IMG/VR virus record: IMGVR_UViG_3300028767_000027
Span: 1-54,877 of that record
Strand: one strand, 5' to 3'
Source: a virus
Lineage: Duplodnaviria > Caudoviricetes
DNA length: 54,877 nt
The position numbers and the translations under genes are program-made. Below, piece after piece: positions 1-54,877 of this stretch (positions are counted from its first letter, which is position 1; each line of letters starts with the position of its first letter). Below the pieces are notes generated by a model, which worked only from the letters and a program-made list of their open reading frames with translations, did not search any database and was not told the origin of the DNA.

Positions 1-43
1 GTGCAATGTACGTATAATCTATAAACAAACTAAAACATTTATC

Positions 44-397
44 ATGCAAAAGATTTTTTTCGTTCCAGTGTTCACATTAGCTGAGGTGACTGAATTTGAT
101 ATGGTTGGTTGTTTCTATCGTGAGTATGTCAATGCACACGACGACTACCCAGATAAAATCATTGCAGCCGTAGACGTTACGGAAATGGGCGACACTTTTA
201 TGTTAGAGATTATGAAAGTAATTGATGATCTCGATGATCGCACACCAACATTTTATGTTGATATCCCACCTACCAACGGCGGCGACGAATGGACAAATGT
301 CGAATCGTTCAAAGAAAAGCCATTGGCAATTGCTTATGCTAAAGAGCACTTCGGCGCAGATGAAAACGGAATGATCTGTATTGTAAGCCAATCATGA
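44..397 (+). CDS. hypothetical protein
   Basis: 117-aa ORF after CGTATAA promoter half (11-17) and A-rich leader. Confidence 0.75.
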   Translation: MQKIFFVPVFTLAEVTEFDMVGCFYREYVNAHDDYPDKIIAAVDVTEMGDTFMLEIMKVIDDLDDRTPTFYVDIPPTNGGDEWTNVESFKEKPLAIAYAKEHFGADENGMICIVSQS

Positions 398-558
398 AAC
401 AAAAGCTAATCGACGCAGTTATAGCACAATTGGTAATAGATATCATAGAGGGTGACTATACAGTTCTGAATGAACTATTACAGGACGTTGAGTCTATGGA
501 CTTAATTCAAGCTTTGCCCGAATCTGATCAGGGCGAATATGTTAAGAATTTGTTGTAA
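394..558 (+). CDS. small acidic hypothetical protein (54 aa, MKQKLIDAVIAQL...)
   Basis: ATGA overlap with upstream stop; translated by hand; stop lies within the next promoter. Confidence 0.65.
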   Translation: MKQKLIDAVIAQLVIDIIEGDYTVLNELLQDVESMDLIQALPESDQGEYVKNLL

Positions 559-609
559 CCTTTTCTTCTGGCTATCGTATAATCTTAGACAAACACTAAA
601 ACATTTATC

Positions 610-963
610 ATGGAAAACACAAACGTTGTAGGCAATGTACTGGATTTGAAAACTGCCGTATGCAGAGAATTTGATGTCAATGAATTACATCTGACCATTG
701 TACGTGGTGCTGGTCAATGGGCTTGGACTTGGGGCTATGTTAAAGCTGTTCAGGCTGTTAAGAACAAAGCATTGCGTTTCACTGTCACTGGTCGCAAGCA
801 TAAAGGTTGGGTCTACATTGTACTAAACGGTTTGGACTTGTTTGATATCTATTACACCAGTAAGCAAGATAAGATTAAAAAGGTTGAGAATGACATTTAT
901 ATCGAAGACCTGATCAATACGCTTGACATTTCAATTGAAAGGATTGCGGCATATAAGAGCTAA
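610..963 (+). CDS. hypothetical protein
   Basis: 117-aa ORF behind promoter at 554. Confidence 0.8.
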   Translation: MENTNVVGNVLDLKTAVCREFDVNELHLTIVRGAGQWAWTWGYVKAVQAVKNKALRFTVTGRKHKGWVYIVLNGLDLFDIYYTSKQDKIKKVENDIYIEDLINTLDISIERIAAYKS

Positions 964-964
964 T

Positions 965-1013
965 AAGGTTGCAGGCATTGTACGAAGATAATACACAATG
1001 CCTGTAACCTTTT
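965..1013 (+). terminator. intrinsic terminator whose 3' arm is the -35 box of the next promoter
   Basis: AAGGTTGCAGGCATTGT...ACAATGCCTGTAACCTT 17-bp stem followed by T tract. Confidence 0.75.
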
Positions 1014-1057
1014 CCAGTTTCTAACGTATAATCTATAAACAATTAAAGATTCTTATT

Positions 1058-1609
1058 ATGGTAATCTCGAAGGAAGAAAAGTTTGCGACTGAAATGGCTG
1101 ACCAGCTATTAGTAATGCGTGGCGAAGACGGCTACATTAGTTTCATGACAGATAAAGGCAATATAGTTCCGCTATCATTCATTGAAACCATTCTGGGGGA
1201 TCAAGAACATGTTGATAATATTAAGAAAAAGATTCACGACGAAATCCTAGGTCATGTTATTGAGTTCCCTAGAGAGTTCAAAACCTGTATAAATGCTCAG
1301 GGTACACGTGAATTTTGCTATTCATCCGATATCTACGACTATGCCACAAATATCGAAGAATACATTGAAGGTCAGTACGACGATCTGATTAAAGCAACCG
1401 AGGCATTCGATGAAGCAACCAAATCCAAAGCAAGGCAAGGTCGCCTACAGATCAACTACAGGGTTGTAGTGTCTATCGAAAGAGTTGAATACGACCCAGA
1501 AACTGGCGAATCAGCAATGTTCGAGGAATCTCGTTCCATCGTAAGTATTGTATCAGAGCTTAATACTGCTGATCAGGTAAAATATGATTTAGTAACCAAA
1601 TACGTTTAA
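1058..1609 (+). CDS. hypothetical protein
   Basis: 183-aa ORF behind promoter at 1003. Confidence 0.8.
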   Translation: MVISKEEKFATEMADQLLVMRGEDGYISFMTDKGNIVPLSFIETILGDQEHVDNIKKKIHDEILGHVIEFPREFKTCINAQGTREFCYSSDIYDYATNIEEYIEGQYDDLIKATEAFDEATKSKARQGRLQINYRVVVSIERVEYDPETGESAMFEESRSIVSIVSELNTADQVKYDLVTKYV

Positions 1610-1614
1610 TAGTC

Positions 1615-2055
1615 ATGATCGAAAAATTCTCATTGCTCCATGCAGCATTGTACTCCAAACATTGGTATGAAAAATATAGTGGCAAAAATACAATCTGGGA
1701 CGATCTTAAGAAGACAATGTCCGCTGATGGCTATAATGGCGAACATATGACCAAAGGTGACATTGTCCAAGTGATGCTACACCAGTGCCAGCTTATTAAT
1801 CATAGGGCTGTCACTGACCTTACAGAATTCGTTTCAGGTATATCTAAAGAAGGCTGCTGGCGACATGGCTACTTTACAAAAGATAACACACCATTCCAGC
1901 ATAAAAATGAAGTGCTCGAAGAATATGATTTCTATGAAGCCATTGTACGATACTGTTTATCATCCATCTGCATGTTATCAGCCGAAGAACTTGGAGGCGT
2001 TGTATTGCCAGCACCTGACTATATAAATGTATTGCCAATGCGTATTGACATTTAG
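1615..2055 (+). CDS. hypothetical protein
   Basis: 146-aa ORF, operonic spacing. Confidence 0.75.
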   Translation: MIEKFSLLHAALYSKHWYEKYSGKNTIWDDLKKTMSADGYNGEHMTKGDIVQVMLHQCQLINHRAVTDLTEFVSGISKEGCWRHGYFTKDNTPFQHKNEVLEEYDFYEAIVRYCLSSICMLSAEELGGVVLPAPDYINVLPMRIDI

Positions 2056-2125
2056 AATGAGTCTTTGCTTAGATTCGTAACAAAATAGGATTGTTAACGT
2101 ATAATCAATAAACAAAAACATTATC

Positions 2126-2647
2126 ATGAATTTAAAAGTTGAATTGAAAAAGGTTTCCACGTTCCAAGGACATGACGGCATTGGCTTTAATGCTGATCTA
2201 TGGATTAACGGCATAGAGTGCGCACATGTACATGACGGTGCATACGGCGGCTGCATGGACTACACATACAATCTGTATAACAATGCCAAGGCAGAGGCTG
2301 TAAAGAAGAACATCAAACTGTTCGAAGACCATATCAAGACTATGCCTGATATCATTTTTCATCGTAAAGATGGCGAAGACATGGTTATCAAAATGGATAT
2401 GGATCAATACATTGAAGGGCTACTGGCTGCTGATTCCAAGAAGAAAGACCAAAGGAAGATCATCAGGAATCAGGCGAACCATTTCATCTTTGGCTTACCA
2501 GACGCTGACAGCTACAACCAGATTAAGCTTTCAGTTCCAATCGCTAAGTGCCCAGAGGCTCAACTGAGGGCTAGCATGCTAAGGATCATGGCTGAGCACT
2601 TCAAACAGGGCTACGTATTTTTTAACACAAACCTTCCCAAAATTTAA
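2126..2647 (+). CDS. hypothetical protein
   Basis: 173-aa ORF behind variant promoter CGTAAC-N16-CGTATAA at 2076. Confidence 0.8.
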   Translation: MNLKVELKKVSTFQGHDGIGFNADLWINGIECAHVHDGAYGGCMDYTYNLYNNAKAEAVKKNIKLFEDHIKTMPDIIFHRKDGEDMVIKMDMDQYIEGLLAADSKKKDQRKIIRNQANHFIFGLPDADSYNQIKLSVPIAKCPEAQLRASMLRIMAEHFKQGYVFFNTNLPKI

Positions 2648-2649
2648 TT

Positions 2650-3330
2650 ATGGCATACTATTACAAGATTCAAGCTTTAAGAGCTGTTATTGAAGACCTT
2701 ATAGAAAAAGGCAATAAGAAAACAAACATCTGCTATAAGATAGGCTACACATCAACGTCTCAATTGAATAATGTCCTTAGTGGCAAATCAATAATGTCAA
2801 CAAAAGCTATCCAAGGATTATTCAAAGCTTACAATGTGAACCCAACATATTTCTTCTCTGGCGCAGGTGCAATGTACATCAACCAGATCGAGCCAGCACC
2901 ATTCATGGAACTTACGCCTTCTGTTGAGGGTTATACCATCACCGAAAAAGAAGTTGAAAGCATTTTCCAGCAGCTGTCTCGCCTACATTCTTATGGCTTT
3001 AGCATTGCGACGATCCTAGCTGGGGACGACAATGACTACATTAAAGGCATGAACATCGGTAATAGTATTTCTGAAATGCATGAATCAATCAAAGCCATCG
3101 ATGAAGATATCAAAGCAGCACTGGCACGTGGCATCATCAAACCAGTGGAAGCTGCTGAACAGAAGATGATTGTCAGTGAGTCAGCTGAGAAATGGACAGA
3201 AGAAATAATGAATAGCTGTAGGAAGAGAATCCTTGATAGGGCAATGGATGATACCGAAGAGAAGTTCTACGAAGAGAAGCATCGTAGAACAGTCGATGAT
3301 AATAATAATGTCATTCATCATGATCATTGA
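2650..3330 (+). CDS. XRE-type helix-turn-helix protein with C-terminal extension
   Basis: ICYKIGYTSTSQLNNVLSGK...YNVNPTYFFSGAGAM resembles the Cro/CI-like HTH plus 'VNPxWLLTGxGxM' pattern. Confidence 0.65.
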   Translation: MAYYYKIQALRAVIEDLIEKGNKKTNICYKIGYTSTSQLNNVLSGKSIMSTKAIQGLFKAYNVNPTYFFSGAGAMYINQIEPAPFMELTPSVEGYTITEKEVESIFQQLSRLHSYGFSIATILAGDDNDYIKGMNIGNSISEMHESIKAIDEDIKAALARGIIKPVEAAEQKMIVSESAEKWTEEIMNSCRKRILDRAMDDTEEKFYEEKHRRTVDDNNNVIHHDH

Positions 3331-3347
3331 TAGGTAACATAATATTA

Positions 3348-3386
3348 AAAGCCCTGAGATCAGTTAAGTTCTCAGGGCTTTCTTTT
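3348..3386. terminator. bidirectional intrinsic terminator between convergent genes
   Basis: AAAGCCCTGAGA-loop-TCTCAGGGCTTT with A/T tracts on both sides. Confidence 0.85.
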
Positions 3387-3406
3387 GGTAACTATATAAA
3401 GGATGC

Positions 3407-3979
3407 TTAGTTCGTCCACACTAGATTGCCAATTTCTTCGGCAATTATTTTCTTCAAATTCATTTGGTTTTCTACCAGAGAAACACTACCTTTGTCGGCT
3501 CGATATATGTTAAACACAATGTCCGATGGCATATGCTTTCTTATGTTAAGGTAGGCTTGTATGTCCTTATCCCTATCATCATATACATCTATCTGTTGCA
3601 AGTCTTGCTCCCATCTAAGAAAATCAAATATCTTTTCTCCTTTGTCAACATTGTTATCATTCATGATAATGCCGTCAACCAGAATATTATTCTTATGTAA
3701 AACTTTCTCCAACTCTGGACGAAGCTCCTCAACTCTACTGGTTAATATAATAACCATTGTACGAGGATCAGCATACTCTTTGGTTAATATACTAACCATA
3801 CCATTGTACGGCTTTATGTTAAACACATCTGTGTCCAAGGAAGCTGGAGAACTCCACCATCCCTTCTGAGGAAATTCCTTCCCTGTCTTCTGCTTATAGA
3901 TTGCCATGCCTTCTTCTGGCTCTGGCGTAGCAAACAATGTTTTATCAAAGTCGAATGCTACTAATTTTGTTATGACCAT
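3407..3979 (-). CDS. HAD-superfamily phosphatase, Swiss-Army-Knife RNA-repair-like
   Basis: motif I FDFDKTLF, WWSSPASL, motif II LTSR, K, motif IV YDDRDKD; C-terminal LKKIIAEEI tag. Confidence 0.75.
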   Translation of the reverse strand: MVITKLVAFDFDKTLFATPEPEEGMAIYKQKTGKEFPQKGWWSSPASLDTDVFNIKPYNGMVSILTKEYADPRTMVIILTSRVEELRPELEKVLHKNNILVDGIIMNDNNVDKGEKIFDFLRWEQDLQQIDVYDDRDKDIQAYLNIRKHMPSDIVFNIYRADKGSVSLVENQMNLKKIIAEEIGNLVWTN

Positions 3980-4054
3980 TGTACATGTTTAATAATAAAT
4001 AGTAGCAATGTACGTTTAGTATTACTACCATTGTACGAGCCTTATCCAACACCA

Positions 4055-4086
4055 CAAAGATAGGCATAACAAATGACACTGCCAAA
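4055..4086 (-). promoter_or_regulatory. Bacteroidota housekeeping-sigma promoter (-33 TTTG / -7 TATCTTTG)
   Basis: reverse complement reads TTTGGCAG...TATCTTTG, pointing to the HAD gene. Confidence 0.7.
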
Positions 4087-4167
4087 TAAAATCAATAAAT
4101 AATTTCATTTATTTTTGTAACCTTTTATAAATCTATACGTATAATCAATAAATAATACGATATCAAT

Positions 4168-4518
4168 ATGAGAGCATTTTTACCTACAGATTATAAAGCT
4201 AAGCTGCTCGGAATTAAATCTGGCGACAAGGTGTCATGTGATAACGCATTATTAATCTGCTCCGAACTTGAATATTATTACCTGCAAGAGATCAGGAGAA
4301 TGCAAGAAGAAACAAAAGCTGACACCTTAAGACTTAATAAGGTACTTCAAAATGCTATTAATGCCCTTGACAGAATTAATCAGAAACACGTGTTCACTCA
4401 TACAGACGGCGACGGCGGTGAACTGCCTGAATGCTATTGGGGTATGATGCGTAAATTGGGCGACGTTAATAAAGACTCTAAAGACTATGACGATTTCTTT
4501 CACGGAGAGAAAAAATAA
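4168..4518 (+). CDS. hypothetical protein
   Basis: 116-aa ORF behind promoter at 4116. Confidence 0.75.
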   Translation: MRAFLPTDYKAKLLGIKSGDKVSCDNALLICSELEYYYLQEIRRMQEETKADTLRLNKVLQNAINALDRINQKHVFTHTDGDGGELPECYWGMMRKLGDVNKDSKDYDDFFHGEKK

Positions 4519-4582
4519 ATCAACATTTCTGTAACATTTAATAAGTTTCTACGTATAAGTAACAAATAAATATATTTCAAAT

Positions 4583-5608
4583 ATGAAAGATAAACAATTC
4601 AATCCACTTGACCCAACCAATTGGCTAAACCAAAATGCTTCTGGTAACACTGTCGCTCCCAATAAACGTACTGTAGATGAAATCTATATCGACGTTTTGA
4701 AGACCAAAAAATTAAATAGGAAAATCGCTAAGCTCGAATACAAAGCTGGCTTCTTTGAATTCCGTAACGGCTTCGTAGAAGCTGCTGGTAAACGCCTGAT
4801 TAGGGCTATCGAACTCGACCCTACCATCAAACACAAATACAAATTCAATGGCGAAACCCTGCTCTTAGCTGACCAGAAAACTGCTGACAAAGTATTTGCC
4901 AATAAAGACGTTACCATCAATGGCATCTTCGATGCTAAAAATATGAAACCTGTCGATCAGTCTGAGGTTAAACGTGACTCAAAAAAATATGATGTCCCGT
5001 CTAATAATCAATTTGTAGGAGCTAAATCGAAATTCCAAAAGGATCTTGAAGATGCATTAAATAATATCAAACCAGCCAAATCAAAATTCCAACAGCAACT
5101 CGAAGATGCATACGCTTTGCGTGATAAAAGTATCAGTGAGAAAAAAGCCGCCGCAAAAGAAGTAACTTCACCAACCGAAGTATCTCCGCTAAAAGCTTCT
5201 CGTCCATCAAAGAACTTCAAAGATATTGATGTCCCAGAACGTGACGATTTGTTCGTCAATACCTTCCGCAGTGTTGACGCTGACGACCTGTTCAACGTTG
5301 GTATGAATGACTCCTTTGAATTATTGTTGCTCGAAATCGAAGCTATGGCTAATGCTCTTGAAAAAAAGAACGTTTCCAAAAACTTCAATGCTCCTGTCAA
5401 TAAAGAAGCCACTCGTAAACAAGTTGACGGCATCAGAAAAATTCTTACTGACGAGGAACACGACACCGTCACCAAAGACATGATCAAAAACATGCCGAAT
5501 CGCAAACATGCTCAAATGCTAAATAATGCCTTATTTGACAAATACGATAAACGTATCGTTCTATCAGACGAGGACATTAAACAGCTTCTTAAAATCTTGA
5601 ACGCATAA
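4583..5608 (+). CDS. hypothetical Lys-rich protein with tandem KSKFQxxLEDA repeat
   Basis: 341-aa ORF behind promoter at 4530; last gene before the long non-coding region. Confidence 0.8.
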   Translation: MKDKQFNPLDPTNWLNQNASGNTVAPNKRTVDEIYIDVLKTKKLNRKIAKLEYKAGFFEFRNGFVEAAGKRLIRAIELDPTIKHKYKFNGETLLLADQKTADKVFANKDVTINGIFDAKNMKPVDQSEVKRDSKKYDVPSNNQFVGAKSKFQKDLEDALNNIKPAKSKFQQQLEDAYALRDKSISEKKAAAKEVTSPTEVSPLKASRPSKNFKDIDVPERDDLFVNTFRSVDADDLFNVGMNDSFELLLLEIEAMANALEKKNVSKNFNAPVNKEATRKQVDGIRKILTDEEHDTVTKDMIKNMPNRKHAQMLNNALFDKYDKRIVLSDEDIKQLLKILNA

Positions 5609-5613
5609 AACAA

Positions 5614-5650
5614 AATAATTACAGGGGTCAAATAGGTCTCTGTAATTATT
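5614..5650 (+). terminator. hairpin terminator
   Basis: AATAATTACAGGG...CTCTGTAATTATT inverted repeat just after the stop. Confidence 0.6.
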
Positions 5651-6212
5651 ATTATATTCATTATAAGCGTTTTATAAATTCGACCTTGTGCAAATACAGG
5701 TCATTAGTGCCCTTATCTGACCCGTTTTTTAGGCGTTAAACCCTACAGATTTTCTAATGACCTGTTTTTGAACATAATAACTTTTATAAATTAAATCTCC
5801 TATAGGGGTCTAAGAGGTTAAAACCGTTCTTATCGAATAATTTCTATGGTTATCTAAGACGATCCTTATGTTAATCAGTCATTTTTTATAAAATATTATA
5901 ATTATGATTTACAGAAAAAAATTCGGAAGCGGTCACACGCATGTGGGGGCGACAAGCGCACCAAAAACGATCATTTTTAGCCATTATTAGATATTTAGAC
6001 AAACGTCTAATTAATCTCTCTACTTTTCAGCGTTTAACTTATTGATTATCAATCTTTCCTTTTTTCGGCTTTGATTAGGTTTATCAAACCATTTTGTGAC
6101 TATAAGTATAGTTAAGGAACATATAAAACCCATATAAAGGAATGGTTAGAAAATGGTCGAATAAATGATCATAATCTGATCGAAAAATAAGACCCTATCC
6201 ACAGATTTTTGC

Positions 6213-6264
6213 TTGCATTATTTGATTATAATATATACTTTTGTGTCGATCATCTAATTGATCT
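6213..6264 (+). promoter_or_regulatory. Bacteroidota sigma-A promoter plus GATCA-N6-TGATC element
   Basis: TTGC at 6213, TACTTTTG at 6236, CGATCATCTAATTGATCT at 6247. Confidence 0.65.
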
Positions 6265-6270
6265 TAATAT

Positions 6271-6528
6271 ATGGATATAAAAGAGCTGGGTAGTTTAGTT
6301 TTTTATAAGATGGAAAACTATCATCAGATTACAATTGATTTGGTTGATGATGCCGAGAGTATTTTAACTGAGGATGATTTAACATTGGAGAGAGTGTGTG
6401 CATTGAGTTATGTTGTTTCAATCTTGTCAGAGGTTTTTAATCCTGAGTTTAAAGATGATATTGACATTATTAATAAATTGAAAATAGAATTAGATACCAT
6501 AATAGCAACAAATAAATACACATGTTAA
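6271..6528 (+). CDS. hypothetical protein
   Basis: 85-aa ORF. Confidence 0.7.
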   Translation: MDIKELGSLVFYKMENYHQITIDLVDDAESILTEDDLTLERVCALSYVVSILSEVFNPEFKDDIDIINKLKIELDTIIATNKYTC

Positions 6529-6532
6529 TCTT

Positions 6533-6742
6533 ATGGTACATATTGAGAAGCCAAAGGTTTTCAATCCGTATGAATTAGATATAACCATTGATAATGTGGA
6601 TTCACGCATAGGGTATTTTAAATTAAAAAACCAATATGTGAATGAGTTGTTCTATGGCTATATTACTGTCACGGAGTTCATGGAGAAAATGAATATTTTG
6701 TATCAAAAGGAGTTCAGATATTTTGATAAAGATATGGAATAG
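6533..6742 (+). CDS. hypothetical protein, paralog of the C-terminal half of 10989..11348
   Basis: shared FNP...GY(F/Y)KLK.QY.NELFYG(Y/F)ITV.EF. Confidence 0.75.
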   Translation: MVHIEKPKVFNPYELDITIDNVDSRIGYFKLKNQYVNELFYGYITVTEFMEKMNILYQKEFRYFDKDME

Positions 6743-6835
6743 GTTTTTTAATTAAAACCATATAATATTGAAAAGGTTATGGATTATTCTGTAACCTTTT
6801 TTGTTATCTTACGTATAAAGAAATAAAGAACTGTC

Positions 6836-7087
6836 ATGAATAGGAAATTACACAATACACCCGAAGATCGTTTATATTTAAGTGAATTGATTGCAGATGG
6901 TAAATTACCATTGGCTACATTTGAGATAGGTGTATTCACATCTATGTTGGCTGATGGCTTTAAGGTTATAACACATTTCGGTAAAGTCACTTCAATTGAT
7001 CTTGAAAATGGCTACTGCTATTGGGTATCAGCTGGCAATGAAATGCCATGTGTTTGTATCAATGTGATTACATTGATAAATCCGTAA
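6836..7087 (+). CDS. hypothetical protein
   Basis: 83-aa ORF behind promoter at 6790. Confidence 0.7.
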   Translation: MNRKLHNTPEDRLYLSELIADGKLPLATFEIGVFTSMLADGFKVITHFGKVTSIDLENGYCYWVSAGNEMPCVCINVITLINP

Positions 7088-7126
7088 CCTTTTGTTTTGA
7101 TTTACGTATAACATAGAAAATATAAC

Positions 7127-7414
7127 ATGGAAAAGATATTCACAACTGAGTTTTTGAAAGAGATTGGTTTCACATTGGTTTATGAGAAGATCAGTGAGTT
7201 CAAGCCTAATTTGCCTTATGGCTGTGCTAAGGACAGAATTGGTATGACGCATATCTATTGGAATGAAGATGGTCACTCTGTCACTTACTTCGGCGAACCG
7301 TTAGAACCAAATATCTCCATGAGTATTCGTAAAGATGCTGATACCCGATATGCTTTCAATGGTTATGTTTTTAATCAAGATGATGTTCGTAGGCTGTTAA
7401 AGCTAAGTTATTAA
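7127..7414 (+). CDS. hypothetical protein
   Basis: 95-aa ORF behind promoter at 7083. Confidence 0.75.
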   Translation: MEKIFTTEFLKEIGFTLVYEKISEFKPNLPYGCAKDRIGMTHIYWNEDGHSVTYFGEPLEPNISMSIRKDADTRYAFNGYVFNQDDVRRLLKLSY

Positions 7415-7651
7415 TTATGAAATATTTATTTATCGGTTTGTGGCATTTGTTCTGTTTGTTTATTCTGGTTGTGGATATGTTCTTGTATGGGAATTCAAAT
7501 TTACTAAGTATACATGGATAGATTGGCATTTTACGGCATGGACGCAATATGATTTCACTCCTTGGGACACATATCATCGGTGGATTGATTAAATATTTAC
7601 TTTTTTGTAACCTTTCGTTTTTAATTACGTATAATATAGAAAATATATATC

Positions 7652-8062
7652 ATGGATGAATTATTTGTATCATTTGAGTTGGCTTTGAAATTGAATAAAT
7701 ACTTTGACGAAAAGACCTTTAGGGTTTACGACCTTCAAGGATATTTCCAAGATGAAAAAGTCATGGAATCAATGGGATTGACGGCAGTTAAAGCTCCGAC
7801 CTATTCGCAGGTGATTGACTGGTTCAGATTAAAATATGATCAACATATCGTTATCGCACCATATTACAATCCTTTCTTCACAGAGACGATATACTATGAT
7901 GTGGCTATAGCCAATAGGGATAACTCGTATGAGGGATTGGTGACAAACTCTATAAACAGGATGGGCGAGAAATGGCTAAAAAATCCGCATGCGTTTCATC
8001 TATATGAGGATTATTATGTTGCTTTGGATGCTATCATCAACGAAGCTTTAGAACAGATTTAA
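7652..8062 (+). CDS. paralog family A member (FVSxELALKL...APTYxQVxDWFR...YYxAL...EAL)
   Basis: motif identity with 14460, 17156 and 19645 ORFs. Confidence 0.8.
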   Translation: MDELFVSFELALKLNKYFDEKTFRVYDLQGYFQDEKVMESMGLTAVKAPTYSQVIDWFRLKYDQHIVIAPYYNPFFTETIYYDVAIANRDNSYEGLVTNSINRMGEKWLKNPHAFHLYEDYYVALDAIINEALEQI

Positions 8063-8072
8063 ATTAAAAACG

Positions 8073-8153
8073 ATGGAAGTATTATTTGTTACTTATGTGT
8101 TGGCTAAGAAGCTAAAGGAAAAGGGTTTTGATTTAAGACACTTGAAACAATGA
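8073..8153 (+). pseudogene. truncated family A N-terminus (MEVLFVTYVLAKKLKEKGFDLRHLKQ*)
   Basis: 26-codon remnant matching the family N-terminal motif; stop overlaps next ATG. Confidence 0.6.
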
Positions 8154-8620
8154 TAAAAATTGTTCAGGATTTAAGAACTGAAAATACTCAATTCCGTCAG
8201 GATATTAAGACACAGGTTGAGACTATCAATACAAAAGCCAATAAAACATTTCTACCAGTTACCTTAGAACAGGATATTTTAAAGACTGCTCAACAAGCTA
8301 TTGGCGAAAGTATTTCGAAAGTAATGACAGGCTATGACAGCCCATTGGTTAAGCTGGTTAAGTCAGTTGTCGATGAAAATTCGACTACATTAAGGATAAT
8401 CATATCCGAGAGCTTTAAACAGGTGATATTAACTGACGAGTTTAAGCAATCCATTGTGTCTGCATTTTCTCATAAGGTAGCCAGAACGATCATATCCAAC
8501 AATGATGGATTATTCGATAAGGTCAGCAATGAGTTGAAACAGGATTCAGTGTTCAAAGCAAGAATGGCAATGGCTGTTTCAAATGTTGTTGAAGAATGCT
8601 TAAGAGATAGAGAATCATGA
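8150..8620 (+). CDS. hypothetical helical protein
   Basis: 156-aa ORF. Confidence 0.75.
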   Translation: MIKIVQDLRTENTQFRQDIKTQVETINTKANKTFLPVTLEQDILKTAQQAIGESISKVMTGYDSPLVKLVKSVVDENSTTLRIIISESFKQVILTDEFKQSIVSAFSHKVARTIISNNDGLFDKVSNELKQDSVFKARMAMAVSNVVEECLRDRES

Positions 8621-8826
8621 GAATAAGATTAAAATGGTGGAAGATTAAAGTTAATGAAAGCGGATATCAGCATATAATATTACTGGCTTTTAGTCGTGGA
8701 CTTGATGGTATATTGATTCAACTGCCATTTTGCAGGGTTGAGATCACATGGGGCGATGCTTTATTAAAGCAAAAAGAGGAAGAGAGATTAAAGGTAAATG
8801 GTTCTTCTGTTGAGGACAAACAATAG
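8617..8826 (+). CDS. hypothetical protein
   Basis: 69-aa ORF with ATGA overlap. Confidence 0.6.
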   Translation: MRIRLKWWKIKVNESGYQHIILLAFSRGLDGILIQLPFCRVEITWGDALLKQKEEERLKVNGSSVEDKQ

Positions 8827-9070
8827 CGTAATCGGTGAGTTAACACCCACAAGGGATGGCGTACTATCCTAAGCTATAGTCCACTAAGGGGCGTTGTTTG
8901 TTATTCAGGCATTAGTAATATAAAACATTGGGGTTTTAGCCCAAGAGTTGATATGAAGGTGTATCATTACTTAGAAATGATAAGAAGAATTATAGAGGTT
9001 ATGGAAGATACTTGTTATTTTCTGTAACCTTTTTTATTTTATTACGTATAACGAAGAAACAATTTACTCT

Positions 9071-9709
9071 ATGAACACATTTATAAAAATACTTGCATCT
9101 ATCTACATTGGCATTCGCAAATTAGGCTATGTAAAATCGTTACTCATTTTAGGTTTTATTATTTTATTACTGGCGGTTAATAGTAAAGTAAATCGTAGCC
9201 ATGAGAGCGATTTATTAGCTACCAAAGTTTTATCAGGAATTAAGCCAATATATCTTACTTATTATACTGGCAAAGTTTTAAATGTCGATTCGTTGTTATC
9301 ATTATATCATAAAGAAACTAATGGTACACTTAAATTAAAACTCATTCTAAACATATCATCACAAATAGAGAATGAACGATCAAGAATTAATCAAATTGAA
9401 TACCCTATATTTAAAGCTAAGACTGATAGTATTAATAGAGCCGATAATATTAAACGTATAGCAGTGTTATCAAAAACACCTAAAGGTCAATTAATGTTAA
9501 ATCATCCAGAATGGTCTGATTATGATTGCCAACGTATAGTTAATAATGAGGTTTGGATTGGTATGTCACTTAGTCAACTTGAATTATCTATTTCGGATAT
9601 TCGATGTGTCAACATTTCTGATTATGGTAGTGGTAAACAATATCGATTTACTGATGGAAATAGTTTTTACTATACCAAGGAAGACTTTATTGTTTATGCT
9701 TATAATTAA
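9071..9709 (+). CDS. membrane-anchored hypothetical protein
   Basis: hydrophobic segment LLILGFIILLLAV; behind promoter at 9023. Confidence 0.75.
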   Translation: MNTFIKILASIYIGIRKLGYVKSLLILGFIILLLAVNSKVNRSHESDLLATKVLSGIKPIYLTYYTGKVLNVDSLLSLYHKETNGTLKLKLILNISSQIENERSRINQIEYPIFKAKTDSINRADNIKRIAVLSKTPKGQLMLNHPEWSDYDCQRIVNNEVWIGMSLSQLELSISDIRCVNISDYGSGKQYRFTDGNSFYYTKEDFIVYAYN

Positions 9710-9716
9710 ATAATCC

Positions 9717-9768
9717 TTGCGACATTCAAGAATATTATTTACATTTGCACCGATCATCTAATTGATCT
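9717..9768 (+). promoter_or_regulatory. Bacteroidota sigma-A promoter plus identical GATCA-N6-TGATC element
   Basis: TTGC at 9717, TACATTTG at 9740, CGATCATCTAATTGATCT at 9751. Confidence 0.65.
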
Positions 9769-9786
9769 AAATATAAAATTATAAAT

Positions 9787-10419
9787 ATGGAACTTAAATT
9801 AAAAACAGAAGAAGGAATGATGATATTTATCTATAATGAGATTATGGATAAGGGTATTTATTTTACGAAGATTCAGGAAGATATTAAAAAAAATCTAAAG
9901 ACATTCGGTGACAATAAGAATGATTTTAATAAAAATGAGTTATCATATATTAAATGGGAATCGCAAGTAGTTGTCACCGAAAAAATGGAAAACGGTAGAT
10001 TTAGGCAGTTTTTGGTTACACCTGAGTCAGTGTGTTCAGAAGAACTTTATGAGATTTTACAGCAAGCAATTGACATAACAATCATGTCAAGTGAACAGTT
10101 AGAACGAAAAGTTGCGTATAATGACGAATCAGATGATCATAAAATTCTTTCAGGCAATATTATTGTTAATATAAATCAGGGCGAGATTAAAAGAAATCTT
10201 CTCATGTATGGTATTGCTTATGATTTTAAAGATAAAAATACTATTTACACCCTGCAAACAACCGAGGATGGCGTTAAATTTGTGGTTGTATTTCATTTAA
10301 CGCTTGATAAGATTAATTTAATATCATTTTTAATAGACTCAGACTCTGTTTATTTAGAATCTCCTGACGATCTTCATGAAATATTGAAACCTGCTTTTGA
10401 ATTGCTTAACGAAGATTAA
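9787..10419 (+). CDS. hypothetical protein
   Basis: 210-aa ORF. Confidence 0.75.
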   Translation: MELKLKTEEGMMIFIYNEIMDKGIYFTKIQEDIKKNLKTFGDNKNDFNKNELSYIKWESQVVVTEKMENGRFRQFLVTPESVCSEELYEILQQAIDITIMSSEQLERKVAYNDESDDHKILSGNIIVNINQGEIKRNLLMYGIAYDFKDKNTIYTLQTTEDGVKFVVVFHLTLDKINLISFLIDSDSVYLESPDDLHEILKPAFELLNED

Positions 10420-10422
10420 TCT

Positions 10423-10992
10423 ATGAATATTTTAGAAATACTCAAAACAATTGCAGAGTCATTATTCAAGTCTGTTATAATGATTATATTTATATTCTTC
10501 TTAAGAAGATTATATTTTAAATTTATTGCAAATCACCTTGGGTCAAAGATTAACGCCAATAAAATTCTCACAGGATATGATATTTTTGTAAATGTAGATT
10601 TAAAAGATTTTAGCACAATATATCTACCAAATGATAAATTGTATAGAGGTGGCATATTAGAAATGAGGTTAATTCGATTTGATGCCAATGGTATGTCTTT
10701 TGCATTATGTGTACCATATATAAGTGGCAATAAGGGATATTACAATCCTGTGAATATTACAGTAGCAACTAAATATATTCCTTATATGGATTTCTGGAAT
10801 ATATTTAAGAAGTTAATACTCATAAACATGCAAGAGACCTATATACCAAATTTATTTTATCAGCATGATATGTATCATGAATTTAAAATTGATTTAAGTA
10901 AAGACTTAACAGATATAATTAATGATAGAATATATATTGAAAGAATGAATATTCAAAATATGATAAATATTAATAAACAAGAGCCATCATGA
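10423..10992 (+). CDS. membrane-anchored hypothetical protein
   Basis: 189-aa ORF, N-terminal hydrophobic helix. Confidence 0.7.
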   Translation: MNILEILKTIAESLFKSVIMIIFIFFLRRLYFKFIANHLGSKINANKILTGYDIFVNVDLKDFSTIYLPNDKLYRGGILEMRLIRFDANGMSFALCVPYISGNKGYYNPVNITVATKYIPYMDFWNIFKKLILINMQETYIPNLFYQHDMYHEFKIDLSKDLTDIINDRIYIERMNIQNMININKQEPS

Positions 10993-11348
10993 CCACACAA
11001 GAAGAGATTTTATCTGATATTAAGAACTTAAGGGTTGACTGTCCAGATTGTCATGGTCTCTATGATGATGATCAGTATACATGCACTACATGTTGGCATG
11101 AGGGTGGTAATGGTAGTATTAATGTTTTTGATTGGTTACAAGAGAATCCAGAGGTGTTAGGAATATCTAAGCCGACTACGTTTAATCCATTAGAAGATAT
11201 TGGTGTGACCATTGAGACAGTTAATACGCAAGATGGTTATTACAAATTGAAGGCTCAATACATTAATGAGTTATTCTATGGGTTTATAACTGTCGTTGAG
11301 TTTGGGTTACAGATGGATGAATTGAATAAAAAGATATTAATTGATTAA
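10989..11348 (+). CDS. CxxC-CxxC zinc-binding protein fused to 6533-type domain
   Basis: CPDC...CTTC plus paralogous C-terminus. Confidence 0.75.
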   Translation: MTTQEEILSDIKNLRVDCPDCHGLYDDDQYTCTTCWHEGGNGSINVFDWLQENPEVLGISKPTTFNPLEDIGVTIETVNTQDGYYKLKAQYINELFYGFITVVEFGLQMDELNKKILID

Positions 11349-11398
11349 GGTTGTAACCTTTATTAGTTCTTCACGTATAATCATTAAAATATAACATC

Positions 11399-12052
11399 AT
11401 GTTTTACAATTGTAATGTGGTTTTGCTTACCACTGATAAAGAAGCTACCATAGGCGACATTATATCTTACCCCAATGGAATATTGGTTGCTAACTGTGAG
11501 CCTATTAATTTGAAGGCTAAGCAGCTTTATGTGACTGTTCCTGATAAGATAAAGGTAGGCGACTGGTGTGTACATGAATTTGGTGATCTTGCTGATACTG
11601 GTCACAGGTTGATTCAGGCGAATAAATCCAATGTAGATTCAATTCAGGAATGGTGGAAAAAGGTTGTTGCTTCAACTGATGTATCTATTGGTTTTCCTAA
11701 TCTTTCGAAAGCATTTGTTAATCTATATACTAAGAGGTATAAGACTAAGCATCATATTGAGAAAGCTACAATTGAGTATGAAAGATGGATTACTAATTTA
11801 GGCAGACCATTTGTCGTCAGGGATGATTATCCTATTACGCAAAAAATATTTGATGATGGCACTGGCATAAGGGTTGTTATCAATGATGATAATACTGTTA
11901 ATATCAAAGAAGCTAAGGAGTCTTGGGATAAAGAAGAAGTATTAGCTGTTGCTTTCAAGGCTTTCTATGAGGGTTATATTGAACATGATAGGTACTGTCC
12001 AGCTGATATTAAAAGGAATTTTGATAAGTGGGCTAAGAATATTGACTTATAG
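11399..12052 (+). CDS. hypothetical protein
   Basis: 217-aa ORF behind promoter at 11352. Confidence 0.8.
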   Translation: MFYNCNVVLLTTDKEATIGDIISYPNGILVANCEPINLKAKQLYVTVPDKIKVGDWCVHEFGDLADTGHRLIQANKSNVDSIQEWWKKVVASTDVSIGFPNLSKAFVNLYTKRYKTKHHIEKATIEYERWITNLGRPFVVRDDYPITQKIFDDGTGIRVVINDDNTVNIKEAKESWDKEEVLAVAFKAFYEGYIEHDRYCPADIKRNFDKWAKNIDL

Positions 12053-12077
12053 TTGTAACCTATTGTCTTTTCATACG

Positions 12078-12113
12078 TATAATCTATAAAATACATATAA
12101 TCTATAAAATACA
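12078..12113 (+). repeat. 18-bp tandem duplication in the promoter leader
   Basis: TATAATCTATAAAATACA x2. Confidence 0.9.
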
Positions 12114-12117
12114 TATC

Positions 12118-12585
12118 ATGATCATACCAATTTATTTAAAGAAAGAGATATTTCAGTTTCTTGTTGATAGGTTTAAGGCAGACCCTGACACGCCAATTCT
12201 TATAGAAACCGTTATGGCAAATTTTCCTGATGTATCGCATATAATCTGTCACCATGCTTTATCTACGTTGAGTGATGAAGGGTTTATTAAATATTTCAGT
12301 ATTCATTTTTTTGATGAATATACCCATGAGCATTCATATAGTGGTAAAGTGATGAAGGCATATAATAGCGACGAGTTGTTGTCGCCGAAAGTAATTAAAA
12401 AGGCGTATACTCTCAGGGAGATTGAGGCGGCAATGAATAAGACGCCAAAGCTGGGAAGGAATGGCTTTTCTAAGTATGAAGATAGATTTATGGAAAACAT
12501 ATCTACTGTTGACGTAAATGAATTTTGGGTGAATTTATTTGGAAAATCTCTTTATAATGAATATAAGAATAGCCGAAATGACTAA
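12118..12585 (+). CDS. hypothetical protein, possible winged helix
   Basis: 155-aa ORF; HALSTLSDEGFIK resembles a wHTH recognition helix and wing. Confidence 0.6.
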   Translation: MIIPIYLKKEIFQFLVDRFKADPDTPILIETVMANFPDVSHIICHHALSTLSDEGFIKYFSIHFFDEYTHEHSYSGKVMKAYNSDELLSPKVIKKAYTLREIEAAMNKTPKLGRNGFSKYEDRFMENISTVDVNEFWVNLFGKSLYNEYKNSRND

Positions 12586-12900
12586 ATTACTAATTAAGCG
12601 ACAGTTTCAATATTATTAGGTGCTGAAAGGCTTGATGCTATTCTCGTAAAGAATTGGGTTGAGTTCAATTATGATTCATCTGAGAATAGTATTAAGCTTC
12701 AATTTCTGGAAAGAGATCATTGTGGCGATAATGTTATTTTTTGCAGTGTGGGTTATGATGTTGATACAAAGAAATGGTTTAGCAATAATTGCATTGACTA
12801 TCCTGAAATACTGTTTGATACCTATGAGGAAATGAAAGACCATTTGGACTGTATTGAATATTTGATAGTCGGGAATGGATTTAGTTTCGCAAATCTGTAA
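12578..12900 (+). pseudogene. frameshifted ~107-codon gene
   Basis: MTKLLI.. then a ~100-codon start-less open frame ATVSILLG...FANL* restored by one extra A near 12597. Confidence 0.55.
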
Positions 12901-12945
12901 CATTTTTGATTTTCCAACGTATATGCAAATATAAATTATAAGACG

Positions 12946-14346
12946 ATGAATAAATTACCTCAATATTTTTGTGTTAAGAATGATGGCAGCAAGTTGTTTA
13001 AGGACACTGTTATTGCATATTTGAATAAAATCTACAAAGAGACTTTACAGGGCGATAGCGACAATTGTTTCTATGGTGTTGATTCAACTGGCTTAGTATG
13101 GAATAACAATATTGATCGTTTTGATGGTAGACCTACGATATTAACCATTGAGGATTTCATTGAAGCTACCACTGTATTTGTTGAATCCGCTAAGGTTGAG
13201 ACAGCATTTGCATTGCCTAAGAATTGGCATATCATCGTTACACCTGAAAACAGGGGAGTTGTGAGTAAATGGAGAATGGAGCATATCAAGAACTCTCACA
13301 CTATTATTGACCTTGGCTTAGCTGTTGGTTGTTGTTCGGGTAGTAATACAAGAGATCATAATCCGAGTACGAATCTTGTAGGTCAGAATTATGACTTTGG
13401 CATTGAAATAACATTTGATCAGTTTAAACAATACGTTTTAAAAGATGTGAAAAAAATCGTTGGGTACAACTTAATTAAGCCACAGTATCAAAAGGCTGCA
13501 ATTGCTATTACTGGATATAACGAGAATTCTATAACGTCGTTTCAAGCATGGATGGTCAAAAATCCAGATGGCGAATTTGCGAAAAAATTGAAAGAAGCAA
13601 ATGTTTTAGATACATGGTTTGAGCCTATTTATGCAAAAAAATCTTATGCTATAGGCGATTGGGTATTCATTACAGGCAAAAGTTTTACAGGTAATGGTTT
13701 AAATTATCGTGGCGATGATGATGGCGTGTTTAAACTATTAGCAATTAACGAAGAAAAGCATCCTAGCGGTCATGCGAGAGAAGACTCTCAATTTATGTTT
13801 GAGTTGAATGGTCATTTCTATCGCACAGCTGACGTCAGTATTCTTAGATTTGCCACAGCAGTCGAAATTTTGAATGCTAAGCATAAAACAATATTGGATG
13901 ACGTTAAAAAGCAATACCCTGTTGGTACTAAGTTTTACCCTGCGCATGTTGGTATTGAATCAGAATATTGCATCGTCACCAATACCAATTTCAGAATTAA
14001 TCTAATGGACGATGACGATGCAATTATTGATTGCGAAGAAATTGATAGCATCATTGCATTGACTGACAGTGCCGAAGAATGGTGTAGTGACGCTAAATAT
14101 GGTAATACCTTATTAAGTCGAACAGTATATAATTGTGGCAAATGGGCGAAAATTGAGAGCAAGCCTATAATTCGAATCAAAGGTTATAATGCAAAATTCT
14201 CTGAGAATGCGGTGTCCTTTGGTTGCCAGAAGTACACAAAGGAGTTTATCATTACACTCAATGATTGCTTGCAAGCTAATGGCTTTAAAATGGATTGCAA
14301 AGACGATATTAAAATAATGTCTGACTGGTTTAACAGTATAAAATAA
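12946..14346 (+). CDS. multi-module hypothetical protein
   Basis: 466-aa ORF built of short modules (LPQYFCV.., LPKNWHI..EITFDQFKQYVL, YPVGTKF..GKWAKI). Confidence 0.8.
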   Translation: MNKLPQYFCVKNDGSKLFKDTVIAYLNKIYKETLQGDSDNCFYGVDSTGLVWNNNIDRFDGRPTILTIEDFIEATTVFVESAKVETAFALPKNWHIIVTPENRGVVSKWRMEHIKNSHTIIDLGLAVGCCSGSNTRDHNPSTNLVGQNYDFGIEITFDQFKQYVLKDVKKIVGYNLIKPQYQKAAIAITGYNENSITSFQAWMVKNPDGEFAKKLKEANVLDTWFEPIYAKKSYAIGDWVFITGKSFTGNGLNYRGDDDGVFKLLAINEEKHPSGHAREDSQFMFELNGHFYRTADVSILRFATAVEILNAKHKTILDDVKKQYPVGTKFYPAHVGIESEYCIVTNTNFRINLMDDDDAIIDCEEIDSIIALTDSAEEWCSDAKYGNTLLSRTVYNCGKWAKIESKPIIRIKGYNAKFSENAVSFGCQKYTKEFIITLNDCLQANGFKMDCKDDIKIMSDWFNSIK

Positions 14347-14459
14347 GACAATGCGAAATATATTTAAATGGGGCGAAGAAGCTGGCGATGAATTAGTTGT
14401 AAATCATTTGATGAATTAGTAACCTTTTTTGCTTTTACACGTATAATATAGAAAATATC

Positions 14460-14870
14460 ATGGATGAATTATTTGTGTCATATGAATTGGCTTTAAAGCT
14501 AAAGGAAAAGGGTTTTAACTTAAACTGTTTCAGGTATTGGAACATCACGCCATTTTTCAAAGTACCATCGTTGTATGGTAGCAGTCTTGATGGCTATAGT
14601 AATCCTTATGCCAGAATAGTTTCTGCTCCGACATATCAGCAAGTCACTGACTGGTTCAGGGACGTTCATAAGATTCATATTTGCGCTGATTTTCTTCCTA
14701 ATACTAAGCAATACGCAACGACTTTTGTCCCAATTTATTTTACTCCTAAGGAATTTGATACCTATAAAGCGTATCATCGTCAACGTAGTGAGTATTCGAC
14801 AACTGAAAAGTTTGACAAATATTATGATGCATTGGCATCATCCATTGAAGAAGCCTTAAAACTTATATAG
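14460..14870 (+). CDS. paralog family A member
   Basis: MDELFVSYELALKLKEKGF...APTYQQVTDWFR. Confidence 0.8.
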   Translation: MDELFVSYELALKLKEKGFNLNCFRYWNITPFFKVPSLYGSSLDGYSNPYARIVSAPTYQQVTDWFRDVHKIHICADFLPNTKQYATTFVPIYFTPKEFDTYKAYHRQRSEYSTTEKFDKYYDALASSIEEALKLI

Positions 14871-14872
14871 TC

Positions 14873-15136
14873 ATGGAACTAAGATATATTATCATTCCAA
14901 TTGGAATTCTACTTTACGTTATTACTTGGATTTTGTCTGTTAGATTACTATACATTGGTATGCGAGATCGAAATGATGGCGAAAATTTCTGGAACGTCAC
15001 ATACAACAACATATACTCAACTGCTTGGATTGCAATGCATGTTTCTGTTCTTATAGCTATTCTTGCTGTATGCATTGGGTATTACATGGGAATTGTATTC
15101 TCATTAATTATTACTGAAATTATAAAATACTGGTAA
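14873..15136 (+). CDS. small two-TM membrane protein
   Basis: two hydrophobic stretches. Confidence 0.7.
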   Translation: MELRYIIIPIGILLYVITWILSVRLLYIGMRDRNDGENFWNVTYNNIYSTAWIAMHVSVLIAILAVCIGYYMGIVFSLIITEIIKYW

Positions 15137-15139
15137 ATT

Positions 15140-15388
15140 ATGAAAGGTATAGATTTTGAGAATATTCTTTTAATGCTAATGCTTGCCATAATCACTTGTG
15201 CGGTAGTTAAATGGAGAATCAATTACGAAATTGAACAAAAGGCTAAGAAGCCAGAATATATTCAGGTGTATAATTCTGAACAGGCTATGATTAGGTTGAA
15301 GCATGAGAAAGAGAAATTGGATTATGGCGTTATAACGCTCGAACGTTATAATCAGATAAGAGACTCTTTAGCTTTGATCATTAAATAA
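15140..15388 (+). CDS. membrane-anchored hypothetical protein
   Basis: N-terminal hydrophobic helix. Confidence 0.7.
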   Translation: MKGIDFENILLMLMLAIITCAVVKWRINYEIEQKAKKPEYIQVYNSEQAMIRLKHEKEKLDYGVITLERYNQIRDSLALIIK

Positions 15389-15678
15389 TATAAGAATTGT
15401 CTATGTAAAAATAAACAGTAACACGTTGGGGATAGATATGCCCATCGCAAAATTCTTTAAATGTTATATGCCTTACTCAAAGGTTGTTTTGTTTTATGAT
15501 AAAGATGCCAATATGAAGATGGTTTGAACGTGGGTTAATCCGCAAGAATCAAGTCCTTAAAGAAGTTGATGGGCTATCACTTTATCTCGTGTGAGATCGA
15601 ATAGATGATTTTTTAAAGGTTACGGAGAATATCTGTAACCTTTTTTGTTTTTACACGTATAATAGAGAAAATAAGATT

Positions 15679-16182
15679 ATGAAGAAAGAATTCACGCATA
15701 ATGATTTATTCTTAAGGAAAGGATGCTACTCTCTTTTGATGGTTGCTAATTTTTGTAAACACAGACCTAATATCATAACTCTTTATGATATAATGACTTC
15801 TGACATTCCATTGACTGATAAACAATGGTTCTTATACCATGAGTGTAGCATTGAGAAACATGAAAGCATGGCGATAACACTGAAAGTATTATATGTTGTT
15901 TTGCCAATGCTTGAAAAAGTTTTTCCAGATGATAAAAAGCCGAGGGAAGCACTTGAAGCATTTGAATTATATATTGACGGAAAAATTAAGATGCGTGACA
16001 TAGTTAATAAGCGTTTCAATCAATATCGTAATTATGACGTGACTGATTATGTGGCAGATGGAATTAATTATGCTTTGGATTCAAGGTTTAGTGCCGCCGC
16101 CAGAAATGCTATTGCTGCAACAATTGCAGACCCTTCATACAATAATGCGGTTTTACAAGTTTTTATTGATAATTGTTTGTAA
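15679..16182 (+). CDS. Imm5-like helical domain protein
   Basis: VLPMLEKVFPDDKKPREALEAFELYIDGKI pattern, Ala-rich C-terminus. Confidence 0.5.
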   Translation: MKKEFTHNDLFLRKGCYSLLMVANFCKHRPNIITLYDIMTSDIPLTDKQWFLYHECSIEKHESMAITLKVLYVVLPMLEKVFPDDKKPREALEAFELYIDGKIKMRDIVNKRFNQYRNYDVTDYVADGINYALDSRFSAAARNAIAATIADPSYNNAVLQVFIDNCL

Positions 16183-16198
16183 TCTTGTATTTATTCAT

Positions 16199-16744
16199 AT
16201 GAAGAACATTAATAAGATTATTTCGAAATGCTTGGAAGAAGATATATTCAGGACAGACAATAGCATTAAGCCATACGAAAAATTAATGATTGATGCAGTT
16301 ATTGCTTTCATGAAGTCAAAGTTTGGCTTCAATGCTACAATCGTTGTCAAGAAGAAAGATAATGTTGGAATGATCGGTGATATCGTATTGAATAACAATT
16401 CCGTTAATCTTAATAAGTTTACCTTGCACTATAATCCTAGTCAGGGCTATCCGTCGATGATCAAATCACTGATACACGAATTAACGCATGTGAAGCAAGT
16501 ATCATCAAAAGAGTTACAACCATCAGCAGATTATAAATCATTGGTCTGGAATACTGATTACGTGCTAAGCGTTAGGGATTATATCAAGACAATGAAAAAC
16601 ATGTCGGCATATAAAGAGTTGCCTTGGGAAAAAGAGGCGTATTCCAACATGAATAGCTTGTACGACGAGTTTATAAATTCTCCTTACTGGACGAATTTAC
16701 GTGGCAAGGACAAAAATATGGATTTTATTATTAATAACTTATAA
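16199..16744 (+). CDS. HExxH zinc metallopeptidase-like protein (start corrected to MKNINKII)
   Basis: LIHELTHVKQ ... LPWEKEAY; GTATTTAT at 16187. Confidence 0.7.
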   Translation: MKNINKIISKCLEEDIFRTDNSIKPYEKLMIDAVIAFMKSKFGFNATIVVKKKDNVGMIGDIVLNNNSVNLNKFTLHYNPSQGYPSMIKSLIHELTHVKQVSSKELQPSADYKSLVWNTDYVLSVRDYIKTMKNMSAYKELPWEKEAYSNMNSLYDEFINSPYWTNLRGKDKNMDFIINNL

Positions 16745-16746
16745 CT

Positions 16747-17106
16747 ATGGTAAATATACAAACAATTATAGCAGAGGAAATTCAATCTCTGAACGAAAAC
16801 ACATACAAGGTTTATCATGGTACTAATGAAAAGTTTGGCAAATTTAGCTTAAATAGAGCCACACAAGGCATCATTTGGTTTACGGATAGTATCGACTCTA
16901 TCACCAAAGGAGAACACGGCGGAATTGGTTCAAAGATCATCATGACAAGGTATATAACAATCAACAAACCAGCTGGCTGGGATGAATACGAAAAGTATGG
17001 TCTTGGTCAATTACGCAACATGGGATATGATGGCGTCATATTGCCACAAGGGGATAAAAATGATTTTATTATATTTGATACAAAAAATATCAAAGTAAAG
17101 CCTTAG
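16747..17106 (+). CDS. ADP-ribosyltransferase-like protein (polyvalent-protein ART type)
   Basis: VYHGT..F..F...GIIWFTDS...GYDGVIL; N-terminal IIAEEI tag. Confidence 0.6.
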   Translation: MVNIQTIIAEEIQSLNENTYKVYHGTNEKFGKFSLNRATQGIIWFTDSIDSITKGEHGGIGSKIIMTRYITINKPAGWDEYEKYGLGQLRNMGYDGVILPQGDKNDFIIFDTKNIKVKP

Positions 17107-17155
17107 TTCTGTAACCTTTTTTGTTTTTATACGTATAACAGAGAAAATAACAACT

Positions 17156-17578
17156 ATGAGAAACTTTTTTGTGCCTTACGAAATAGCTTTAAAGCTTCAA
17201 GAAAAAGGATTCACTGAGAATTGCATATGCTATTTCACTTCACATAAGCTTTTATCGTCTAAGGTCAGTTATTCATCTGGGCATGACTGCGAATGTAAAT
17301 GGGATGCAAAATATGATCTTGAATTAAGAGCACCTTTGTATCAGCAAGTTGTTGACTGGCTTAGGATTAATCATGGCTTAGTACTTGCATATGATATGTG
17401 TGAAATGACATGTTCATATGACCCAACCGAGAAATACCACAAATTCAATTTGTTTAAAATAGTTAATGGCAAAAGCTGCAATGCTCTTTCATACCATGCA
17501 AACCATAGCTGTTTCGATTCCTACTATAAAGCATTTGACTTTATTATTGACGAAGCACTAAATCTTATTATCGTATGA
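17156..17578 (+). CDS. paralog family A member
   Basis: FVPYEIALKLQEKGF...APLYQQVVDWLR. Confidence 0.8.
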   Translation: MRNFFVPYEIALKLQEKGFTENCICYFTSHKLLSSKVSYSSGHDCECKWDAKYDLELRAPLYQQVVDWLRINHGLVLAYDMCEMTCSYDPTEKYHKFNLFKIVNGKSCNALSYHANHSCFDSYYKAFDFIIDEALNLIIV

Positions 17579-18186
17579 AAATAATCAACTCAAAAATTTA
17601 TAAGGGCGAAATATACCAAATCATTGTTGATGCTGACGATTATGATCGTGCAGTTGCTTTTGCTGTTAATGGTTGGGAAATCAAATATACCACTGGCTCG
17701 AATAATCCTTATGTAATGACAAGGAAAACTGTTTTGGTTGACGGCGTAAAGGTTCGGAAACAATATTATCTTCACAGGTTTATAATGAACGTTTTAGACG
17801 ATTCTAGCATACATATTGATCACGAATTCACCAACACCTTAGACAACAGAAAGTCTCAATTAAGGGTTGCTACTAGGTCACAGAACATGAGCAATCGCAC
17901 ATCTAAGAAAACAAGTGCTTGTAAATATCTTGGGGTGTCTTATTGCAAGAGTGTTAAAGGCTTGAAGAAATATCGCACCAACATAAAAGCTGAGAACATA
18001 AAGAATAATATTCATTTAGGCTACTATGCCGATGAAGATAGTGCTGGCTATGCTTACAATCTTGCGGCAGTTCTTGTGCATAAGAATTTCGCCAATTTAA
18101 ACGAAATTGACGAATCAAAGGTTTCCGATAGCCTTAGTATCATGCAATATGTATCATATACATTAAATAAATTCAATTTTATATAA
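17575..18186 (+). CDS. HNH endonuclease with AP2-like DNA-binding domain
   Basis: LHRFIM...IDH...LDNRKSQLR..T..QN, then KYLGV...HLGYY..E..A..AYN. Confidence 0.85.
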   Translation: MKIINSKIYKGEIYQIIVDADDYDRAVAFAVNGWEIKYTTGSNNPYVMTRKTVLVDGVKVRKQYYLHRFIMNVLDDSSIHIDHEFTNTLDNRKSQLRVATRSQNMSNRTSKKTSACKYLGVSYCKSVKGLKKYRTNIKAENIKNNIHLGYYADEDSAGYAYNLAAVLVHKNFANLNEIDESKVSDSLSIMQYVSYTLNKFNFI

Positions 18187-18258
18187 TGAATGAATTACTA
18201 AAGAAGAATTTGATAAGAGATTAATGGGTTCAACTTGTTTAAGAGGCTTTAAAAAGCC

Positions 18259-18423
18259 ATGAATGAGTTAATCTGTCCATTATGCGGTCATGTCTTCCAT
18301 GCCGAGGATTATGATCATGGCTACTGTCCTAATTGCGGATTAGCTGAGTATTATTGGGACGATGGCTGGGACGATGAACTTAAAGAATGCTTCAATTCAG
18401 GATTTTTATGGGGATATTTGTAA
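18259..18423 (+). CDS. small zinc-ribbon protein (54 aa)
   Basis: CPLCG...CPNCG; translated by hand. Confidence 0.65.
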   Translation: MNELICPLCGHVFHAEDYDHGYCPNCGLAEYYWDDGWDDELKECFNSGFLWGYL

Positions 18424-18462
18424 CATTTTTAGATTTTAAACGTAAAAGTAATAAAAATTAGT

Positions 18463-18780
18463 ATGAAATGTAAATTTGAATTAGCATGGATTGGAGTATG
18501 TAATGAAATCGCCGACGAAAGCGGATTTTGTGCAAAGCATAAAGATATAAAATGTGTTAGTTGCGGAAAACAAGCGACGCAACAATGCAGTGAGACAATG
18601 GGATTGGTTTGCGGTGCGCCACTATGCGACGATTGTGAACATACCATTAATGATAACGGATGCAACAGCGGCGGCAATCTGCCTGTAGGCTTGAAAATGC
18701 ATTGCAAAAAAAATGAACAAGTTTATAAACGTTGGTATATGAGATTAAATGAAGATGATTTGTGGACTTTTAACGTATAA
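18463..18780 (+). CDS. Cys-rich zinc-binding protein
   Basis: multiple CxxC/CxxH; behind promoter at 18419. Confidence 0.7.
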   Translation: MKCKFELAWIGVCNEIADESGFCAKHKDIKCVSCGKQATQQCSETMGLVCGAPLCDDCEHTINDNGCNSGGNLPVGLKMHCKKNEQVYKRWYMRLNEDDLWTFNV

Positions 18781-18796
18781 GTAATAAAAAGATACT

Positions 18797-19587
18797 ATGA
18801 TAATAAGACCAAATTCTTCAAAGGATACTATCAGAACTGAGGTTCGTGATTTAAAACAAGAAATGATCAATATTTCAAGGCGTATAAATGCGCATGAACG
18901 AGAGATCGCAAAGTTATACACTGAGGGCGGAAAATTCGCTAAAAGACTTAGGATAATGGAAACACGTTTAAATCAAAAATAGTATGAGAGAAGCATTTAA
19001 ACTATTAAAAGCAAAGCAATGAAGTACTATATATATTTTTTTATAGCCTTTATATATGGCTATTGGACTGTTGGTTCGATCAAAAATATTTGTAAACACA
19101 TTAAAGATAATAACATACCATTAACATTTTTATCTTTAATGTGGTTAACATTAACGGCAGCATTGGCTACCACTGGATTTATAGTAGCCATAGCTAATCC
19201 TATATTTATAGATTTTATAACAAGACACTGGTAATGAGAAAAACATATTATGCACTAATAATTATGCTTCTGGCAACCTTATTATGCTCATGTAGCTCAA
19301 TAAAGGTTGTGAGTATTGCTTCACCTGTAGCCGAAAGGCTTGACTATAAGCCTGAATACCATTTTGATGGGTATGATGTTAGCCATTGTCTAATAATATT
19401 CAAGACAGATTATTGCTCAAATAAGCTTGAATTTGCTTCGCAGAACGATTGGCTATACGATAATTCTTATAAAGATGGTTCGATTTTTAGTCATCCTTAC
19501 AATTATTGGCATAATGATATTGGCAGCAATACTAAGGGATTTATTTACAATAGCACTCTGAATTTTACATTAATGTTTAAATTATAA
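18797..19587 (+). other. three small ORFs: coiled coil (18797-18982), membrane protein (19019-19234), lipoprotein-like (19234-19587)
   Basis: contiguous ORFs; LLCSC lipobox-like signal in the third. Confidence 0.6.
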
Positions 19588-19644
19588 TTGCTAAAAGTTG
19601 TAACCTTTTCTTATTTTCAACGTATAAGCAATAAAATATACAAT

Positions 19645-20031
19645 ATGGATGATTCACAAATAAAATTCGATTTAGCTTCCTTGCTGAAAGCAAAAGGATT
19701 CAACGGACTAAGCCATGATCTTTTCATCAAAAATGGCGATCGTGTTCATAACGTCTATGTTATGCGATGGAATGAATCAGATGATCATGTAACTCAACCT
19801 ACATACCAAGAGGCTATAGACTGGCTACGGAATACCCATAATATACATGTATACAATGAAGGCGACAATTGGGATAGCTATTTGGAGTTCGATGGTTATA
19901 AAGGAATTGCCGTCAAAACCAAATGGAAAACAGCCTCAGATGCTATTACCTTGTTCGAATCGAAGGAAGTTAAGCCATACTATGTTTCACTTGCAGAAGC
20001 CATTACAGAAGCCTTAACATTCATCCAATGA
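19645..20031 (+). CDS. paralog family A member (start corrected to MDDSQIKF)
   Basis: LASLLKAKGF...QPTYQEAIDWLR...YYVSLAEAITEAL; behind promoter at 19599. Confidence 0.75.
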   Translation: MDDSQIKFDLASLLKAKGFNGLSHDLFIKNGDRVHNVYVMRWNESDDHVTQPTYQEAIDWLRNTHNIHVYNEGDNWDSYLEFDGYKGIAVKTKWKTASDAITLFESKEVKPYYVSLAEAITEALTFIQ

Positions 20032-20164
20032 TTATAATTACACTGTCAGAAGCTGAGTATCTGGCTTCACACTATAACAAAAAAGGATGGCAAAAATCAG
20101 TTAAGATTGTGATCTGGGAGCATGACTTTGAAAAGAAGTAATATACAATTAAATACGAGAAAAA

Positions 20165-22160
20165 ATGATCTCACAAAATTTAAATTTTGAAACAATTGTC
20201 GTACACTCTCGAAGTAAAGCGGCATGGAATATTGTTAGCACACGATTAGGTGCTAAGTATAAGATTGCTGCTATTCCTTATGTGGAATCCGAAGAACATA
20301 CCATTAGCACAAATAACAGAATTAAGGCATTTGAACATGCAACATACATAAACAAGTGTTTGAATCAATACGAAGAAATCATTAATCTATTACGATAATA
20401 TCATGAAAAAAGAATACATTAAATTCAAGACTATTTCCAAACAGGAAATGGACGAATGTTATGGTACTGAACTACATAAAGGCGTTGACAAATGTTTTGA
20501 AGACGGCACGCATTCGTATATGCAAAGGACAACTGATGTGTTACATGTAAATGGTAATCTTATTAATTCGGTGCATAATAGTATTTTGGATGATACCGAG
20601 TTAACAGAGATTCCAAAGGCTATCTTTATTGAAAGGCTGAGGCAAGCTATCTTTGACTTGGAAATTTACCAATTTGTTGTAAGCAAATAAAGTTATGGAA
20701 AAATACATAATAATTTTTGAAGATGGTACGCCATATGTAACATCTAAAATAACTGTTGAGGACGGAAAATCCGTTGAAGATGGCTATATTACCATAATCA
20801 GATGCAGTGACAGCATGGAACTATTGCCAGATGGCACATGGGCAGAACTGCCCAATTGGAATGAAGAATATTATGACGCAAACAACTTAGAAACAGAAGA
20901 ATAAAATATGAAACCATTTACAGCATTAAATTTCAGAATATCACAAGATGTTTGTGGAAAACAGAGATTTACAGAGCAAGAAGTGCTTGACGAAATGGCG
21001 TCTGGCAACGCTAAAATCGATGGTATGATACTCGTTCGCATACATGACGGTAAAGTCATTGGCGGATTCACGGATTCGATAAATGTATTCAGTAAGATTT
21101 TAGCAGACGTTGAACGTGTCAACAATCTCGACACCAAATCAATACCTGAGAAAGTATTGAAGTTCATCGAAGAATCGGCTGACTCATTACAAGTGTTGAT
21201 CTCCCTTCAATTAGCGGCATGTAAGCTAAAAGGTATTCCTTATGAAAAGGTGCTTTATGCTTTGCTCGAAAAGAATATGAAATGGGAAGCTAAACTAAGC
21301 GAGTACACCAGAGATAAAAAATAAGTAATATGTCAGTAGCACACGTAAAAATTTTTAAATTCGATTTTGCCTTCGTTTATCGTTATCGTTACGAGAAGAA
21401 TAACGAAGACAAATTCTTAGATCGCCATACAACTTGGCGTCAATGGGAATTAGGCTTGTTTTTCAAGCGTAATAAAATCGTTGGCAGAAAGAATTTCAAT
21501 AAGCCTAAAGAGTGGGGTAACAATCTGGTGCATGAGTATATGCTTGGCATCAATCTGCTTATATGGAAAATGTGGTTTACTGTTCATAAAGGCGGTATGA
21601 GCATCAATCTAAACGATAAAAAGAAAGTATGAAACAAGAAAAGAGAGACCAATTAAGACATTGGGTTGAAAGTTTGGATCGTGAGAAGATTAATGACATC
21701 GCTTTAGAATGTATCGAAGAACTAATATTGGCAGAAGTGGTTAATTTCTATGAAAGCACAGAAATACCATATTGGGACGGATCAGGAGATAGATTAGATG
21801 GGTCAGAAAGTCATGACACTGAAAATTAAAGGACAAGAAATAATGGATAAAATTAAGGAAATCGCATTAGCCGTTTGGATAGATGCTATAACATGTTCCG
21901 ATAATAAAACATTTGAGCAGTATTGGGAAGCCGCTGAAAGCCAGTTCAAAGTATTTGAGACTGCTGAAAATTCAATAGCTCTTGAGGCTTTGGAAAAGAT
22001 TGCTTACCCAATAAAATATCTTCGTGAGGAAGCTGATAAAACTGGATGTATTTTAAATGGCTACATAGCTAATCAACTGACACAAGAAAGTAGCTTTTAT
22101 CAGGATATTGCTCATGATGCTTTAAACAAAATTGCTCAACAAAATGAAGGGAAAGTGTAA
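20165..22160 (+). other. run of seven small hypothetical ORFs (20165, 20403, 20695, 20908, 21330, 21629, ~21798-21843)
   Basis: tightly packed + strand ORFs with no recognisable motifs. Confidence 0.65.
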
Positions 22161-22384
22161 TTGCGGCAAGAATGCTGTTGTCGAATACCTTGTAAAAGGT
22201 AAAAATCAGCCAGTACCATTAAGTTTTGTGCCGATTGTAAGCCAAAGATGCCTAATTTCTACTGACACGAGAGCATGTATATTATTGACGGTAAGTAGAT
22301 TAAAAGTATTTTCAGTGAAACTGTAACCTTTTTATTTTCTTAACGTATAAGTAAGCAAGTAATATTAATTAAAAAATAGATACT

Positions 22385-22942
22385 ATGTTTTACATTTACG
22401 ACAAGAACACCCTGAAATTTGAAAAGGTCAAGTGGCTTGCATTAACATTAAAGCTGTCACTGATTGCCGTAGTAATTTTTTCAGCGTTTGGTTTGACAAT
22501 TCGAACCCAAGCAAAAGACTTGAATGAGGCTGAGATTATCGTTATCATGAATAAACACGATAAGTTTAGTTCTGATAAATTGGCTGCAATGATTAAGGAT
22601 ATGAATTTTGGCTTTCCTTATATCGTATATGCCCAAGCTATTCTGGAAACCAACAACTTTCAGTCAAAGATTTTCAACGAGAATAACAACTTGTTTGGAA
22701 TGAAACGAGCAGTTACACGTATTAACAAAGCACGTGGAACACAAAGTGAGCACGCTTTCTACAGGAATTGGATGGAATCATTAGACGACTACAGTTTATA
22801 TTCGGCTACATATCTATCGTCATTAAAGACTGAAAACGATTACTTTGATTATTTAGAGCAAAATTATGCCGAAGACAAACAGTATGTCAAAAAGCTAAAA
22901 GAAGTTATTGCTACAAGGAAATTAAAAGAGAAGTTCAATTAA
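22385..22942 (+). CDS. GH73 glucosaminidase-family peptidoglycan hydrolase with N-terminal TM/signal
   Basis: AQAILETNNF, NNLFGMK, YAEDKQYVKKL motifs. Confidence 0.8.
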   Translation: MFYIYDKNTLKFEKVKWLALTLKLSLIAVVIFSAFGLTIRTQAKDLNEAEIIVIMNKHDKFSSDKLAAMIKDMNFGFPYIVYAQAILETNNFQSKIFNENNNLFGMKRAVTRINKARGTQSEHAFYRNWMESLDDYSLYSATYLSSLKTENDYFDYLEQNYAEDKQYVKKLKEVIATRKLKEKFN

Positions 22943-22943
22943 C

Positions 22944-23852
22944 ATGGAAACACTGAAATTTGAAGACATTCAGCCACTAGGCAATTTTAAGGATTTGCTG
23001 ATAACCTTTCGAAAAAAAGCAGATGAAGTCATTGCTAAATGCGACGAAAAGAAGGCATTCAATAAATCACTTGCTAACCTGATCAAGATGATCGTTGGAG
23101 ACTTCGGCGTAGTCGTTGCATTGGAAGACGGCATCATAACAGGAAAAGGTTGGGATATCGACGAAATGAAGAAATGCTTACTGTATACGCATTTGATTAT
23201 ACTTGACTTGAATCAAACTGCACATAAATATCTGAACCCGACAATTGAATTGGGGTCAAGAATTGAGCAGCTACAACAATTTATTGATAACGGCGATCAG
23301 AAGGTATTCGGAAAGCTTAAACTGATTTAAAGTATCAATATTATTAAAGGTTACAGAGAAATCCGAATTCTTTGTAACCTTTTTCGTTTTATAACGTATA
23401 AGTAATAAATTATAGCAATATGAATAAAATATTAGTAAATAAAGCATTAACCGATAAGCTTCAAAGCATCGCACAGGACATTAAAGTTTATATCAATATA
23501 AATTCAGAAATAGCCAATTCATTAAACATTGACGACGATAGCAATATCACTTTTTTTGACGAAAATGAAATGATTGAGTTAATTGATATTCGAATGAAAA
23601 TCAAAGCATTGACATATAAACTAAAAGATAAAATGAGTCATGGCAAAAGTAGATAAATTCGCAGAAAAAGACCTTTGGGTTAATTGGGTTGGAATGATCT
23701 TGCGCAAGCATTCAAATAATCCCTTCAAGAGTGGTTTGCAGACTGGTAGAGCTATGGAACTAACTGTTAATCCATACTCATTGAAGCAAGGGTTTTTAAT
23801 GGATGATGGAACAGTCGTCGATTGTTTTCGATGTAAATTAGAAAATAGTTAG
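22944..23852 (+). other. three hypothetical ORFs (22944-23330, 23420-23656, 23640-23852)
   Basis: ORF track; terminator/promoter element at 23346-23401. Confidence 0.65.
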
Positions 23853-23913
23853 TATTTTTTGTAACCTTTATTGATTTGTAACGTATAAGTAATAAATAAT
23901 TTAAATTTTTGAT

Positions 23914-24414
23914 ATGAAAGCATTTGTAGCAGCATTTTTTACACTTTTCGCCTTAATAATCATCGGCACTTTAGTAGTGATGAAAATTCAGTTCAATCAG
24001 AATTGCACAGGCTTTTTAAAGAGAGCAGCAGACGCCAACACTGTTGAGACAGCAAAGGCTCAGCTGGATAAGTCCATAGACTACTTGGATTTACATAACA
24101 TGACAACTGGCTATACATCAGTATTATGGCAGACTCCTGATGAAGACATTGAATTCTGGTTTAATAATTTAAAGTCAGCATCAGCTGAATTAGCAAAGGT
24201 TGATAGTACGACTACATCATTGGAGAAGACAAATATATTAATGAAGCTACGAGAAACGTTGTTAGATGCTGGCGAGAAAGGCGAAAAGCTTACTGTTCCA
24301 GATGGTTTATATAAATATCCTGATAATAAGTTCTGGGTGTTCATGTCCATATGTGCTGGCATAATTCTGATCGGTGGCATTATTAGCATATTAATTTGGA
24401 TAGACAATAACTAA
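23914..24414 (+). CDS. two-TM membrane protein
   Basis: N- and C-terminal hydrophobic helices. Confidence 0.75.
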   Translation: MKAFVAAFFTLFALIIIGTLVVMKIQFNQNCTGFLKRAADANTVETAKAQLDKSIDYLDLHNMTTGYTSVLWQTPDEDIEFWFNNLKSASAELAKVDSTTTSLEKTNILMKLRETLLDAGEKGEKLTVPDGLYKYPDNKFWVFMSICAGIILIGGIISILIWIDNN

Positions 24415-24854
24415 TGGAAGTAAATCTATATTTGAATGACGAATGCGATACCAATATTGCATTTTTCAGCGATCTGACTTCCAATCCTTTTAAGCTTGGC
24501 GACGAAATTAACATCGCTGTTCATGACTTAAAACAAAAGGATTACATTCGATACAGGACTGAGTATGCGAATAAAATGAAGGAAGACAATAAGATTCTTC
24601 AAGATACATTTAACTTGAAGAAGATAAGACTTGTAAAGGAAAACGTTTTTGCAAAAATTACCGTAGCCAATGAGCCGAAACTTATTTATGAGTATCATTG
24701 CGAAATCGTTGACGAAACTGTTAAGGCTGACAAAGTGTTTGACAGAGAGTTTACAGCTGAAATGATCGATGCATTTGTCTATTATCATTCACGTGTAGAC
24801 AATGAATTATCTATAAAAGAATGGCTTGATGTAGTATATCCAGTCGCAAAATAA
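24414..24854 (+). CDS. hypothetical protein
   Basis: 146-aa ORF, TAATG overlap. Confidence 0.7.
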   Translation: MEVNLYLNDECDTNIAFFSDLTSNPFKLGDEINIAVHDLKQKDYIRYRTEYANKMKEDNKILQDTFNLKKIRLVKENVFAKITVANEPKLIYEYHCEIVDETVKADKVFDREFTAEMIDAFVYYHSRVDNELSIKEWLDVVYPVAK

Positions 24855-25040
24855 AAACTAATAGTATGAATAAATATAGTTTTGTAGCAATAATTGATGG
24901 TAAAGAATTATTTCCGAAAGGATTTTACTACCAAGGAAAGTCTATAATTCTTGTTGGTTGTGAAAAATCGAATCATACTATCAGGAGAAAAGAAAAAACT
25001 ACAGATGTTGAAATAATTGTAACAGAAAATAAATAATATT

Positions 25041-26045
25041 ATGCAAAAATTTACAGATATTGGTCAATTTGCCAGTGTTATAAGATCGGTGAGGCTATCT
25101 GCCGACTACAGGGGAAATGACGATAATGGCGATGCTATTTACGTTCATGACACTGATTACCCTACACTTAAGTTCAGGTGTACGGTGAAAAATCATGGAA
25201 CAAATTCAGGAATTGCCCTCTATCCTGACGGAACATACAAGTTTCAGTCACGAGAGAATGAACTTGAAGTTGGTCATGATAATGCTGGCTTCATGACAGC
25301 TATGAGCAATAAGAGCTATAAGAAGCTATTTGAGGGCATCGAATTTAAAGAGTCATGTGTTATCTATGGCGAATGGATTGGCAAAGGTGTTCAGGCTAAA
25401 GTGGCTATCGCTGAATTGTCAAAACGTTTAATCATCTTTGCTATTCGTATTGATGGCGTTTATCAGGACATGGAAAACTTTAAGCACGTGAAGAACGAAG
25501 CCGAAGATATTTATAATATTCTTCAATTTCCTCACTGGTTTATTGATATCGACTTCAATCGTCCAGAGTTGTCACAGAACAAAATCGTCGATCTTACGTT
25601 GGCTGTTGAAGATGAATGCCCTGTTGGGAAATACTTCGGCATTACTGGCATTGGCGAAGGCATCGTTTGCGAATACATATTTCCCGATGGATCAGATCGT
25701 TACATCTTCAAAAGCAAGGGAGTTAAGCATGCAAATGGCTCAAAGGTGAAGACTGTCAGGGTTGTTGACGAAGACAAGGTTAATGCTTTGCTTGATCTGG
25801 CTGACGAACTTACTCCTGAATGGAGATTAGACCAGATGGTTACGGAATCATGCGATCTGATGAACGGCGGATTGATCGACAGAACCAAGATGGGCATCTA
25901 CATGAAAATGGTTGTAAATGACATCATTAAGGAAGAATCTGATAAAATTCTTGAATCGGGATATGAAATGAAAGACCTTGGCAAATACATTTCTGAGATT
26001 GCCAAGAAATATTTCTTTGAACGAGAAAAGACTAGCGAATATTGA
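25041..26045 (+). CDS. RNA ligase, Rnl2-like
   Basis: nucleotidyltransferase motifs KNHGTN, YGEW, IIFAI, GEGIV, FKSK. Confidence 0.8.
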   Translation: MQKFTDIGQFASVIRSVRLSADYRGNDDNGDAIYVHDTDYPTLKFRCTVKNHGTNSGIALYPDGTYKFQSRENELEVGHDNAGFMTAMSNKSYKKLFEGIEFKESCVIYGEWIGKGVQAKVAIAELSKRLIIFAIRIDGVYQDMENFKHVKNEAEDIYNILQFPHWFIDIDFNRPELSQNKIVDLTLAVEDECPVGKYFGITGIGEGIVCEYIFPDGSDRYIFKSKGVKHANGSKVKTVRVVDEDKVNALLDLADELTPEWRLDQMVTESCDLMNGGLIDRTKMGIYMKMVVNDIIKEESDKILESGYEMKDLGKYISEIAKKYFFEREKTSEY

Positions 26046-26139
26046 TTGGTAATCGTGGCTATTAAGCAAACCAATTAATTTAAAGGTTGTAGAAAATACT
26101 TGTTATTTTTTGTAACCTTTTTTAATTTACAACGTATAA
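26041..26139 (+). repeat. direct repeat copy 1 (hairpin + terminator + ECF promoter)
   Basis: near-identical to 27633-27730. Confidence 0.9.
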
Positions 26140-26163
26140 GTAATAAATATAAACTTTTATTAT

Positions 26164-27465
26164 ATGAAGCATTTAATTTTTCAGTTAGACCAAGCTAATA
26201 CAGCACAAGAGTCTAAGCAAGGTCTTAAGATTAATAAGATCGTTTCAAGTATATCACCCTTAAATTTTATTAGATTATTAAAGGACGTCGATACAAAGGT
26301 GAATCCTAGGATTGCAGCCGTTAATAAAATAACGAAAAGTATTTCCGAAACTTTGGATTCAAACCCTACGTTATTCTGGTTTAAATCCAAAGGCATTTTG
26401 TTAGCGACTAAAAATTGCGAAACATTAAGCAATAACAGGATTAAAATTACTCTCGACGATACAGATTATGAGGGAATTATGGACGGCGGACATAATATGT
26501 TTGCTATAGCCGCCTTCATAGTGCAAAAGCTATATGCCGTAACATTTAAAAAATGGAGCGAATGTAAAGAATTTTGGAAACTTAATTTCGACGATATTAT
26601 CGTAAAATTCGAAAAAAGAAGTGCTGAATTTAATTTTTCAATTCCAATTGAGATCATCTATCCGAATGGTAAGAACGGCTCAGAAGATCAGTTTTATAAT
26701 TATATTTCTGAAATATGCTCAGCCAGAAATAATAACGTCCAGTTGAGCGAAACAGCTAAAGGCAATCAGGTTGGAAACTATGAGTTTTTGAAGGAATATC
26801 TGAAAAAATATAACATAATTTGGAAAACTGGCGATATTGGCAATATTGAGGCAAGCGAAGTTATTGGTCTAGCAACATTACCATTGATGTTTCTGAAAGT
26901 AAAAGGCAAGCTACCAAATGGCATTTCAAATCTTAGTAGAATCAGTATATATTCTCAGAAAGGTAGGTGCATAGACTTTTATAATGAAATTATTTCTCAT
27001 TCAGATGTTTCAAGTGAATCTAAAGGAAAAAATGTTTTAAATCATAAAGGCGTTGAATCTGCACTAGCCTTATGCGAAGATATTCTTAAGTTTTTTGACT
27101 TGATTTATTACCATTTCCCTGTACTTTATAATAATAATTCTGGTAAATTTGGGGGCATAAGCGCAGTTAACAGGAATAAGAAAAATAAAATTAAGTCTCA
27201 TTTTGGAACGCTTAAAGACGTTTCGGAATATAACTATCCTCCAGCATTTATTTATCCTTTGGTTTATGGACTCGTCAATTTGATGGAATATGACGAGAAA
27301 ACTAAAACAGTTCGTTGGAGAATTAATCCACTAACAATCGATTTAAAAAAGTTAGACTTTAAGCAATACATAAATATGTTTAAAGTTGTTTATAACGATC
27401 CGCAAAAAATTGGTAAGGGCGACGTTTTTTATGGAGAAGCTGATACTATTTTTTCAAAATTATAA
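26164..27465 (+). CDS. AIPR-like (ParB/DndB-related) protein
   Basis: NPR, FWFKSKGILL, GIMDGGHN, ARNNNVQL motifs. Confidence 0.65.
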   Translation: MKHLIFQLDQANTAQESKQGLKINKIVSSISPLNFIRLLKDVDTKVNPRIAAVNKITKSISETLDSNPTLFWFKSKGILLATKNCETLSNNRIKITLDDTDYEGIMDGGHNMFAIAAFIVQKLYAVTFKKWSECKEFWKLNFDDIIVKFEKRSAEFNFSIPIEIIYPNGKNGSEDQFYNYISEICSARNNNVQLSETAKGNQVGNYEFLKEYLKKYNIIWKTGDIGNIEASEVIGLATLPLMFLKVKGKLPNGISNLSRISIYSQKGRCIDFYNEIISHSDVSSESKGKNVLNHKGVESALALCEDILKFFDLIYYHFPVLYNNNSGKFGGISAVNRNKKNKIKSHFGTLKDVSEYNYPPAFIYPLVYGLVNLMEYDEKTKTVRWRINPLTIDLKKLDFKQYINMFKVVYNDPQKIGKGDVFYGEADTIFSKL

Positions 27466-27476
27466 AATTGATTGAT

Positions 27477-27632
27477 ATGGGAATGGACTTAGATTATATT
27501 GCCGCTAAACAGTCAATTGACCAATTAGAAAATTTGCTTTCAAGTCAGGAGCATGGCAAAAGAGAAGAAATTGCTGACGAGATCATTGAGTTTGTTGAAG
27601 CAATGGAACTAAAATGGTCTACTAATAAATAG
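27477..27632 (+). CDS. small acidic protein (51 aa, MGMDLDYIAAK...)
   Basis: translated by hand; stop abuts repeat copy 2. Confidence 0.6.
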   Translation: MGMDLDYIAAKQSIDQLENLLSSQEHGKREEIADEIIEFVEAMELKWSTNK

Positions 27633-27730
27633 ATTGATTGGTAATCGTGGCGGTCAGCAAACCAATTAATTTAAAGGTTATAGAAAATACTTGTTATTTT
27701 TTGTAACCTTTTTCAATTTGTAACGTATAA
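27633..27730 (+). repeat. direct repeat copy 2 (hairpin + terminator + ECF promoter)
   Basis: near-identical to 26041-26139. Confidence 0.9.
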
Positions 27731-27743
27731 CGAATAAAAAACA

Positions 27744-28228
27744 ATGATAACATTAGAAAGATTGGAAGAAATTCTGGATGAATCACCCGAATCAAAACAT
27801 ACAGACCGTCATATGGCTGCTTTAATTTTATTAAGAGATCGAATACCTTATGATGTTTGTAAAAGTATTATCATAGGGGCAGATCATGATAAAGTTTTCC
27901 TTTGCGAAGTTGAATATGCGTTGCCGTATATAAGCGAAGCTGATGCTTATATATTATCAGCAAGTAGATGCTTTATCGAGGATGATTGTTTCTCAATGTT
28001 TGTTTAAAAATGGAGACACTTACAATAAGGGCTAAGACGCCAAAAGACTATAACGCAAAGATTCATAGAGTAACAAAGTTTAAGAGATATAATTGCGAAT
28101 TTTGTTATGCTTTGAATGACGATGGCTACTACAGAAGTGACAATATATATGCTGATTCCACAACATATTCGGAAACTGCTTTATTAGGACTAAGCGATTT
28201 TGAAGTAGTATCATTTCGTAAGCAATAG
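27744..28228 (+). other. two hypothetical ORFs (27744-28007, ~28010-28228)
   Basis: ORF track. Confidence 0.65.
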
Positions 28229-28263
28229 TTGTAACCTTTTTCAATTTATAACGTATAAGTAAT

Positions 28264-28416
28264 GGGAGTGCTGCTCTGGAGTGGTAGCGATATGTGATAT
28301 GTCTAATAGCCGCCTTCATCGGTTGCGGTTTCGGGTACAATCCGATATAAGTTAGTTGATTAATACGCCTAATGGCAATTTGCAGATTTCGTAAAGTTCG
28401 ATTCCTTACACTCTCA
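28264..28416 (+). ncRNA. tRNA-like RNA with expanded multi-hairpin anticodon arm
   Basis: acceptor stem GGGAGTG/CACTCTC+A, D arm GCT..GG..AGC, T loop GTTCGATTC; own ECF promoter at 28230-28258. Confidence 0.7.
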
Positions 28417-28435
28417 CAAAATAACAATTTTTATC

Positions 28436-28606
28436 ATGGTAAACAGAGAAACAATTAACGGTATGGTTTTCATTGCACAAACAACTTACTACGTATATCG
28501 TAGTGAGGAGGATTTGCAAAACGACGCAATTCCAATGTTAACATCCTCAGACATCATATCATTTGATGCCTATAAAGACATAGCGAGATCATCTAAAGAA
28601 AAATAA
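28436..28606 (+). CDS. 56-aa protein, tandem paralog of 28608..28799
   Basis: shared ING.VF....Y.VY..E.DL.N...P.L. Confidence 0.7.
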   Translation: MVNRETINGMVFIAQTTYYVYRSEEDLQNDAIPMLTSSDIISFDAYKDIARSSKEK

Positions 28607-28607
28607 C

Positions 28608-28799
28608 ATGGAAAATATAGTGATCATAAATGGCGTTGTTTTTAAAACTAAGATTAGTTATCTGGTTTATAGTAATGAATCAGACTTGAAAAATTATCGA
28701 ATGCCATATCTAAATACATGTAATCCAGATGAATTCGAGAAATTTAAGAATCTGTCTAAAAACGGAATTGCTTTACCAAAAACACTTATAAATTTATGA
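28608..28799 (+). CDS. 63-aa protein, tandem paralog of 28436..28606
   Basis: shared ING.VF....Y.VY..E.DL.N...P.L. Confidence 0.7.
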   Translation: MENIVIINGVVFKTKISYLVYSNESDLKNYRMPYLNTCNPDEFEKFKNLSKNGIALPKTLINL

Positions 28800-29104
28800 A
28801 AAAAACGAAATTGTCTAATGACATGGGTATGATATTCAAGGATATCCTTGATATTGAAATTACTCTGGATAACAGCTTACAGGACATGCTTAATAAGTTC
28901 TATGACGTTATGAGTAAGTACAGCATTTGCCAAGGTACATGGAATGAAACAGGCGGCAGATCAATTGCTAATCCTGAATGGACTATTTGCTTCAAAGCAT
29001 TCTTAATGCATAAGCAAGCTGTTATTGACTTCCGTATGTTGCTTGCCGAAGTGCCGTCAAAATTACTGGCGTATGATAAAGAACCAAAATCAAAAAGGAA
29101 ATAA
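28796..29104 (+). CDS. hypothetical protein
   Basis: 102-aa ORF. Confidence 0.7.
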   Translation: MKKTKLSNDMGMIFKDILDIEITLDNSLQDMLNKFYDVMSKYSICQGTWNETGGRSIANPEWTICFKAFLMHKQAVIDFRMLLAEVPSKLLAYDKEPKSKRK

Positions 29105-29320
29105 TTTGTAACCCTTTTCAATTCCCAACGTATAAGTAATAAATAAGTATCATGGATGAAATTGAACTGAAAGAAATATTCGAAAACCAATCAGACTGCT
29201 ATGCTGATACAGGCATGTACGTAAGTGGTACTTGGGTTGATGGCGAAGTAATTCAAGCTATGACGTGTGATCGTTTCATAGAAGTGTTAAAACAATTAGG
29301 AATTATTAAATTATAAAAAT

Positions 29321-30691
29321 ATGAGCATTAAAAAGATTTTCGACAAAATTGCGAATGAATCGAGTACCAATGAAAAAATGGCGATTCTATCCAGATACAA
29401 AGACAATGAACTCTTAGTAAAGGTTCTGTATGCGGCTTGCTCTAAAAGAGTTAAGTACTACATCAAACAATTACCACTTTATGAGAAATCGAGTACAACG
29501 TTTGATCTCGATTGGGCTTTAAATCAACTACCAGCTTTAAGCAATCGTGAAGTCACAGGCTATGCCGCACATCAATATTTGATGAAGATACTCACGCAAC
29601 TTCAACCAGACGATGCATACATTATTGAGCGAATCATCGACAAGGACTGTAAGATCGGCATTGGCACACGCAATATCAATAAAGTTATCCCAAACCTGAT
29701 TGAGAAAACAGGCTACATGGGCTGCAAACCTTACTCAAAGGAAGGCCTAATTAAATTATTAGCTAAAGGCGATTGTGTTAGCCAAGAGAAGATGGATGGC
29801 AGATATATGAATTGTATAATTCAGGGCGGCGAATTAGCAAATGAATCCAGACAAGGTGAACCAACTATTTTAGAAAATCCATTATTCTTTTCAGAATTAA
29901 TTAAGTTAAAGGATTGTGTTCTAAATGGTGAGCTAACAATGGGTGGGGAAATATCACGATTCGAAGCAAATGGTATTATAGCCTCACTGATAAGCATTTC
30001 AACTAAGAAGCTTGCAGGCGATGATGTTACAAAAGAGGTGGTAAAGTTTGAGCTAAAGCATATGGATTACTATGAAGCATTGAAGTTGGTAAAATACACT
30101 ACTTGGGATATTCTTACCATTGACGAATACTTCTCACGAAAATGCGTCAGACCCTACAAAGTTAGATTTGCTGAATTAGAGGAAACTTTGAAAGGATTCA
30201 AGATGATCTCAATTGTCGAAACAAGACAGATAAAAAACATTGAAGATGCTATGGATCATTTCAAAGAAATTGTGACAAGAAATGGCGAAGGAACGGTCGT
30301 AAAATCCTTAGAGGGCGTCTGGATGGATGGTAAACCAATTTGGCAGCAAAAAATAAAAAAAGAGGTAAATCTTGATCTTAGAATCACAGGTTTTAATTAC
30401 GGGACTGGTAAAAATTCAGAGCTAATTTCGAGTGTCAATGTCGAATCAGAAGACGGATTATTAAAAACCTCACCGACAGGACTTGATGAAGATGAAATGG
30501 CTTATGTTACAGTAAATCAGGATATATTGCTAAATACAATTCTTGAAGTTAAATGCTCTGGTTTATCACAAGACAATAAAGGTAATTATTCTGTGTTACA
30601 TCCAGTATATAAAATACGCCGAAGTGATAAAAATTCAGCCAATACCTTGGCTGAATGTATTGAAATTGATAAATCATGTTTATCGTTATAA
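29321..30691 (+). CDS. lig: ATP-dependent DNA ligase (T4 gp30-like)
   Basis: QEKMDGRY (motif I), NGEL, WDIL, EGTVVK, KIK, C-terminal OB-fold LHP...RSDK. Confidence 0.92.
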   Translation: MSIKKIFDKIANESSTNEKMAILSRYKDNELLVKVLYAACSKRVKYYIKQLPLYEKSSTTFDLDWALNQLPALSNREVTGYAAHQYLMKILTQLQPDDAYIIERIIDKDCKIGIGTRNINKVIPNLIEKTGYMGCKPYSKEGLIKLLAKGDCVSQEKMDGRYMNCIIQGGELANESRQGEPTILENPLFFSELIKLKDCVLNGELTMGGEISRFEANGIIASLISISTKKLAGDDVTKEVVKFELKHMDYYEALKLVKYTTWDILTIDEYFSRKCVRPYKVRFAELEETLKGFKMISIVETRQIKNIEDAMDHFKEIVTRNGEGTVVKSLEGVWMDGKPIWQQKIKKEVNLDLRITGFNYGTGKNSELISSVNVESEDGLLKTSPTGLDEDEMAYVTVNQDILLNTILEVKCSGLSQDNKGNYSVLHPVYKIRRSDKNSANTLAECIEIDKSCLSL

Positions 30692-31450
30692 CTTAAGAGC
30701 ATACCAACCGACATATTCTCCAAATCTGTTTAACACCTCCCTTTTCATATTTTTATATGCGTATATAGGCTTACCATTATTGTATGATGATTTTCTAAGA
30801 GCAATCAATGGTAAGCCTAAATTTTTACATGTAGGTTCAAAGTTACCATTGCATTCAACGACTATATTGCCAAGATTATCATAGATATTAATTCTTATTG
30901 CTGCTGGATTTTTTGATCCTGAAAATCTTTTTAACATACGTTTAGACATTTTATCACAATTTTCATTTGATAGTTTTACGCCTATACGCCCTTTTGCCGC
31001 ATTTATGTTATGCTCAGCTGACTTAGGTATGCCTTTTAAGGCTACTGAATGTTTTAGTTTTGTTGCATCACTTTGTTTAACGCCAAGTTTTGCTTGCCTC
31101 ATTTTTTCTCTCGAAGCATCTGACAGAACATATTCACTACGATAGCCTCCGCCTACAGTCATATTATATCCATTTACATATGTGCTATAATAATTAACAT
31201 AAAATATTTCACGAGCATTAGCTTCTTTTAAAGACATTATATCTTTCTCCAATATTTCCTCATTAAAGTTTTCAATACCATATTTTCTGATAGCTTGATG
31301 AAATTGATATTGCGAATTTTTTGAAACAGAATATAAATGATCATATTTTCGCAATTCCAAACCTCGGCAAGTAAGTCCTATATATGATTTGCCATTTAAT
31401 TTATTTGTAAATTTATATATTAAGTATATTTTATTTACGATTCTTTTCAT
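30686..31450 (-). CDS. GIY-YIG homing endonuclease with NUMOD3-like repeats
   Basis: LIYKFTNKLNGKSYIGLT..R...H, E, GYN; S..SREKMRQAKLG-type repeats. Confidence 0.85.
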   Translation of the reverse strand: MKRIVNKIYLIYKFTNKLNGKSYIGLTCRGLELRKYDHLYSVSKNSQYQFHQAIRKYGIENFNEEILEKDIMSLKEANAREIFYVNYYSTYVNGYNMTVGGGYRSEYVLSDASREKMRQAKLGVKQSDATKLKHSVALKGIPKSAEHNINAAKGRIGVKLSNENCDKMSKRMLKRFSGSKNPAAIRINIYDNLGNIVVECNGNFEPTCKNLGLPLIALRKSSYNNGKPIYAYKNMKREVLNRFGEYVGWYALKL

Positions 31451-31589
31451 TTGCGATTATCATTATAATTTCTTCAATAAATTTTGATTTGTTATTCGTC
31501 AATTTTTCTAAAACTATATTCGACTCTCTGGATATAGTTATGCTTAATTTTATTTTCTTATCCTGTTCGGTCAATCTTGGTCTACTCAT
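31431..31589 (-). CDS. small ribbon-helix-helix-like protein (start MSRPRL)
   Basis: KIKLSITIS beta strand followed by NKSKFIEEII helix; GTATTTAT upstream on the - strand. Confidence 0.6.
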   Translation of the reverse strand: MSRPRLTEQDKKIKLSITISRESNIVLEKLTNNKSKFIEEIIMIIANEKNRK

Positions 31590-31622
31590 ATCGTTTAATA
31601 TAAATACGCAAATATTAATTTT

Positions 31623-31642
31623 AATCGCATTTAAATGCGATT
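31623..31642. promoter_or_regulatory. perfect 20-bp palindrome between divergent promoters
   Basis: AATCGCATTTAAATGCGATT. Confidence 0.6.
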
Positions 31643-31954
31643 TTTTGTAACATTTATTATTTTTCATCGTATAATCAAGAAATAAATAAATTAATGGATA
31701 ATATATACGAATTAAAAGGGCTTACCACTTGAGCTAAAAGGATTAAAGGTGTACAACGTTTCAACTGGCGAAGGAAGCTATGTTAAAGTGGCTGTCTTAA
31801 ATAACAGTGTGGTTTCAGGCACATATAGCGTTGGCAAATTTGAAGAGACGACGATTGTTGTCAATGACATAAAAAAGGCTCTGCCAGAATTATTTACGGC
31901 AAGGAAGTTCTATTCGAAAATGATTCAATTATAATTCGAATAAAAATTAAAACA

Positions 31955-32338
31955 ATGATAACAGAAGAAGAAAAAAAAGAAATCGAAGGCTTTGATGAAG
32001 CTATGTCATATTTTTTCATTGACGCCATTGGCGGTTATATCTGGCGTACCAATCACGATATAAGTCATGGTAGATATGAAATGACTCCCGAAATAAATAC
32101 GAATCTTTCAGAAATGTCTGAAAAGCTGCAGTATTGTGTTAAGCAATTGAGTAGATTTGGCGTAGACCCAGAGTCAACAACGGATAGGGTTGACGGCGAA
32201 TACTGGAAATGGTTTCGTTATTGGGATAGCTGGAAAAATGATATGTCTGATGAAGAATGGGAAATCTTTGACAGAAAAATGTGCAACAATGAAGATTTGT
32301 CTGATTTATTGCCTAAAACCAAATGGAATGATAAATAG
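31955..32338 (+). CDS. hypothetical protein
   Basis: 127-aa ORF. Confidence 0.75.
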   Translation: MITEEEKKEIEGFDEAMSYFFIDAIGGYIWRTNHDISHGRYEMTPEINTNLSEMSEKLQYCVKQLSRFGVDPESTTDRVDGEYWKWFRYWDSWKNDMSDEEWEIFDRKMCNNEDLSDLLPKTKWNDK

Positions 32339-32407
32339 TGCCATTTATTTGTAACATTTTGAAAAGCTTAACGTATAAGCAAATATAAACAATAAAATTA
32401 TTTAACA

Positions 32408-33046
32408 ATGATTAAACGTAATGAAAGTTTCTACAAAATCGCTGACTTAGTTTATGCGGTTAAAGAAGGGTGCGACAGAAATCCAGCCGTTCGTGATATG
32501 GTTTTCACGAAAAAAAATAACAAAGGCAAAATCGTAAGGATTTCGGAATTTTTTGGTGTTGGCAGTATGGTGAATCACATCCGATTCGCTGAATTCGGAT
32601 GGATTAAATATGTCGATGCCACTCAGAAGAAAAACAAAAAAGCACTAATTCAATGGTGCGGCGGCGAAATAACAGAGGGCAATATTGAATATTTCGTTTC
32701 GAAAATCAAAACTGTTGTCGCTGAGTATAATGATGCCTCACGCAAAAATATTGCAAAAAAAGCAAATGCAGCACAGGGCGAATTGGCTTTCGATAGCGTT
32801 ATCGAAAAAGAAGTTAAGGTAGTTAAAGCTGAAATCGCTGAGCTTGATGTTGATTCTGATGAAAGTCAGGTAAACGATCAGGCGACTTACGCCGACGAAC
32901 TCAAACCAAATCGTGCTGATTTGGAACGCATTTTCATACAGTCCATCGTCGATCTGAAAAAGGCTAAAGCCAATAAATTAAAGGCTAAAGCCAATAAATT
33001 ACTTGTAGAGGCGGCAATTTTTGAATACGAGAAAGCAAAGGTTTAA
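32408..33046 (+). CDS. hypothetical protein with in-frame 21-bp tandem duplication (KAKANKL x2, 32960-33001)
   Basis: 212-aa ORF behind promoter at 32350. Confidence 0.8.
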   Translation: MIKRNESFYKIADLVYAVKEGCDRNPAVRDMVFTKKNNKGKIVRISEFFGVGSMVNHIRFAEFGWIKYVDATQKKNKKALIQWCGGEITEGNIEYFVSKIKTVVAEYNDASRKNIAKKANAAQGELAFDSVIEKEVKVVKAEIAELDVDSDESQVNDQATYADELKPNRADLERIFIQSIVDLKKAKANKLKAKANKLLVEAAIFEYEKAKV

Positions 33047-33172
33047 GCACTGATTCGCTTCTAAATAGTTAAGGTTACAGGAAATATTCGTTATTTTTTG
33101 TAACCTTTTTTCATTTATACTTGCATCAATGAATTATTATTCATATTTTTGCATAAATAAATCTAATACATA

Positions 33173-34063
33173 ATGGCTGAAAATATTATTTACGGCGTAA
33201 AGACAGGCGACAAATATCATTACATTGGAAAGACCAGTAAAAAGGTAAATGCTGATGGCGATCTAAAGAGGTCGAAAATTCAAACATTATATCATAAGGA
33301 CAGTATTCGTAAAATATTTGAAGATAATACTTTTATTGATATCGAGCCTTTATCTGTTGTCGCTGACGACGAGTGGTTTGACGAGAAGCTATCGCAAGTT
33401 GTAAAAAAATATAACGAAAAAAATCCTCTGGTAAATGCACAATGGATGCTAGACGGTAAACGTGGCTTTTGGGACGGTACGCAAGGCTATTGGGTAGGTA
33501 AGACACGTGACGCAAATACGTTGCTTAAACTGTCTGAAAGTAAGTATAAACAGGCTGTACAATACGATATTAATGGCTGTCAGATTAAAATATGGAATTC
33601 GATAAAAGAAGCCGCAACTAAAGTCTTTAAAGATTATAAAATTATTAAAGGCTCAGGCTGTTCTTTATTATATTCAATACTTTCCAGTGCAACATTGAAA
33701 ACAAGATTGCGACATGGCTCATATTGGTTTGGAAGTGACGAGTTGATAGAGTTGTTCGGCGTTATTCCAACAAAACTAAAGTTTGATTCCATACGAGAAC
33801 ATGAAAAACAGAAACGAAGGGATAATCATAAAGTCTATGAAAAAATTGTGTGTAGCATGTACACTGTGAATCAATTCAATATAAAAGGGGAGCTTATCAA
33901 TAAATTTGCTAATATTTATGAGGCGTCCTATCTATTAAATTTGTCAGTCAAGCAAATAAGAACTATATGTAGAGGCGAAAAAGTGTTTACACGTGTGTTT
34001 TTAAAATATGGCGAAAAAACTAAACAGCCAATCAACCAAGAAAAACTATGGAAAGTTTCTTAA
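33173..34063 (+). CDS. GIY-YIG-like nuclease with two NUMOD1-type domains
   Basis: IIYGV...YIGKT; VQYDING..IKIWNSIKEAA and VNQFNIKGELINKFANIYEAS; own host-type promoter TTGC(33121)/TATTTTTG(33144). Confidence 0.7.
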   Translation: MAENIIYGVKTGDKYHYIGKTSKKVNADGDLKRSKIQTLYHKDSIRKIFEDNTFIDIEPLSVVADDEWFDEKLSQVVKKYNEKNPLVNAQWMLDGKRGFWDGTQGYWVGKTRDANTLLKLSESKYKQAVQYDINGCQIKIWNSIKEAATKVFKDYKIIKGSGCSLLYSILSSATLKTRLRHGSYWFGSDELIELFGVIPTKLKFDSIREHEKQKRRDNHKVYEKIVCSMYTVNQFNIKGELINKFANIYEASYLLNLSVKQIRTICRGEKVFTRVFLKYGEKTKQPINQEKLWKVS

Positions 34064-34112
34064 ATCTGTAACCTTTTTAAACTTGGCACGTATAAGTAAT
34101 AAATTATTGATC

Positions 34113-34670
34113 ATGAAAATACGTGTTAATTTTAAAGCTATTGGTTCGATGGGTAGGATTGAACATAAGACTATCTCTTTCACATGTCCAGACTTCAAAG
34201 AGATAGTCTATGTGCATTCGGAAAGGCTTAAAGGCATTCCATTAACTGTTAATCTAAACACTACTGTAATCTGTCAGGTTGTCGATTGGCTCGACAATAT
34301 GGATAAGAGGGATATCATGGATGAAAATGATTGGTCTATAATTCTCGATTACAATATACTTGCAAGGAGAGTACAATCAAAGAAAAAAAGAGAATTGGCT
34401 CTTAGACACAACACCGCTTTTGAATTAGCACAAAGGCTAATCGTTGATAACGTACCAATGCTAAATGATTTCGAAGTGACTTATAATCGTATGGCTGATA
34501 CTATCAAAGGCATACCAATTGCAAAACAATTCGAGATAGTCTTAAAAGCTATGAACATCGGCATGGAAACTGCCTCTGTTGCTTATCGAAGGATATCTGC
34601 CATCTTGAATGACAAGAACCCTGACGATGTTACGCTAGAACCAAAGAATAAAATTATATCGAAATTGTAA
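34113..34670 (+). CDS. hypothetical protein (start corrected to MKIRVNF)
   Basis: promoter at 34067 precedes this ATG. Confidence 0.75.
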   Translation: MKIRVNFKAIGSMGRIEHKTISFTCPDFKEIVYVHSERLKGIPLTVNLNTTVICQVVDWLDNMDKRDIMDENDWSIILDYNILARRVQSKKKRELALRHNTAFELAQRLIVDNVPMLNDFEVTYNRMADTIKGIPIAKQFEIVLKAMNIGMETASVAYRRISAILNDKNPDDVTLEPKNKIISKL

Positions 34671-34711
34671 CCTTTCTTGACTTTACGCGTATAAACAATA
34701 AAATACATATC

Positions 34712-35005
34712 ATGGATAGAATCAACATTTTGAACAAGCATGGAATGCTTACGGACAAAGATCGGTTAAAGCCTTTCTCTCATAGCTGTAGCTATTTCAC
34801 ATTTGAAACTAATCTGGAATTGTCGATTCCTGTTAAGGTTACGCCTCATGGCAGACTTGACAAGTATTCAGTGGATTGGTATTCGAGAGACCTTGCTAGC
34901 TTCATTTGCTATTGGCAACACTTTGTCATGAAAGACTTAAATGACTTCTCAGGCTTTGGAAATGTTGTATTCGAATTAGTTGGTTTTGATCTTGTTAATA
35001 TTTGA
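34712..35005 (+). CDS. hypothetical protein
   Basis: 97-aa ORF behind promoter at 34666. Confidence 0.7.
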   Translation: MDRINILNKHGMLTDKDRLKPFSHSCSYFTFETNLELSIPVKVTPHGRLDKYSVDWYSRDLASFICYWQHFVMKDLNDFSGFGNVVFELVGFDLVNI

Positions 35006-35009
35006 AATT

Positions 35010-35285
35010 ATGAATACTGAGTATATAAAACATCGGAACTCGTTGTTACGATCTATCAATACGCTTAGAGGCGTGGTAATTGGTCTGTCCAAATAATCCT
35101 TTTTATCAAAAGATGAAAAACTAGCGGCTATGAAAGTTGTCGATGCTTTCGAAGAACTTCGAATAATCTATAAGAAAGATCGTAAAGAACCCATACCAAA
35201 AAAATGCGTATATGGCGATCTCTATGACGCTGACAACTAGTGTCCTAGATTAATGAACTGTCAAGATTGCGATAAATTTAGATAA
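35010..35285 (+). pseudogene. gene with two in-frame stops (TAA and TAG), Cys-containing C-terminus
   Basis: MNTEYIKH...GLSK*SFLSKDEK...DADN*CPRLMNCQDCDKFR* in one frame, filling the gap to the next promoter. Confidence 0.5.
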
Positions 35286-35333
35286 GTTGTAACATTTTTG
35301 ATTTTCATACGTATAAATAATAAATAAGATATC

Positions 35334-35498
35334 ATGGAAAAGGGTACAGATTTAGTGTCAGTCGATAATGGGGAAATATTTGAAGGCACACGAGACGAAT
35401 TTGCCAATTGTTTTTTCGATAACTCAACCAACGAGCAAATCGCCGACTGGTGTTATAGTAATGACTGGAAGCTTGTTATCAACGGTAAAACATTTTAA
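35334..35498 (+). CDS. 54-aa hypothetical protein (MEKGTDLV...)
   Basis: directly behind promoter at 35288; translated by hand. Confidence 0.65.
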   Translation: MEKGTDLVSVDNGEIFEGTRDEFANCFFDNSTNEQIADWCYSNDWKLVINGKTF

Positions 35499-35499
35499 G

Positions 35500-36048
35500 A
35501 TGGAAGCAAAAGATATAAATAATGCAAGGAAAAGTTATGATGAAGTTCTTAATGAGGTTATTGATGCAAAGTGTTGCAACATGCCACGAACAGGACTATC
35601 AGATTTTCGCAGAAAAATAGATTGTATTGATAGATCAATTGCGACAACTGCGATGGGTATTGCTGCCGAAAATGCTGAGACTATTATTAAGATCAATAAA
35701 GACCTGTCCTCTATGATTGTTGACGGATTTGATTTGCATTTCGATGCAGACTCTTTAAGCAAAATGACATGCATGGAGATACTTGCCAGAGTTAAATGGT
35801 TCTCAGAATGGTCAAAACGAGTTGTTAATTCTATGGATTTAAACCAATCAAGTCAAACTGATAAATTGCTAAACGATATCATTGGCATGGTTAAATATGA
35901 TGCCGTAAAATTGATAGAAGACGCTGGGTATACATGGCGTATTACACGTTGTGATAAAAATGATTATATCATAACGTGCGATCTCCACCTGAAAAGGTTT
36001 AACCTTGAAATTGATAATGATCTCATAACCAAAACATATTTAGGATGA
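35500..36048 (+). CDS. hypothetical protein with C-terminal I78/potato-I protease-inhibitor-like domain (start corrected to MEAKDIN)
   Basis: IGM...A...WRI.....IITCDLHLKRFNLEIDNDLITKTYLG. Confidence 0.5.
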   Translation: MEAKDINNARKSYDEVLNEVIDAKCCNMPRTGLSDFRRKIDCIDRSIATTAMGIAAENAETIIKINKDLSSMIVDGFDLHFDADSLSKMTCMEILARVKWFSEWSKRVVNSMDLNQSSQTDKLLNDIIGMVKYDAVKLIEDAGYTWRITRCDKNDYIITCDLHLKRFNLEIDNDLITKTYLG

Positions 36049-39000
36049 AAGCAACAACAGTAATTGAAGAAGCTTTGGCTTTTTGCAAGTCTGACTTGAA
36101 ATTAGCTGAAAAGAAATACTCTGGCTTATGCCAGATCGACATGCTTAGCGGCGAGGGTTCACAACTACAAGAAACAATTAATCGGCTGAAAGGTGAGATA
36201 AAGGCATACAATTGGGTGCTCACTCTAATTTAAAATATTTATGGAACAGATACACGAAGTCACTTTGACGTTTAAACTACCTCATGGCATTGCAAAGGTT
36301 TTTAAGAGGAATTTTCCAAAATTTTGCGAAAAGAATTTCGTAACATGCGAAATAACATCTGAAATCAGATGGTATTGGTATCATGATAAGATCACAATTG
36401 TTGTGACTGGCACTGCTATCAATTGTGCAACAATTGAGGACACTATTAGTAAAATGCTGCAATTTGTAATTTAGTACTATGTTTAATAATTTAAAAATAG
36501 TAACTCTTGTGCTTGGAAACGATTATATCGTTTGTGGCAATGCTCGTACAGCATTCAGGCTTATTAAAACAACGCCTAAAGGCTATAATTTACTGAATAT
36601 AAGGACTTCCAAATGTGCTTTTAAGCATCATTTATATCCTTTGAAGAATCACTCTGATGAAAAGAAACTGGCTTTTTATATGGTTGGCTATATATGGTTT
36701 GAGCCTTATTACAGTTCTTTAGGAAATATAAATCATGGCAAAGCTTTAAAAGCATTTGAGCATGAGGAAGGCAGAACGCCTGATATGAAAAATAGTAAAG
36801 AAATGTCAGTTGTTTCAACCTTAGAAGCTGGTATAAGGTATGAAAAAAATCACAGATAAATGTAACATTTATATACTTTGAACGTATAAGTAATAAAATA
36901 ATTCAATTATGAATGACAAGAATTTTTTTGAAGACCTTGACGTACAGGTAAGAATTGCTTGGTCAGCAATAACGTGACATTATGAAAAAGAAAGAAGCAA
37001 AAGCACTGCCAACTTTTCAGGAAGTTTATCTTCCTTTAGAGTATCATTACGGCAAAACGTTTTGTAACAATCACATGGCATTTGATTTTCCAATGAAGAT
37101 GCTGTATGCAAATGCGCTCATTTTAAACCCAGATCAACAACAGCAAATTGTTAAAGTTATCAACAACGTTGGCTTTATACCTACTATCAATCTGCCAACA
37201 GTTTTGACGTATCGTGATGGTATTATCTTTGCTTATGATCATGACGATAACGAGCGTGAGTTCATCATCCTACGTGGCTGGGGACACCTTACAGGAGTTG
37301 GCGGCTTAGCTCTTAAAGGCACTGATGCCGCAAAGATTCAGGATGATTTTGCTGAATATATCATTAATACCTTAACAACATATTTTAATGTTTAAGTTCA
37401 AGAATTTATTTAAGACAAAGGAATGTGATCATACCCATAATTTCAGAAGCTTGAAATACAAACTGAAAGATGGCACACCGATGTATGAGTTTGAATGCTA
37501 CGACTGTGGCTATAAAGACAAAGCTGTGTCTATGCCGATGGTCAGACATGGGACGATAAATTGGTTATCAAAAGAAACGGTGTGCAAATTAATTAAATAT
37601 CATGGTTAATATAAACGAAGTATTTACTGATTATCTCAGATATATAAAAGACACCGAAGCCACAAGAAGATTACTATCTGAAAAATTTGAGGGCGAAATG
37701 CTTATAAGTGAAGAACACACATATATCATATTTAATACGACATCAAAGACATGGCGTCCGTCATTTGATTTTGAGTGGCTATATCGTAAGACTCCAACAT
37801 TAACAACGATTGACGAATTATTTGCTGAATTTAAATAAAACACACTATGGGAATTTTTAATTTTTATCCTTGGGAAAATGGCATTAAACCAGTTTTCGTC
37901 AATGCGGAAGGCTTTGAATGGTATCTTGATAAAGATACTACAGATTGGGCGACAAAAGATACTGATAATGGCATTAAAGGACTTGTAGGCGTGGCATGTT
38001 TCCTTGTAAAAAAGGGCGACGATATTAACAGGGTTATGATAAACGATAAGCAACAAATGCTTTTAGATGATAAGAATCTTGAGCAAATGTGTGTGAAGAT
38101 TGACTTGATGAAGATCGTTAAGAATTATGAATTACATGAAAAGAAATAGATCAAATAAGTTGTAACCTTTTTCAATCTTTAACGTATAAGCTGATATGAA
38201 AACACATAAGGTATTGGATTTTACATATTCGGAAGACGAGGATCAGGGAGTGCTGGTTGGCACTGAACAGGAATGCAATGATTTTGTATCTGAACAAGAT
38301 ACGATTGGCTTAGAAATATTTCCAATGACAAGGAAAGAAATCGAGGAATATCCTGACAACATCGAAGAAAAGCTTGCTTTAAAGATTCTGCCTACAGGGT
38401 TTCCAACCTTGCAAAGGGCTGTGTTCAATGGTAAGTACCTTGAACATTTTGGAATCCATGCATCACTAGCAAGCATGTATGGTCATAATGCTGATGAAAT
38501 CGTTGAAGTCGAAATGACGGTACATGAAAATCAGACTAAGCCGCCTACAGGCGATAACAATGACATGACCAATGATTATTGGGGATGGTTTGATTATGAG
38601 AATGATCGTAATTCGTTTAGTCTGATATACGCAAAGAGATTCTTACTGGAAATGTGTTTTCCAAATATGCGTTGTTCAGAGGAACGTGGTCAAGGTAAGG
38701 CATATAGATTGAAACTAGTCGGAAACCTATATAAATAAATATTATGTCAGCAACTAACAAAGACGATTTCTCAAAGGAAGAATCCAAATTCATGTATAGC
38801 ATGCTTCATAAGAGCTTTCACGAATCTGAACGCATGCTTAAAACCATGAGCCTGACTAATGAAGAACGTGAGATCACGGAAGGAAGAAAAGAAATGGCAT
38901 TTGCCTTAATGAATAAAGTTCGATAGTATGAGAGATTTGCAAGAGATTATTAGCCAAAAGCCTGTGTTCTTAGGCGTTTTTAAAAAGAAACGTGATGTTC

Positions 39001-42000
39001 TAAACGCATTTGATATAAATGATTGTCAGGATGTTCATATCCTGTTTGCAGCATATTTCATTGATGGTTATGATGGTTCAGCATACGTCTTATATGAAAA
39101 GGACGGCAAGTTGTACGACGTTACGGGTAGTCATTGCTCATGCTATGGCTTGGAAAATCAATTTGACCCAGAAGAATGTGAACTTCGTGTTCTTAGAGAT
39201 CGCTTAAAAAGCGGATTTGGTTCTTCTGATTTTTGCAAGGAACTTAAAGAGTTCATCGGAATATATAAATGATTATGAAAACAAAAGTATACGGTTACGA
39301 TGGTTACTGTTATCTTTACAAAGGCATCCTTTACAAGGTCTGGAAAGTAGAAAAAAGTTACAATGCCACTACATTCGACTGGTACATAAAATGTAATGAT
39401 AACGATGGTACAGATGTACTTGGCGGAAAAGTGGGTTGCAATTCTTATACAAGCAGAGGCGCAGCTATTGACAATGCTAAATACTATATTGATATATATT
39501 TAGCACGTGTCATAAATTCCTGTCCAAACCCAACAGACTATGGACTACTTGATTTTAATGAAGCTGTTAAAAATATCGCTCAAATTCAAAATTTACGAAA
39601 ATTTAAACAAAGTTTAGAATTTCATAAAATATATGTTAAATGGGTAACGCAACGTATTGACAAACTTGAAAATATAAACTCATGAAAGTAATGAAGTTCA
39701 TTTCATTGTGTAAATGCAAGGGAAAGAAAGAATATATCGTTTTAGCTTTCGGAAAAGCTTGCTTAAAATGTGGACATTTTCAAACTAAAGTTAGATAATA
39801 ATGAAGCCATACGGCAGAGAAAATAAATTGCAAGGCTTCGGCAAATGGAAGACCGACGTTCATCCGCCAAAAGGACTTGTCAACTGGTGGGAGAATATAT
39901 GTGATCTGCTATCTCGTAGTAGAATGAAGCAAATATCAAAAAAAGAAATTAATCGAGAAATCTCCGAAAACTTGTAACCTTTTCGTTTACCACACGTATA
40001 AGCATATATAAACAATTAAATTATTGATCATGAAAGCATATATTACTTGCGACGGTTTGTATAAGGGAAACGAAGACGATATGAATGGCGTCTGGATGCT
40101 TAGTTGGTATAACATTGGTACTAAGATGTTTGAGTCATGTTATACGTGGTTCGAAAGATCAGCCGTAAAAAGTCTTGACGATATCAAGGAACTGAAATCA
40201 GAAAAGTGCTCAAAAATGCTTCGGACTTTGAGAAAGGATATCCAGCTTAAGCCGCCTTACGTTTACATTAGTACCATATTCAACTATTCATATGGTAAGG
40301 AAAATGACTCGCAAAATGGCGATGGTGACTATGATATAACTATCAAAGCATTGCAATTAATGTTGGAAGATCATGCCAATGAAATTTATTTGGACTTTCG
40401 TGTATATGCACGTGATGGTAATCCTCATGACTGGTCAGAATGGGAAAGAACTGGCGACGATGATTACATCAAGGTAATGGAAATTCTTCAACCAATTAAT
40501 ATTTAAGCCATGTACTATTTCTATGTATATTTGATCTTGGATGTTAATAGGCTTTTAATTACCGAATCAGCTATTAAAAGCGATAATTACTTTCAGTTAT
40601 CGAATAGCGAAGGCGGCGACAGACAATCGTTATTAAATACTTGCCAGATGTTTTGTATAGGGTATCTCTATGGTTCGCAGTGCAAAAGAAAACTTACAAA
40701 CGACCCACATGAATTTATAATTACTCGTAATTGTTAAGCCATGAGAATAGTTCTGAAAACAATGGAAGAAATTGATGCATTGATTGAGACAGTACCCGAT
40801 TCAATGCGAAAACTATTTTTAAAAATAGTTCGCACCGACTATTTTGTTTCGCGTACTCAATTAAAATATCTTCAAGATAATAAAGAGAATTATATGATGA
40901 AGCTGGAACATGCTGAATTCGTTTACAATATATACAGCCTGTTTAGTTTGTCAGACAGAGATATTGGAAGACATTGGGTTTTTAAAAGAGAACAGCAAGC
41001 TGATTTGCATTACTCGTATTCGTCTATGGCTAAGAATCCACGACAAGACAACAAGGACTACATCAATCGTGGCAGTGGCGATAGTAATGCTTATTCGCTT
41101 CGACGTCCAAAACTATGTAGGAAAACTGCATGGAAACGATTCTACAAATTATTCCCACGTTTAAAGAAATAATTATGAAACAGGGTATGAAGATAAAGAC
41201 ATTAAAACATATTGATGGCGAATGGAAAACGACATTTAATATGTATAACGGATACCCAATTATCATTAAGTCTCGTACTGGTAAGGGCATTAAGGTTCAC
41301 GTTTCAGACCCTATTGACGCCAACAAGGTTCTATTCACATTAAGATACGTCTTCATTAAACCAGATGCTTTGCTGGCAATTGTCAGGGCAAAAATCGATA
41401 AATATATTATACAAAATGAAAACAAAACTGTTTAAAATTGTTAAGAAGCGATATAAAATCGTTGAGATTAGTCATATTGAAGACCCAAATTCTGGCTTTA
41501 TACAATATAAACTACCGATATATGTTGTATACGATAAAGATTGTGTCATGTATGAGGGAATTGGCGGTTCAGCTATATACAGTACGTATGCTGAGGCTTT
41601 CATTAAATTAGTAAAAGAAATTCATAAAGAATTCTATTCTTTGATGAAACGTAAAGACGATAAAATAACCAAAGTGTGGCATAAATAATTAATTATATGA
41701 GATCAATACTTTTTATTATCTGGATGCTATTAACTATCGTACTGGTAGCTAGCGTTATTGGCATGTTATTACTTGTGCCAAACCAATATTCATACTCCGA
41801 TAACGTACCTTCAACATGGATGAAGCTTGGCAAATCATTAATGGATTCAGCTATAAAATAGTTGTAACCTTTTTAATTTTTTCTCGTATAAGTAATAAAA
41901 TATAACGCTATGAGTTGGAAAGACGTATTTAATTCGGATTTGAAGCCTACCTTGTGGGGAAACATTCAGAATGCTAATGATGTGGCTAAATATAGTGGCT

Positions 42001-42713
42001 ACAAGTACTTGGCTTGGAATGGCTGGGTATATGAGGTTGATGGTAAACGCTTGGATATCTTATCCGTAGACTTAGTATAACCATGAGCGACAGAGAAGAC
42101 AGAGTAAACGAAGAATATTTTATTGATACCTTCGGCAAAGATCATAAGTATAAAGGTACTTGCGACGAAGAACTTGAAGATATTATTTCGTTGCATTACG
42201 AGATTGCTTTAGCTATGTTCCCCGAAATGAGGAATCCTGACGACTATTTAATGAATTTAGGATGGATTCAAATCGGAAGCAACTGCTATCATAATCCAAT
42301 CGCACATCGTTATCCTACACAGGCACAAATCAATGCTTTAGATGGGATGGGCGATCTCAATAGATTAGAAATATTGCGAGATGGATATTTCATCAAATAT
42401 AAATTATTCGATGATATGTAACCTTTTAGGGTTTTACACGTATAAGCAAATACATTAATACTATAAAGTTATGACAGTAACAGAACTATTATCAATTGGA
42501 CTGAGAATCAATATATCAATTTTCATTGTATTCTTAGTGATTTTTATTATATCAACGTGGAAAGATTTAATTTACTACCTCAAATATGGCGGTAATTTTT
42601 ATGAAGATGTAATCGATGAAACATTTACCAGCTATCTTTCCTTCGCCGTATTATTCATATATGGCTTAATCGCCTTTATTTATGGCGTATATTTACTACT
42701 AGGCTTATTTTAA
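36045..42713 (+). other. array of more than 20 small hypothetical ORFs in ECF-promoted blocks
   Basis: ORFs at 36045, 36241, 36479, 36982, 37388, 37602, 37847, 38196, 38744, 38928, 39269, ~40030, 40510, 40741, ~41175, ~41416, 42083, 42471 and several under 60 aa. Confidence 0.7.
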
Positions 42714-42763
42714 TTGTAACCTTTTTAATTTTTTCTCGTATAACTATAAAACACATATTCAAA

Positions 42764-43036
42764 ATGAAAAAAACATTATTAGTTCTCTTAGCTTTTGCAG
42801 CATTATTTGTATCATGCGCAAAGGAAAAGGTGATCGACGGCGTCACGTATCAGCCTTATGGCTTTCTAAACGAAGACACAATGAAAAGTGATAGCATCAC
42901 TTACAAGACCAGTAAAGACGATATTATTCTTGCTGTTATCTTTTCGGAGACAATCATTGTTCCAGTCATAGTTCTCGGAAACTACATGTATGAGCCTGTT
43001 GAGAAGAAACAATATCCTGCAAAAATACAAAAGTAA
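42764..43036 (+). CDS. putative lipoprotein
   Basis: MKK + hydrophobic + FVSC lipobox. Confidence 0.65.
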   Translation: MKKTLLVLLAFAALFVSCAKEKVIDGVTYQPYGFLNEDTMKSDSITYKTSKDDIILAVIFSETIIVPVIVLGNYMYEPVEKKQYPAKIQK

Positions 43037-43038
43037 TT

Positions 43039-43227
43039 ATGAAATACGATCTGATTATTTTGGCAATATGCGCAGTGTATTCAATCATTGCCCTTTTCGA
43101 TATCTTTGTTTACACCGTAAGGTCGTCACCAAAGAGAAGTATTTTTTCAAGATTTACTTGGACTCTTGGGCTAATCGCCACAGCTGTTTTAATTTATTGG
43201 TATATTAACGGAATGAAATTTTTGTAG
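43039..43227 (+). CDS. small two-TM membrane protein
   Basis: two hydrophobic helices. Confidence 0.65.
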   Translation: MKYDLIILAICAVYSIIALFDIFVYTVRSSPKRSIFSRFTWTLGLIATAVLIYWYINGMKFL

Positions 43228-43229
43228 TC

Positions 43230-44147
43230 ATGGAAAATACTTACAAAGGAAATAAGAATAACTCTTGCATGGGTGCTTACAAAGATACCCTTGATATCAA
43301 ACTGACTGACGCCTGTAATGGCGATTGCGCATTCTGTATCGAAAAGGGCGGAAAGCTTAGCGATGCTTCTGACGTACAGTCATTTATCGATAAGGTTAAG
43401 GGAATTAACCCTAGATCAGTATTGGTCTTAGGCGGTGAGCCTTTCGTTTATCCAAAGCTTGTTGAGTTCATTCAGGGTATCAGCAACAGGGAAATCTTCA
43501 TCACTACCAATGGCAGTGGCTTGAAAAACAAACGCATCGTCGAACAGCTTGCGCCTTGTCTCACAGCATTAAACATTTCGCTGATGCATTATGATATGGT
43601 TAAGCATACCGAAGTGACCAAAGTAGTCTTAAAACCGTACCATATCGGAGAAGCTATTGAAATCTTGCACAAGTATCATGTGTCAGTAAGAATAAACGTT
43701 TTATTGTTAAAAGGCTACATGGATAATATTGAAGACTGTAAGAAAATGATTGACTTTGCCGAATTTCTTGGCGCAGACGATATCAGGTTCTCAGAGGTTC
43801 AAAATCAGCCAGACATGTATGTTGATGCCAAATTGATTTTCAAAGGCTTAAACGCTAATCCATATGTTGATGGATGCGAACAGGTGCTTTCCAATAACAA
43901 AATCAAAGTTATCGTTAAACAGACATGTGGTCTTGTGAACTGTAACAAAAAGGATGGTATCACCGTCAGTAATACAACTCGTGCCAATTTTGTCAATGCT
44001 GGTGTTCTTTATCCAGACTTACTTCATTCACCTGATGGATGGGTAGTTAAAAATAGCGACCCTGACTGTCACAGTACTGGTTGTCATAAAACAACTTCAT
44101 CTGGTGGTTGTAGCTATGTTCCTTCACGAAGCAGCGGCGGCTGTTAA
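43230..44147 (+). CDS. radical SAM enzyme with Cys/Ser/Gly-rich C-terminal tail
   Basis: CNGDCAFC, LGGEP, ITTNG, LNISL motifs. Confidence 0.9.
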   Translation: MENTYKGNKNNSCMGAYKDTLDIKLTDACNGDCAFCIEKGGKLSDASDVQSFIDKVKGINPRSVLVLGGEPFVYPKLVEFIQGISNREIFITTNGSGLKNKRIVEQLAPCLTALNISLMHYDMVKHTEVTKVVLKPYHIGEAIEILHKYHVSVRINVLLLKGYMDNIEDCKKMIDFAEFLGADDIRFSEVQNQPDMYVDAKLIFKGLNANPYVDGCEQVLSNNKIKVIVKQTCGLVNCNKKDGITVSNTTRANFVNAGVLYPDLLHSPDGWVVKNSDPDCHSTGCHKTTSSGGCSYVPSRSSGGC

Positions 44148-44157
44148 AATAATTATT

Positions 44158-45327
44158 ATGAATATCCCAACAAAATCAGAGATTAAAAAATACTTAGAAG
44201 ACAATCTAACCTCAGCCGAATGTAATATATTGGATTCATCTGATCGTTATGTATTAATGTCGGAAGTGGCTAATGTGACTATTAATTTAATTGAAAGGAT
44301 TAATTCTCGTGAAGGCTTCATGTCTTTAAAAAATATGGGACTTGGGAATTTATCATTAGAAATAATGAATCACATTAAGGCAGAAGGCTTTACAGAGCAT
44401 AAGAACAATAGCTATTGCTATAAAGAAACTGATCTGGAATGGACTGAAAGGTGTTACTATCTTTACTTTGATAAATGTTCATCCTTTAGTGTTGGCATCT
44501 ATATCTTTCACAATGGAATCGGCGTTGACGTTGATTATAATTGCGGCGGTAACTATAGCACAGCCTTTTGGAAGTTTTCTAATTTGTCATTTGAAGAGGC
44601 TTATGAGTCTATGTGTAAAATGATTGAAAGATACATTGATTAAGTGTAACCTTTTTCAGTCTTACTCGTATAATATAGAAAATAAATAAAATGGGAAAAG
44701 TAATTTTTACGTTCAAAGATCATACGGAAAGCTTTCGATGCAAGAATCAGGATAAAGCTGATGCGATTGCATCTAAGCGACCACATGTGCTAAGTCACAA
44801 GTTTTATGCCGAAAATGAAAGCATTCCAAGACCGACGAAGAAAAGAGTAGTTGAGCATAAAATGTCGATAGAAGAAATGGAATACAGAATCTCACGAATG
44901 TAAATAAAGCTATGATAAGATTAAATTTAGTTATAGGAATATTGACTGATGTCATTTTTAGTTGTATTGCATTCGCATTTTTAGTCGTATTATGGCTACT
45001 TGGTGCGCCACAACCATTTAAAAAATGGAATGATTTCATGGATAGTCTCATATTTTTTGATAAAAAGAAATAGTCATGTCACATTGGAATTATAGAGTGC
45101 TTGCCGTAAGCAATAAAACTTATCCAGATGAAATATCTTTAGAGTTTTATGAAGTCTATTATAATGACGAAGGCGTCCCTGATGGTTATACGGCTAATCC
45201 TGTTGGCGTTGGTAGCGACACCATGAAAGGTCTTGGCTGGGTGCTAAACCGAATGAAAGAAGCATTAAAAAAGCCTGTACTATGGGAAGGAAAAAGATTT
45301 CCAGAAGAATATATACCAAAAGTGTAG
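44158..45327 (+). other. hypothetical ORFs 44158-44643, 44691-44903, 45076-45327 and a small TM ORF
   Basis: ORF track, promoter at 44645. Confidence 0.65.
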
Positions 45328-45369
45328 CCTTTTTTTATTTTAAACGTATAATTATAAAAATCTTGTATT

Positions 45370-45681
45370 ATGAACTACAGAAACATTCAATCAGGTCATG
45401 TGATCAACGAAAGTTATTATCGCAAGTTGCCTTTCAGTAAACAGCGTTTATTTACGTCAACCTTTGACGAGCCAACACACTCAATTTCGGAGAGTGACGA
45501 AGATGGTAACTCAGACGGTATGGGCTTATTCACAACATTACTTATTGCCGATGCTTTAAGCGATTCAGGCAGTATGTTTAGTGACGATTCGGACATGGGT
45601 TCAAGTTCATCTGCCACAGATTCATCTTTAGATTTCGGCGGTGGCGCATTCGGCGGCGGCGGTGCTGGTGACAGCTGGTAA
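45370..45681 (+). CDS. protein with acidic Ser-rich region and DFGGGAFGGGGAGDSW tail
   Basis: Gly-rich Trp-terminated tail like those of TPM-domain proteins. Confidence 0.7.
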   Translation: MNYRNIQSGHVINESYYRKLPFSKQRLFTSTFDEPTHSISESDEDGNSDGMGLFTTLLIADALSDSGSMFSDDSDMGSSSSATDSSLDFGGGAFGGGGAGDSW

Positions 45682-45693
45682 TATAAAATAATT

Positions 45694-45930
45694 ATGAAAG
45701 AATATAGAATAGAAGAACGATATTTTATTGGTGGCACAAGTGAATTCTTGCCACAATTTAAAGACGACGTATGGAAATATTTTGTAAAGTCTATAAATGG
45801 CGTCCTTGTGGCAATAAAATTTGACGAATACAAAGATGCCTTGGCTTATATCAATTTAGATCAACAAGGACTGTCGGCTGACCCTTTAGTTATTACATAT
45901 CATTACATAAAATCGGTGAAAAATGTTTAA
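45694..45930 (+). CDS. hypothetical protein
   Basis: 78-aa ORF. Confidence 0.65.
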   Translation: MKEYRIEERYFIGGTSEFLPQFKDDVWKYFVKSINGVLVAIKFDEYKDALAYINLDQQGLSADPLVITYHYIKSVKNV

Positions 45931-46444
45931 AAATCTACCAAATAAGTGTTATAATACCCAAGATGGCGAATTATGGCTATCACGAAGCGTTGCTGTTGTG
46001 GGCATTATCTTAGCTATTACCGATAATTTCACAATGCGTGTTCTCACTGTGAAGAGATCGGATAAGATGCCCGATAAACCAAATAGATGGTGCTTGCCAT
46101 GCGGATATCTCGATTATAATGAAACACTTGAAGAAGCTGTTGAGCGTGAAGTGTATGAAGAAACTGGTTTTCTAATGAGAGATCATGAAAAGGAATTAAT
46201 GCGGAATATGCCGTATTTTCATATCGACTCAAATCATGAAACGTCTAATAGACAGAATGTATCAATATCGTTTGCAAAGGTTTACATGTTTAAAACACTT
46301 CCAGAACTTGTATTAAATGAGGAAGCATCTGATTTGGCATGGACGCCAATCAATGAAAAGAGTTTGAAAGCACTTGATTTAACATTCGGTCATTATGACT
46401 TAGTGACAGCTGTTCAAAAAGAAATCAATCGTACAAATTTTTAA
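45923..46444 (+). CDS. NUDIX hydrolase
   Basis: GYLDYNETLEEAVEREVYEETG Nudix box. Confidence 0.92.
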   Translation: MFKNLPNKCYNTQDGELWLSRSVAVVGIILAITDNFTMRVLTVKRSDKMPDKPNRWCLPCGYLDYNETLEEAVEREVYEETGFLMRDHEKELMRNMPYFHIDSNHETSNRQNVSISFAKVYMFKTLPELVLNEEASDLAWTPINEKSLKALDLTFGHYDLVTAVQKEINRTNF

Positions 46445-46448
46445 TATC

Positions 46449-46700
46449 ATGTTTGATACAAAAGAATCATTACTACTGGCAATACTAAACTGTATGCCAA
46501 ATCCCGAACTGATAAACAATTTGGACTTTACGTCAGAGCCACAATCAATTATTTTCAAATGGCGTGGTAATATATTCAGGATTTATCTAAGCGGTGAAGT
46601 AGAGGAAATTATCAGCGAAGGTGTATCGTCTTTTTCAAATTGCTCTATTTTATTGCAAACGCTATTGAAAAATTATTGGGCTTCGAAATTATTTGTGTAA
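46449..46700 (+). CDS. hypothetical protein
   Basis: 83-aa ORF. Confidence 0.65.
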   Translation: MFDTKESLLLAILNCMPNPELINNLDFTSEPQSIIFKWRGNIFRIYLSGEVEEIISEGVSSFSNCSILLQTLLKNYWASKLFV

Positions 46701-46748
46701 CCTTTTCTTATTTCTAACGTATAAGTATTTATAAAAATATACGTCACA

Positions 46749-47759
46749 ATGAATAAATTATCAAGGATTATCAATGAGGAAGTTAATAGGTTCGAAGGAT
46801 GGTTCGGCGGACATGATGAACAACTAACTCCACGTGAGGAAAAGTTCGTAGACGAATTTTCAAAGCTTAGTAATGATCAACTTAGAGATATACTTGCCAA
46901 AATTGATAAACAAGGCAATGATAATTATGCGGCTGCAAGTCGTGACTTCAACTACTATCAATCAGAAGAAGCTCAGGATTTATACGCTAAGGAAAACCTA
47001 ATCAAAAAACTCATTGAACGTAGATATTGGGAAACCAAGAAGAAACTATTCTTCGGTCAACCATTCCTAGGAAGTAAAATCATTTTCATATCAACTCCCG
47101 ACTATAACGAAGATGAAAGACAAAGAAAAATATTAACTATTTACATGGCTAATGACACCGTATTCGAATACAACTTTGGATATAATGACTTTAGCTGGGA
47201 ATCTGATATCGAATCCGACACTTCTGGCGATTATAAAAGTTATGGCAGTCAAACACTTAGTCACAAAGTTGACCCTAGTAAAGCGATCCTAACTACGAAA
47301 GAAGTTGGTCTTTTGAACAAAATCGTAAGATATAATAATCTTAAATTCAATAAGATACCTCTAGTAAGTGCCAATGTAACTACTAAAGATGCTGCTGCAC
47401 CTGTTATGCCTGAAATGAGTGATGCTGATTTTCAATGGCTGATTGGTCTAGGTAGTGATAAAAATAAAATCACAAAGATTTCAGCAGATTCAAATATTAA
47501 CGAGTACGGCGGTTTTGCCACTTTGTATATGTATGTTGGAGAGTCATGGGACAGTGAGACATATAGTTACACTGTTTGGTACAACGAGCATTATAAGATT
47601 ACTAAAGAAGAATTTAAAACCAACTACGTAATGAGTAGAAGTGAGGCTAAGGAAGTTCAAATTCTTGAAGCTGGCTTATATGAACCAATGATTAAAGCAA
47701 TTGCACAAATCAATCCAAAGAGTAAATATTTAACAAAAATTCGTAGATATACAAGATGA
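46749..47759 (+). CDS. hypothetical protein with N-terminal IINEEV tag
   Basis: 336-aa ORF; GTATTTAT at 46725. Confidence 0.8.
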   Translation: MNKLSRIINEEVNRFEGWFGGHDEQLTPREEKFVDEFSKLSNDQLRDILAKIDKQGNDNYAAASRDFNYYQSEEAQDLYAKENLIKKLIERRYWETKKKLFFGQPFLGSKIIFISTPDYNEDERQRKILTIYMANDTVFEYNFGYNDFSWESDIESDTSGDYKSYGSQTLSHKVDPSKAILTTKEVGLLNKIVRYNNLKFNKIPLVSANVTTKDAAAPVMPEMSDADFQWLIGLGSDKNKITKISADSNINEYGGFATLYMYVGESWDSETYSYTVWYNEHYKITKEEFKTNYVMSRSEAKEVQILEAGLYEPMIKAIAQINPKSKYLTKIRRYTR

Positions 47760-47787
47760 TAAGTATTTATATTTATATCAAATAATT

Positions 47788-48384
47788 ATGAATTTATTAA
47801 AGATCATCAAAGAGGCTATCAATGAATTAGAGGACGACTATCGTGGTGTGCATACAGCACCTACTAAGGAAGATGCTCCTATGAATGATCTTACTGGCAC
47901 TTATCCCGAAGATATTTATACAGCTAAAGGAACATTATATTATGGCGACGGTTTCCCTTTCGATAACATTGCCCATAGCATAATTGTGTCTGCAAGAAAC
48001 AAGCCAAATAAGCAAATTATTATCTACAGAGCAGTGCCAAAGGTATTAAGCAATGAAGAAAAAATTTGGGACTATAAGAAGCAACAAGCATATATTCAAA
48101 AGTATGGCAAAATGCCACCAAATATTGATAACTGGAAGAATCGAAGCGAGTACTACGGGTATTTATCTGATGAAATTGACAAGTTGTCTAAAATGCCAGA
48201 GGAAGATTTCGACAAAATAAAAATTAGTGATGGCGATTGGGTGACAATTGATTTGCCTTATGCTAAAGTACATGGCGACAGTAATTTAGGCAAGGGTAAA
48301 TATAGAATATTGAGAAAGACGGTGTCAGCACATAACTTGTATACCGATGGAAACAGTATGCATGAATGGGGTTATAACATATAA
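47788..48384 (+). CDS. ART-fold-like protein with N-terminal IIKEAI tag
   Basis: IIIYRAVP...GDWVT...YA..H...EWGY pattern; GTATTTAT at 47763. Confidence 0.5.
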   Translation: MNLLKIIKEAINELEDDYRGVHTAPTKEDAPMNDLTGTYPEDIYTAKGTLYYGDGFPFDNIAHSIIVSARNKPNKQIIIYRAVPKVLSNEEKIWDYKKQQAYIQKYGKMPPNIDNWKNRSEYYGYLSDEIDKLSKMPEEDFDKIKISDGDWVTIDLPYAKVHGDSNLGKGKYRILRKTVSAHNLYTDGNSMHEWGYNI

Positions 48385-48386
48385 TT

Positions 48387-49046
48387 ATGAAATTATCAGA
48401 AATAATCAACGAAGAAATTAACGAAATGGCTTATCCAGCCTCTTTCAGCATGGAAGCATTTAAGAATGCCAGATCATTCGCTGCAAAGGCTAAGTATTGC
48501 GCAGAGAGGCTACAGAGGATATCATCAGGTTCAGGTAGGATTGTTTATAAGATCGACGAAGAAAAGGTCTTAAAACTGGCTAAGAATCAAAAAGGAATAG
48601 CTCAGAACGAAATGGAATCAGATCAGTACGTTCAGCAACAATATGGCGATATCGTCACAAAATGTTTTGAGTGGGATGATACTGATAATTATTGGGTGGA
48701 AATGGAATTAGCTCAAAAAATGTCTGCTGGCGAGTTTAAAAGAATAGTCGGCGTACCTTTGAATGGCGAAAATTCTTTAGAAATGTGGCTTACTCAAACA
48801 TTTAAGAATACAAGGGAAAAAGTTTCACCAGAGGTTAATGAATTCTTAGGCGAATCCGAATTTGGTTATAGCCTACAAGACTTTATAGGAAGCTACGGAA
48901 TGCAGATGTATGACCTTTTTAGACTAAGTTCTTGGGGCAAAGTAAAAAGAGACGGCAAGGATGCTGCTGTTATTGTGGACTTTGGACTAAGCGAAGGCGT
49001 ATGGAAAGACCATTATGCTCCAAAAAAACAACAAAATAGGTGGTAA
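48387..49046 (+). CDS. protein-kinase-like enzyme with N-terminal IINEEI tag
   Basis: SSGSGRIVY loop, VLKLA, NEME helix, DLFRLSSWG catalytic loop, IVDFGL. Confidence 0.7.
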   Translation: MKLSEIINEEINEMAYPASFSMEAFKNARSFAAKAKYCAERLQRISSGSGRIVYKIDEEKVLKLAKNQKGIAQNEMESDQYVQQQYGDIVTKCFEWDDTDNYWVEMELAQKMSAGEFKRIVGVPLNGENSLEMWLTQTFKNTREKVSPEVNEFLGESEFGYSLQDFIGSYGMQMYDLFRLSSWGKVKRDGKDAAVIVDFGLSEGVWKDHYAPKKQQNRW

Positions 49047-49093
49047 GTTGTAACCTTTATTTATGAATTACGTATTTATATAAAAATATTGAC

Positions 49094-49558
49094 ATGAGAA
49101 CTGATAAAATACTTATTAAAGAGGATTACGTTTCAAGATTACGTGACCTTGCTGGCATATCAACAGTTATCAATGAGGACGTTGACAAAATCTTAATCAA
49201 AGAAGATATGGATGCACCTGTTGAAACAGTGCTTAACGGCATGAGCAATCAGAAAGCAAGAACATATGTTGGAAACGTTGCAAGAAAAGCCTTTCACACA
49301 GGTATTTATAGAGACGATTCATGGCAACCAGTAGCCGCAATCTACAAAGCATTAGATAATGCTGGCATTGACTACGATATGACAGGTTCACAGTATTCGC
49401 CTGAATTTCCAAATACATATAAGAAATGGGAACTCACTTTCAAGTTTACAAACGACAAAGGTAGACCCAGCGAGTTGCATGGACAAATAATGGCGGCTGG
49501 TGCAGGTTCAGTTGAACAGCCATTAGACAGATATGATATGAACTTCACGATATATTAA
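49094..49558 (+). CDS. hypothetical protein with duplicated DKILIKED and RLRDLAGI motif
   Basis: 154-aa ORF; hybrid CGTATTTATA upstream. Confidence 0.75.
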   Translation: MRTDKILIKEDYVSRLRDLAGISTVINEDVDKILIKEDMDAPVETVLNGMSNQKARTYVGNVARKAFHTGIYRDDSWQPVAAIYKALDNAGIDYDMTGSQYSPEFPNTYKKWELTFKFTNDKGRPSELHGQIMAAGAGSVEQPLDRYDMNFTIY

Positions 49559-49653
49559 ATTCCGTTTTTAAGCTCACCTCGAAAAGGTTATGAAATATTC
49601 ATTTATTTTGTAACCTTTTTTTGTTTTCATCGTATAAGCTATAAACAATTACA

Positions 49654-50001
49654 ATGAAAGTAATAATTGCTGGCGGCAGAGACTTTTACGACTATAAGAA
49701 ATTAAAGTCAGCTTGCTCGTATTTCTTGAAAAATGAGCCAAATGCAGAGATTGTAAGCGGTGCTGCTAATGGGGCAGACAAGCTTGGCGAACGATATGCC
49801 AGAGAACATGGACTAAGAATATCAAGTCACCCTGCTGATTGGGATAGGTATAAAAAGAGTGCTGGCTACATTCGAAATAAAGAAATGGCAGAATATGCTG
49901 ATGCTTTAATCGCTTTCTGGGATGGTAAAAGCAAAGGTACTAAGCACATGATTGACCTTGCCAGAGAGCATGGATTAAAAGTTCGAGTAATTTCTTATTA
50001 A
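49654..50001 (+). CDS. SLOG-superfamily protein (DUF2493/YspA-like)
   Basis: IIAGGRDF, VSGAANGAD, PADW, AGYIRNKEM, AFWDGKSKGT. Confidence 0.88.
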   Translation: MKVIIAGGRDFYDYKKLKSACSYFLKNEPNAEIVSGAANGADKLGERYAREHGLRISSHPADWDRYKKSAGYIRNKEMAEYADALIAFWDGKSKGTKHMIDLAREHGLKVRVISY

Positions 50002-50060
50002 TTTTGTAACCTTTTTGAAAACACAACGTATAAGCACATATAACAATTAAAAATAAAGCA

Positions 50061-54877: not shown

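What the first reader, a model, noticed from the sequence alone, without database searches (positions are those of the whole stretch)
4..4037. Strand-polarised CAWTGTAC(G) motif: 14 copies in the first 4 kb, seemingly absent afterwards
Seen: CA[A/T]TGTAC on the + strand at 4, 633, 696, 816, 976, 1646, 1941, 2870, 3755, 3802, 3977, 4006 and 4029 (13 located precisely; I counted 14 on a first pass, so the total needs a recount). Copies lie inside genes on both strands and between genes, with five in 3755-4037. A rough base-composition estimate gives well under one expected copy per 4 kb. By eye I found no + strand copy and one reverse copy (50258) in the remaining 50 kb. Inference: an oriented protein-loading signal (initiator/partition site, KOPS/Chi-like, or DNA entry/packaging signal) tied to the origin-like region at 5.6-6.3 kb.
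Basis: partly seen in the sequence, partly recalled or inferred. Interest (0 to 1): 0.7.

Follow-up and report, generated by a model that had tools for sequence, protein, structure and literature searches.

The report
Strand-locked DNA motif in jumbo-phage early block
A ten-letter DNA word that always points the same way fills the early-gene region of a group of uncultured giant phages, and this window holds the last 4 kb of that region; what reads the word is still unknown.

Summary
CAWTGTAC occurs 13 times on the + strand in bases 4-4036, never again on that strand in the other 50.8 kb, and once reversed at 50258. None of 100 shuffles reached 14. Synonymous-codon shuffling gives 0.8 copies inside genes against 8 observed.

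The "first 4 kb" is a contig-edge effect. The window is a 17%-complete fragment of a ~320-kb jumbo phage, and public contigs run on past its left end. In relatives the same word fills a 21-42 kb block. The block starts just after a phage ECF sigma-factor gene and usually ends, in a dense array, where two gene arms meet. Pooled over five blocks there are 102 copies on one strand and 4 on the other, against 0 and 1 in the flanks. The full word is a-S-CAWTGTAC-R with no partner box.

Copies keep their direction inside a reverse-strand gene, lie in all reading frames, and turn over between relatives, yet 7 of 11 are kept in place at ~60% identity.

Best reading (0.4): direction-locked binding sites for a sequence-specific duplex-DNA-binding protein, probably phage-encoded. 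Main rival (0.25): a Chi-like nuclease-control cluster. The scan noted this word before on another genome (e1-3669131).

The parts
1..4037 (+). Right-hand end of the motif-rich early block, cut by the contig end. It holds 13 exact and 4 one-letter-variant copies, all on the + strand.
   Evidence: The homologous block in G010 is 108.5-129.9 kb, with 23 forward and 2 reverse copies.
4..11 (+). Copy abutting an ECF-type -10 box (CAATGTA-CGTATAAT). Its upstream part is lost at the contig end.
   Evidence: The same register occurs in 10 promoters of relatives.
633..640 (+). Copy inside ORF 610-963, kept at the same alignment column in G010.
696..703 (+). Copy inside ORF 610-963, not kept in G010.
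816..823 (+). Copy inside ORF 610-963, kept in G010.
976..983 (+). Intergenic copy in the 5' arm of a terminator-like hairpin, not kept in G010.
1646..1653 (+). Copy inside ORF 1615-2055.
1941..1948 (+). Copy inside ORF 1615-2055.
2870..2877 (+). Copy inside ORF 2650-3330 (HTH-type regulator by PHROG), kept in G010.
3407..3979 (-). HAD-family gene on the opposite strand. It carries + strand copies at 3755, 3802 and 3977 (the last over its start codon) and a variant at 3517.
   Evidence: Pfam PF10307, E 3.4e-6. Sites 3517, 3802 and 3977 are kept in G010, with A/T swapped at the degenerate letter of 3977.
3977..4036 (+). Terminal array of three copies, starts 29 and 23 bases apart.
   Evidence: Arrays stand at the same block end in G010 (129792/129832/129852) and G005 (209563/209588/209612).
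4055..4086 (-). Candidate host-type (Bacteroidota-style) promoter TTTG-N20-TAnnTTTG for the HAD gene. The array lies in its transcribed leader.
   Evidence: Both boxes are kept in G010 while the spacer changes. The consensus itself is recalled, not tested.
50258..50265 (-). The single reverse copy, inside ORF 50061-50660. Within chance expectation.

Best explanation
The word a-S-CAWTGTAC-R is a recognition site read on duplex DNA by a sequence-specific DNA-binding protein. That protein is most likely encoded by this phage lineage. The sites are laid down in one fixed direction across the early-gene block, which begins at the phage's first ECF sigma-factor gene. They are densest at the block's two ends, and the downstream end carries a terminal array.

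Shown: the sites are selected at the DNA level, are locked to one direction whatever the local gene direction, are confined to one homologous block, and are conserved across a clade of 320-360 kb phages.

Inferred: the bound protein acts in a direction-dependent way on this block. It may switch off or insulate early transcription, or stop machines that enter from the neighbouring arm. The reader protein has not been identified.
For: 1. Strand lock. There are 102 copies on one strand and 4 on the other in 108,750 bases of five blocks, against 0 and 1 in 105,807 bases of flanks. In whole records the counts are G005 24/5, G008 6/30, G010 23/2, G012 2/23 and G015 28/2.

2. The direction follows the block, not the gene. 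The reverse-strand HAD gene carries 3 exact + strand copies in the window and 2 in G010, and none in its own sense. A strong two-way terminator at 3348-3381 lies between it and the upstream + strand genes.

3. Selection on the DNA word. The codon-shuffle null fails. Copies occur in all three frames, 27/16/6. Seven of 11 window sites are kept at the same column in G010 at 60-62% identity, one with an A/T swap at the degenerate letter. Other sites turn over.

4. Duplex-type symmetry. The core CAWTG is a palindrome around the degenerate letter. G006 has full GTACAWTGTAC palindromes.

5. Arrays beside promoters. Three to five copies sit in the leader of the HAD gene's conserved host-type promoter. 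Five tandem copies, 20-27 bases apart, stand upstream of the sigma gene in G012. Sixteen of 102 copies lie in or just after ECF promoters.

6. The word drifts between lineages: ACAATGTAC and CAATGTCC in G006/G007, CAATGTTCG in G010. It is absent as a cluster from 6 of 14 related records. That pattern fits a reader that co-evolves with its sites.
Against: - No reader is known. The window's HTH gene (2650-3330) has no homologue in 0 of 5 complete relatives.
- The 173-aa family of ORF 2126-2647 is missing from G015, which has the motif.
- The conserved ~190-aa neighbour of the sigma gene is also present in G009 and G014, which lack the cluster.
- An ordinary repressor needs neither one fixed direction nor 49 of 102 sites inside genes.
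- The fixed register in promoter spacers can be explained by economy alone. The promoter already supplies 'ACG', and the ~60-fold excess there matches that discount.
- The closest precedent for a one-strand 8-mer clustered toward one end of a phage genome is Chi, which is read on single strands by a host nuclease.
Confidence: 0.4

Rival explanations
1. Chi-like cluster. The word is the recombination-hotspot sequence of the host's AddAB/RecBCD-type nuclease. It is stacked in the active direction next to a DNA end (a packaging or injection end at the arm junction), so that the nuclease is tamed before it destroys the early genes.
For: The form matches phages LLS (23 Chi sites, 20 in one direction, concentrated near the right end) and MD8 (32 versus 0), from passages of PMC12315714 read. 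Here the word is an 8-mer with 18-28 exact copies per genome, one strand only, indifferent to gene direction and reading frame. Density rises toward a junction and ends in an array. One-letter variants are also enriched. The Chi of Bacteroides AddAB was unknown in 2010 (PMC2887965).
Against: In 301 Bacteroidota genomes the 10-mer reaches at most about 41 per Mb (G059: 180 in 4.4 Mb), against roughly 600 per Mb on one strand in the blocks. The two genomes listed in full, G263 and G055, show both strands intermixed. The apparent one-strand runs came from a truncated listing. The host is unknown, so this test is weak. Dense clumps 20-40 kb from the junction, right at the sigma gene, are not needed by this model. 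The palindromic core and the full palindromes in G006 suit duplex binding better. No physical genome end is known: the 123-base end repeat of G005 sits inside a gene arm and looks like an assembly overlap.
Confidence: 0.25
2. A signal read during or after transcription. The word would act on + strand RNA or on the non-template strand, as a processing or decay site for early messages, or as a repeated antitermination or pause signal for a long early transcript.
For: The word points the same way as nearly all genes of the block. It is 2-3 times denser between genes than inside them: 47 of 102 copies lie in 21.7% of the bases. Some copies sit just after terminator T-tracts or just before start codons.
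Against: Copies conserved in antisense to the HAD gene lie behind a strong + strand terminator and have no + strand ECF promoter between 3381 and 4116. There is no conserved hairpin or flank. No RNA run is available.
Confidence: 0.12
3. A packaging or DNA-entry signal. The copies would be terminase small-subunit or entry-stop sites marking one genome end, as in P1 pac hexamers or the T5 first-step-transfer boundary.
For: There is a one-sided array at a junction. The block is about 7% of the genome (23 of 322 kb in G005). The TGTAC(A/G) part resembles the form of P1's TGATC(A/G) elements, which I recall and did not test.
Against: Known pac sites span a few hundred bases, not 21-42 kb. No end is mapped. 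Contigs bridge the region.
Confidence: 0.08
4. A promoter element for a second phage sigma factor or a phage RNA polymerase.
For: Each complete relative has two ECF sigma genes. The word overlaps the -10 box in 10 promoters.
Against: No second box appears at any fixed distance within 45 bases on either side (largest information 0.12 bit, n=101). Arrays at the ends of G005, G008 and G015 would fire into converging genes.
Confidence: 0.03

Closest known systems
Terminally clustered, one-direction Chi sites of lambdoid phage LLS and Pseudomonas phage MD8 (PMC12315714; passages read, supplements not seen)
   Same: An 8-mer with about 20-30 copies, nearly all on one strand, concentrated toward one end or junction of the phage genome, and independent of gene content.
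   Different: There the word is the host's known Chi, abundant in the host chromosome. Here the host is unknown and no sampled Bacteroidota genome is rich in the word. The block is 21-42 kb of a ~320 kb genome, with extra clumps far from the junction. The core is palindromic.
Dispersed asymmetric operators of the phage P1 C1 repressor (recalled, not read here)
   Same: One phage protein reading many copies of an asymmetric word scattered over the genome, some overlapping promoters.
   Different: As I recall them, P1 operators sit at promoters and are not locked to one strand. Here half the copies are inside genes and 96% share one direction.
Polar barriers: Tus-Ter, RTP-Ter, rDNA fork barriers (recalled)
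   Same: Asymmetric protein-bound sites whose direction matters, with back-up copies spread behind a front array placed where converging traffic meets.
   Different: Ter systems form two opposed groups, and only one group exists here. Site density is about 1 per kb, not 1 per 100 kb. No Tus/RTP homologue was sought.
T4 MotA boxes of middle promoters (recalled)
   Same: A 9-10 base asymmetric word pointing with transcription and dense in an early region, some copies inside upstream genes.
   Different: MotA boxes stand at a fixed distance from a -10 box. This word has no partner box.

Membership tests
Phage Chi cluster (LLS type) | Short oriented word, strongly one-stranded in the phage | tested here: met
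   102 versus 4 in five blocks
Phage Chi cluster (LLS type) | The word is the host's Chi: abundant and skewed in the host chromosome | tested here: inconclusive
   No enrichment near Chi level in 301 of 301 sampled Bacteroidota genomes. No strand switch in G263 or G055. The host itself is unknown.
Phage Chi cluster (LLS type) | Cluster lies beside a DNA end open to the nuclease | not testable with these tools
   Only contigs are available. The cluster abuts an arm junction, but no end is mapped.
Phage Chi cluster (LLS type) | The phage lacks anti-RecBCD and recombination genes | not tested
   -
Ter/Tus-type fork trap | Two opposed groups of sites flanking a terminus | tested here: not met
   G005 has 18 + strand copies left of the junction and none reversed in the 60 kb to its right.
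Ter/Tus-type fork trap | A cognate terminator protein (Tus/RTP) | not tested
   -
KOPS-type translocase guide | Genome-wide polarity converging on one point from both sides | tested here: not met
   Confined to one block and one side
ECF-sigma promoter element | A second box at a fixed spacing of 16-17 bases | tested here: not met
   No conserved column within 45 bases on either side
Repressor operators | Sites overlap promoters or transcription starts | tested here: inconclusive
   16 of 102 copies lie in or just after ECF promoters, and arrays stand at two candidate host-type promoters. The spacer register is explained by sequence economy.
Repressor operators | A cognate DNA-binding protein encoded with the sites | tested here: inconclusive
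   Three candidates fail to track the motif.
Iteron or partition arrays | Tandem direct repeats confined to a few hundred bases at an origin or centromere | tested here: not met
   Small arrays exist, but the copies spread over 21-42 kb.
Bacteroidota LexA-like SOS boxes | GGA-N5-TCC or CTAA-N5-TTAG palindromes | tested here: not met
   The word differs (PMC8565304 passages).

The most novel reading that the evidence does not exclude
These phages would carry a one-sided polar barrier system. A phage-encoded protein locks onto the word in a direction-dependent way, as Tus does on Ter. From the terminal array backwards, it stops replication forks or RNA polymerases that enter the early block head-on from the neighbouring arm. 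Traffic moving with the block's genes passes freely.
Probability: 0.15. Interest if true: 0.85.

Novelty: new variant of a known kind. Interest (0 to 1): 0.6.

Why it matters
A 25-to-1 strand lock held across phages that share only about 60% of their DNA means some machine reads direction on this block. Two outcomes are possible.

The array would then be a ready-made probe for finding that protein.
- If the word is a host Chi, it would hand over the still-unknown Chi of a Bacteroidota-type AddAB. It would also extend the recently described 'Chi-armoured phage' strategy from 40-kb lambdoid phages to 320-kb environmental ones.

Either way the word marks the early block and its boundary in uncultured genomes, which helps annotation.

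Tried and rejected
**Kin searches that found nothing**
- DNA search of the first 6 kb against cultured phages gave no match.
- The helicase protein gave only distant hits of 26% identity or less.
- A protein-pattern scan of viral contigs with ORF 2650-3330 found no relative.

**Two-copy pattern scan of viral contigs**
These were chance hits or coding tandem repeats (L055, L069, L087).
- None is kin by tblastn or by helicase search (0 of 4 records; L030 is not held).
- L029 carries a different, longer word.

**Ideas dropped**
- The Bacteroidota SOS-box idea does not fit; the motifs differ.
- The host-wide skew idea arose, where the listed places ran on one strand. The full lists of G263 and G055 show both strands mixed, so this was an effect of a truncated listing.
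- Promoter class: promoters inside and outside the block look like one class. The comparison is confounded by genome.
- G009 and G014: the stretches beside their ~190-aa gene hold no sigma gene and no strand-biased word. No 'replacement motif' was found, though I may have fetched the wrong side.

**Reader candidates**
- HTH ORF 2650-3330, the 173-aa family and the ~190-aa sigma neighbour do not track the motif.
- The ~190-aa family has no Pfam hit and no match to a solved structure below E 0.09.
- Its fold came out at pLDDT 48.8, too poor to search with, so no fold search was run.

**Other checks**
- Rfam on bases 1-7000 gave nothing near a gathering score.
- A localised-8-mer scan of G005 is topped by repeated coding DNA, tRNA genes and promoters. 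The motif is not the most localised word there.
- Sequencing runs: no RNA holder is listed. The depth step near 4.2 kb differs between runs and goes with two sequence variants at 4161-4306, so it is no evidence for a terminal repeat.
- Literature searches found no description of this word or of an oriented motif in jumbo-phage early regions. Supplements of PMC12315714 (its Tables S3 and Fig. S5) were not seen and may hold further Chi-cluster cases.


Full report
**What is there.** An exact scan finds CAWTGTAC 13 times on the + strand between bases 4 and 4036, and once on the - strand at 50258-50265. The '14th' copy is the reverse one. Dinucleotide shuffles of the window give 3.76 copies on both strands together, and 0 of 100 reach 14. 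Eight copies lie wholly inside genes. Shuffling synonymous codons within each of the eight genes of 1-4100 gives a mean of 0.815 and at most 5 in 2000 trials. The copies use different reading frames, lie in genes on both strands, and lie between genes.

**What the window is.** It is a virus record of 54,877 bases, scored 17% complete, so it is a piece of a ~320-kb jumbo phage. It carries an RNA ligase, a DNA ligase, a radical-SAM enzyme, a helicase and a GIY-YIG endonuclease. A very regular ECF-sigma-type promoter (TGTAAC, T tract, 16 bases, CGTATAA) stands before genes all along the + strand: 43 CGTATAA on + against 4 on -. This agrees with note e1-6297932. Runs labelled peat metagenome hold the sequence. 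In three of the four runs laid, a 2,171-base contig covers window 1-254 with its last 254 bases, so the genome continues leftward. The '4 kb' limit is therefore the contig edge.

**Relatives.** Using the promoter as a probe, I reached many 150-370 kb viral contigs and counted the word in 14 of them.
- Five have a one-strand cluster: G005 24 forward/5 reverse, G008 6/30, G010 23/2, G012 2/23, G015 28/2.
- Three have a cluster on both strands (G006, G007, G016). In G006 this is partly because the sites are full palindromes GTACAWTGTAC, or read as the variant CAATGTCC on the other strand.
- Six show only background counts (G009, G011, G013, G014, G017, G018). Two of these are short fragments.

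G010 is the closest relative, at about 60% DNA identity. It has homologues of window ORFs 610-963, 2126-2647, 2650-3330, the HAD gene, 4168-4518 and 4583-5608, in the same order. Its cluster runs from 108.5 to 129.9 kb and ends in the array 129792/129832/129852, which aligns with window 3977-4036. The window therefore holds the last 4 kb of a ~21-kb block.

**Anatomy of the block.** In G005, G008, G010, G012 and G015 the block starts directly after (in G012 just before) a phage ECF sigma gene with Pfam Sigma70_r2 and r4_2 domains. It is made of small + strand genes with ECF promoters. It contains DUF932, GP88 and, in most of these genomes, rIIA/rIIB homologues. Each complete relative has a second ECF sigma gene elsewhere.

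Pooled over the window and four relatives, the exact word occurs 102 times on the block's coding strand and 4 times on the other in 108,750 bases. The 105,807 bases of flanks hold 0 and 1. Four one-letter variants show the same bias. With them, G015 has 64 against 6. An alignment of 101 sites shows a compact word, a-S-CAWTGTAC-R, and no other conserved column within 45 bases.

Of 102 sites:
- 49 are in sense ORFs, in frames 27/16/6;
- 6 are in antisense ORFs;
- 47 are between genes, although intergenic DNA is only 21.7% of the blocks;
- of the 47, 10 sit in the promoter spacer in one register (the word's last C is the C of CGTA) and 6 lie within 35 bases after the -10 box.

That register needs no special explanation. 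The promoter already supplies 'ACG', and this alone predicts an excess of the size seen.

Sites are clumped. Density is highest just after the sigma gene and at the downstream end: G10 has 15 sites in 1.8 kb and 22 in the last 4 kb. G012 has five tandem copies 20-27 bases apart upstream of the sigma gene.

**Where the block ends.** In G005, whose whole record I read, the genome has a + arm (120-210 kb) and a long - arm that meet at 210 kb. The array 209427-209619 sits exactly at that convergence, which is also a local maximum of cumulative GC skew. No reversed copies lie on the other side. G006, G007, G008 and G015 also end the block at a convergent junction.

In the window and G010 the genes that follow run the same way. 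A gene right of the window's gap (7127-7414) has its G005 homologue on the opposite strand, so the neighbouring arm is inverted between lineages. The 5.6-6.3 kb gap is partly conserved in G010. It has no Rfam match. I did not study it further.

**DNA or RNA?** The HAD gene (3407-3979, Pfam PF10307) lies on the - strand in both the window and G010. Upstream of it both genomes keep a TTTG-N20-TAnnTTTG element while the spacer changes. This is the Bacteroidota housekeeping promoter form as I recall it. Together with start codons that lack Shine-Dalgarno words, it suggests a Bacteroidota host.

Within and just upstream of this gene the window has six + strand sites (3517 variant, 3755, 3802, 3977, 4006, 4029) and none in the gene's own sense. 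Sites 3517, 3802, 3977 and 4029 are kept at the same column in G010, and 3977 has its degenerate letter swapped. A perfect 12-base hairpin with T tracts on both sides (3348-3381) separates the gene from the upstream + strand genes. No + strand ECF promoter lies between it and 4116. The direction of the word thus follows the block's axis, not the local transcript. This argues for reading on DNA. It does not exclude a read-through early transcript.

**Which reader?** Three candidates do not track the motif. The window's HTH gene matches 0 of 5 complete relatives. The 173-aa family is absent from G015. The ~190-aa sigma neighbour is present in G009 and G014, which lack a cluster. Its fold prediction failed at pLDDT 48.8.

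The palindromic core with a degenerate centre, the full palindromes in G006, the arrays with roughly two-turn spacing beside promoters, and the drift of the word between lineages all favour a duplex-binding, probably phage-encoded, protein. The one-direction rule and the many sites inside genes mean direction matters to whatever it does. I put this reading at 0.4.

**The Chi rival.** Passages of PMC12315714 describe phage LLS with 23 Chi sites, 20 in the direction active for RecBCD entering the right end and concentrated there. They also describe phage MD8 with 32 against 0. The likeness in form is close. Bacteroides uses AddAB, and its Chi was unknown in 2010 (PMC2887965).

I tested the prediction that the word is common in host genomes. 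In 301 Bacteroidota genomes the 10-mer never exceeds about 41 per Mb. In the two genomes listed in full the strands are mixed. The host is not known, so this lowers the Chi reading without removing it (0.25). Clumps far from the junction also fit it poorly.

**Verdict.** This is a clade-wide, direction-locked word that marks the sigma-headed early block of uncultured jumbo phages. The link to an origin, and the specific mechanisms offered, are not established. I found no published description in five literature searches. The scan itself had noted the same word on another genome (e1-3669131).

Noticed in passing
window 554-52000, + strand: About 40 near-identical ECF-type promoters (TGTAAC, T tract, 16 bases, CGTATAA) stand before genes, all on one strand. 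Relatives carry two phage ECF sigma genes each. In G005 these promoters are absent from about 110 kb of the - arm, which hints at a second promoter class for late genes.
   Followed up: partly
window 4055-4086 (-); L249:9879-9910 (-): A conserved TTTG-N20-TAnnTTTG element lies upstream of the reverse-strand HAD gene. It is a candidate host (Bacteroidota-type) promoter and a clue to the host.
   Followed up: partly
L248/L249, L250/L251, L239/L240 (relatives G010, G012, G005); window 6748, 22365: The palindrome TTTTAATTAAAAA is very common in relatives, directly before start codons and inside promoter spacers. It has stops in all frames followed by an A-rich leader. It is rare in the window (5 TTAATTAA).
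   Followed up: no
L029:45-2143: An unrelated 319,857-base viral contig has seven + strand copies of CATTGTACAATCAAAC in 2.3 kb at gene-sized spacing. This is a different, longer, promoter-like word that shares the 8-mer by chance or convergence.
   Followed up: no
window 5609-6270; L249:11932-12512: The non-coding gap after ORF 4583-5608 is conserved in patches with G010 (69-82% identity) and holds a 37-base inverted repeat (5671-5707/5754-5790). It has no Rfam match. In the window cumulative GC skew is lowest here.
   Followed up: partly
window 7127-7414 versus L240:19788-20000 (-): The gene arm right of the block is inverted between the window/G010 lineage and G005, with the breakpoint near the motif array.
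   Followed up: partly
L259 and other loci: The best bacterial-genome hit for the phage sigma lies on a 362,763-base contig filed under a Candidatus Paceibacterota MAG. Several other hits are in Patescibacteria MAGs. These look like jumbo-phage contigs binned into MAGs.
   Followed up: no
window 4161-4306: Two sequence variants (11 differences in 146 bases) coexist in three runs. The depth step at about 4.2 kb differs between runs, so several strains appear to share the block but differ to its right.
   Followed up: no
window 5020-5111: There is a 38-base direct repeat 54 bases apart inside ORF 4583-5608, which is an internal duplication of a peptide segment.
   Followed up: no
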